A stretch of 64,000 bases of DNA from the human T2T-CHM13v2.0 reference genome, Homo sapiens, in the NCBI RefSeq assembly GCF_009914755.1, contig NC_060928.1; one strand, 5' to 3'. Position numbers and translations under genes: made by a program. The notes under the pieces were generated by a model. The model searched no databases. It worked only from the letters and a program-made list of their open reading frames with translations, and had not been told where the DNA came from. Of the stretch, positions 1-64,000 are shown piece by piece (the first letter of the stretch is position 1; every line of letters begins with the position of its first letter).

Positions 1-2180
1 AGCTGGTACCATTCCTTCTGAAACTATTGCAAATAATTGAAAAGGAGGAACTCCTCCCTAACTCATTTTTTGAAGCCAGCATCATCCTGACTCAAAAACC
101 GGGAAGAGACACTACAAAAAAAGAAAACTTCAGGTCAATATTCCTCATGGCTAGGAAAATCCTCAATAAAATACTGGCAAACTGAATCCAGCAGCACATC
201 AAAAAACTTATTCACCACAATCAAATTAGCCGAATCCCTGGGATGCAAGGTTGGTTCAACATATGCAAATCAATAAACATAATTAAATAATCCATCACAT
301 AAACAGAACCAAAGACAAAAAGCACATGATTATCTCAATAGATGCAGTAAAGACCTTTGATAATTTTCAACATTCCTTTATGTTAAAAACTCTCAATAAA
401 CTAGGTATTGAGGGAACATTTCTCAAAATAACAAGAGCTACTTGTGACAAACCCACAGCCAATATCATAGTGAATGGGCAAAAGCTGGAAGCATTCCCTT
501 TGAAAACTTGTACAAGACAAGGATGCCCTCTCTCACCACTCCTATTCAACATAGTATTGGAATTTCCGGCCAGGACAAAGAGAAAGGTATTCAAATAGGA
601 AGAGAGGAAGTCAAATTGTCTCTGTTTGCAGACTACATAATTTTATATTTAGAAAACCCCATCATCTCAGCCCAAAAACTTCTTGAACTGATAAGCAACT
701 TTAGCAAAGTCTGAGGATACAAAATCAAAGTCCAAAAATTACAAGCATTCCTTTACATCAACAATAGGCAAGCAGAGAACCAAATCATGAATGAACGCCC
801 ATTCACGATCACCACAAAGAGAATAAAATACTTGGGAATACAGCTAACAAGGGATGTGAAGGACCTCTTCAAGGAAAACTATAAACCACTGCTCAAGCAA
901 ATAAGAGAGGACACCAACGAATGGTAAAACATTCCATGCTCATGGATAGGAAGACTCAATATCACGAACATGGCCATACTGCCCAAAGTAATTTATGGAT
1001 TCAATGCTATTTGCATCAAATTACCATTGACACTCCTCACAGAATTAGAAAAAATGACTTCAAATTTCTTAAATGTAAAACCCAAAACCATAAAAGCCCT
1101 AGAAGAAAGCCTAGGCAACACCATTCAGGAAATAGGCATGGACAAAGACTTCATGACAAAAACGCCAAAAGCAATGGCAACAAAAGCCAAAATTGAAAAA
1201 TGGGATCTAATTAAACCAAAAACTAAAGAGCTTCTGCACAGCAAAATAAACTATCAGAGTGAATAGGAAACCTACAGAATGGGAGAAAAGTTTTGCAATA
1301 TACCTATCTGACAAAGGATTAATATCCAGAATTTACAAGAACTTGAACATATTTCCAAGAAAAAAAAAAACCATCAAAAAAGCAGGCAAGGATATGAACA
1401 GACAGTTCTCAAAATAAAACATGTACATGGCCAATAAACATATGAAAAGAAGCTCAACATCACTGATTATCAGAGAAATGCAAATCAAAACCACAATGAG
1501 ATACTATCTCATGCCAGTCAGAATGGAGATTATTAAAAGTCAGGAAACAATAGATGCTGGAGAGGATGTGGAGAAATAGCAATACTTTTACACTGTTGGT
1601 GGGAGTGTAAATTAGTTCAACCATTGTGGAAGACAGTATGGTGATTGCTCAAGGATCTAGAACCAGAAATACTATTTGACCCAGCAGTCCCATTACTGAA
1701 TATATACCTAAAGGATTATAAATCATTCTACTATAAAGACACAAGCACAAGAATGTTTATTGCAGCATTATTTACAATAGCCAAGACTTGGAACTAACCC
1801 AAATGACCATCAATGATAGAGCGGATAAAGAAAATGTTGTACATATACACCATTGAATACTATACAGTCATAAAAAGGAATGAGATCATGTCCTTTGCAG
1901 GGACACAGTTGAAGCTGGAAGCCATAATTCTCAGCAAACTACACAGGAAAAGAAAACCAAACACTACGTGTTCTCACTTATAAGTGGGAGTTGAACATTG
2001 AGAACACATGGATCCAGGGAGGGGAAGAATACACACCAGGGCCTGTTAGTGGGTGGGTGTAAGGGGAAGGAACTTAGAGGACAGGTCAATAGGTGCGGCA
2101 AACCACCATGGCACATGCATACCTGTGTAACAAACCTGCACGCTCTGCATGTGGATCTCGTTTATTTTTTTAGAAAAAAA
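1..2180 (+). mobile_element. LINE-1 (L1PA11-13-like) ORF2 RT/C-terminal region plus 3' UTR, degenerate, runs off the left edge
   Basis: ORF fragments give L1 ORF2 motifs ([44 protein letters not shown]). 3' UTR reads GGAACTTAGAGGACAGGTCAATAGGTGCGGCAAACCACCATGGCAC, followed by an A-rich end at ~2172-2180. Stops, frameshifts and an internal deletion at ~1068. Confidence 0.95.
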
Positions 2181-2185
2181 ATAAT

Positions 2186-2301
2186 TTTTTTGTGTAATAA
2201 AATACACATAACATAAAATGTGCCACCATAACCATTTTTAAATGTATATTTCCCTGGCAGTAAGTACAATTATATTGTTGTACAACCATCACCACCATCC
2301 A
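2186..2301 (-). mobile_element. L1MB-type 3' end fragment
   Basis: AAAATACACATAACATAAAAT...GTACAACCATCACCACCATCCA matches the reverse strand of the L1MB 3' terminus. Confidence 0.7.
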
Positions 2302-3282
2302 GTATTAATATTCATACCCATATATCAGAAGAACTGTGATAAGAATTTTGGTAGTATCATGAAGTTGGGCCCAATGTCAGATAATCTTTCCCTCTTAATA
2401 GATAACTCCCTATTCATTTCCTATTGTGGGCCTATTTAAGAATATTAGTTGTCATTGTTATGTTTGTGAAAAGAACATTAGTCCTAGCATCAGAAAATCT
2501 AGCATACAGCCATAACTCTACCATGTATGAGGAGGTGTTTAAGCTTGGCTAACATAATTACATATCAAGAAAAATGAGTAATCCAAATCTGTCTGGTTAC
2601 TGGCCACTATGCAATTCAAACTCACACATGCAGCTGAGCCATACTGTCATCTCTCTTACGTGCCAATATACTCTCTTTTACTTAGTGTTTACATTTAGAC
2701 AAACATGTAAAGCAAGCTGAACAAATACGCAAAAACAAAAACAAAACAAAAAATAAGAACAAAATAATTGTGTCTGTTCTGCTACCATAGTTGTCCACCA
2801 TGATTTATTTTGTGATACCTAAGTCAAAGCATATGTTAGGCAAAACTAAATAGTTTATTTATACTAAATTCTGTGCTGCAAAATTGTATTGCAGAAAGAA
2901 TGCTCTGACCTCATTGTATAATATTTGCTTTAAATCAAGCAAACATGTAAATCTTAGGAGTCATCTAAAGGACAAGCTAATTTAACTATAAATTGGTTCA
3001 ACATTAATCAGAAGTATTTATCAAACTCCTCAAATACTATAAAATTAAAATGCAGTTAGGTGTTTTTCTAATTTAACATGTGAATATTGTTTAATATATT
3101 TACTTCAATAATTTGTGGAAAATATAATATCTTTGAGCATCTGTGAAAATAATTCCAGATAATATATGAGAATGATGATGCTTTATTTTATAAATACTTT
3201 TTTCTTTGTTAATCAAGCTTTATTCCTTTGATCAGTAGTAGCATTTGTCACTTTCCTGAAGCTTTCAAAGTAACTTAGAATT

Positions 3283-3669
3283 ATGATAGACTGGATAAAG
3301 AAAATGTGGTACACATACACCACGAAATACTATGCAGCCATAAAAAGGAATGAGATCATGTCCTTTGGAGGGATATGGATGGAGGTGGAAGCCATTATCC
3401 TCAGCAAATTAACGCAAGAACAGAAAACCAAACAGCACGTGCTCTCACTTATAAGTGGGAACTGAGCAATGAGAACACATGGTCACAGGGAGGGGAACAA
3501 CACACACTGGAGTTTGTTGGGGTTGGGTGACAGGGGGAAGGAGAGCATCAGGATATATAGCCAATGCATGCTGGGCTTAATACCTTGGTTTTGGGTTGAT
3601 AGGTGCAGCAAACCACCATGGCACACGTTTACCTAGGTAACAAACCTGCACATGTATCCCAGAACTTAA
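3283..3669 (+). mobile_element. 5'-truncated LINE-1 3' end (L1PA13-15-like) with a TA/TG-decayed tail
   Basis: ORF2 C-terminus WIKKMWYTYT...EAIILSKLTQEQKTK; 3' UTR GGTGCAGCAAACCACCATGGCACACGTTTACC. Confidence 0.9.
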
Positions 3670-4189
3670 TATATATATGTGTGTATATGTGTGTGAATAT
3701 ATATATATGGTATATCCATGTTGAAATATTCTATCACTCATTTATATATTTGAATTGGATTGTCTTCTACATTTATCAGATTTTTGGTATTCATTGTAAT
3801 AGGTAGTATTTTTAGTCTTTTATTATAAAGACATACATATTTTCGCAACTGTGGGCATATTTACTGAATGTCCTTTTTTTAAATCACAAAGCCACGGGTT
3901 CATGCCTAGGTTTAGTAATATGAATACAAATAAGGCTGTTAGAATTCTAAACATGAAATCTCATAATCATGTACTTATATGGAAATATTATAAAAAGAGT
4001 ATTAAAATGTGTCTTTTCTAAAATTAAAATTTATATTGAATAATATGATTTTCCATTTTACAATTAGAAAGAGGATAAGTGTATTGTACTTGTCTGTATC
4101 TCATAGTTACCAATTTTATTTATTGAGAAAATAGTATGTATAAACTTTTTTTATATAAATTAGCTAGTTTCTTTCTCACAAATGTCTTT

Positions 4190-4300
4190 GGGGATAAATA
4201 CTATTACTTTCTCCATTTTACAGATGAGGAAATTTAAACATATGGAATTTAAATAATTGGGCTTAAATCTCAATATAATGAATGGCAGAGATTAAACTGA
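4190..4300 (-). mobile_element. MIR fragment
   Basis: MIR core CCATTTTACAGATGAGGAAA. Confidence 0.6.
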
Positions 4301-5849
4301 TATCTTTCCTGATGATGATAAACCCATCATGTGATGAACTGGCCAACTATCTTTATTGTGACAGGAAACATCTGTTCTCAATGCAATGAATTTGTAATTT
4401 TGTTGAAGATTTAAAGAATGTACAAGAATCAGCAAAATAGGATATATATATATCTATCTATCTTATATATATATTATACAGCAGTCAAGTCAACTCTTGA
4501 CCATTGTTAAAACTGTTGACTCCACTAGCTGGAGAAGGAGCCGTGGAATCCTGGAAACTTAGCCTGTCCTTGACTGTCAGGTATGATTTGCACAGACAGA
4601 AAGGAGTAATCAAACATTTTCAATAGAAGGAACGTTTCCAAAAATATGCATTAAAAATCTGAATGGACATTCATTAGAAGACTCTGAAGATATAGACCTG
4701 AGAGCATTTATACACTGAGAACTAGATGTAAAATAAAGTTCCCCATGAAATATTATGATTTTGCAAGTCACTTGGTTCCATTTTAAAAATGTTGATAGGA
4801 TTGAAGTTATATGTCAGCTAGCAAAGTGCTAAGAATGAATTATATTTCAAATTTGGGGTTAATAAATTCTCTGAGGAGGGCAATTGATAAAAGAGTGCAT
4901 AATGAGCAGTATTTCCCAAGTAGTATCAGATCAAAGGAAGGTTTATGCTCCACTTTTCATGCGGCTCCATTGCATCATATACCAGAGGGCTTATAAAAAG
5001 TGTGCTTTTTTTTGAAGTTATCTGATGCAATATCCTGGATGACCCCAATCGTGAGATCATTGCTAGGGTTCTGAGTATTCATATATGACAGAACAGTATC
5101 CCAGATGCCAGCACTGACTCAGAATAAAATTCCTTAATACTTAGCTGATATTAATAATAGAACATTTTGTGAACCCAAAATAGCACTGAGGGACCAAGAA
5201 GTGAATAAGTCATGTATGTATATCATTATTAGTCACACTCTTTCCTGGTCAAGTGATATGGATTAAAGGAACATAACTGCAGGTGTTTGGGGTCAGTGTC
5301 ATTAACCTTTCCCCTAATGAGCTTCCCTTGGAGAAATGAATGGAAATGCAATTAATGATAAAATAAGAGTAAAAGTTTGTAGTTGTGTAGTTTCTCTGCA
5401 ATTCTTCACCAGAAAGAATTCAAGTATTCCTGCTGGTGATTGCTCTGTAATTATTTCTTTTATAGAAATACAAGGAGACTGTATTTTTAAAGAATCCTGC
5501 CTTTTTATAGATGGAGTTTAAAAGTACTGTACTACGCATTAGGATGAATACAATGCGGGAAAGTGGCCATGATGTCCTTGTTTTAGATGACAGAGTTTAA
5601 TATTAGACTATCATGTCCTAAATTTGTGAGAAATCAGCTGATTCTAACAAAGAAAAAACTAAAATCAGTGACTTGTCCGAAGGCACGGTCCCCGAAAACA
5701 CACCTTATATTTATAGGAAGATTCACAATACAGGAGAAAACATTATGTTCTTGTTTCTATGACATCACCCACTCCTCATTCATTTCCTGAGGTGTGACTT
5801 AATCTGCTTCCATATTCTCTGCAAGTTCATTCTCTTCCAACTGGCCATT

Positions 5850-7200
5850 CAGTATGGATTTTCTTATGCCTCCATACAAGAGTCTCATCTTATTGTATCT
5901 TCTCTGCCTATGCAATTTCATCCATAAAGTTATCATCACATATATACCAATGATTTCTAAATTCATAGAGCTCTGGCTTATATTTGTGCAAACAAATTTA
6001 TCTCCTTGATGTTGTTATTGAATGTCTTAACAGGAAATCAATTACAAAATATTAAGACACAAATCTTATGAGCTTTCTCTAAAAACATTGTCCTTTTGTG
6101 AGGATCTTTATTTAGAAAATGGCTTCAACATTCTTCCTGTTCTAAAGGGCAGTAAACTGGTATCATGATCCACTCTTTCAAATTCAGTAAATCACCAGGT
6201 CTTATTGTCTTTGCTTTGTTTCCTAGGACAGGTATCCCTAAATGAAGGAACTGGATGCAAATTTATTTTATCTGGGAAAATATCCCAGGAAGTGATGATG
6301 AAGGGAGGAAGGGAGGAAGCCAGAGAAGGGAGAAAAGCCAAAAAATAGATGTATTATCAGGGAGGTTACTGCTGCAAGCAAGTGGCACTGAATTCCTCTG
6401 AGGAACTTCTGAAAAACTACATAATATACATCTCCAAATTGTTACTTCTCTGTGAAGGAGGAAAACTCTGGGTATTTATCCACCAGCCTCCTTTCATCTG
6501 TCATTGAGTGAGGATTGCTCCTGGGACATTAACTCTAGCTCTTCTCACCTACTCTGGAAAGGGGCAGAGCATACTCCAATGATGAGAGAACATGCTGAAG
6601 CATAGGTATATAGAGTGCCCTCAGCACGTTTGGAACTTAGTACAGGCCTCCTGCAGGGTAGGATGAATAGATTCAAGCAGGGCACTGAAGGCATCTGCTA
6701 CATCGGTCAGTTTTATGGGAACTTCTCTCTGTTTCTGTGTCTCCACTCTCATCTAAGCTTTTATTCCCTCTTACTTGAACACTCAACTAATTTACCTGTA
6801 TTCCCACATTTATTGCAACCAGGGAGTCTTTCTCAAAACACATCTGTGAGTATATCATTCCCCGCCATCTTAAAACGCTTTGGTGGATTTACCTTCTTCC
6901 TAGAACAAAGAGCAAAAATTAAACTGTTCACAGGTAATAGAAGGCTCTGCCCAGTCTGGTTTCTGTGATTCCAATCTCTCTCTCTTTTTTTAAATTTATT
7001 TTACAATATTCCCCATGGTTTTTATGTTCTAGTCATATCGGTCTTTATTTTTAAAAAATAATGCCCCAACTACAATATACACCATCTCATTCCAGGCTCT
7101 CGATTCTAACATAGACTATTTTCTAACGTACTGCTGCCAATTTCCTTTCACAATGCATACTCTGTTTACTTAGTTCTTTCCTCTTCGGTATTTGAAATAC
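5850..7200 (+). mobile_element. L2 (LINE-2) 3' region, split by an LTR33-like LTR
   Basis: Diverged L2 phrases (CATATATACCAATGATTTCTAAATTCATA; GGGAGTCTTTCTCAAAACACATCTG; AAGGCTCTGCCCAGTCTGG) occur on both sides of 6217-6702. Confidence 0.55.
6217..6702 (-). mobile_element. ERVL solo LTR, LTR33 family
   Basis: TG...CA termini; TCCTAGGACAGGTATCCCT start, GGGTATTTATCCACCA and GGCATCTGCTACA end, typical of LTR33. Confidence 0.75.
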
Positions 7201-7434
7201 AGCATCTCAAGATATTTTCTCCATATTTTTGGTGTTCCTAATTGTCTGATAGACACTAAAATGGTGCGTAGACAGCCTAGGGACTAGGCACTGCTGGTTG
7301 TTCCTTAGATAGCACCCTAATTGCCCTTTGTCAGGAGTTCTTCCCCAAACTTAGTGTTCTTCTTCTTTACTGTACAGTCAGACATCGTAATTACACAATT
7401 ACTTGTGGGAGTGTTGTATTGATTGTGATTATTG

Positions 7435-7640
7435 ATTCTGCTATTTACTACTAATAAATGAACTTGGCTAACTTATATGTCTCTCTGAACTTTAGTGTAC
7501 ATCTGACAATTGGGAACTATAATTGTGCATACCTCACAGGATTGTTATGAGAGTTAAATGAAGTTGTTTTATATAACTTACTTAGCGCAGTGCCTGGCAT
7601 ACAGACAGATTTCAATAAAGTTTAGCTATTATAATCATCA
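7435..7640 (+). mobile_element. MIR
   Basis: ACCTCACAGGATTGTTATGAGAGTTAAATGA...CAGTGCCTGGCATACAG...CAATAAAGTTTAGCTATTAT matches the MIR core and tail. Confidence 0.85.
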
Positions 7641-10451
7641 TCTTCCTCCTCTTCATCACGTCAGTATCCCACACAGTTCTCTCCCTCCTAATCAAATCAA
7701 ATAGTTTCTTACTCCTTTCTTCAACTAATGTTTTCAGCTCCTGAGTGGAAAGAAAATAAAATCCCTTCTTACATGGCAAAAATTTAAAACAGAATAAAAC
7801 TAATCATGTGTAGGGAAGTAAATTTCCAAAATTGTTTGATTCTTTAACAGCTGGAAAATGAAAATCTTTGGTGATCACATACTGGCATGGTATCACCTAG
7901 AGTAAAAGCATTAGCTGCAAGTGAAACAAAAGATAAACAATAGATTCAATTGCACTCTGTTAAGTAGCACATTAGAACCCAGAAATATCTCAGTAGTTCA
8001 AATAAAAATACTATAAAAAAGTAGGAATCTAATGAAGACTTGAAAACAAACTGAAAATTGACAATGTGTCAAAAAGCATCTTGTACTGAATTCAGCTTAA
8101 CGTTATTTATCCAATCAAAGAAATAATCACCGGTGCATTACACATAGCAATATCTAAGACTTTGTTTTTTGTTTTATTCTCCTTTTCTTTTTACAGAATA
8201 TGTGAACCCAGCATTAATTCCTTTTTATTATTTTTATTTTTTCCTTATGTATGTCAAGCCTTTGTTAAGCTCAAATAAGCCTAAAGTCAGTGAGGATTAC
8301 AGAGAAACTTTGCTTTTAGCCCATTTTAAAATGTCAAATGCATTTTCTCCAATAGCATTTTATTAGCATAAATGTCTCTGCTCCTTTTGTCTTCCCCGAT
8401 GTTTAGTTGTCTTTTAGTCTTTAATATAGAGTTCACAAGTTATAATAATTGGAAAAAAAACAACATTCATGCTTATTACTTAGGAAGAAACACTCAGCCT
8501 GAACAGATCTCTTAAATATTTTCTGTTTTTCCTGTTAATTTATATTGCATCATGGAAAGTATATTCTCCCCAATGACTGTTAAGAATTACTATGTATTTT
8601 AAATATTATTCCTTTTTTTTTTGGTTTATACTATCTTTTGCTAAGACATTGAATAAACACATTTACAAACATTTAATTACTTTTGAAAGAAAATTGATTA
8701 ATATAGTATTAAATTCAAAACAAAATATTAGAATACTTTTTGCCATTTAAAATATTATTTTTCCAAAATTTTATAAACTTACACTGCCCTAAAATATTTT
8801 ATTCCAAGTAGTTAAAATTATGAATTATTATATTATACAAATAAAGGTTATTATTAAAAAATGATGATTCAATGAGATGTACTAGAGTTATAATGATTAG
8901 AGTCATGAAAAAATTAGAACTGCTTTTGCTTTAAAGAAAATAACAATAGTAGATGAAACTGTTAAGTTTTGTTACCTTGAACAACCTGGAAAATAATAAA
9001 TAATAATAATTAATATGTTAAGCATAAGGTATCATTTTTTAAAACATGATATTTATGTTTTTAAATTAAACCTTAGTTCTAAAAGCTGTACTTCTAGAAG
9101 TTTCTGTTTTAAAATTTTGTACTTTTTCAGATTAGTTGTAAATTCCCCATAGAGAAGAGTATCATTTTTTATTTCAATGAACTGCGTAACCTACTCTTAG
9201 GCTCTCAAATCAAAACTTATATGTAATTATGCATTTATGATATTGCACCAACTTGTGGAATTGTCTCTCATTACATTCCAAACAATATTTCTTCTGATGT
9301 ATTTAATTCTCATATGGCACTTACAATTTTAACCATGCATTTAATTCCTAAATAACTGCCATCAATATTTATATGGTTGAACTTTTATCCTATTATATAT
9401 TGTATAATTGCTACCATTAATTCATTTCCCAGAGGTTTACTTTTCAGAGTTATATAGTGTTTCAATGTCATATTATTTTGCAAAGCTCACTTTTTATGAT
9501 GTAATAGTCAACTCTAGGCTTTAACCCAGGCTAGTGATTAATGACAACCCATTAACATGATTTATTAAAAAAAAACTTTATTTTTTTAAGACCCCTAATT
9601 ATTGTGTTGTCAATAGTCTATTTCATTAGTGCTTACTTATGAGTGGTAATATTTATTTTGCCTTGAGAGTAAGACATTGTATTACTACCTTTATATCTTT
9701 GTACTTTTCATCTTAAATGTAATCATAATTATAACTCATAATTTTTCATGAAGCCAAATATTTTAAAATATAAATGATTTCATTATAACCAACTCTTTGG
9801 CTTTCTAGTACTGCTGGGTAATTATATTAAACAAAAAAACTCTATAATTTTGTATCAAATTTTAATTTTCCACCCATTTTTACAGTGAATTACTCAAATA
9901 TGATCTTAATGTTATACAACCTGACAAAAAGCATTTAAAATTATATTTGCTGTTAGTGTACCACTATTCTATAAAAATTCAAATCCCTTTCCTCATTAAA
10001 GTGTGAGTTTATAGATCCAATAATGACAGATTCCAATTCCCTTTCAAAATATTTCATAATGTATATTGCATGTTTTTACTAGGGCAGATTACTACTTTGC
10101 ATTAGTATAAACGCTTTGGAAGATAGCTTTTTTGACAAGGTGCAATATTGAATACATAAGTAGTTAATAGTGCACAATGTGCTATACCAATTGATCGAAC
10201 CAGAAGAAATGAATATACATGAAGTGCAACTTGATTCATCCATTACCTTTCAAAGTAACGCAAGACTAAAATATATTTACTCTATGGCAACATTCTGCAT
10301 CTAAGAATCATAAAGGAAAACATAAGTACATTAAAAATTGTAATGAAACATAATTATTGAATGGCAACAAAAAATAGTACAGTTCATAAATGAGGTATAA
10401 CTTCTCCTCAAAGGGTTTTAAATCTATAAAGATGTACTTATGGTTTATTTT

Positions 10452-12197
<1,746 letters not shown>

Positions 12198-12427
12198 TTT
12201 ATTTTTAAAGTTTACATTTTTAGTGAAGTAGTGAATTATACTATCCATAATTTTCTACAAACATTATTCAAAAATGACAGATGATTTTCAAATTTAAAAA
12301 TCTACTTGATAATCATATCCTCTTGTCTAATCAATTTTCATTGGAAAACTACTCTTTGTAATAGCATGTTTTATTTCTTAATTAAATCTATGTGTTTAAA
12401 TGCACAAACACGATACATATGTGCATG

Positions 12428-12429
<2 letters not shown>

Positions 12430-12473
<44 letters not shown>
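12430..12473. repeat. (AT)22 microsatellite
   Basis: Perfect AT dinucleotide run. Confidence 0.98.
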
Positions 12474-12477
<4 letters not shown>

Positions 12478-12775
12478 TTTTTTTTTAGTGAAGAGAGCCA
12501 ATACTTCTCTAATGAAACTGGCTTTGCCCAGTGAATGTTTTTTTTCAGTGCTCTGTGAAGTCCGTATATTAACTCTGAGTTGAAGAAATGGGGAGTGAAA
12601 GAGGATTCTTAACAATTACTTACAGTTTTGAAACGCTGGACATTTCTGATTTCTATTTGATCCTGCCATAAACAAAAAGACCTAGAACAAGTTAGTTGAA
12701 AAGTAAATCTGTCTATATTACTAGGTCAGTGTATTATTATTTTAACATGTTATTGGGAAATTTTATTTTAGAGTA

Positions 12776-13415
12776 TGTGGTAGATAGATTTCTAAGATGA
12801 TTCATCCCCTTGCATAATCCTTTGTCAAGTGTAAGCAGGACCTGTGAATATAATAGAATATCAGTCCTATGATTGGATTACATTACATGGAAAAAGTTAT
12901 TTTACAGATTTAATAGAGGTCTCTAGTCAGTTGGCTTTGTATTATTAATCAAAAGAGAGATTATCCTGAGAAGAACTGACCTAATCTAGTGGTGAGTCTT
13001 TAAAAGGGACTCAAGTCAGGAGACAAATTCCAAGTAAAAGAGATACTCCTCCTACCCTCCAACAAACAAAAAGTATGTTGTGACCTGCCTCTGGAGGAGG
13101 CCATGTGGCAAGAAGCTAAGGGCGTCCTCTAGGTGCTGAGAGCAGTCCCTGGCCCACACCCAGCAAGAAAATGTTACTTCTTTTCTACAGAGGGGCAAAA
13201 CTGAATTCTGATAACCATTGAGTTTGGGAGAGGACTCTGAACCTCAGATGAGATGACAGCTGTCACTGACATCTTGATATCAGCCTAGTGAGAACCTGAG
13301 CAGGGGACTCAGTTAACATGTACCCAGATTCCAGATCCACAGAATTGTTGAGATAATAAATCTATGTTGTTTTAATTTGTACTAATTTGTTATATAGCAA
13401 TAGAAAATTAATACA
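12776..13415 (+). mobile_element. MaLR solo LTR, MLT1E-like
   Basis: TGTGGTAG start; AATCAAAAGAGAGATTATCCTG and GCCATGTGGCAAG internally; GATAATAAA...TTGTTATATAGCAATAGAAAATTAATACA end. Confidence 0.88.
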
Positions 13416-14080
13416 GGATGTAAAGAGAAGGAATATAGGGATTTAGAGAAATATTAGGGAGACTGGTAAAACAAAAAAAAAATGCCAGAAAAAAAAAACA
13501 GAAAAAAGTTGAAGCATAAGGTATCTGTATTCATTTTTCTACCATTTGTGCTTTGTTTCTAAGCCATAAGTCCTATGTTTAGTCATTGTCCACTAACTAC
13601 ATGTATTACGAAGTTTTTAAGTCAAAGATTAATATTGTATATTTATATTGGTGTCATATCTATTTAGGCTATTAAATTATTTTTATAAGCACTAACACAT
13701 CTTTGTCATTTTCCATCTATATCTTTATTTTATATATATGCCTAATATAGAAAGAATGAGCTAAATTTGGAATATTATTCATGATATAAATGGATTTGAA
13801 TTTTTTGTTATTATATGGCCATAAGTGCAATCATATAATAATGTCTATATCTTGGTCAAAATATGACAGATTAAATTTTTAAGCATCTATCAGCCTCAAG
13901 ATCTTAAAACTTATAAGTACTACTAAAATATGGCTGTCATAATAGAAACCATGAATATATAAAGTAAACTGATTTCATGGTACGCCCAGCGTTGAGTTCA
14001 TTGACAGTTGATTTATGCATTTATATTTTCATCATTCAAGTATTAAGGGAATGCTAACTTTATAAAAACAGGAAATAACC

Positions 14081-14487
14081 TGTAAAGGTCACTTTTACTT
14101 GTCAACTTGTTATGGTATAGTGCCCCTGTTATTCAATCAAACACTAAGGTAGGCACAGCTGCGAAGGTATTTTGTAGATGTGATTAAAGTTCATAATTAG
14201 TTGACTTTTAGTAAAGGAGCTTATCCTCAATGATCTGAGTGGCCTGATTAAGTTATAAAGCTTTATTAAGAGGAGAACTGCAAAAGCAATTCTCCCTGTG
14301 GACTGCAGCTTCAGCTCTTGCCTAAGAGTTCCAGGCTGCCCTTTCTGATGGCCTGCCCTATAAATTTCAGATTTGCTTAGCCGTGCCTCACAATTTTGTA
14401 AGCCACATCCTTATGATAAATCTTTTGATAACACATATATCACTGATACATATATATCACTCAGTTTTCTGGTGGAACTCTGATACA
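14081..14487 (+). mobile_element. ERVL solo LTR, MLT2D-like
   Basis: TGT...TGTCAACTTG start; GTATTTTGTAGATGTGATTAA and TTTCTGATGGCCTGCCCTATAAATTTCAGA internally; CTGATACA end. Confidence 0.85.
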
Positions 14488-17175
14488 TACCTCTTTTCTT
14501 TGCAAATTTATAGCAATCACAGAGGAAACTTTCATGGATATAAAATCATTAGGTAAAAACTTTTTATGTTGTAAACATCATCAAAGTCATGATGTTTAAA
14601 AAACCAACCAAACAAAAAATACTAGCAGACAAACACATCTACCATACAGCAATGGAAAATTAGCAGCCCCAACATTTTATTCTGGATTTTCTGAAGAAAT
14701 AAATTAAGATGATATCCACATATTTCCATAAAAAGCTTTCAAAATAAGTAGTACTTACTACTCTATGTGCATATGATTATTGCTGAATTGGTTTTCAGTT
14801 TGGATTATGCATATATATGATGCACATATATGGCATTATGCAAAAAAATGTTAAATGCTAAGAGGAATATGAGGGGTTTCTGAGAGAGCATGTACTTTCT
14901 TATGAGGGCAAGCTTTAAATGGCATTGAGGTCATTATCACTAGGGATTCAATCATTTCCAACAATCCCTTCAACAGGGAGGATTATGGGCTGACATCTCA
15001 TTATTGAAGTACTGAAACATGAATAATTTGTCCTACGTTGATAGGAGATACTGAAACCCATATAGTTATGAGGTCATAGCTGTAAAGAATAAACTCTAAA
15101 ATTATTACAAAAGAATAATAATGGGAAAGAAATACTAATGAAAACTATGATTGTATATACATCCCATGTAATTTACATATATTCATCATCTTTTGTTAAA
15201 TAAATATGGTTATCAGATGTTTATCTTGTTTAAATAAAATTGCGTTTTTTAAAAAAGTCTATTGCTGATATTTCCAAATTTCCTATGAAATTAAGTGGCA
15301 GAGAAGGAATATAAATGAGAGAAAAAAGCAAAAGATTCATGAGTTAATGAAGTAGTCATTCTTGGGACTGAAAACAGGTACATCCTTCTCTCTTTGGTTT
15401 TTCTTATATAATATAATATGAAATAATAAAAATGCCGAGTCATTGCATGTTCAGTGAACAGAGTAAATTTGAATACAGTATCAGAAGTGTGGCAAAGTAA
15501 ATATAAATATTATTTATAAAGGAAATCTGACTTTCCAAGCATATGTGAAATTATTCATATTTAAAACAAAAACAATACAAAATCAGCTTAATAATGATTT
15601 TACAGCAGTTGTTACAAAGAACCAGTGTTAAAATTTTATAACAAGTTTACTAGTAGACTATGCAAATATCTCTGTCCACATTCTTAAAGAGAACAGAACA
15701 CAGATTAAATAAGATTAGTGTAAGTGTGTAAGCAACTAAAGGTATTCAGTGTTGCAGTGAAAATTAGCCTGCAGCATAGAGCTGATTTTGCTATTTCAAC
15801 CAAACTACATCATTGCCAGCCATATTGAAAATCTCATTTGTCCAAGAATTAAGGATAAATAATCTCTAATTTCATTAAGTAAACTTTGAATTATTGAAAA
15901 TATGTTTTATTATTAAAAGAAAGCATTGGAAAATCATCAGCTATTCCTTTAATCTATCTTTTAACAAAAAATACAATAATAAAGACTAACATGAAACAGA
16001 GAGACACTCACAGGTTATATAAAACCTCTAGGCCCATTTGTCCAGCATTTGTAAATCTCTTATCGAGAGTGAAGGGCAAAAAATATATTTAGTTGGTTTC
16101 CTCATAGATGGATGTTGACTTGGAAAAAAAATAGAACTTTAAAAAAAATAGATCTTAAAAGGGGCTACATGTTTTTTACTGATAAAATAGAAGTACAGAA
16201 ATATCACGTTTCTCTTAATGCTTCTGTATGCAGTTTATATAATATTTTGCAATATTCTCTTAAAATTAAAATGATAATAGCAAATGAGTAACAGAAGAAT
16301 TGAGATGATAGAACTAAAATTAAGAATTTTTGGTATAGAACTTTTGAGAAATTTACATGTATAAATATATATGTATTTATATGCTGTAACTCTACATATG
16401 TATTTATACATGCATATAATTAAGAATATTATAATTTCAAAAAGTGCTGATGAATTACCCTAGTTTTCACTTCCTCCAAATATTTTTAATTTTCTACTTT
16501 GTATGTCCTTTCATACAGTGTTTTATCTTGAACACTTATCTGAAAATAAATAATTTCTCAAAAGATCACAATAAAGTCACATGGTCATTGAGTTCATGAT
16601 TTTAAAATGCATTTATTTATTTTTATAGAAACCAAGGTTGTCGTCTTCCATGGTCCTTGGTGAACTTACCATGCTCCATCAGCCTGGGTGCACAGCATAA
16701 GCAAGAACAAAACTATTGTTTTAAGACCTGGAGTGGTTGGGTAAGGGCAAGGTTGTGTTTAAAGATGCATCAGAATTCAGACAAAGGAATAGCCCCTAAT
16801 ATCATACTCAGATACTTTTTCTGTCATCTGAAGTATACGTGTCCTCATCCTCCTCAGGGCTGTGCTGTTCTTGGCATCTTTCACAGCCACTGCTATGCTC
16901 ACACTGGTGTATACACTTCCTGTGGTGGCTCCATCAGAAGCCAGCGAAGAGGTGATTCTATTGTATTTCTTAGAGTATTACGTGAAGCCCTATGCCAATT
17001 TGGGCCATTCCTTGTGGGCCTCTTTCTGAGCATTGTCATGCACCAAAAGCACCAAGAAAACACTCTCAGAACCAAGGTGCAGGCCCTGCTGGGTGGAGAT
17101 GCTCCCTGGTCAGCCTATTTGCTGTGACCACTCTGGCATATGTGGTGGACGATGCCTCTGCTTCCTCTCTAGTGG

Positions 17176-17237
17176 CTGCAGCTCTCTACCAAGCCCTCCA
17201 CCAGATCTGCAGCTCTCTACCAAGTCCTCCACTGGAC
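17176..17237 (+). repeat. 31-bp tandem duplication inside the OACYL retrocopy CDS
   Basis: CTGCAGCTCTCTACCAAGCCCTCCACCAGAT (17176-17206) and CTGCAGCTCTCTACCAAGTCCTCCACTGGAC (17207-17237), 4 mismatches. Confidence 0.95.
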
Positions 17238-17238
17238 C

Positions 17239-17409
17239 CCCTCAATTTCCAGCGATGAGGCTTAGGGTTGAGGATAGACTTGAGATGCTGGGATCCAAGT
17301 TCTCAGATGTGTGTTTTTTCTAGGTGTATAACTTCATATTAACCGTCTACAACTTGTGGATGTCTCCCATCACTTATAATAAAGCTCTTTGTTTGCTTAA
17401 AAAAAAAAA
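17239..17409 (+). repeat. Internal polyadenylated duplicate of the retrocopy's own 3' terminus (second copy at 18788-18991)
   Basis: Aligns to 18788-18961 with ~13 substitutions, a 13-nt deletion and two 1-nt indels. Has its own AATAAA (17378-17383) and A11 (17399-17409). Confidence 0.95.
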
Positions 17410-18252
17410 GTCCTTTTTGTATGCCACAGAGGCTATGGAGGTCTGGTGAACTTCGTGCTTTCTTGGGACATCTGGATTTTTTGGCCAGCATCAGTTATGC
17501 TTGCTACTTACTCTGGTCATCCTCTGCAATGAGCTTCAGGAAACACTTGCTCACTGCACTGACAAGATGTTCTATCTTTTCTCTGGACACTGTCTGCTGA
17601 CCTTCATTACTGGGCTGGCCCTGACGCTATTCACTGGGTAACCATCCTGGGAACTGAAGCAGTTCCTGGTGGGCCATGAATGTTCTGGTTAAAAGCCAGA
17701 AGAATGGATGGGTCTTTGTTGGTGGTGACAAGCAAAGACCCCGTGGCCTTGTTTATGTAATGAATGCTTGTGTTGCTGAGAAAGGGTGTAAATCTGATTT
17801 TGTGAAAGTCTGATATATCCAAGCTCTTTGTATGTAGTATTTAAAAGAGTTCTGAGTACTTATGATGCAAAAGAATTCTATGATAATTTTTAGTAGCACA
17901 TTAATCAACTTCTGTTGGAACTTTTTAGCAAAAAAAAAAAAACCTAGATTTCTTTTTTGCTTGATCTGTATTTGATTTTTATACCAATGATCATAGGAAA
18001 TGATCAAATGTGAATTTAATGTAAGTTGGGTTCTGAAGCTCACTTGGGTTATAACATTTGCATTTCTCTGTAAAATTATAGTAGGCAGTATGCACTTTCC
18101 TACAACATAATTGTTCATATGTTATTATGGTATCTTTGTAAACTAGTAACTTTATCCTAGAACCTCAGGGTGGTATGTCTGACTAGCACACACAATTCAT
18201 GGGTTTGTCATTATAGGCCTTTCAAATATCACCTTTTCTTCAAGATGGTCCT

Positions 18253-18728
18253 TGTTTTGGACTAAATTGTATTTCTGCCCCCAAAATCCTATGTTGAAAT
18301 CTAACCCCCAGTGCATCAGAATGTGGCTTATTTGGAGACAGGGTCTTTAGAAGGTAATTAAGTCAAGTGGGGTCACTGGAGATGGAGACTCTAATCCAGT
18401 ATGGCTGGTGTCCTTATAAAAAGAGGAAATTTAGACACAGAGACAGGCAAGCACACAAGGAAGATGATGTGAAGATACACGGGGAAAAGACGGTCGTCTG
18501 CAAACCAAGGAATACCAAGGATTGCTGGCAAAGACCAGAAACTGAGGGAAGCAAAGACCAGAAACTGAGGGAAGTAGTCTCCCCTAGAGCTGTCCAAGAG
18601 AGCATGGCTCTTTAGGACATCTTGATTTTGGACTTCTCGCCTCCAGAACTGTAAGACAATACATTTCTGTTATTTCAAGCCACCCAGTTTATGGTGCTTT
18701 GCAATAGCGGCCTTAGGGAACTAAAGTA
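18253..18728 (+). mobile_element. MaLR LTR, MLT1B/C-like, within the retrocopy 3' UTR
   Basis: TATTTGGAGACAGGGTCTTT, GGTGTCCTTATAAAAAGAGGAAATTTAGACACAGA, CCTCCAGAACTGTAAGACAATACATTTCTG; contains a perfect 23-bp tandem duplication at 18528-18573. Confidence 0.9.
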
Positions 18729-20339
18729 GTGCCCCCCAAAAAATGACAAAGAAGGAATAAACCTCAGTGAGGGACTTTTAGCCCAATCCTTCAATTTCCA
18801 GTGATGTGGCCTAGGGGTGAGGATAGACTTGCAAGGCCAAATAGAGACGCTGGGATCCAGGTTCTCAAGCGTGTGTTTCTCCTAGGTGTATAACTTCACA
18901 TTAACTTGTCTACACTTGTGGATGTCTCCCATCACTTATAATAAAGCTCTTTGTTTGCTTTAAGAAAAAAAGAAAAGAAAGAAAGAAAGAAAGAAACCAA
19001 AAGAAAGTTACTTCACTCATGCCTGAAAATACAAATGATTTATTGATTTACTTGCTCTTATTTCTTCCCACTTGATATTAAATCACAAATAAAAGCATGG
19101 TAATGTTCTCGCAGAGCTATGTAAGGACATAATGTTTTAAATACTGACTGGAATGAATATATATTTTGACATTGATACCAGAGAAATGTTAGTATCATTT
19201 TGATTTTCAATAATTCAGATGTTAGGCTTTTAGAACTTTTATATATACATTTCTTGGGTATATTCAAAATTAATAAGGTCATATGGTTGCCATAAGAAAA
19301 TCATAGCTAAAGTGATTTAAAATGTAGGAGCCACAATTGATTTAATTACACGCCAAGAAATGAAGAACAAAAATGATATAAATGCTTCTAATAGGAAAAG
19401 AAAACTGTTTTTACAGAGTTAAACCATCATCGAGTTAAACAAGCACATAACCTATCTTGGTTTGGACCTTCGGAGAGTGGACTGATGGCCTGAAGTGTGA
19501 TCTGAATTGATGGGGCAGAGACATTCTATACACACAGATAACCGGCCTCTCGTCTTGCGAAGTTCTCCAGTGCATAGTCAGAGCTAGTGACCTTACTGAG
19601 TAGGGTGACTAAGAGTGTGACAAAGGGTGACTCTGCCCATATTTTCTCTGTGTCTTCCCATTGCGATGGGTCATTTTAAAGCTGACACCAATCTTTAACC
19701 CATAAGTAATTCTATATTAAAAAAAAAACCCCTGGTTACAGCACATTTAATAGTGATAATTCCACAGTATGTTAATTATCTGGTCTCTCTAAAATAAGTC
19801 ACTGTAAGGGGCTCCAGCTTTTTTCTTATGATATTAAATAAATCAGAGAAGAAGAGGTTATCATGATGGTTCGGAGGCACTCCAAGTCCAGAAAGAGAGA
19901 AGTCCCGAAGAGTTATAAGGATTTAACGAATTGGTTGCTCAAACTCTTTGGCAGTAGAAAGGTTGTGCAGGAATCTAAAGGCAGAGAGAGACTGAAACTA
20001 ATGAAAGAAGTGAACCATAAAAGTAAGTTTTTTCCTCCTAGGGTACTTCTCCAAAATGCAATTTTCTTAGCCCCATACCCTAGGGTAATTTTGAGACTGA
20101 TGGTCTGAAACCACATTTTGAGAGACTCCTTTAAGAGCTCTTTTTATTGTCTTTCAAACCAGCTTCCTCAAGGTATGGTGGTCATGTATTTAAATTGGTG
20201 CTTAAGAATATATTCAATTTTAGATTCATAGCTCCCCCAGCTGATTTTAAGATTTGATTTTTCCTTTTCATCTAGAGGGGCTTTTTAGTTTCACTATAGT
20301 ATGCTTAATGTGGATGTCTTTTAATATTTTTCAGTACTC

Positions 20340-21055
20340 AATTGCAGTATAATTGACGTGCAATAAATGGAACTTGGAAACATATGCTTACACCCGTGAA
20401 ACTGCTAAACACAGTATGACAGTTGAATAGAGACATCACCATCCAAAAATTCTCTGGCCCCTTTGTAGTCCCTACCACCTGCCCCACATGTGCCCAGACA
20501 GTTACCAATCTTGTGATTGTTAGTTTTTATTTTGTAGAATTTCATATTAATGAAATCATACAAAATATACTCTTTTTATCTAACTTCTTTGGCTCAGTTT
20601 ATTCTTTTATATTGCTGAGTAATATTGATTATCACTTCACTTATTGGTGGACATTTGAATTGTTCCCAGTTTGGGATATTATAAATAAAGCTTCAGTGAA
20701 TATGTGTGTACAGGTCTTTGGCCAGACATGATTTGATATCAATTAGTCAAACATCTCAGGCAGAAAAAAATGGGTCATTTGGCAAATGTATGTTTAACTT
20801 AAAAAAAAAAAAAAAAAGCCCTGCCCAGTGATTTTACATTTCCAGCAGCAATGCATGAGAGTTCCAATTCCTCTAGATCCTCACCAACACTTGGTATGGT
20901 CAGTTTTTAAATTTTGCACATTCTAATAGGTGAATAGTAGTAGCTCCTTATTGTTTGCCTTTGTGCTCATCAAATGAATAATGATATTGAGCATCTTTTT
21001 ATGTACCTAATTGCCATCTATATGTACTCTTTGGTAAAGTTTCTCTTTAAATTGG
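20340..21055 (-). mobile_element. L1ME-type 3' region
   Basis: GGACATTTGAATTGTTCCCAGTTTGGGATATTATAAATAAAGCT, CAGCAGCAATGCATGAGAGTTCCA and TGAGCATCTTTTTATGT are reverse-strand L1M 3' motifs. Confidence 0.8.
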
Positions 21056-21096
21056 TTTGTGGAAAAAGTTAACAGTTATCTTTATTTTTAAAATAG

Positions 21097-21435
<339 letters not shown>

Positions 21436-21630
21436 TGGAAACTAGGTCTTTAATGACATTATTCAGTTACCTAACTTTCCTGTGTAACCCACTGATGGAC
21501 ATCACCCTCTAGGAGGTGAAAAATACTTATAAACTGCTATTGTAGATTTGTATGTTACCTGTAGAGGAATGGGTGAGAAAAAAAAAGTCAAATGAAAAAT
21601 ATTCCTATACGCCTGTGCTATAATTATATA

Positions 21631-21907
21631 TGGAGGGGGATCTTGTTCTCTAGAGTTCAGTGGCCCAATCACAGCTCACTGCAGCCTTGAACTCCTGGGC
21701 GCAAGACATCCTTCTGCTTCAGCCTCTCTAGTAGCTGGGACTACAGGAGCATGCTACTATGACTGACTAATTTTTTTTAATTTTTTGTGGAGGCAGAGTC
21801 TCACTCTCTGTTTTCCAGGGTGGTCTTGAACTCCTGGGCTCAGGTAATTCTCTTGCCTTGGCCTCCCAAAATGCTGAGATTACAGGCATGAGCCACTGTG
21901 CCAGGCC
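21631..21907 (-). mobile_element. AluJ
   Basis: CACAGCTCACTGCAGCCTTGAACTCCTGGG, T-rich linker, GAGCCACTGTGCCAGGCC end. Confidence 0.88.
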
Positions 21908-23815
21908 ATGTGCTATAAATACTGTTTGATTTTAATGAAACATCTAATTCTCTTTCTTTTTGTTAAAGAGCTATTTTCACTAATTTCCTGCAGTAGGAAG
22001 ATCCTCAGCTGAAAAAAATTGCTCAGCTCTAGATAATTATTGCTTCTCTGAGATCTATGTGAAAATGATAAGGATGGTCCTTTAATAGCCATATCTGCAC
22101 CACATTGAGTGCCCAATTATAGTTGACTGATAGAAAGTATAAACCTCCCCCAGAGTTAGAAAATCTGTACTTAGGCTTCATGGTCTTTCTAACCCCTACA
22201 AAAAAATTTCTATTTAAAAAAAAAGGAGAATGTCACAGTTTTCAAAACGTTTGCTGCTCAGTGTGTGGACTATAACTTGCAGGGAGTAAATATTATCTGG
22301 GACCTTCCAGGAAAGATGGATTCCCAGGGTCCAGAAAGACCCACAGATGTAGAAGATTGTGTTTAACCAGAATTCCCCGTGAATTGTATAGCCATTTAAA
22401 TAAAATTAATTAAATAAAATCGACATTTAAAAGCAGTACTCTAAAGCACTTCAGTCCTTAATTTTAGTCTATATCTGAGTTTTAGACCTATATGTGCCAT
22501 TGCATTCCATGAACCAACTCTGTGATTTTATACTAGACGTTCCTTACAAAAGTAATAAATAGCTTATACATGCCTCCCCACCCGGAATTTTTTTTTTTTT
22601 TTTGCTTGTTAGCTACTATGGATTTTTATTACTTACAAATCAAGGGCCCTTAATAAATCAGCTTCTCAAACAAAATTTCCTTTAGCACTGTAGCACAAAT
22701 CTTGAAGTCTGGAAGCAATTACTGTGCATATCAATGATAATGACAGATGTTATACATTGGGGTTGGCTTACAATCATCTGCAGGTTAATTTTATTATTTT
22801 GATTCATACTTGGGAAATTCATATTAATGAAGATTACCTCAAAAGAGCTGAGTTTCATTTTCCTCAAGAATTCAGATAAAGTTAATGTAAATTTTTTTTT
22901 GAAATGGCATTTTAGAAGACCAGGTAGCCATAATTACATACCTTCTTATCCTTATAATCAGTAGGTATAAAGGCTACTGTTATAAGAGAAAAGTAACTAC
23001 TAAATATTGAAATAAAAGAGTAACTTGCAATACATGATTCTGGTAGCTACTTGAATAGGATTAGGACACATCTGTGCACTCAAAGAAAATGAAATATTTT
23101 AAAGTGAATTAAATTACCTTTCAGTAATTCAAGTAGAAAAAAATCTAACATGCAAGGCAAAATCTGCAGAAATGTAAGCATAATACTTTTGCATAGCAAA
23201 TTCTTAAAGCTCTTTATGTGATATTAGCAAAAAGGCAGATACGCTATTCAGGGTACTTTATGAATGAAAAAAATTGAAATTAACCAAATTATATAATTCC
23301 ATATAATAAATCTAAAAATTTATGAGAATATTTTAATATGATTTGCACCATTTTATTTATAGGTTTAATCTTTTTAAAGGAGGTAACAAAGAGACATTGA
23401 CCACATTCTTTCCATTATGATAGTGATTTTTAGTCTAAAGCAAGTTTTATACTTTATTCTAGAAAAACATCACAAGGATGAAGAAAAATCAATTTGCTTT
23501 CTGTGGTTGTTCTTCTAAAATTTAAGGATACTAGCAAGTTTAGAAAAGAAAGAATTAGTCAATTTATAAACAATCAATGTTACATATACGTGTGTGTGTA
23601 CACATGTGTGTGGTGTGTATCAGCCAAGAACAACATATGACTACTTGATTTATGTCTCGAAATATTTCAAAGTTACATTCTATAAATCATTAATTCTTAA
23701 TGTTTGAACAATGAGCTAGTGTTCAGTGACAGAATTCTAGAAAGAATGACATTGAAGTGCTGCTTCTCAAAACTCAACTTGTGAAATAAGAAAAAAATAA
23801 TAATATAATAGAACA

Positions 23816-23911
23816 GTCTACAATGATACCATCCTGAACATGTCTGATCTTTTCTGATCTCAGAAGCTAAGCAGGATTGGGCCTGGTTAGTACTTGTATG
23901 AGAGAGTGCCT
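23816..23911 (+). pseudogene. RNA5SP: 5S rRNA pseudogene (3'-truncated, ~80% identity)
   Basis: GTCTAC...ATACCATCCTGAAC...CTGATCTCAGAAGCTAAGCAGGATTGGGCCTGGTTAGTACTTG...GCCT is colinear with vertebrate 5S rRNA nt 1-96. About 18 mismatches by eye, many at CpG sites. Confidence 0.93.
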
Positions 23912-24079
23912 AAAAATAACACTTGAAGTCTTGAAACAATTACTGTAAATATCAGTGAATGAAGGAATGAAAAGACAAGCCACTGACTGAGGGGAAATAT
24001 TTGCAAAGACATCTGACAAATAACTGTTATCCAAACTGTACAAAAACTCTTAAAATTCAACATTAAAAAACACACAGCC

Positions 24080-25211
<1,132 letters not shown>

Positions 25212-25333
25212 TAAAAGTTCCATATCTTAATAGAATCTTCATCAAAAAATAGATAGAAATGGCAAATAAGCATGTAAAAAGATGCTCCATATCATATATC
25301 ATCAGAGAAATGCAAGTTAGCACAACACTGAAT

Positions 25334-25512
25334 GGCCAGATAGGGTGATTCACACCTGTAATCCCAACACTTTCAGAGGCCGAGGAGGGAGGATTGCTTG
25401 AGGCCAGGCACGAGTTCGAGATTAGCCTGGGTAACACAGGGAGACCCTGTTTCTACCAAAAACAAACAAACAAAAAAATAAAAAATAAAAGAAGAAGAAG
25501 AAGAAAGAAAAA
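25334..25512 (+). mobile_element. Alu left monomer (FLAM_C-like) with composite A-rich tail
   Basis: GGCCAG...CCTGTAATCCCAACACTTT...GAGTTCGAGA...GAGACCCTGTTTCTAC followed directly by a (CAAA)/(GAA) tail. Confidence 0.88.
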
Positions 25513-26639
25513 TCCCAATGAATGAGACACTATTAAATAACTATTAGAATGGTCAAAATCCAGAACACTGATGACATCAAATGTTGGCAAGGATGTAGAG
25601 CAGTAGGAACTTTTATTTATTGCTGGTGGGAATGCCATATGCTGTAGTCATGTTGGAAGACAGTTCGATGGTTTCTTACAAAACTAAACACATTTTTACC
25701 ATGCAATCCAGCAATCATGGCTTCTTGGTATTTTAACTTCAAAAAAATTAAAACTTATGCCCCTACAAAAACTTGCACAAGCATGTTTATAGCATCTTTA
25801 TTCTAATTGCCAAAGTTTGCAGGCAACTAAAATATCTTTCGGTAGGTAAATAGATAAATAAACCATGGCACAGCCAAACCATGAAATATTATTTAATGAT
25901 AAAGATCTATCCAACCATGAAAAGGCATGGAGGAAACTTAAATGCACTTTATTATGTGAAAGAAGTCAATGTAAAAGTGCTATATACTATGATTATGACT
26001 ATATAACATTTTGGAAAAGACAAAACTATAGAGACAAAAAAAACAGTGGTTGTCAGGACTTAGGGGGATGGGGAAGGATGAATAGGCAGAGCATAGAGGA
26101 TTTGGGGTGTAAATGTACTTAGATAATACTATAGTGGTAGACACGTGTGATTATACATCTGTTCAAGCCCACGGAATGTACAACACCAAGGATGAATGCT
26201 ATGGTTAACCATGGACTTTGAGTGATTATGATGTGTCAATGTAGGCTCATCAATTGTAACAAATTGGGGGATGTTGATAATAGAGGAGGCTATACACGTG
26301 CTGCAACAATGGGGATATAGAGAAGCTCCATACCTTCATCTCAATTTTACTGTAAACTAAATCTGTTCTAAAAAAAAGTCTTTTATTTAAAAATTCACGA
26401 AATTAAATGAAAAAAATGATATTTTGGCCATTGTTTTCTCTATATTGCAGAATATTAGCCTTACTGACACCTTCAGACAATGTACCAAAATTAATTCCAG
26501 GTAGTTGTGGGACTCAATGAGAAAGGTGAAACAATATAGGTGAATATTCTCATGGTTTGGGGAAAGTGAGACTAGCAGCATTTGGCAATAGCCATCAGAA
26601 AATGGCTTTGATAATCCACTTTATCACATGTGCTTTTGA

Positions 26640-27360
26640 TATTATCAACATTTTACCTTACTTCTATTATTTACTCCTATTGATAGTCTTAGGATTTTAG
26701 TTGCTTTATTTTTCTAATTTTTGGAGGTGGATAATTAGATTAGTAATTTTCATAATTTGTTAAAAATAATTTAAGCCTAGAATTTATCATTAAATACAGA
26801 ATTCATCATATCCCCCCAATTTTGATGAAGACATTTTCATTTGTATTTGGTCCAGTATTTTAAAATCCATATCAACATTTTTCTTGTCCCACATTTTATT
26901 TAGACATATCATTTCTTAATTTAAAGGCATGTAGACATATTACTGATTTTTTTGTTATTGATTTATAAGTTTATGTTATGACAGTCTTAGATTATACACT
27001 CTACGATAACCCTTTGATATTTGTTCAGACTTATTTTCTGGACCAGCATATAATCACTTCCATAGAAATTCTGTGTATATTTGAAAAACACTATTACAAT
27101 CTGAAATTTTAAGGACAGTGCTCTATGTCTGCCCACTAGGTGAAAATATTTAAATTATATTGCTTAAAACATCTATATGCTTAAATTTTGTTTGCTCTGC
27201 TAATCTAACAGTTACTAAGAAGGATATATTAAACACTGTCCACTTTGGTTGTACATTTGTCTTAATTTTTCTTCATGAGGACATTGGTATTCATGAATGA
27301 GGCAACAAACCTCATTAGGTGTCTACTGTATGTTAAGAAATTTGTTTTCTAAAAACAGCT
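26640..27360 (-). mobile_element. Very old L1 (L1M5/ME) ORF2 endonuclease-region fragment
   Basis: TTTTTGTTATTGATTTATAAGTTT, GATATTTGTTCAGACTTATTTT and GTGTATATTTGAAAAA resemble the reverse of old L1 ORF2. Confidence 0.6.
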
Positions 27361-27449
27361 TTTTTGATATAAAGAAAGTATACTTGCATAAATCTTTATT
27401 TTCTTAAGTTTTAGGATTTTGTTTAAAATCTTATGAAATCATATGTGAA

Positions 27450-27825
27450 TATCTTAGTTTGGGGAGCTATGACTGAATACCATAGATTGGGTAGCTTATT
27501 AAAACAAACAAACAAACAAACAAACAAAAACCAGTAATTTGTATCTGACAGTTCTCCAGGCTGAAAGTCCAAGGTCAAGACACTGGCAGATTTGGTGTCT
27601 GGTGAGAACCTGCTTTCTGGCTCATAGATGACCATCTTCTTGCTGTGTGGCAGAACAGGTGAGAGATCTCTTTTGACTGTCTTACAAGGGAACTAATCCC
27701 ATTTATCAGGATTTTGCAGTTATGACCCAATCACCTTCCAAAAGCTCCACCTCCAAATAGCATCACATTGGGGATTAGGTTTCAACATATACATTTGGGG
27801 GAATATAAATATCCAGTCTATGGCA
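27450..27825 (-). mobile_element. MaLR LTR, MLT1A-like, with internal (AAAC)n
   Basis: TATCTTAGTTT start; GGCAGATTTGGTGTCTGGTGAGAACCTGC and CACATTGGGGATTAGGTTTCAACATAT internally; CAGTCTATGGCA end. Confidence 0.9.
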
Positions 27826-27986
27826 GTATATAATTGTATGTTGGGATTTAAATAGAAATGTAAAATATTGGACAGTAACAGCATACAGGTGGGGATCAAG
27901 CTGCATGGGAATAAGGAAATAACACCAGGCAATAACTTAAATCTTTAGGGAACAAAATGAACAGATTTCGAAATTGTAAATAAGAT

Positions 27987-28241
27987 TATTATAAGCTAAA
28001 TGTTTATGTCCCCCTCCCCCCCAAATTAATATGTTAAAGCCTCCAGAGTAATGATATTTGAAGGTGAGGTCTTCAGGAGTTAATCAGGTCATAATTTGGA
28101 GCCCTCTTTAATGGGATTAGTGCCTTTTTAAAAAGGTCTGACTGAGGCAGGAGAATCACTTGAACCTGGGGGTTGGGAGGTTGCAGTGAGCCAAGATTGC
28201 GCCACTGCACTTTGGCCTGGCGACAGAGCGAGACTCTGTCT

Positions 28242-28277
<36 letters not shown>

Positions 28278-28486
28278 CCCGAGGGAGCTTGTTTTCTCCT
28301 TCTTCCATGTGCAGACACAATAAGATGGAACCATCTATAAATGGGAAAGCAAGCCCTCATCAAACGCCCAATCTGCTGGTACTAGGATCTTGGACTTTCC
28401 AGTCTCCAGAGCTGTGAGAAATAAATGTTGTTTAAGCCACTCAATCTATGGCATTTGCGTTATAGCAGCCCAAACTGAGTGACACA
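27987..28486 (+). mobile_element. MaLR LTR (MLT1A/MSTD-like) containing an Alu fragment
   Basis: AATGGGATTAGTGCC, CAATCTGCTGG and GTCTCCAGAGCTGTGAGAAATAAATG internally; TTATAGCAGCCCAAACTGAGTGACACA end. Confidence 0.88.
28142..28273 (+). mobile_element. 5'-truncated Alu right arm (AluSc-like) with A31 tail
   Basis: CTGAGGCAGGAGAATCACTTGAACC...CCTGGCGACAGAGCGAGACTCTGTCTC followed by pure A at 28243-28273. Confidence 0.92.
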
Positions 28487-30886
28487 AAAATTAATATTAA
28501 AGTGTATAAACACTTGCTCTTCTTTCTTCTCTTACCTTCTTTTTAAAAAGTCTTTTAAAATACTTATTTAAAAGACAAACTTTTGTGAAGTTATAGAAAT
28601 GATAATGTATTGTTTAGTTTGTAATATGTAGGCTTAATATGCATAACAATAATACTTCAATAAAGGGAGGAAAGGGATAGAACTATATAGGAGAAAATAT
28701 TTATCTATAACTGGAATTAAGTTATAAGTCTGAGGTTAATTTTGATGTTAAGATGTGTATAGTAAGCCATATGACAAAAGCTGACAAAATTCAAAGAATA
28801 TAACTTGAAAAACTCTTAAAGGAATTAAAATATTACAGTAGAAACACCCACTTAATAAAAAATAATCCACTACAAGAAGAACAGAAACAGAAAGATATAG
28901 CACATAATAAAAAAGCACAATAGCCAATGTTATTCTGACCATATTAATAATAATATTAAAAGTGAATGGACTGAATAACATAAAAAAAGAGGTTATCTAT
29001 CAGAAAATTTGCATCCAAATCTGTGCTATTTACAGGTGAAACAAATTGAAAGAAAAAGAATGGAAAAAGCATACCATGCACACTGCAACCATAAAAGAAC
29101 TGCAATTGCTATATTAACATCACACAAGATAGACTTTAAAGCAAACAACATGTTATTAAAGATAAAAAGGACATCTCAGAATAAGTGGGTCACTCTACCA
29201 TCAAAATTTAACAATTATAAAGATATATGCACTTTAAAATAGAGCACCAAATTACATAAAGCAAAAACTGACAATATTAAAGGGAGAGATAGATGATTCT
29301 AAAAATAATAGCTTAAGACAAAAATATGCCACTTTTGACAGCCAGACAGAACATCTAGACAAAACCTCAATAATTAAATAGAAGGTTGAACAACAGTCTA
29401 AATTCACTAGACCTAACAGGCATCCATGGAATTCACCAAATTAGAGCAGAATACACATTCTTCTCAGAGGCACATGGACTATTCTCCAGGATAGACCAGA
29501 TACTAAGCCATTTACTATACATTACCTCTTTAAAATATAAAATTTGATAAATTTTAACAAACATATACATCCTAATATTCATATGAAATCTCAAGCAACT
29601 CTGGTGAAAACAATTCTATAACAGCAAAGTTGGAGGGTTCATACTTGCCTTCTTTAAAACTTAAAATAAAAGCATAGCAATGAAAACAGTGCGATACTGG
29701 CAAAATAAAAAACCAATGGACTAGAATAGAGCCCAGAAAGAAATTCCCTCACACATGGTCAAATAATGTTCAACAGGGTGCCAAGGTCATTAAATGAGGA
29801 AATGGGGAAAAGACAATCTTTTCAGCAAATAGTGTTAGGAAAGTAGATATCCACATGCAACATGATGAAGTAGGACTCTTACCTTACATGATATACAAAA
29901 ACTTAAGTCAAAATGGATTAAAGACCTAAACATAAGACATAAAACTATTAAACTATTAGAAAAAAAAATAAGAGAAAAACTTTTGTTATTGGATTCGGCA
30001 CGACTTATTGGATATGACATGAAAAGCACAGGTAACAAAAGAATAGATAGATACATCAATTTTTTTCAAAAATAAAAACTTGGAAAATTTTAATTATTAA
30101 TGTTAATTAATGATAATTTAATATTATTAATAATATTTAATATTAATAATAGTTATTAATATTGATTCTAACTTTTTAATTTTTAATGCATCAATGGGCA
30201 ACATCAAGAGGGTGAAAATGCAAACCATGGAATGAAAGAACATATTTGCGAGTCATATAATTGGTAGCCCTTATATCCAAAATATATAAACAAATCCTAC
30301 AGTTCAACCACAAAGAAAAACAATTCAAATATAAAATTGAACAAGGGCTGGAATAAGTATATCTTCAAAAATTTACAAAAGACAAATGAGTGTATGAAGG
30401 GAAGCTCAACATCACCAACCATCAGGGAAATGCCGGTCAAAACCACAATGAGAATCCACTTTGCAACTATTACGATGGCTATTAATTTTTTTGTAAAAAG
30501 GAAATTACAAGTGTTGTAACAAATATGTGGCAAAATTAGCACCCTTGTGAATTACTGCTAAGAATACCAAATAGTGCAGCTACTATGGAAAACCATGTGG
30601 CAATTCCTCAAAAAATTAAACATAAAATCACCATATAACCCAGTAATTCCACTTGTAGGAGATACTCCAAAGATTTGAAAACAGGAAACCGGAACAGATA
30701 TTTGTACACCAGTGCTCACGGTGGCATTATTCACATTAGCCCAGAGTTGGAACAACACAAATGTGCATTGACAAGTCAATAAAAAAAAAAAAACTATGTT
30801 ATATATTTACAATATAAATATTACTCAGCCTTAAAAAAGAATTGGAACCTCTGATCATACTACAATATAGATGAACCACGAAAATA

Positions 30887-31308
30887 CAGTTCACCCTTGA
30901 ACACCGGTTTGAACTGCACAGATCTACTTATATGTGGCTTTTTTTCCACCTCTGCCACCCCCAAGACAGCAAGACCAATTCCTCCTTTTTTTCTCCTCCT
31001 CAGCCTGCTTGACATGCAGACAGCAAGGATAAAGAGCTCTATAATGATCCATTTACACTTAATGAACAGTAAATATATTTTCTCTTTCTTTTAATTTTAT
31101 TTTCTCTAGCTTTACTGTAAGAATGCAGTATATAAAACATATAAAACACAAAATCTGTGTTATTTGACAGTTTATGTTATTGGCAAGGTTTCCAATCCAA
31201 ACTAGGATATTCATAGTTAAGTTTTTGGGACGTCTAAAGTGACACATGAATTTTACACTGGGCAGGGAGTCAATGTCCCTAACATCCGTGTTGTTCAAGG
31301 GTCAATTG
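30887..31308 (+). mobile_element. Tigger2a-like (MER28) non-autonomous DNA transposon
   Basis: TIRs CAGTTCACCCTTGAACA and TGTTCAAGGGTCAATTG, each flanked by TA. Confidence 0.9.
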
Positions 31309-31557
31309 TATTTATGCTAATCAAAAGTCAAACACAAAAGAGTAAATATTGCATAATTCCATTTCATAGAAACAGAAAGTATATTAGTGGCTGTCAAAGG
31401 ACCCAGGGGTGGAGAGAATGAGGGATTATTTCTTAACGGGTACAAGATTTCAGTTTCAGACGATAAGAAAGTTCTGAAGATGGATAGTGGTAAAAGCTGC
31501 AAAACATTATGACAGGCCTTAATGTACTTAATGCCATTGAACTACACACTTAAAATA

Positions 31558-33476
31558 TATGCATACCCCCATTTAATTCTTTATTGTGCTTCACATACAC
31601 TGCGTTTTTCACAAATTGAAGGTTTGTGGCCACCCTGTTTTGAGCAAGTCTACCAGTGCCATTTTTTTTCAACAACATGTGTTCACCTCATGTTTCTGTG
31701 TCACATCTGAGAATACCCACAATATTTAAAACTTTTTCATGATGATTATTTCTGTAGTGATGGTCTGAAATCAATGATTTTGACATTGCTATTATGATTG
31801 TTTTGGATTGCCCTGAATAGCACACATATAAGACAGTCTCAGATTATCATTATCATATGTTATCAATGAAGTATTTTTAAATTAAGATAGGTACATTTTT
31901 TCTTTAAACAATACTATTACACTCTTAATAGACTACAACATGGTGTAAACATGACTTTTACATAGCCAAAAAAAATCTAATTACTTTCCTTATTGTGATA
32001 TTTGCTTCACTACAGTGGTCTGGAATGGAATCCACAATATTGATGGCAGCAGTGGCCTGTCTGAGGAGCCCCGCCCACTTCCGATTTTGTGGGGCAGGAG
32101 CCCTGCGCTCTCTGGAATAGCTGCAGCTGCCCAGCCATGAACCCGGGCATGCCTGTGCTCTGGGGGCGGGGAGGGGGCGCGGGGGAGGAAGCTTCCTGGT
32201 AAGTGCCTGCTCCAGCTACCTGGCCTCCTGGCCTCCTCAGCTCCCAGCACCCACTCTGATTTTGGAACAAAGTTGTGGCCGAGCCTGGGGGCTGGGTGCA
32301 GCGCTGATATTCCAGCCCCCTACTGTCTCCGCCCCCTCCGGACTTTGGGCACTGACCAGCATGGGAGAGAGGACAAGGGGGTGCTGAGGGTGGCTCAGCG
32401 CAGGCCTGCAGGCACCCCTCTGCATGAACAACCTGAGCACCATGAAAAGCGGCAGGAGGCAGACGCACTCCTGGGTGGAAAGGGTAGGTCCTCCATGAAA
32501 ATCCACTTTCAAGCCAGGGGCAGCTTGAAAGCCTGGCGGCCGGGCTCCGAATTCGGCTATTCAGGGCAGTCTCAACTCCGACTGGAGTGAGAACTTACGG
32601 TGCTTTTTCTGGCCTGCTCATGGCCACCCATGGACCAATCATCATCCACTTCCTCCCCTCTGAAGCCCAAAAAAACTCCGGACTCCCAAACTCAGGCGGA
32701 CGTTGGGACGACCTGCCAGCAGATAGAAGCTGCCCACCCCACTCCCCTCCTCACCCCTAAGGGCAGAGAGCTGCACAGACCCCTGGATGACCTGCCTGTG
32801 GAAAGGAGTTAAACACATTGGGTCTCCTGAGAGTTGTACTGTCACCCATAAAGCACCTCTTTGCCTTGCTCATTCTCTATTTGTCCACTTACCTCATCCT
32901 TCCTGGACATGGGACAAGAACTAGGGACCAGCCATTTGCGGAACTGAAAGAGCTGCAACACAAACAGGGCCGAAACGTGCTCCGCCCTCCGTCCCTGCTG
33001 CTCCTCATGTTGTGAGCACGAGAAAGAGAGGAGTTATGGAGAGAAGCCCTTCAAGGAGCCCAGACCTGGGAGTCCCCTGAGCCAGGGGTGTAAGGCACCA
33101 CCGCATTTCCCAGTGCCTGCAGTGGAAGCCACTTCCGGTATGCCTGGTCCAGCCACAGACTTGCAGGGAGCTAGAGCCCGCCCCAGTACCTGGAGCTGTC
33201 CACCCCGCAGGAGCCAGTCTGCCTGGCTGTGCGTAGTGACCAGACGCTGTGCTCGCTCGCGCATGCACCTCTCTCCGCCTGCGCCTGGCTCTCCCTTGGC
33301 AGGTGTGGGATCTGGGCCAGTAGCAAAAGCCCAGTGCAGCCCGCCAGGCTGAGTTGGCGAAACCAGCCCAGGAGGCCCAAGCAAAATCTGGCCAAAGGCA
33401 CCACCGGCCACACAGGTTTCCAGCTGGTGAAGTGACACCCCAAGGATCCTGTGACAATATCTTCAAGGTATCCTTA
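31558..33476 (+). mobile_element. Tigger1 internal-deletion derivative, split near its right TIR by a MER52 LTR
   Basis: 5' part ...CACAAATTGAAGGTTTGTGGC... is joined to 3' part ...AATAGACTACAACATGGTGTAAACA...GTGGTCTGGAATGGAATCCACAATAT; right TIR remnant ATATCTTCAAGGTATCCTT at 33457-33475. Confidence 0.85.
32041..33456 (+). mobile_element. ERV1 solo LTR, MER52 family, with 4-bp TSD
   Basis: TGATGGCAGCAGTGGC start, GACACCCCAAGGATCCTGTGACA end; ATAT at 32037-32040 and 33457-33460; GC-rich. Confidence 0.92.
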
Positions 33477-33483
33477 CAATTTA

Positions 33484-33800
<317 letters not shown>

Positions 33801-35485
33801 TCACTGGGATGAAAAAATTTAATTATAGGCATATAGGCAACTCTTTAATCTGAAACAAAGTAAAACAAACAAAAACCCTGTAATAGCCGTATGAACATCC
33901 CTATGATTTTAATTGTTGGATTATAGTAGAGGCTAGTTTCCCAAAGTTATTGCTTCTTTTTCATGAAGGCCTAAATACAAGTTTTTTGTTTGTTTGTTTT
34001 TTGTTTTTTTTTTGTATGTATAAGAATCAGGGGAAACTTTTTTCTTTTGATTTACTATCGTATTATTTAATTTTAACGGTAAAGTCTATAACTGATCGTG
34101 TTAGCTATTTTGCTTCGAGAATCAAGAACAGGTTAACCATTCATGGGTTTTAGTACATTTGTATGATGTGTTACATGTATTTCTTGACACTAAAATTTCT
34201 TTTGTTTTTATTATCCTATTCAGCTATGACTTTTTGTCATGTAGTCTTTTTGTAACATATTTTCTTTCCTATTTACAGTTTATGAAAAGTATACATGTTC
34301 TGTTTGGTTTACCCCCACTCCCTGGCTCAATTCATTTCAAAATAGAGTGCAGAATAAATTGCACATTATTTTTTCCATTTATTCTTAGACTCCCTAAAGT
34401 GCTTTGCACATAGGATGTAGAAAGCACTCAAATGTATATTGAATTGATTATTTGTGAAGATTACAATGAAGAGGCAGATTGGTCCAAGACGTATAATAAA
34501 ACCCAGGGGCTATATTTTCCTGACATCAATGTTTACTCTACCAAATAGAGGTATAAAAATGATGACAGTGGCCTTTCAACTATTATTTTTTTGGGTCCTA
34601 AACACTTCAAAGTTTCACACTTCTAAAGAAAAAAAATTTGATTATTTTTTAGATAGTAAGGTTAATATTAATGTTTTGATTATTGTTTACATTGTTTACA
34701 CATTTCTTGTGCAGGGATATTATCACTATAATACATCTGTGATAATAATGATTCAAACAATTTGAAACATAAGATGATTGAAATTTCAGGCAAAATCAAA
34801 ATAGAGAAAAACCTAGTAAGGCCTCTTTTGTGACTTCTTTATTTAAAAAATTTAAAATATATAAGGAATATAATCACTTCTCAGTTCTTTAAAACTTAGT
34901 ATAAGATTTTCTTAATGCCAAGACAGTTAATGAATTTTTGGACAGATTGATTAAAGAAATGGCATTACCAACCAAAATTGCCCTTTTAATGATAAATTCC
35001 TTCAGCTTTGAATTATACGTTATGTTCCATAATTCTGATGATCTTAAGGAGACATTCATTTTAAACTTAATTATTTGATAAGATTAGAAATAAAATATTA
35101 ATATGCATCTCCAAGATACTTCTTTTTTATTATCTATTAAAAATGTTCTCTGTTACTATATACTTACAGGGGAAAATATTGAAAGTGGTCTTTAGAACAC
35201 AGTACATTAAAGCTCAGTAACTTAAAACTGGGGTGGCTTTTTGCATTTCACAATTAGTATTTAATATTTTTCCAGAATTAGAAATATTAAAGATTCTTTG
35301 CCTAGGAAAACATATACTTTGTCTTTCTCTATTCCCTCTGATAATATCTTTCTTAACCATATTTCCTCAAATCTTAGAGACATCTTAACTAATGATATTG
35401 TGAAAAGTGTGAAAATACTTGTCACTAGTCATTAGAATCATTAATTTTCAGATGATTTCACAGTAACATCCTCATCATCATTTTT

Positions 35486-35710
<225 letters not shown>

Positions 35711-36309
35711 ATCATCATTTTTATATAATAATGTCATCATTGCAATTTTAGTTTTTAACCATAAAGCTTTCAAAATGCAATGGACAATTGATATAAATTT
35801 ATGTTTTATATGAACAAATCCTATAACACAATCTTAATAGTAAATCCAAATTTAAATCCTCATTTAAGTAGTGGAGAAAGAGCTTAATTTACACAGTGGG
35901 CAAATTTAATAATTTTAATTCTTATCTTCTAAATTTTGAATCAACATATCTATCCCATATGTAATCTCACTTCAAATAGAACATCTAAATTAAAATTAGG
36001 AGTAAAAACAACCAGAACAGAGATAAATGCATAGTTGAAATACTGGGATAATAGCAAACATTGTAGCTTCTTTAGGAAGAGGGTAAACTACTAGAATGTT
36101 GTTAAAATACACATCTGCCTTTCAAAAAGGAGAAATTTAAAATAAGAGAAATATTTCATTTGATAATACTGTCTAGCCAAGATATTACATGGCCAATGGA
36201 AGAAATTTCAACGTGAGTAACAGCTCTTGCCTTAAGTAGCTTAGGATGTATTAAGAAAAATTGCTGTTACTGCTGCTATTACATAGGATGATTGAAATCA
36301 CACATGTGG

Positions 36310-36530
36310 TGGCTATGTGGCATGGGGAAAAACTTTTGAGCTTTGAAGCAACATAGAACTGATTTTAAGACCTGGTGCCATACTTTATCAGTTGGACAGT
36401 CCATGACCCATCACTTATACTCTCCGTGTCTCAAATTCCATCCTGGTGGTTGGAGGTGATTATACCTTCAGAGGGTTTCTGTGAAGATTAGAAATGATTT
36501 GATATTCCTGGGACTCATAGAAGTTAGCTT
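36310..36530 (+). mobile_element. MIR
   Basis: CACTTATACTCTCCGTGTCTCAAATTCC...AGGGTTTCTGTGAAGATTAGA. Confidence 0.65.
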
Positions 36531-36574
36531 GTGGAAGTCTTAATAAGTTGCACCATGGTGGGTGGGAGGTTTGG

Positions 36575-36960
36575 GAGAAATCAAGAAAACTTTTTGGAGG
36601 GATGTGTTTTTTTAGAAGAGGCTTGACAGACAGTTTTTGTTAGAGAAGGAGTTGAACATTTCTTGTGCAGAGCACACGAAAGAAGCAATGATGGGTGATA
36701 GTGGAGGCGGGTGCAGTTTGGGGTGTAAATAAGGAAAATGGAAAACGATCTGAGAGTGTGGATGGCACCAGAGAAGGGGAGAGTTAAAATCATTTATCAT
36801 AGAAGGCGAGCCAGGGGTGATTTAAAAAGAAGTAGATATATTTTAGCCAAAGCATGGCACTGAGTTTTAGTTTTAGAACATTGTTGACAAACGTCCAGGG
36901 TAATGAGGAAGGAGGAATTGGCCTAAAGGGTCCTCCATGGGGAGTGCTTGAAAGCAGTAT
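36575..36960 (-). mobile_element. L2 fragment
   Basis: Purine-rich reverse L2 3' region (AATCAAGAAAACTTTTTGGAGG; TTTTAGTTTTAGAACATTG). Confidence 0.5.
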
Positions 36961-37109
36961 AAACCGAGCAAGTGCTGTTTATGTGGGGGATCCTCTCTTT
37001 TCTACCTACCTTTTCTGCTTCCACCCATCTCACATGCAATTTTGTACAGACATTTCTCTGTTCTTGTTTCCACCTGTCTGCCTCCTGAAGATGGATTTTC
37101 ACCTCAGAA

Positions 37110-37711
37110 GATAGTGATTCTATTAAATCTACATCAGATCAGGCCACTCTGCTGCCCACAATGCTCTAGCAGCTTCTCATGATATTCAGAGTAAAAGCCA
37201 AAATCCTGACAATAAACTAAAAGCTTCAAAATATGTGGCACCTTGTTATTTATCTGACATTATTTCTACTTTCTCCATTGCCCCAGCCTCTCACTGGTCT
37301 CATCAGTTTTTCTTAAACTTGTGAAGCAAGCTTCCTTCACAGGGACTCTGCTGTGGTCATTCCGTCTGTCTGGAATGTTCTCTCAGTAGACACATGGATC
37401 ACTCGCTTGCTTTAAGTTGTCAGTTAAACAACAATGAAGGTTTTTGTTATTTTCTCTCAGAACTATTTAAGATTCTCTTCTTCAACACTTATTTTTTCAA
37501 AATTTATTTTTGCTTTTAGCATTTATCTCAGTCTAACTTCCTCTTCATTTTTATATTATTAATATTTCTCTCATTTATTGTCTGTCTTTCTTACAAAATA
37601 GGTTTATAAATGCAGGGAGCTTTGTCTGTTTTGTTCGCTGTTACATTTAAAATGTCTGGCATATTGTGGCACTCAATGAATAAATACTCTTCAAGTGACT
37701 ACATGAATGAA
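37110..37711 (+). mobile_element. L2a 3' end
   Basis: CAGAGTAAAAGCCAAAATCCT, CTGTCTGGAATGTTCT and TTTGTCTGTTTTGTTCGCTG...GGCACTCAAT...TGAATGAA. Confidence 0.85.
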
Positions 37712-37764
37712 CTAGGGAATGGAAGTTTCAAGAGAAAGAGGAGGTAAGTTTTAAAACGTGACAA

Positions 37765-38163
<399 letters not shown>

Positions 38164-39237
38164 TTATTATTTGACTACCAAATGTGTGATACTGTTAGGC
38201 ATTGGAAAATCAAAGTCCTTCCCATTCCATCAGTTAATTTATTTTAAAAAGATAAATGTTATTTGTTTAGGTAAATTTTCAATCTAGAGATATAGCACTT
38301 TAAGCAAAATATAATCATTTGCTGAATAATTTGAATTATTTTATGACACTGAGATAATGAGTGTTAAAATAATGTGATCTAATTTCCCAAGTAAGAATAA
38401 ACTTTTATCTATTATCTGTCTATCTATCATCTCTTTATTCATGGAATTTGAAAATATGAAGGAATCTATCATATAAAAACGAAATTACATCTGTTTTAAT
38501 GAACAAGATCCCTAGTTATTGATCAAGTAATGTAATCAAAAACCCAAGTAAATATTTTAAGTTATTTGGAATAAAATTCTTTTCAAAAAGTCCTTTAATT
38601 ATGAAAGATGAACAGGATTGGAAATGAATACTATTCTAATTTACATCAAAAATGCAAACAGGCATTTATTATAATCATACTCAGATTCACACCTACAAAT
38701 TTAAGTTATACATAGTACATGGCAAATTAGATAAACACATTTATTCATGTTTAAAATAGTGTAATGCCACCACCAAGGAAGCCAGTAAAAAAGTACCCCA
38801 AGAATATACTAAAGGAAATGAAGAGCCTCTTTTCAACTTATTCAAGTGCCGACAATGGAGTAGGGAGAAGAATTGGTAGAAGAGATGGGCAAGCATCACT
38901 ATGGAGCTGGCTCAGTGACATGTGCTTTGTCATACTAGAAAGATTGATTTTATCTTTTTACTTCACAAATTAGGAAAATAGGGTTTTTTTTTTTCCCATT
39001 AAAGAAACAGATATATAAAGGAATAGATATGAAAATCTATTTACGTGTTTGAAATAGACTCAGAGTGTTTATGAGATTTTTCCAAATGGAATAGGGCTGA
39101 ATAGAGTACAAGGAATATTGGCTTAACCTCTCTTTCTGTTAAAGGATCTTCACTGGAAATATTTGAGAGGCACTTGTTTAAGAGACTGAGATACTAGTGT
39201 TTTACATTTTTAAATGTATATATTTAAAATTAATTAG

Positions 39238-39617
39238 TGATAGGGTTTGGCTCTGTGTCCCTACCCAAATCTCATATCAAATTGTAATTCCCAATGTTAG
39301 AAGAGGGACCGCGTGGGAGGTGATTGGATCATGGGATTGGATTTCCCCTCTTGCTGTTCCCATGATAGTGAGTGAGCTCTCACAAGTTCTGGTTGTTTAA
39401 AGGTGTGTAGCACTTCCCCTTTCCCTCACTCTCCTGCTGCCATGTGAAGATAAGCTGGCTTCCTCTTCCCCTTCTGCCATGATTGTAAATTTCCTGAGGC
39501 CTCCCAGCCATACTTACTGTACAGGCTGTAGAATCATGAGCCTATTAAACCTCTTTTCTTTATAAGTTACACAGTATCAGCTAGGTCTTTATAGCAATGT
39601 GAGAATGAACTAATACA
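39238..39617 (+). mobile_element. MaLR solo LTR, MSTA-like, with perfect 5-bp TSD
   Basis: TGATAGGGTTTGGCTCTGTGTCCC...GAACTAATACA; ATTAG at 39233-39237 and 39618-39622. Confidence 0.93.
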
Positions 39618-40229
39618 ATTAGTAATTAAACAATTATTGGTCAACTAATTTATTCACTAATACTGTAGGCAGCCACCGTACAAGAAAAAGAGAAATGAAT
39701 AGAATTTATACAATCTTCGCCCATATGGAGCTTGTGCTCATATTGCTGTGCTTCTGAGAGTTTTTATTAAGAAACAAAGATATTCTAACACAATTAAACA
39801 CAGCACAATATTTAAAAACAAAGAGTTTAAAAATTTTCAAATTCACTAGTTCATTAGTAACCTATTTTACCAAAAATATAAGAAAATAATGTTTAAAGAT
39901 AAATAGGCATCTCAAGGTATTCACAGATTTAAGTGGGTTACGACTTTTTAAAAGAAAACATTTTAAATACATATAAAAGAGTAAAAAAAGTAAAAGAAAG
40001 AACAGTGTGATTAAGACAATGTTTATAGAAGACAATATAGGTAAGAAACACAGGGGAAGAAAGAAGAATTAAGAACAAAGTCTTGGAGAAAAAGTCCTGG
40101 CATCATCACTCACTGCAACCTGACTATTAGTTACTATTTTATTCAGTGTATAATTATATCTACAAGATAAGAGTAGGTAAGAGAATGACAAATTCTCCTA
40201 GAAAAAAAACATTGAAACAAAATACATTT

Positions 40230-40626
40230 TAGGAAAATTATGAGATCTCAAAAACCTAGAGAAATTGAAAAAAAAGTCCTAGGGAAATGCAGTTTTTCAA
40301 AACTAATTGCACTGGAGATAGAAAGCAAGATGGCATCATAGAGGAATATATCAAACCTCAAACACCAGATAGTCTCAATGCACCATAGATTATTTCCTAG
40401 GATAGCCCTGATTCCCAAACCTGATAAAGACAGTACAAAGAAAAAATAATTTAGACTAATAGATTTGCAAACACTGTGGCAAAAATTTCCCCTGTAAAGT
40501 TAATTAATAAAATCTGATACTACATTAAGACAACGACATAAGTGGATCAAGTAAAAATTTCTCCATGAATTCAAGGTTGCTTCAGTATGATGATATCTAT
40601 TTATATTAAGCACTGTATATTAATAG
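40230..40626 (+). mobile_element. Very old L1 ORF2 (pre-RT) fragment
   Basis: CCCTGATTCCCAAACCTGATAAAGACAG (LIPKPDKD) and ATGAATTCAAGGTTGCTTCAGTAT (QGWFN-like). Confidence 0.6.
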
Positions 40627-40629
40627 TAC

Positions 40630-41468
40630 ACACTACAGCCTTGCAAGATTCCAGTCACAGCCCTGTGGCTCCAGTTGGACCTGTCCTTTGAAACATGTGG
40701 AGACGGTTATGCACTCCAGGCCTGTGCACTCCAGGCCTGTGATCAGCCTGTGATGGGAGTGACAGTCCTGAGAATCTCTGAATTGCCTTTAGTGTCACTC
40801 TTCTATTGTCTTGAAAAATAGCTCCTGGCTTCTATACTATTCTCCTTATCAAATAATCACCTGGCCTTCACCTTAGAGTTCTAATTTTCTACAATGTGGA
40901 TAGGCTGAGACTTTTCCAACTCTTTATGTTCCTCTTTCTTTTTGCTTATCGACTCTGTCTTTAAATCATTTCTCTCTTCTCACATTTTAATATAAGCATT
41001 CAGAAGGAGCCAAGCCAGGCCTTCAACATTTTGCTTAGAAATCTTTTCAGCTAAATATTGAATTATTCAATCACTCACAAGTTTGACCTTCCATAAAACA
41101 CTAGAACATGAACACAATTCAGCCAAGTTCATTGTCACTTTATTACAAAGATGGTCTTTTCTCCATTGTTCAATAATGTTCCTTTTTATTGAGACCTCAA
41201 CCAAATGGCTTCTACCATTCATATTTCTACAACATTCTGTTCATGGTTATTTAAGTATTCTTAAGAAAATGACAGCTTCCTCTACAGCTTTCTGATTTCT
41301 TTCTGTGCCCTAACTGGAGTCACCTTTAAAGGTGTGTTCACAACAATGTAAGATTTTTAGGCTGTACCTCAATATTCCTTCAACCTCTTCCTATTACCCA
41401 GTTACAAAGCTGAGTACACAATTTTAGGTATCTGTTACAGCAGCATACGGCTCCTGTTATCAACTTTC
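40630..41468 (-). mobile_element. MaLR internal sequence (MLT1A-int-like) attached to the adjacent LTR
   Basis: CCTTCAACATTTTGCTTAGAAAT, ACACAATTCAGCCAAGTTC and TTAGGTATCTGTTACAGCAGC...TTTC, directly abutting the LTR terminus. Confidence 0.85.
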
Positions 41469-41825
41469 TGCCTTAGTCCATTCTGGCTGCTATAACAGTA
41501 ATATCACAGACTGGATAGCTTAAGGAACAAATATTTATATTTTACAGTTGTGGAGGCTGGGAAGTCCAAGATGAAGATACAAGCCAATTTCGTGTCAGAT
41601 GGGAGCCTGCTTCCTAGTTTATAGATAGCTTTCTTCTCACTGTGTTCTCACATAGTAAAAGGGGTGAAAGAATACCCTGGAGTCTCTTATAAGGGTGCTA
41701 ATCCTATTCATAAGGTTTCTGCTCTCTTACCTAACTTCCTCCCAAAGGCTGCAACTCCTAATACCATCACATTGGGTTAGAATTTCAACATATGAATTTT
41801 AGAGATAAAGATTTACTCTATAACA
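41469..41825 (-). mobile_element. MaLR LTR, MLT1A0-like
   Basis: TGCCTTAGTCCATTCTGGCTGCTATAACA...GGAGGCTGGGAAGTCCAAGAT...AATTTCAACATATGAATTT...TATAACA. Confidence 0.9.
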
Positions 41826-41829
41826 GGAG

Positions 41830-43335
41830 TGTTCAAAAAATATTGGTAACATGTCAAAAGAACACCGAAGTTGATTAAATGTGTTTTTATTGATCAGATA
41901 CTACACAATTGAACATGAGTCCATACTACTATAAATACATATATTATATATACATGAATGAAAAGGGTGGAAGGAAAAGGTTGTTCTTACGGTGGAAAGC
42001 CAACTAATACATGTAGAAAACATAATAGAAAATAACCAGTACCAGTCATCACAATAACAGATTCAACAAGAAACACCAATAAATTATATACTAGTGGGTA
42101 GACGTTTAAAGAGTAACAAGATATTTACTTTACTCAGCATATCTTCTCACAATACTAATTGACTAGAAAAGGGTAAATAGTAAATAACAGTGAAGAAACC
42201 TGGTAGGCATTATCTTAATCAAGTGATCAAAGTTATTAGGCTAGACAACAATGTGACTGATCAGTAGCATACTCTGCAGTAATAGAACACTGAGAAGGAT
42301 TCAGCATCAATTCTGCGATATTTCTGCCAAAAGTCCATAACCTGAATTAATCATGAAGCAGTACTATAAAAATTGAGAGATGGTCTACAAAACAACTGGC
42401 CAGTCCTCCTAAAAATTTTCAAGTAATAAATAACAAAAGTCACTCAGCAAATTTTTCAGATTAAAGAATGTCTTAGTTCATTTGTGTTGCTATGAGAGAA
42501 TAACCGAGGCTGGGTAACGTATAAAGGAAAGAGTTTTATTTAGCTCATGGTTTTGCTGTATGTATAAAAAGCATGGTGTTCCCTTCCGTTCCACTTCTGT
42601 GAGGGCTTTTGTGCTGTGTCAAAACATGGCAGAGAAGGGTAAAGGGTAAGCATGTGCAAAAAGGAGAAAGCCTGAGGGATGTCCTGAGTTTATAACCACC
42701 CACTATCATAGGAACAAATCTAGTTTTATAGGAACTCACTGACAAACGTGAGAATACCTCCACATCATTCATGAGGGACTTTTCCCCCCACAACCTAAAC
42801 ACCTTCCAATTGACCTCACCTTCCAATACTCTGACATTGAGGATCACATTCAACATAAGATTTCATAGGGACAAATGAACTATATCCAAAGCATAGCAAA
42901 GAGACATATGAGACATCATAAATAAATGTAATCCATGATGTGAATTTTCCTTTTGCTATAAAAATATTGTTCCATTAATTGGTGAAGTTGAAATAAAATC
43001 AGTAGATTACATAATAGTAGTATGTCAATATATATTTCCTGATTTTGATAATTTTACTATGGAACTGTTAGAAAATTTCTTTATTTAGAAAATATCCATT
43101 GTACTCACTGATATATTTACAAATAAAAGGGTCTTATCAACTGGTAATTAAGAACCATGTGTATATGTACATATATATAAACACAGACACATAGGAGAAA
43201 CAGAATAAAATAACTGTAGTAATATACTGAAATTTGTGGAATCTGTGTGAAGGGCATCTAGAAGTTCTTTGTGTTGCTCTTATAATTTGCTGGTAAGTTT
43301 GAAACAATGGCAGAATTAACACTTAAAAAAACAAA
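41830..43335 (+). mobile_element. L1MC4-type 3' UTR, split by an MST LTR
   Basis: CAGTGAAGAAACCTGG...AATCAAGTGATCAAAGTTA, CTACAAAACAACTGGCCAGT and TTTCCTGATTTTGATAATT. Confidence 0.8.
42469..42898 (-). mobile_element. MaLR LTR, MSTB-like
   Basis: TGTCTTAGTTCATTTGTGTTGCTAT start, ATATCCAAAGCATAGCA end; near-TSD AAGAA/AAGAG. Confidence 0.88.
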
Positions 43336-43725
43336 CAAACTTTATAATATAGATGTTACCCATTTTTTTAAAAAATAAGAAAACTAAGATCAGATAGTAC
43401 AAATGCCCAATAATGCAAAGGAAGTACTGATCTATTACGCAGTAAATAAAAGCCTCCACTGTAAATAACAATAGTTTTAATAATATTAACCCTAACAACC
43501 TTATGTTGCCTAGCACATCTCCTCAACCAACAGACCTAACTCTACAATGAATAGGAAATGCAAGGAAATAAAGTAGCGTACTCCACTCCTTTTAGAATCT
43601 TCAACCTAGACAATTAATTTAAAAAATTATTATGGAGGTAACACCAGGCTAGCATGTGTGTATGCATGGGTGGAGATGAGAGGGCATAATACCGGGTTTG
43701 GTTTAGCGTATTTATTGTTAGAAAT

Positions 43726-46700
43726 TGAAAGAGAGAAAATAAGTTTCCTTTTCCCTCTTAGGTTCTCAGGTTGAGCCTGAAAAGTAAACTTACAAAGACA
43801 GAATAACGGGAAAAAAGAAAACAAGTTTATTTTTACATGTTCATTGAGGCCTTCATATAAAACAAATGAAGTCCCCCAAAAGCAGATAGGCTTCAAAGAT
43901 TATATACCAGTTTAACAAAGGGGACTTGAAGTGGAGCGAGATGGCAGAATAGAAGGGAAGATTCCACGAATCATCTCCTGAGCAAGGACACCAATTTATC
44001 AACTATCTACACACAAAAAACACCTTAATGAGAACCAAAGATCAGGTGAGCATTCCCGGTACCTGGTTTAACTTTGTATTGCTAAAAGATCCACTGAATA
44101 GGTAGAAATAACAATATTGAATTTTCAGTGCCACCCATCCCCTGCCCTGGCAGTGGTGGCATGGTGTGGATAGCGTTTCTATGTGCTGATGAAAGGAGAG
44201 CACAGCGATTGTGAGGCACTGAACTCAGTGTGGTCCTGCTACAGCACAAAAGAAAACCAGACCAATCTCAGCTGAAGAGTAAATCAGGAAGAAATCCAAA
44301 ACCTGAAGAGACCAATGACAAGTAACAAGATAGAAGCTGTAATAAAAAGTCTCCCCTTAAAGAAAAGCCTGGGAGGCCTTTTATTGCAGTTTGATAGCTT
44401 TACTGTTAAATTCTACCAAACACTTAGGAAGAACTAATACCAATCCTACTCAAATTATCTGGAAAAATAGAGAAGGAAAGAATACTCCCAAACTCATTCT
44501 ACGAGGCCAGTATTACACTGATACTAAAACCAAATGAAGAGACATCAAAAAAGGAAAATTACAGGCCAATACCTCCAATGAATATGAATGCAAAACTTCT
44601 CAGCAAAATACTAGCAAACCAAATTCAACAATACATTAGAAAGATGACTCTTTATGACCAAGTAGGATTTATCCCTGGGATGCAAGGATGGTTAAACATA
44701 TGCGAATAAATCAGTGTTACATCATATGAACAGACTGAAAGATAAAAATTATGTGATCGTTTCAATTGATCCTACAAAAGCATTTGATATAATTCAACAT
44801 CCCTTCATGACAAAAATCCTCAAAAACTTAGGAGAGAAGGAACATACCTCAACGTAATAAAAGCCATATACAAAAGACCCACTGCTAGTATCATAGTGAA
44901 TGGGAAAAAAACTGAAAGCATTTCCTCTAAAATCTGGAACATGATAAGGATGTCTGCTGTCATCACTATTTTTTCACATAGTACTGGAAGTCCTAGCTAG
45001 AACAGACAAGAGAATAAATAAAGCGTAATCAAATTGGAAAGGAAGAAGTCAAACTATCCTTGTTTGCAAATAATATTATCTGACTGACTGAAAGTCCACC
45101 AAAAAACTGTTAGAACTGACAAACAAAATCAGTAGTTACAGGACCAAAATTAACATTCAAAAATTAGTAGCATTTCTATATGCCAACAGTAAACAATCTG
45201 AAAAAATGTTTTAAGTAAATCCCATTTATAATAGATACAGATAAAGTTAAATGCCTAGGAATTAAATTATCCAAAGAAGTGAAATTTTCCTATCGTGAAA
45301 GCTATGAAACACTGATGAAAGAAATTGAGATGAAAGAAATTGAAGAGGCCACCAAAAAATTGAACGATATTCCATGTTCATCATTGGAAGAATCGATGTT
45401 GTTAAAATGTCCATACTACCCAAAGCAATCTACATATTTAATGCAATTCCTATCTAAATACCAATGGCATTCTTCACAGAAATTGAAAAAAATCCTAAAA
45501 TTTATATGGAACCACAAAAGACCCAGAATAGCCAAAGCAATCCTAAGCAAAAAGAACAAAACTGAAGAATTTTATTACCTGAATTCAAATTATACTACGG
45601 AGGTATAGTAAGCAAAACAGCACAGTATTGACATAAAACAGACACATAGACCAATGGAACAGAATTGAGAACCCATAAACAAATTCACACACCTACAGTG
45701 AACTCATTTTTGACCAAGCTGCCAGGAACATACACTGGGGAAAGGACTGTTTCTTCAATAGACGGTGCTAGGAAAACTGGGTATCCATATGCAGTAGAAG
45801 GAAAAGAGACCTCTATCTCTCACCATATAGAAAAATCAGATCAAAATGGATTAATGACTTAAATCTAAGATCTCAAAATGTGAAACTATTACAAGAAAAC
45901 ATTATAGAAAATCTCCAGGACATTGGTCTGGGTAAAAATTTCTTGAGCAATACCCCATAAGCACAGTCAATCAAAGTAAAAATGGACAAATGAGATCACA
46001 TCAAGTTAAAAAGCTTCTGCACGGCAGAATGGGGGAAAATATTTGCAAACTTTCCATTCAACAAGGTATTAATAACCAGAAAATATAAGGAGCTTAAATC
46101 ACTCTAGGGGAAAAAAAATCAAATAATCTGATCAAAAAATGGGCATAAGATTTCGATAGTCATTTCTCAAAAAAAGACATACACATGGCAAACAGGCATA
46201 GGAAAAGGTGCTGGGCATTACTGATCATCAGAGAAATGCATATCAAAACTACAATGAGACATTATCTCATGCCAGTCTACATGGCTTAGATCCAAAAGAC
46301 AGCCAATAACAAATGCTGGCAAGGATGTGGAGAAAAGGGAACACTTGTACACTGTTGATGGGACTGTAAATTAGCAGGACCATGATAGAAAACAGTTTTT
46401 AGGTTCCACAAAAAACTAAAAACAGAGTTACCATATGATTCAGCAATTCCCCTGCTGTGTATATATCCAAAAGAAAGGAAATCAGTGTATCAAAGAGATA
46501 CCTGCACTTCCATGTTTGTTGGAGCACTGTTCACAATAGCCAAGATTTGGAAGCAACTTAAGTGTCCACACTATTGAGTCAGAGAAAAGAATGGGATCCA
46601 GTCATTTGCACCAATATGGATGGAATTGGAAGTCATTAGGTTAAGTGAAATAAGCCAGGCATAGAAAGACAAAACTTATGTTCTCACTTGTTTGTGGAAT

Positions 46701-47404
46701 CTAAAAATCAAAACAATTGAATTCCTGAAGATAGTAGAAGGATGGTTACCAGAAGCTGGGAAATGTGGTTGAGGTCGGGGGAAGGTGGGGATGGTTAATG
46801 GGCACAAAAAAATTGTTACAAAGAATAAATAAGGCCTACTATTTGATAGTACCATAGGCTGACAATAGTCAAAAATAATTGTACATTTTAAAATAACTAA
46901 AACAGTGTAATTGGATTGTTTATAACACGAAGAATAAATGTTTGAGGGAATGGGTACTCCATCTTTATGATGTGATTATTCACCTGTGATTTGCATGCCT
47001 GTGTATACACCTGCTTTTTACTTACACAATTTAGAAATTAAAAAAAAATTAAAAAGCAAGGTATGATGAATTGGGAAGATGTGACAAGACAAAAAAGTGG
47101 GAAGGGGACTTGGGGTGGTTAACTGTGAGAAAGTGACTAATGGAAGATAGGGTTGTTTTAGTAGGTCGGTTTTTGTAAATTCATCTTGGTGTCTCCTCCC
47201 TGACTCCAGTAATAAGAACATTTTTTGCCTGGTGATGGGAGAAGGGAGACGTTTTTCATGGGAAATGTGATGCCTTTCTTTTAGGTAGAAAGGAAGGGTT
47301 CAGAGAGGCCTTCCTACATCTGCGTTTTCTCAACTGCTTTCAGCTCTAAGGAATCAATATGCCAAGGTGGCATATTTTGAGCTTGCATGTTTTCATCCCC
47401 TTCA
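43726..47404 (-). mobile_element. ERV1 LTR, MER34-like, split into 43726-43920 and ~47057-47404 by an L1MA insertion
   Basis: Right end AATCAATATGCCAAGGTGGCATATTTTG...CCCCTTCA is the reverse of the MER34-type start; the left piece carries TTTATT (reverse poly(A) signal) and a TG terminus. Confidence 0.7.
43921..47056 (+). mobile_element. L1MA2-like element retaining its extreme 5' end but with a multi-kb internal deletion
   Basis: 5' UTR start GGAGCGAGATGGCAGAATAGAAGG runs to ~44275, then joins directly to mid-ORF2 (AATCAGGAAGAAATCCAAAACCTGAA); RT region follows; L1MA2-type 3' UTR CCTACTATTTGATAG...GTGTAATTGGATTGTTT; A tail. Confidence 0.9.
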
Positions 47405-48196
47405 AAGCACAGAAGCAAATATACCGACCACTTCCACTTAGTATAGAAACTTTTTCCTCTAATTTGGAACTTGTTCCATCTTTTGCTTTTTTGTTTGCTT
47501 ATTCTGATCTTAGTGTTCCTCTCTGTATTTATTCTTCTATTATTTTTAATGTATTTTATTTTCACTCTACCTTCCTATGATTTGTGAAGAAAAATTAATA
47601 CAAAATCTACACAATTCAGACAATAGTCATGTCTACAACTGTTCTCAGTTCAGGCAGAAAGTTTTTGGTAACCAACTATTTATTTATGCTAAAAGTCAAC
47701 TGTACATGCCCAAATAATAACGGAATCATTTGGAAAATTTAAAGAACAAATATTAAATATTCAAGTTTTTGGTTTGTAAATTAAGGAGTACTGTAAATCT
47801 TCCCAGTAGCTAATAAAAGGAGAAATAAATACATTTGATTAATCTTATTTTCAAATGATTAAACAAGTAAAGCTTATTTTCCTTAAGATATTTAGGTATA
47901 TTTAAGAATATATATACTTAAAACTATATATATAAAATATGTAGTTTGTGTGATCAAGAAAGTTACATTTTATTTCTGTAACTATTCACCATAGAATGCC
48001 AGGGGGCATAGTACCATAATTAGGTTAAAATGTAATGTTATGTGTAAACATAACGGATACATAATGGCACGACTAAGCAAATCAATATCATGGACATTTC
48101 TCTGAAAACAAGAAAAATCTATTTAGAACAAATAATAGTTGTTATAAAGACTTGTATCACAAGTAATTCAAAATAATCACATTAATTAAAAGTGTG

Positions 48197-48485
48197 AACT
48201 GGGTGCAGTGGCACATGCCTGTAATGCCAGCCCTTTGGGAGGCTAAGGAAGGAGGATTGCTGGAGCCCAGGAGTTTGAGACTAACCTAGGCAACGTTGTG
48301 ATACCTTCTGTCTACAAAAGCCGGGCACAGTGGTAAGTGTCTGTAGTGCCAGCTACTTGGAGGACTGAGGTAGGAGGATGGCTTGAGGCCAGGAGTTCAA
48401 GGCGGCAGTGAGCTATGATCACAGCACTGTATTCCAGCCTGGGTGACAGAGCAAGATCCTGTCTTTAAAAAAAAAATAAATAAAT
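48197..48485 (+). mobile_element. AluJ (Jo/Jr-like)
   Basis: GGAGGATTGCTGGAGCCCAGGAGTTTGAG and GCAGTGAGCTATGATC; A tail. Confidence 0.9.
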
Positions 48486-48840
48486 GAAATGTTTAAAGTG
48501 CAACTAAAATTTACTGTAGAAAAATATTGAATAGCTGAGTAATTATGCTTATACATGCAAAAATCATGGATGCATACCTCTGCATTAATATTTTTTGTCA
48601 ATCAAGCAGCAAGAATGTTTATTACTGATATGTCACATCACTGAACGGTCATCAGCAGGAGATAAAGTCTGGGTTTTTTCCCAGAAACAATTTATCAATA
48701 ATGTTTGTGCCAGTTGCCTTTTTGTATTGTCCCCCTAAACACATACAAATGGTATTTTCTCTTCAATGTTGTATATGAAATGTCTCACGTGTATATTCTT
48801 CAGTTTGTGTTTTCACATGGAAAACATATTCAAAAGTTTA

Positions 48841-49015
<175 letters not shown>

Positions 49016-51989
49016 GAAAGATTTTTTTAAAAGAAAAATGTGAAGGTTTACATGTGAAGCTAAACATTTTAATTACAAACGAATGGATTTTCTTTGCTTG
49101 GAGATCTTTACAGTTTGAGTAATTGCAAAAGTATACTGTGCTATGGTCCTCATTCTTCTCAAACAAGTCTAATAACCTCTACCTCACATCACCCATCTTA
49201 TAGTGAGATGAGCATATAATTTCTTATCTACACCTGGACACTTTTAATAACAGCGGCATTAATTAAACTATGACAGCATAAGCCAGGAATCTCACAGGCA
49301 AATCCAGAAAATGGTCAAATCTATATATTCCTACAAATATATACCATTTAAGGATGAAGAAAAGAGTGATTGTGCAGAAGTATTGAGCAGGCACTAAGGA
49401 AATGGCAGAGAGGGGAACACAGCCTTGGAATACAGGTGGCTTATATTTTTCACAGGTCACTCTGTATATGAGCATCAAATTGTGAATAGTGTTATCCAAC
49501 TGAAAATAAAAGTAGACATCATCTGGGGTAAATGAATAAAGAGCAGCTTTACAAAAACTTCAGAGTAAGCTTGAGAGAAATATGCAGCAATTTTGCAGAA
49601 AGATAGGATTACACCTTTCTCACCAATTATTAGTACCATCTGGCATTATTAAACTTAATTGCAAACTCATGCCACACCAATTTTTGTCTGTTTAATTTTA
49701 CTAGGTTCTCTCTCATAGGCCTCTTTTAGTAGCCTGCATAAACCACATCCAAGCAATTCTAGCAGGTTCTGTCTCTCATTTTCTTTGTGACTTATAGTTG
49801 CATCAATTCAGGCTAAGTAAAATGCAATATTGAAGGCATTGATTTCTTAACTATCTATGAAATGGAAATCTATGGGAAGGAAAAATAGATTTGAGTTTAT
49901 TACAGTCAGGATGGCACTTTTCTCTATATTGACAAGTGCATCACATGATTTAGTTAAAACAATAGAAGCTACAAAAAAAAGCATTCATTTGAAGGATTCC
50001 AATTAGATTGCAGTACTTATGAAATAGCAAAACACAAGATCAAATCCGAGGTAGAGTTGAGGCAAATTTAGGTATCTCAGCAAGATGAAAAACAAAAACC
50101 TTCTTACTAAAATTTGTCATGAGTTGACTCAAGTCAAAGTGACTTTTTAGATTTATATATTCGTGGAATCTAGAATTTTATTGACCTAGTATGGATCATG
50201 AGTCCACTGATTTGAACTTCTTTTGCATAATATTATGACTGCTGTCCCCGTGACAATCACATTCATTGTAGGAGTATTAATTTCCAAAGTATGGGCATAT
50301 AAATGAAGGATAAAAGCACTGTGGGCAGATAATGTATAGTATAGTTATTCTATACTATGACACTTAATCCTGTACATTGATAGCCTGAAAACTGATGAAG
50401 ACCTCAAACAATCATAGTTGGGTACAATATGTATATCTTAACATAAGAAAATCTCTTATACTGTTATTCATGGATCCCTTTCTAGAACTCAAATCCATTC
50501 TCTCACCAATAATACATACAATTAAAATAGCACACCCAATGCCACAGATGCTAAAGGAATGTCTGCCCATAAAGTTATCTTTGTATAGAGTTCATACCTG
50601 ATTTTATATTTTTGCTAAAGTAAATATATTTTTGGTAAAGTCAGGTTTATGAACCACTTGTGAAAATTATCAACGGTCAAGTTGATGATTTTATATTTTA
50701 AAAGAAAATATTTTGAATTTTGTGTTTTTTTATGCTAATATAGAATAGTTTATTGACATTTATTTTCAATTTTAATAAAATTCTCTCTTTTTCTAATGCT
50801 TTAAATACACATTTATTTAAACAAATTTAAAAATATTCTAAAAATAAATTAAACGATGTATGACTAGCTTTCCAGACAAGAGTAACTCTTCTACATTCTA
50901 GTTGGGTGTCTTCACGATGTAGATCAGACATCTCCGTGGTTTATTTATTTTTCTAGGAATATTATTTTTTATATAACCCCCTAATTATATGAACACATGG
51001 AATAATTGTAGGTCTTTCATCTTTAATATTATTTTTAAAGTGCTATATGCTCCCTTCTGTCATTCTTGGTTATATATGGAAAGAAGATAAGAATTTTTTG
51101 GTAAGAATAAATAAGTAACATAAATGAATTCTATGTTGTTTACCTGAATGAGACCTTCTGAAATATCTCTGGATCATATGAGCTTGAAAAGACATATTGG
51201 AAAATAATTTCTATAATACATCAATGAGTTTTGCTGCTATTGTTCCTGTTGCTGTTAAAACAGAGTTAAGTAGTCAATTACATTCCTCTCTGTTTTCTCT
51301 ATATCTTTTATTACTTCAAATGATGAAATATGTAAGATATTAAAGTAACAAAAATAACACATTAAATTCAGGTCAAATAAAAGATAAGGATTTCTTTCTA
51401 TAGGCAGCTTTATAAATAAGAATTTATAAATGTTAATATTTTTGTTTTTTAGAAAAGTGACTTGGTATAAAGATTGAAAAAGCTCAGATTTATATTGTTT
51501 GTAGTAACTTTTTAGACTGTTGGCCATTTCAGAGGAAAAACACAGGCGATTGTCAAATTTCTTTTTTTTTTTCTTCAGGAAGTATTATCTTGAATGTTTT
51601 CTTAACAATATGAGAAATAAATGACAAATTCTATACATAGATGTCACATTTTAAATCTGACAAATTTCAAACATTTAATTTCCCATGTTACTAACATATT
51701 AGAAAAGAATATAAACTAGGGATTATTAGATAATTCTGTGAAATGAACTATTATAGCTAAGTGGAGCATATTGATTATCTTTAAGTTTAATAATATCATA
51801 GAACAATTTATTATGCAGAAATATTAGATAAATGTATTATCATCTAAGGTAAATCAGGTTTGCTTAATCATGTTCTATTATAGGAATAATGTTGATATAA
51901 TTAAAAGTATCCACTAAGCAGCACAAGGAAATTGATCAACAAAATACATCTTGATTAATTTCTAAGTCTACCATTTACCAAATCTGTTA

Positions 51990-52182
51990 TTTTAAGCAGG
52001 TTATGTGACTCTTATTTTTGATCTGCAGGTTTTTTTGGCTATGAAATAATGAAATGGAGTTATAATACACAATGAATGTGGTTGTTCTGAGAATTAAATG
52101 TAACACTGCACATGAAACCCTATGCCGAGAGCCTTGCCTGAAGTAATTCCTTAATATATGAGACCTATTGTTATTATTATTA
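51990..52182 (+). mobile_element. MIR
   Basis: GGTTGTTCTGAGAATTAAATG...TATTGTTATTATTATT. Confidence 0.65.
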
Positions 52183-53399
52183 ACATGATGATATTTAAAT
52201 ATTGCGTTCGAAAAACCAAGAAAATCTATGTATAAAATGGACAGAAGCAGCAGTTTTTTTTAATGAGAGAATATGCTTCTCTTGCTATATCATTTTCCTA
52301 TATAGGAGTTTTGCTCTTTTATCTAGACATGTAATTAAAGCCATCAATTATTCCTAAAAAGTTTCCTATGGATAGAACACCTTTACTTTTAATCATCCTG
52401 GTGATGTCTCTTTTGTATGAAATGAAATTCCTAGCATTACATATGGAAATGTGAGAATCTCAGATTTATATACTCAATATCAAGATAAAATTACCTCCCC
52501 AAACTGCATTTACTTCAAAGCATTATTACTAGGGTTCCATGAAGCAATGTCAGCACATGGTCTGGCCTTCAGTTTCAAGGATTATAAAACAGAGAACCTA
52601 TTAGGAAGAATACCAACATAGCAACTTATACGCCTTACTGCATGAGAATTAGTTTTTAAAAACCCACGTATTCAATCTGTGGCCTAGTCTCCGATTAAGA
52701 ATGTGATAGAAGAGCCAACGCTGACGAAAGAACAGTGCATACTCCTGGTTATGAGAAGAAGAACAATGCATTGTTTCTGTATTACAGGGTGGTACTTTCC
52801 AGAAAAGGATTGAAGTAATTTGAAGGGGAAAAGCTTGAGAAACTCCTACTTTTATCTTCCTGGGAGGGTTCTTTTATCCTTGAGTATTTTGAGGGATCAT
52901 ACTAGAACTCAGATAGGAAAGAGAGAGAGAGAGAATGAGCTAAAAGTGAATCTTCAGTTTTCATGATAAGTTATTTTTATCTCTCCTCTGTAAGTACAGA
53001 TATGGGAAGGAATTCACATCAGAAATCTTTACTGGGAATTAAGTGAATGGGATTGACTGGAGTAACCCGTGTCTTTAATGTCTTCATAAACTGTTGGGTG
53101 ACTGTGACAAGAACATGAGAACCCTATGCAGTTAGTAACAAAGACAAATAGTGTCTGCAAGTAAATTATTCAAGGTGAATATACTGTAAATAAATGAAAT
53201 GCATATGATTAAAGTTTAAGTAATTAGCTTATTAATTGATAGCAGTACAGTGAATTCAGTCACAGTCAAGTAATTGGATAAAGGGAATGGTTGAAATGAC
53301 CAAAATGACTACGCCCTATTGCTTACTAGTTCTGTGAATATAGCCATGGTTTAAGGTCTAAGAAAGAATCAAACAAACTCTCTTGGCAAGTATGTTAAG

Positions 53400-53535
53400 G
53401 TTAATTGTTTTCCTAGCTGTGCAATCTTGGGTAGATTGTTTTGGTACCGTTTGCCTCACTTTGGAGTAAAATAAAGAACAACTTCCACACAATGTTGATG
53501 TGAATATTGAATAAGAAAAATATTTACAGAGACAT
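53400..53535 (+). mobile_element. MIR fragment
   Basis: CTAGCTGTGCAATCTTGGGTA...GCCTCACTTT...GTAAAATAAAG. Confidence 0.6.
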
Positions 53536-55315
53536 ATTGGGTTTTCAATATGTGATTTTGTTTTCCCTATTTATTTTTCTTTCTTCTCTAAGCAGAAATG
53601 GCATATCTCATAAGGCAGAATTTTTTCTGATGTCGCTATAAATATTTATATTTTTCTTCATTACCATTTCATTAGAAAAAATATTGTGAGCAACTTTCAC
53701 ACAAACACCTGGGGATGCAGCAGTGAAGAAAACCTGCAAGGGTCTGTCATCAGGGAGACTACATATAAAACACTCTGCAAACATTTGTTTTATGCTTTTA
53801 TCTTTATAATTGATATCACTTGGATTTTTTTTTTTTGCCTTTGAAAACAGCCTTACTATTCCCAGGCAGGCCATACATCGTACAACTAGACTCACATGTG
53901 GGTTTGCACCTTTTGATCTTTTAAGCTATTTGTGAATTAATATTCTTCATTTTTATCAGTAATATCAAATACAGACATAGAACATATAAATAGTATAGGC
54001 CTAAAAGCTAAATTTTGATCTCTAATTTAAAGTGAAAGATATATTAAATATAAAATAGTGAAGTAAAATGTTTTGGAATATAGTATCTCACAGATTAAAA
54101 AGCTTTGTTAATGCCTCTGAGGTTAATTGCATATTGAACCTAGTAAATTATCTTAATATCTCATTTTCATATAGAACCCTTGATAAACTTGATTACCTAA
54201 AGTTGTCTGATGCTGGTTAAATACTTCAAGGCAAACGAATAACTAAAACAATACTTTTTTTCTTTGTAACTCCATTTGAAAGGTAAAATTGAGTGTAATT
54301 AAACCCGATATGGTCTACTTGTTTTATATTTATTCACATAGGTTGGGATTTTCATGCTTAAGCTTGTTAGCTTTGGAATGCCTAGGATGGAACATAATTT
54401 GCAGAGTTACACTCCAGCAGTCAACAAACAATGGATCTCCTAAAACTGTCCTTGCGTCTACAGTAGCATTTCTTAATTATATATTTGGCACGGAGAACAA
54501 ATGAATTGCCCTTAGAAACTAAGTGGATTATAAATTGTTAAGTCTACATTTCAGGCAGCAATGCCCATAAAATGATGTGAAAATTATCAATGCTAAAGCC
54601 CTTTCATAATAATAAAGAAATCAATCTAACTTTTAAGTATCATCGTGCATATTTTATTGTCATGAATTCCAGTGATTTGTGAAGCAGAGCCTGTGGGTGG
54701 GTACAGACTCCACTCCTGTCTGTGACTGCTGGGGATTCTAAACTGTCTTGCTAGTCCACTCTCAGCTTTTAGCATAAGCTGAAAACTTGCATAAAATTCT
54801 TTGTAACATCTGGTATACCTCCCGGGCTCTCTTCCTTGTGTGCGCTGCCAGGGATGTGTCCCTGTTCTTATCCCATCACTTTGAAGTGACTTACCTTGTA
54901 AATGTTATGGTATTTCACTGTCTTGTGTATGACTTCAACTTTCTGATGTATTCAATAAAAGATTTCTGGTTTTCATTTTAGTTTATTCAGCTTTAGCTTC
55001 TTGTTAGGTTGTATCTTTACAAGTTTTCTACATCTTATGTATAAGCAAAACATTCTCTGCTGCTTTAAGCTGTCTTTTTTGCTGATCAACTTTATATTTA
55101 ATTGCCTGAGATTTAATTCAAAAACATATTATGACTAAACTAGAGGAGAAGCAAACATCCTCTCCAGAAGAACAGTTTCAAATATCCCCTTGAAAACGCG
55201 GAGTAAAATATTGTATTTAAGTGAACATTTTTCATTATTTTGTTGTGAACACATTATTTCTTGCCATGAGGAGTAGAAGGATGTGTTTGGGCACTGAATA
55301 ACCCAAAGAACTGTC

Positions 55316-56125
<810 letters not shown>

Positions 56126-57419
56126 GAAATAGAAGCCAAGTCTGAGAAAAGCTGATTTATCTGTGGAGAATAGTTTCTCTAAATGTAAGAATGAAAGATT
56201 ATTTGAATGTGAAACCTAAAGAGCACAGGAAAACTAAGATGTCACTTGACTAGCTTGAATACATTAATGTCCTACAAAGGGTATATTGGATATAAGACTA
56301 CAGAGAAATTTTGCAGATAAAGTAATATTTTTGTGATTCTTCTCTAATCATGAAAGAGATCTGCTGCTTGCTATAGTAAAACATAGAAGAATATTTTTCT
56401 TTTAATTTCTACCAATTTTTCAGTGAATATGTTTCCTCATAATTGTTTCAAATTTCGTTTAAATTTAACCAATACTTTGTCTTACTTTTAAATGGTATGC
56501 TTTTACTTTTAGGTATTGCTTTTAGATGTCTTGTGTTTTCTTTTTTAAAATATTTCATTTGACTGTTGGTAAACAATTGATAGCTTTAAGACTGATAGAA
56601 GAAAAGAAGAACCAACATTTTTTTTCTTAAATTTTTTAAATAAATAGATTAGGTTAGAAATCTGTTACTCGGGTTAAATGCTTTGCTTAATGTCCCTCAA
56701 CTAGTAAACTATGGGGATAGGATCTATTTGCCTTTATTGCCCATGGGTTTTCACGTATATGCCTATATTGCAACAGCATTTTTTGTTAAAGAAGTGATGA
56801 TCTTTTTAAGCCAAATTGTCTTGTAACTCAGCACATTTTGATTTTTTTCACTGTTTTCTTTTCTGAATAAATGAGAATTATATTTTTATTGCTGTATCTT
56901 CTGGCCTTCACATACAGATTATTTTCTCTTCCTTCTTCCCCTAAATAGACTTTCAGAGCACTATGACCAGGAGTTATTCCAAGGCTAGTCTAATGGAAAG
57001 TAAACAATCTGTATCAAGCTGGGATATACACTGCAGAAATGGAATTTAACAGTAATTCACTGAAATAATAAGCTACCTAAGAGAAAATAAGGGAATTTGG
57101 ACATAGAATATTGTCATTGTGACTGTTATTGGTAGATTTGATCAGGTCTGTCTCTGCAGTTAAAAGGAAAGAAAAAAGAAGCTGGATGTGACCATATAAC
57201 TGGGAACTACAAACAGAAAGATCCATGTGTTGCCTTACCCTTCCAATTCTTTTGCGATGATCACTGAGTGTCAGTTTTATCCTCTTAAGAACAAGGATTT
57301 CACAAAACCACTCAAGAGCTATTCAAGCCACAAATTAAACAATAAAGATAAATCATGCTTTATTCAATTTGATTTGAGCTCCCAGTAAGCAAATATTTAC
57401 ATATGCTTTTAAGTATATG

Positions 57420-57718
57420 TTTTTTAAAATCAACTTTATTAAGATATAATTGACATACAATCAACTGCACATATTTAAACTTACAACCTCATATGTTTTG
57501 ACATATCGACACACATGATCACCACAATCAGGAGAGTGATCATATTCATCATCCTCAGTTCACATTATCTCTTTTGTGATTCCACTCTATATGCAATAAC
57601 TGATCCATTTTCTGTTACTAAAGATGAGTTTGAAGATTATAAAGTTATCTATATATGGAATTATTTGGCAAATACTCTTTTGTTCAGCTTCTGTCACAGA
57701 GCATAATTATTTCGACAT
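57420..57718 (-). mobile_element. L1ME-type 3' terminus
   Basis: AACTTTATTAAGATATAATTGACATACAAT...ACTGATCCATTTTCTGTTACTA...GCATAATTATTT. Confidence 0.8.
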
Positions 57719-58432
57719 ATGATATTAGTGCACAATCTATTAGAAAATAATAAATTAGCATCACAATTAAAATGTTCTGTTCAGCAAAAGTCATGGTTAG
57801 GAGAAAGAAAAGACTAGCCACAGACTAGGAGAAAGTATTTATAAATGATGTACCTTACAAAAGATTTGTATCTATATATATATATATTTTGAGACACTCA
57901 AAATTCAAATATAATAAAACAAACAACCTGATTTTTAAAATGGGCAAAATACTTGAACAGAACAAAAGCAAAAAAAAAAAAAAAAGAATGAAGGCTCAAC
58001 CTTATGAATTACTGGGGAAACACAAATTACAAACCCAATGATACATCATTGCACATTTAATAGAATGACTAATGTTAAAGACGGAATCTACCAAATGTTA
58101 GTAAGAATGTGGAAAAACTGGAACTCTCAAACACTCCTGATAAGAGTATATGATGTATCGCCATTTTGCAAATCAATTTTGCAGTTTATTTTAAAAAGTT
58201 AAACATTTCCTTACCATGTAATCCAGCTCTTTCATTCCTCAGTACTCACCCAGGAGAAATACAAGCATATGCTTATGTAAAAATTTGTGCATATACGTTC
58301 ATATAAGCTTTATAACTGAAAAAGTTTCAAATTTTCCTTAACTGGTGAATAAATAAATAATATGGCATATCCATACAGCGGAATACTACTCAGCAATAAG
58401 CATAATGAACTACTGCAAGGCAACAACATAGA
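57719..58432 (+). mobile_element. L1ME-type ORF2 end and proximal 3' UTR, inverted relative to the adjacent piece
   Basis: GCCACAGACTAGGAGAAAGTATTT, AAAATGGGCAAAATACTTGAACAG and GGAATACTACTCAGCAATAA...GCAACAACAT. Confidence 0.8.
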
Positions 58433-58969
58433 GAGGTGTTTTTATAGTAAACAATACAATCGTTTGGTAAAAACACAAAGCACATGTAAATCCAAATGAG
58501 GCAGAAATATTTTATTAAAATTTTCATGTTTGGCATTTCAAAAATGTTAACCCTAATATAGTTTAAATGTACATATGAATGTAAACATGTTTCTGTATTA
58601 AAAAAGTCACAGAAACCAAAGCTGGAAATGTCTAATTCGTGCATCATTATTTGCTCTGAAGTAATGTATTAATGTGTTACAATCCAAACTCCAAATAGAC
58701 ATTTAAATTCATGTTTTATATTTGTCCTTCTCTCTCATATAATGTTCTGTTTAATTGTTAAACAAAAACAAAAACAATTGTACCTTATTTTGTTACTCTC
58801 TAGTAAGAGATGTAGTAACTAGGCAATGTCACTTAGATTACCCTTTTTACATCTCCATGCATAACCATTTATACTGAAACCAGCACATAAAAAGTACCTG
58901 AAAATTAGGATTATTTAATTTGGTAGTGATGTTTTGCAATTGGAGATGGTGTTGATATTTAGTTGATTA

Positions 58970-59463
58970 CAGTAAGGATAATATTAGCCAGAGACTCAAC
59001 TCAGCTGAATTAAATAAAAAGAGAATACATTAGCATACATTCTTGGTAAAGCTATATGTAGAGGTGATTTGACACATGACTGGAGTCAAGTGTTCCAGCA
59101 AGCAATGCCTCTCTGTTGCGCTCTCTTTGATTACAGACACTCCACAGTTTATTACAAAAAAAAAGAAAAAGAAAAAGACTGCTAGCAACCTCAGCTTCAC
59201 AACCGCAGAGGAAAAAAATTACTCCAGGCCAAAAAAGCCAGGAGACGTTTAATGGCTCTGATTGGCCTGGTGTGACCCCACACCTAAATTAATCATTTTG
59301 ATCCCAGTGGTATAGTAAATAGCTCATTGAAGAGACCTGCTTAACCTGACATACATGTTCATGAAATGGACACATTCCCTATTGTATCAAAGGAAAAACA
59401 AGATCCTGTTACAAAGAGAAAAGGTAATGGATGATGGGCAATGAAAACAATTTCCCATTAACA
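58970..59463 (-). mobile_element. Old MaLR LTR (MLT1K-like)
   Basis: GCTCTGATTGGCCTGG and GTTACAAAGAGAAAAGGTAATGGATGATGGGCA...ACA end. Confidence 0.6.
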
Positions 59464-59845
59464 AAATGATTAGATTCTATAAAGGGAAATTGACATTCCC
59501 TATCATGTATTTCTATCAGGAATAGTGAAACAGTGGTGTGAGCAGGAGGTTTACTAGTTCCTTGGAAGGTAAAACTATGGTAGATTTCTGTTATTGGAAT
59601 TGGAATATTGATTGGAGTATAGATTAATTATTAATCCTCAGAAGTTTTTAGATTTTACTTGAAAGTTTGATTTATGTTTATCTAATTGACTGTGTGTGTG
59701 TTTGAGGTGAGAGTTGATGATGAAACAAAAACAAAACAAGTGTAGCTATCTGAGGGAAAATGTCCATGTAATATTGGTTTTACTTGTTTTATTTGCTTTA
59801 AAAATTTTTTTTTCTTCCACCGCCTATCTGTAGATCTTAATCTTA

Positions 59846-60147
<302 letters not shown>

Positions 60148-60358
60148 TTATTTGACTTATTTTTTTAAATACACATGTAATAATTAGTTCCCCATTGTGC
60201 GGAGCAGAAATTAGGAAGAAGTAAAAGTAGAAAGAGCAAAGTTGCCACTTCTGATGTATTGGAGGAAAATAGGAAAGGGGGTTGCTTCCGACAAGCACAA
60301 TGAAAGATGGGTAACTAAGGTAAATAGATCTATTTTAAGTTTTTCATTTCATGGTCAC

Positions 60359-60429
60359 TTTTTTTTTTTTTTTGACTGCTCCTTGTGGGGTAGGGCTAAC
60401 CCATAGGCCAGAGTGTGCTCAGAGCAGCC
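60359..60429 (-). other. 56-nt poly(A)-tailed micro-retrocopy resembling an ERV1 LTR R-region segment
   Basis: Minus strand reads GGCTGCTCTGAGCACACTCTGGCCTATGGGTTAGCCCTACCCCACAAGGAGCAGTC plus A15; no other LTR sequence is recognisable on either side. Confidence 0.6.
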
Positions 60430-61938
60430 TGCAGACGATTCTTAGCAAAACTGCTGGTTCTGCAGTTTGTTAAAACTGGTCCTCTAGTTGATTGTAGCAG
60501 GAAAAAAAGGACAATTTTTATGTGAAAATAAAACAGAGATGTTGATATACATTTGTGATATGAAAAAGTGTATTTTTTAAAAGCAGACTAACTTCACTAG
60601 GCAGCCATAAAACTCCTAAAATGCTTACTGGTCACCGTCCATTTTGAGAAAAATGGCTGCTTCACCTCCACGCATAATTCTGTATTCTTCAAACTGTGTG
60701 GTCCATTCCCTTATGATTTGGTTGGTAAACGCATGGTGATTGTGTGTATGAAACCACTCCAGCCACTTTTCTAGGGAAAGGGCAGTCATGGCAGATACTT
60801 TAAATCATCCTGGTCAATTGAACTAAACCAGAACACAAAGAGCTAATCAGGATTTAAAGATTAGCACGAATTTCACTGCAACATGATTCTAGGTTGTTTT
60901 TGCCTTTCGTTACTATGTAACAAAGAAAGACAGCAAAGGCTCCAGTCGATAAGGATATTAATGGGAGTAGCTGTAGTTCCTCCATATGTTAGTTTCTTAC
61001 AGAGGTGCACTGGGGTTGAGAGCATCAGTAGTAGAAGACTTGAGCCATGACCTGTAGCCTTTTATGACTGTAGGATTTTGGTGGCCTGCATCAGCACTCA
61101 AGATTTGAAATATCCTATGAGCTGGTTCTTTGCTGAGCCGCAAAGTGCCTCTGTATTCTATTTCTTTGCTCTAGCTTATGTCGAATCCTTCATTGCAACT
61201 ACAGGACGACCACAGGAAGCTGTGCCCTAATGTAACAATCTAGTAGGATCAGGAACTCCTGTGACCAGTAGATTTTTGTTGCATGCTGAACAGCGATTAG
61301 GTTTCCTGGGATCTGAAATTGTGGAAGCTGAAATGATTTTATTGTGCCTCTCTCTCTCAGTTGTTACCTGCTATAATCTTGCCTGTATTCTAACCTGTAT
61401 TCTTTGTTACATAACATTTGCTTTTTTCCCCACAAATAAATGTTTGGAAAATAGAATTATTATGGAACTTGTTTTTACTTAATGAAATATAATAAATTAG
61501 TTTTGTATAGGCATTTTGCATGCATCTCTCTGTAAAACTGAAACATCACGGAGTTTCTTTGTGAAGCCCATTAATCTGGAGATTCACTCTTCATATAACC
61601 CTTGTGCTTTCTGTAACAGAACATTACCGATAAAATTTTCTATCTAATAGAACATGGGAAGCCTGATCTTAGAAAAGACTAAAAGAAAATCAAATACAAT
61701 GGTATTATTGACATTTATTAGGAGTTTTACACAGTTTCTGGCCAAGCTAAACAAGACAAATTTGTACATTTAGTCATTTCAAAACACTATATGAATTTCT
61801 ACTCCTCTATTTTTTATTCTTAGACATAGACCTCACTTCCTTAGAAGAACATAAAATGCAAAATGTATGCGTCTGGTCTTATACATTTCTATCGCTATAC
61901 GCACCCAGTCACTTTCTCCTAAATGGTCATCTTGGGTT

Positions 61939-62207
61939 ACCAAATGTGGCATGTTCTCATTTATAAGTGAGAGCTAAACATTGGGTACTCATGGACTTAA
62001 AGATGGCAATAATAGACACTGGGAACTACTAGAAGTGGGAGGGAGAGAGGGAGGAGAGCAAGGGTTGAAAAACCAACTATTAGGTACTATGCTCACTACC
62101 TGAGTGACAAGATCAATTATATCCCAAGTCTCACCATCAGGCAATAAACCCAGGTAACAAACCTGCACATGTACTTCCTGAATGTTAAATAAATGTTGAA
62201 GGAAAAA
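61939..62207 (+). mobile_element. LINE-1 3' UTR fragment (L1PB/L1PA17-like)
   Basis: CATGTTCTCATTTATAAGTGAGAGCTAAAC...AGGGTTGAAAAACCAACTATTAGGTACTATGCTCACTACCTG...GTAACAAACCTGCACATGTAC. Confidence 0.88.
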
Positions 62208-62829
62208 CTCAGACATTAAAGAGATTTGTAATAAAAAATATATGTAACTATATTGGCTTAAATCTTCCTACTTACAAGAGTTTCACAAAATTTCTTTCTC
62301 AAGTTTAAAACCTATTTTCTTTAGAAAGTAACCCATTTCATGGTTGCTCAATTTTTGAAGTTAGTAGGTCAAAATCGGCAGAAGAAATAGGTAGGAATAG
62401 GTGGAAGCATGAGGTCCCTGCCAATGGATCTATGCTAATTTCTCAAGTAGAATGACTACTTACATCAGGAATGGGCACAGTGTTGGAGTCCAAAAAGATG
62501 GACTTTGAATTCTAGAAAGATTTAATTTTGAATACTTCATCACAGTCACACTTGCTAAAACATTAATTCTGTCTAATACAGGTCTGCCCACAGCAAGGCT
62601 ATAGTTCAATTTCTTTTTTATTGTAAACAGTGAGTTTCCTGAATGAGTTTTATTTATTCATTTATTTATTCCCAACATAGTAGTAATTTTTTTCATATTT
62701 CTTGTTTTATATGAGAGATATTTTAAGTTTGAAAATTATACACAAAATTTTTTAATTGATCAAACACAAAAAAAAAGAAAGACATAGGTACATGCACATA
62801 AATATTTCAATAATATAATTATTCAGCTT

Positions 62830-64000
62830 GATTCTGGATATTAGCCCTTTGTCAGATGAGTAGATCGCAAAAATTTTCTCCCATTCTGTAGGTTGCCTGT
62901 TCACTCTGATGGTAGTTTCTTTTGCTGTGCAGAAACTCTTTAGTTTAATTAGATCCCATTTGTCAATTTTGGCCATTGCTTTTGGTGTTTTAGACATGAA
63001 GTCCTTGCCCGTGCCTATGTCCTCAATGGCATTGCCTAGGTTTTCTTCTAGGGTTTTTATGGCTTAGGTCTAACATTTAAGTGTTTAATCCATCTTGAAT
63101 TAATTTTTATATAAGGTGTAAGGAAGGGATCCAGTTTCAGCTTTCTACACATAGCTAGCCAGTTTTCCCAGCACCATTTATTAAATAGGGAATCCTTTCC
63201 CCATTTCTTGTTTTTGTCAGGTTTGTCAATGATCAGATGGTTGTAGATGTGTAGTATGATATCTGAGGGCTCTGTTCTGTTCCATTGGTCTATATCACTG
63301 TTTTGGTACCAGTGCCGTGCTGTTTTGGTTACTGGAGCCTTGTAGTATAGTCTGAAGTCAGGTAGTGTGATGCCTCCAGCTTTGTTCTTTTGGCTTAGGA
63401 TTGTCCTGGCAATGCAGGCTCTTTTTTGGTTCCATATGAACTTTAAAGTAGTTTTTTCCAATTCTGTGAAGAAAGTCATTGGTAGCTTGATGGGGATGGC
63501 ATTGAATCTATAAATTACCTTGGGCAGTATGGCCATTTTCATGATATTGATTCTTCCTATCCATGAGCATGGAATGTTCTTCCATTTGTTTGTGTCTTCT
63601 TTTATTTCATTGAGCAGTGGTTTGTAGTTCTCCTTGAAGAGGTCCTTCACATCCCTTGTAAGTTGGGATGTTATTCTCTTTGAAGCAATTGTGACTGGAA
63701 GTTCACTCATGATTTGGCTCTCTGTTTGTCTGTTATTGGTGTATAAGAATGCCTGTGATTTTTGAACATTGGTTTTGTATCCTGACACTTTGCTGACGTT
63801 GCTTATCAGACTAAGGAGATTTTGGGCTGAGACGATGGGGTTTTCTAGATATACAATCATGTCGTCTGCAAACAGGGAAAATTTGACTTCCTCTTTTCCA
63901 AATGGAATACATTTTATTTATTTCTCTTGCCTGATTGCCCTGGCCAGAACTTCCAACACTATGTTGAATACGAGTGGTGAGAGAGGGCATCCCTGTCTTG
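62830..64000 (-). mobile_element. LINE-1 (L1PA4-6-like) ORF2 segment lacking a 3' UTR, continuing past the right edge
   Basis: 267-aa open frame at 63057-63860 ([16 protein letters not shown]...[15 protein letters not shown]...[11 protein letters not shown]) is L1 ORF2; homology stops abruptly at ~62830. Confidence 0.96.

What the first reader, a model, noticed from the sequence alone, without database searches (positions are those of the whole stretch)
16627..19000. OACYL retrocopy with a second polyadenylated copy of its own 3' end inside its CDS
Seen: between 9-bp TSDs (AGAAACCAA) the order is CDS part A, a 31-bp tandem duplication (17176-17237), ~160 nt of the transcript's own terminal 3' UTR with AATAAA and A11 (17239-17409), CDS part B (from VLFVCHRGYGG), the full 3' UTR, and the final poly(A). 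The inner copy has no TSD of its own. The two 3'-end copies differ by ~8%, and the 31-bp duplicates show one ancestral CpG decayed in opposite directions (CCAG vs CTGG), so all parts look comparably old. From memory of OACYL, about 8 codons (LWAAAVGW-like) are missing at the insertion point. Inference: one L1-mediated TPRT event in which the RT stalled in the CDS, re-primed on the poly(A) of a second mRNA molecule or the same looped one, then jumped back upstream with slippage. Two independent insertions of the same rare mRNA into the same spot would be very improbable.
Basis: partly seen in the sequence, partly recalled or inferred. Interest (0 to 1): 0.8.

Follow-up and report, generated by a model that had tools for sequence, protein, structure and literature searches.

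The report
OACYL retrocopy with duplicated 3' end
An ancient, dead retro-copied fragment of the OACYL gene on chromosome 4 carries a second copy of its own polyadenylated tail inside its coding part; the extra copy looks only about half as old as the retrocopy, so a later DNA copying slip is somewhat more likely than one unusual reverse-transcription event.

Summary
Window 16636-18991 is a spliced, polyadenylated retrocopy of the OACYL-like gene on chr18, flanked by 9-bp target-site duplications. Inside exon h lie a 31-nt tandem duplication and a 163-nt copy of the transcript's own 3' end with AATAAA and A11. Twenty-two nt (LWAAAVG*) are missing at that point. The unit is not a dispersed repeat: the genome holds three copies (inner, outer, chr18 parent). 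All three novel junctions show 1-4 nt of microhomology.

The single-event interpretation is only partly supported. Inner and outer copies differ at 8.6-9.9% of sites. About 15-19% is expected if both date from the insertion. That expectation rests on retrocopy-parent divergence of 18.7% and roughly equal rates on the two lineages, measured on a repeat inside the 3' UTR and on the CDS. The three-way counts are inner 4, outer 9-11, parent 21 (p 0.0007-0.016).

Best reading (about 0.5): a later, microhomology-mediated DNA-level templated insertion copied from the outer 3' end. Rival (about 0.3): L1 reverse-transcriptase template switching during the original insertion, with later homogenisation or clock noise. 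Orthologous primate loci would decide; none could be reached here. Interest is modest.

The parts
16627..16635 (+). Left target-site duplication AGAAACCAA, preceded by TTTTTAT (top strand TTAT/AGAA, a degenerate L1 endonuclease site)
   Evidence: D16
16636..16636 (+). Extra G between the TSD and the first base homologous to chr18. It may come from the mRNA cap (inference).
16637..16733 (+). Alternative first exon of the source transcript. It corresponds to chr18 59244835-59244928 plus 11 nt beyond an Alu that is present only in the parent. It lies in the intron upstream of exon c, and the parent has a GT donor after ...TTGGAG.
16734..17175 (+). Spliced exons c, f, g and the start of exon h (about aa 341-373 and 458-575 of the 689-aa orthologue). 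The two exons coding aa 374-457 are skipped. Several frameshifts and stop codons are present.
17176..17206 (+). Copy 1 of the 31-nt tandem duplication (parent L017 613-644). CTG microhomology at the duplication junction.
   Evidence: (D5)
17207..17238 (+). Copy 2 of the tandem duplication. It runs on to parental position 645 (GGACCC), which is the end of CDS part A.
17236..17398 (+). Inner copy of the last about 163 nt of the 3' UTR (AATAAA at 17378-17383). The first 3-4 nt (ACCC) are shared with the CDS as junction microhomology. It lacks 13 nt that the outer copy and the parent both have.
   Evidence: (D1-D3)
17399..17409 (+). Uninterrupted A11 after the cleavage site of the inner copy. The last A may belong to the CDS (parent ...CTGAGTCC).
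17410..17692 (+). CDS part B: the rest of exon h from parental position 668/669, then exon i and the coding part of the last exon up to TAA at 17690-17692. The 22 nt of parent L017 646-667 are absent at the 17409|17410 junction.
17693..18960 (+). Full 3' UTR. It includes a dispersed LTR-like repeat at 18262-18740 that the parent also has, and the outer terminal unit 18785-18960 with AATAAA at 18940-18945.
18961..18991 (+). Outer poly(A) tail, decayed into a (GAAA)n-like tract (TAAGAAAAAAAGAAAAGAAAG...)
18992..19000 (+). Right target-site duplication AGAAACCAA
   Evidence: D16

Best explanation
The host element is an ordinary L1-mediated processed pseudogene. It was made early in primate evolution from an internally initiated, exon-skipped OACYL transcript.

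The inner block is a 31-nt tandem duplication, plus 163 nt of 3' UTR and A11, plus a 22-nt deletion. Most likely it was added later at the DNA level. A polymerase copying the retrocopy stalled or broke within exon h. It then made serial microhomology-mediated template switches of the MMBIR, FoSTeS or polymerase-theta kind.

One switch went to the retrocopy's own 3' end, 1.56 kb downstream and in the same orientation. It left that template inside the A-rich tail and returned 22 nt away from its departure point. A variant gives the same product: a 1.56-kb tandem duplication followed by a 1.4-kb deletion.

Shown: the anatomy, the junction microhomologies, and the inner copy's closer kinship to the outer copy than expected for equal age. 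Inferred: the DNA nature of the template and the one-step order of events. The element has no function.
For: (1) Divergence of the two copies.
- Retrocopy and parent differ at 255 of 1361 ungapped sites in the last exon (18.7%). The spread over 160-column windows is Poisson-like (mean 30, variance 30.9).
- The outer terminal unit is normal, at 18.9% from the parent.

(2) Relative rates of the two lineages.
- Tests used single outgroup copies of the repeat inside the 3' UTR.
- With 28 outgroups picked using the retrocopy as query, the median parent/retro ratio was 1.25. Sums were 892 parent-unique against 745 retro-unique.
- With 28 outgroups picked using the parent as query, the median was 0.72. 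Sums were 773 against 1018.
- The two lineages therefore evolve about equally fast.
- CDS polarisation with orthologue proteins puts 46.5 changes on the retro branch in 246 codons. That is about 8% of nonsynonymous sites.

(3) Expected against observed.
- Equal age predicts about 25-30 inner-outer differences in 162 sites. Observed: 14-16. Poisson P is 0.0008-0.017 for a rate ratio of 1-1.25.
- Three-way counts are inner 4, outer 9-11, parent 21 and all-different 1.
- The likelihood-ratio test of a star tree against shared history gives p = 0.0007-0.016 for a ratio of 1-1.25.
- The estimated split lies at 0.5-0.6 of the retrocopy's age.

(4) The 47-nt identical run.
- At 9% divergence its probability is 0.13. 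At 16-19% it is 0.001-0.005.

(5) CpG sites.
- At three sites the parent keeps a CpG and both copies carry the same decay product. No site shows opposite products (read).

(6) Junctions.
- All three have microhomology: ACCC, A or AG, and CTG.
- The template lies 1.56 kb away in cis.
- The inner run (GCTT + 11 nt + G) has the same length as the outer tail up to one of its G interruptions (D1).

(7) DNA-level slippage is documented at this locus.
- A perfect 23-nt tandem duplication at 18528-18573 is absent from the parent.

(8) Templated insertions by template switching at microhomology are a described class (PMC8421209; only the start of the abstract in the listing was seen).
Against: - The inner copy ends exactly at the mRNA cleavage site and is followed by a clean A11. 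That is what an RNA template predicts. For a DNA-level copy, an endpoint inside a roughly 30-nt tail is a coincidence of a few per cent (my estimate), unless the A/GAAA tract itself stalls replication.
- The clock argument rests on 14-16 differences. The outgroups are noisy (68-81% identical). Selection bias runs in opposite directions in the two outgroup sets.
- With a parent/retro rate ratio of 2, the test is no longer significant (p 0.17-0.32 with parent count 21).
- Counts depend on the alignment. Default MAFFT gave 4, 18 and 26; lower gap penalties gave 4, 11 and 21.
- In the first about 115 columns alone, inner-outer divergence is 12-14%. That is compatible with full age if the last 47 nt were homogenised.
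- The 31-nt duplicates differ at 4 of 31 sites, which fits either age.
- No orthologous locus was examined.
Confidence: 0.5

Rival explanations
1. This is the reader's model: one target-primed reverse transcription event with template switches.

- L1 reverse transcriptase copies the mRNA from the poly(A) down to exon h position 668.
- It stops before a G-rich block and re-primes on the poly(A) of a second OACYL mRNA or of the same molecule.
- It copies A11 plus about 163-185 nt, then returns to exon h at position 645 through ACCC microhomology.
- It slips once more by 32 nt at CTG, then finishes.

The low inner-outer divergence would then come from later gene conversion of the 3' part of the unit, or from chance.
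For: - One TSD pair encloses everything, and the inner copy has no TSD of its own.
- The inner copy ends at the cleavage site with a pure A11.
- All parts share one orientation.
- The skipped 22 nt are 59% G. In the predicted fold they pair with the duplicated 31 nt.
- RT template switching that yields bipartite and tripartite chimeras within one TSD pair is described (PMC2104539, abstract and Background read).
- In induced L1 expression, long reads showed 1 tripartite insertion from one mRNA's 3' UTR and 9 two-transcript insertions. The set was 99 L1 and 235 pseudogene insertions (PMC11702581, passages and section 7 read).
- The first about 115 columns (12-14% divergence) and the 31-nt duplicates (4 of 31) are compatible with full age.
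Against: - Inner-outer divergence is about half the expectation. The tree is strongly asymmetric: 4, 9-11 and 21, p 0.0007-0.016 for a rate ratio of 1-1.25.
- Rescue by gene conversion would need a late event between 170-bp repeats that were already about 10-15% diverged. Recombination between such diverged short repeats is inefficient (recalled, not tested).
- The cDNA end that would have to prime on poly(A) ends in ...GGACT. Only one T can pair.
- The described chimeras have a full-length 5' partner from a different RNA (PMC2104539). Here the middle piece is a 5'-truncated piece of the same RNA.
- The hairpin is not more stable than shuffled sequence (z = +0.77).
Confidence: 0.3
2. A later RNA-templated patch. 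The retrocopy locus was transcribed and polyadenylated at its own AATAAA. The 3' end of that transcript was reverse-transcribed at a DNA break in exon h, in an endonuclease-independent, repair-like insertion. This left a 5'-truncated copy with a short A tail, no TSD and a 22-nt target deletion.
For: - It fits both the younger age of the inner copy and the exact poly(A) boundary.
- There is no TSD. There is a target deletion and 4-nt microhomology at the 5' junction.
- The site next to the A-run is not an L1 endonuclease site (bottom strand GGACT/CAG).
- These are the features I recall for endonuclease-independent L1 insertions. This is recalled and comes from no call.
Against: - There is no evidence that the locus is or was transcribed. 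No gene is annotated here (hub table).
- Use of a local, rare RNA rather than abundant L1, Alu or mRNA templates has a very low prior.
- The 31-nt duplication needs a separate step.
Confidence: 0.05
3. A second, independent L1-mediated insertion of a heavily 5'-truncated parental OACYL mRNA into the first retrocopy.
For: A short 3' fragment with a poly(A) tail is what a strongly 5'-truncated retrocopy looks like.
Against: - The inner copy shares 21 states with the outer copy against the parent. It shares only 9-11 with the parent against the outer copy.
- It has no TSD.
- The genome holds no other OACYL retrocopy (3 of 3 matches). A second hit in a 2.3-kb target is therefore extremely improbable.
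Confidence: 0.01

Closest known systems
L1-mediated processed pseudogene (retrocopy)
   Same: It is spliced and polyadenylated and is flanked by a 9-bp TSD at a T/A-rich site. The parent gene, with introns, lies on another chromosome.
   Different: It carries an internal second copy of its own 3' end with an A-run, a 31-nt tandem duplication and a 22-nt deletion.
Bipartite and tripartite chimeric retrogenes formed by LINE RT template switching (Buzdin, Gogvadze; PMC2104539)
   Same: Several cDNA pieces are joined head to tail in one orientation inside one TSD pair. Two or more template jumps would be needed.
   Different: - All pieces here come from one mRNA.
- The middle piece is 5'-truncated, not a full-length RNA.
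- The enzyme would have to return to the first template 22 nt from where it left.
- The pieces do not look equally old.
Complex L1-mediated insertions seen with long reads after induced L1 expression (PMC11702581, preprint)
   Same: Multi-part insertions from one mRNA's 3' UTR, or from two transcripts, were attributed to template-switching RT. Junctions showed microhomology or untemplated bases.
   Different: Those are fresh events whose single origin is known. Here the origin must be inferred from an old copy, and the molecular clock argues against a single origin.
Microhomology-mediated templated insertions (MMBIR, FoSTeS, polymerase-theta repair; PMC8421209, start of abstract in the search listing only)
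   Same: - Microhomology of 1-4 nt at every junction.
- A template nearby in cis.
- A small duplication and a small deletion at the same point.
- The insertion is younger than its host sequence.
   Different: A 174-nt insert copied from 1.56 kb away is long for polymerase-theta fillers (recalled). One endpoint falls in the poly(A) tail.

Membership tests
L1-mediated processed pseudogene | Intron-less copy of a spliced transcript of a gene located elsewhere | tested here: met
   The retrocopy matches chr18 exon by exon. The parental exon ends are flanked by AG and GT.
L1-mediated processed pseudogene | 3' poly(A) tail directly after the cleavage site, downstream of AATAAA | tested here: met
   AATAAA at 18940-18945. 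An A-rich tail at 18961-18991 is absent from the parent.
L1-mediated processed pseudogene | Target-site duplication flanking the whole insert | tested here: met
   A 9-bp exact repeat lies at both borders of homology (D16).
Chimeric retrogene by RT template switching | Parts fused in the same orientation within one TSD pair | tested here: met
Chimeric retrogene by RT template switching | The 5' partner is a full-length copy of another cellular RNA (feature list in PMC2104539, Background) | tested here: not met
   The inserted piece is the last about 163-185 nt of the same mRNA.
Chimeric retrogene by RT template switching | All parts date from the same insertion event | tested here: inconclusive
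   Inner-outer divergence is 8.6-9.9% against about 15-19% expected; p 0.0007-0.017 for a rate ratio of 1-1.25, and not significant at a ratio of 2. Orthologous loci were not available.
Nested independent retro-insertion | Own TSD, and sequence derived from the parental lineage | tested here: not met
   No flanking repeat. The inner copy groups with the outer copy.
Microhomology-mediated templated insertion (MMBIR, FoSTeS type) | Microhomology at the breakpoints | tested here: met
   ACCC, A/AG and CTG
Microhomology-mediated templated insertion (MMBIR, FoSTeS type) | Inserted sequence templated from nearby DNA | tested here: inconclusive
   A donor lies 1.56 kb downstream, and the inner copy is closest to it. 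A DNA template cannot be told from an RNA template by sequence alone.
Microhomology-mediated templated insertion (MMBIR, FoSTeS type) | An ancestral allele without the insertion existed after the host sequence formed | not testable with these tools
   No other primate genome is held. Scans of two collections for an outgroup gave only 20-21-nt chance matches.
Dispersed repeat | Many copies across the genome | tested here: not met
   3 of 3 scored candidates: two in the window and one on chr18.

The most novel reading that the evidence does not exclude
The inner copy is RNA-templated. There are two versions.

(a) The original insertion was a self-chimeric retrocopy. L1 reverse transcriptase left exon h at a G-rich hairpin arm, re-primed on an OACYL poly(A) tail, copied about 170 nt and returned 22 nt further on.

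(b) More novel: a break in the old retrocopy was later patched by reverse transcription of the retrocopy's own polyadenylated transcript.

Either would be a natural germline record of template jumping to a poly(A) tail from an internal position.
Probability: 0.35. Interest if true: 0.5.

Novelty: new member of a known kind. Interest (0 to 1): 0.3.

Why it matters
If the block arose in the original insertion, it would be a natural example of repeated L1 reverse-transcriptase template switching on a single mRNA. That would include re-priming on poly(A) and a return to the first template. Such an example bears on how chimeric retrogenes and complex insertions form.

If it is a later DNA-level templated insertion, as the divergence data suggest, it is an ordinary complex rearrangement in neutral DNA. 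Its main value is then a caution: a poly(A)-bounded internal duplicate inside one TSD pair does not prove a single reverse-transcription event. The age of the parts must be tested against twice the retrocopy's own branch, not against the parent. Nothing suggests a function.

Tried and rejected
- Dispersed-repeat origin of the 160-nt unit: rejected, only three genomic copies.
- A second copy of the unit inside the parental gene, such as an alternative exon: not found on chr18.
- Independent second retro-insertion: rejected by the three-way counts.
- Pfam on five ORF fragments: no meaningful hit, all below the cut-offs. Gene identity came instead.
- G-quadruplex or hairpin as a stall site:
  - the fold pairs the duplicated 31 nt with the deleted 22 nt;
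  - the local energy is not better than shuffles (z = +0.77);
  - the G-quadruplex option changed nothing;
  - it is kept only as a remark.
- Outgroup sequences from other mammals:
  - one scan of genome contigs and one of viral contigs used a 20-nt conserved motif;
  - they gave 2 and 1 loci, all matching over 20-21 nt only.
- Literature on this retrocopy: one search for OACYLP found 9 papers. None concerned a retrocopy, judging by title and the start of the abstract. I found no description of it.
- Default MAFFT three-way alignments misplace a 1-nt indel and a 9-nt parental insertion and so inflate the counts. I used the lower-gap-penalty alignment and report both.

Full report
**What is there**

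Window 16636-18991 (+ strand) is a processed pseudogene.

- A search of the window's own genome matches it piece by piece to chr18 59.24-59.27 Mb.
- The parental pieces are bounded by AG and GT, so the copy is spliced.
- A 65-aa reading frame of the copy finds 18 proteins at E <= 0.001 among 78 candidates. Most are named 'O-acyltransferase like' by a source; the rest are named nose-resistant-to-fluoxetine or hypothetical. Their precomputed domains are PF01757 and/or PF20146.
- The insert lies between exact 9-bp repeats: AGAAACCAA at 16627-16635 and 18992-19000.
- It ends in a decayed A-rich tail after AATAAA at 18940-18945.

**The internal block**

Against the parental exon h (locus L017), the copy reads as follows.

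- CDS up to parental position 645.
- Within it, a tandem duplication of parental positions 613-644 (17176-17206 and 17207-17237; 27 of 31 identical). The parent has CCGG where the duplicates have CCAG and CTGG.
- 163 nt that match the last about 185 nt of the parental last exon (17236-17398), followed by A11 (17399-17409).
- The CDS again from parental position 668/669.

Parental positions 646-667 (22 nt) are absent. The human parent encodes LWAAAVG* there, and a Mandrillus orthologue has LWAAAAGW.

The unit is not a dispersed repeat. Two searches each returned 3 of 3 scored candidates: inner, outer and chr18. The parent gene has no second copy of it.

Every novel junction has microhomology.

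| Junction | Microhomology |
|---|---|
| CDS to UTR | ACCC |
| A-run to CDS | A, or AG if the tail's G interruption is counted |
| Tandem-duplication junction | CTG |

**The source transcript and its age**

- The first 97 nt of the copy come from the intron upstream of exon c on chr18. The parent has a GT donor after them.
- In the parent that stretch is now split by an Alu with its own TSD, which the copy lacks.
- The two exons coding aa 374-457 are skipped.
- One extra G precedes the homology.
- At residues derived in human, Old World monkey and lemur, the copy has the derived state at 7 of 9 sites.
- At residues derived only in human and Old World monkey, it has the derived state at 0 of 11 sites (7 ancestral, 4 other).
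- The copy was therefore made after the primate stem changes. It predates most or all changes on the lineage to catarrhines.

**Is the inner copy as old as the retrocopy?**

A DNA copy of the outer end would inherit the outer end's divergence from the parent.

The right comparison is inner against outer, set against twice the retrocopy's own branch.

- Retrocopy and parent differ at 255 of 1361 ungapped sites of the last exon (18.7%). The variance across windows is Poisson-like. The outer terminal unit is normal at 18.9%.

I split that distance between the two lineages using the dispersed repeat inside the 3' UTR. Other genomic copies served one at a time as outgroups.

| Outgroup set | Copies used | Retro-unique (sum) | Parent-unique (sum) | Median parent/retro |
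|---|---|---|---|---|
| Picked with the retrocopy as query | 28 | 745 | 892 | 1.25 |
| Picked with the parent as query | 28 | 1018 | 773 | 0.72 |

- These were the 28 stored outgroup loci of each search; the searches reported 46 and 41 matches in all.
- The two selection biases run in opposite directions. The ratio is therefore near 1.
- Independently, orthologue proteins place 46.5 changes on the retro branch and 26.5 on the parental branch in 246 codons; 10 are unpolarised. That is about 8% of nonsynonymous sites, if three quarters of sites are nonsynonymous (my assumption).
- Two copies as old as the retrocopy should thus differ at about 15-19% of sites.

Observed values:

- 14-16 differences in 162 columns, or 8.6-9.9%.
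- Three-way counts of inner-unique 4, outer-unique 9-11 (two of the 11 lie in the junction microhomology), parent-unique 21 and all-different 1.
- Default alignment settings give 4, 18 and 26, because they misplace a 1-nt indel and a 9-nt parental insertion.
- A likelihood-ratio test of equal branches against shared history gives p = 0.0007-0.016 for rate ratios of 1-1.25. At a ratio of 1.45 it gives p = 0.02-0.05. At a ratio of 2 it is not significant (p 0.17-0.32).
- The split is estimated at 0.5-0.6 of the retrocopy's age.
- A 47-nt identical run at the 3' end has probability 0.13 at 9% divergence and 0.001-0.005 at 16-19%.
- At three CpG sites kept by the parent, both copies carry the same decay product. 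At none do they carry opposite products (read).

**Weighing the mechanisms**

The clean A11 placed exactly at the cleavage site favours an RNA template. RT template switching within one TSD pair is a described phenomenon (PMC2104539, abstract and Background). It has also been seen in fresh insertions (PMC11702581, section 7).

Several points weigh against a single event.

- The clock result needs a late gene conversion between short, already diverged repeats, or a locally slow clock.
- The cDNA end that would prime on poly(A) has a single matching T.
- The described chimeras have a full-length partner from a different RNA.

A DNA-level serial template switch explains several things without extra events:

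- the age of the inner copy;
- the microhomologies;
- the adjacent small duplication and deletion;
- the equal length of the inner A-run and the outer tail up to a G (D1).

It does have to accept an endpoint in the tail as a coincidence, or as a consequence of stalling in the A/GAAA tract. DNA slippage has occurred here: the perfect 23-nt duplication at 18528-18573 is absent from the parent.

My odds are as follows.

| Mechanism | Probability |
|---|---|
| Later DNA-level event | about 0.5 |
| Single RT event | about 0.3 |
| Later RNA-templated patch from the retrocopy's own transcript | about 0.05 |
| Independent second insertion | about 0.01 |
| Unassigned | the rest |

**Limits**

- No other primate or mammalian genome was available. 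Two scans for outgroup sequence gave only chance matches.
- The decisive presence/absence test and the polarisation of the 21 shared sites therefore could not be run.
- The counts are small and depend on the alignment.
- The outgroup copies are only 68-81% identical to the focal copies.

**Verdict**

This is a real and correctly described structure in an old, non-functional pseudogene. Its mechanism is unresolved between two known kinds of template switching. Interest is modest.

Noticed in passing
window 16636-16733; chr18 59244835-59245240 (L019): The retrocopy starts with an extra G, followed by about 97 nt from the intron upstream of exon c of the chr18 gene, and the parent has a GT donor after them. 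The source was therefore an internally initiated transcript. In the parent that stretch now holds an Alu with TSD ATTGTTTT, which the retrocopy lacks.
   Followed up: partly
window about 16831-16834 (exon c / exon f junction): The two exons coding aa 374-457 (chr18 59252775-59252945 and 59254439-59254519; 252 nt, in frame) are absent from the retrocopy. This points to an exon-skipped isoform as the source.
   Followed up: partly
window 18528-18573: A perfect 23-nt tandem duplication (GCAAAGACCAGAAACTGAGGGAA twice) sits inside the LTR-like repeat of the 3' UTR. The parent lacks it, so it is a young DNA-level duplication.
   Followed up: yes
window 17930-17942: The retrocopy has an A13 run where the human parent has a (CAA)n microsatellite.
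   Followed up: no
L017 613-667 (chr18 exon h): In the predicted fold of the parental exon, the duplicated 31 nt and the deleted 22 nt (59% G) form the two arms of one imperfect hairpin, with GGACCC in the loop. The fold is not more stable than shuffled sequence (z = +0.77).
   Followed up: partly
L017 666-668 (chr18 exon h): The human parental gene has TGA where orthologues have a Trp codon (LWAAAVG* against LWAAAAGW). This fits its status as a unitary pseudogene.
   Followed up: no
window 16734-17692: The retrocopy keeps ancestral residues at 7 of 11 sites derived in human plus Old World monkey, and has the derived state at none. It has the derived state at 7 of 9 sites derived in human, monkey and lemur. 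This dates it to early primate evolution.
   Followed up: yes
window 23816-23951: A 5S rRNA pseudogene (RNA5SP173 in the hub's table) lies 5 kb downstream. I did not examine it.
   Followed up: no
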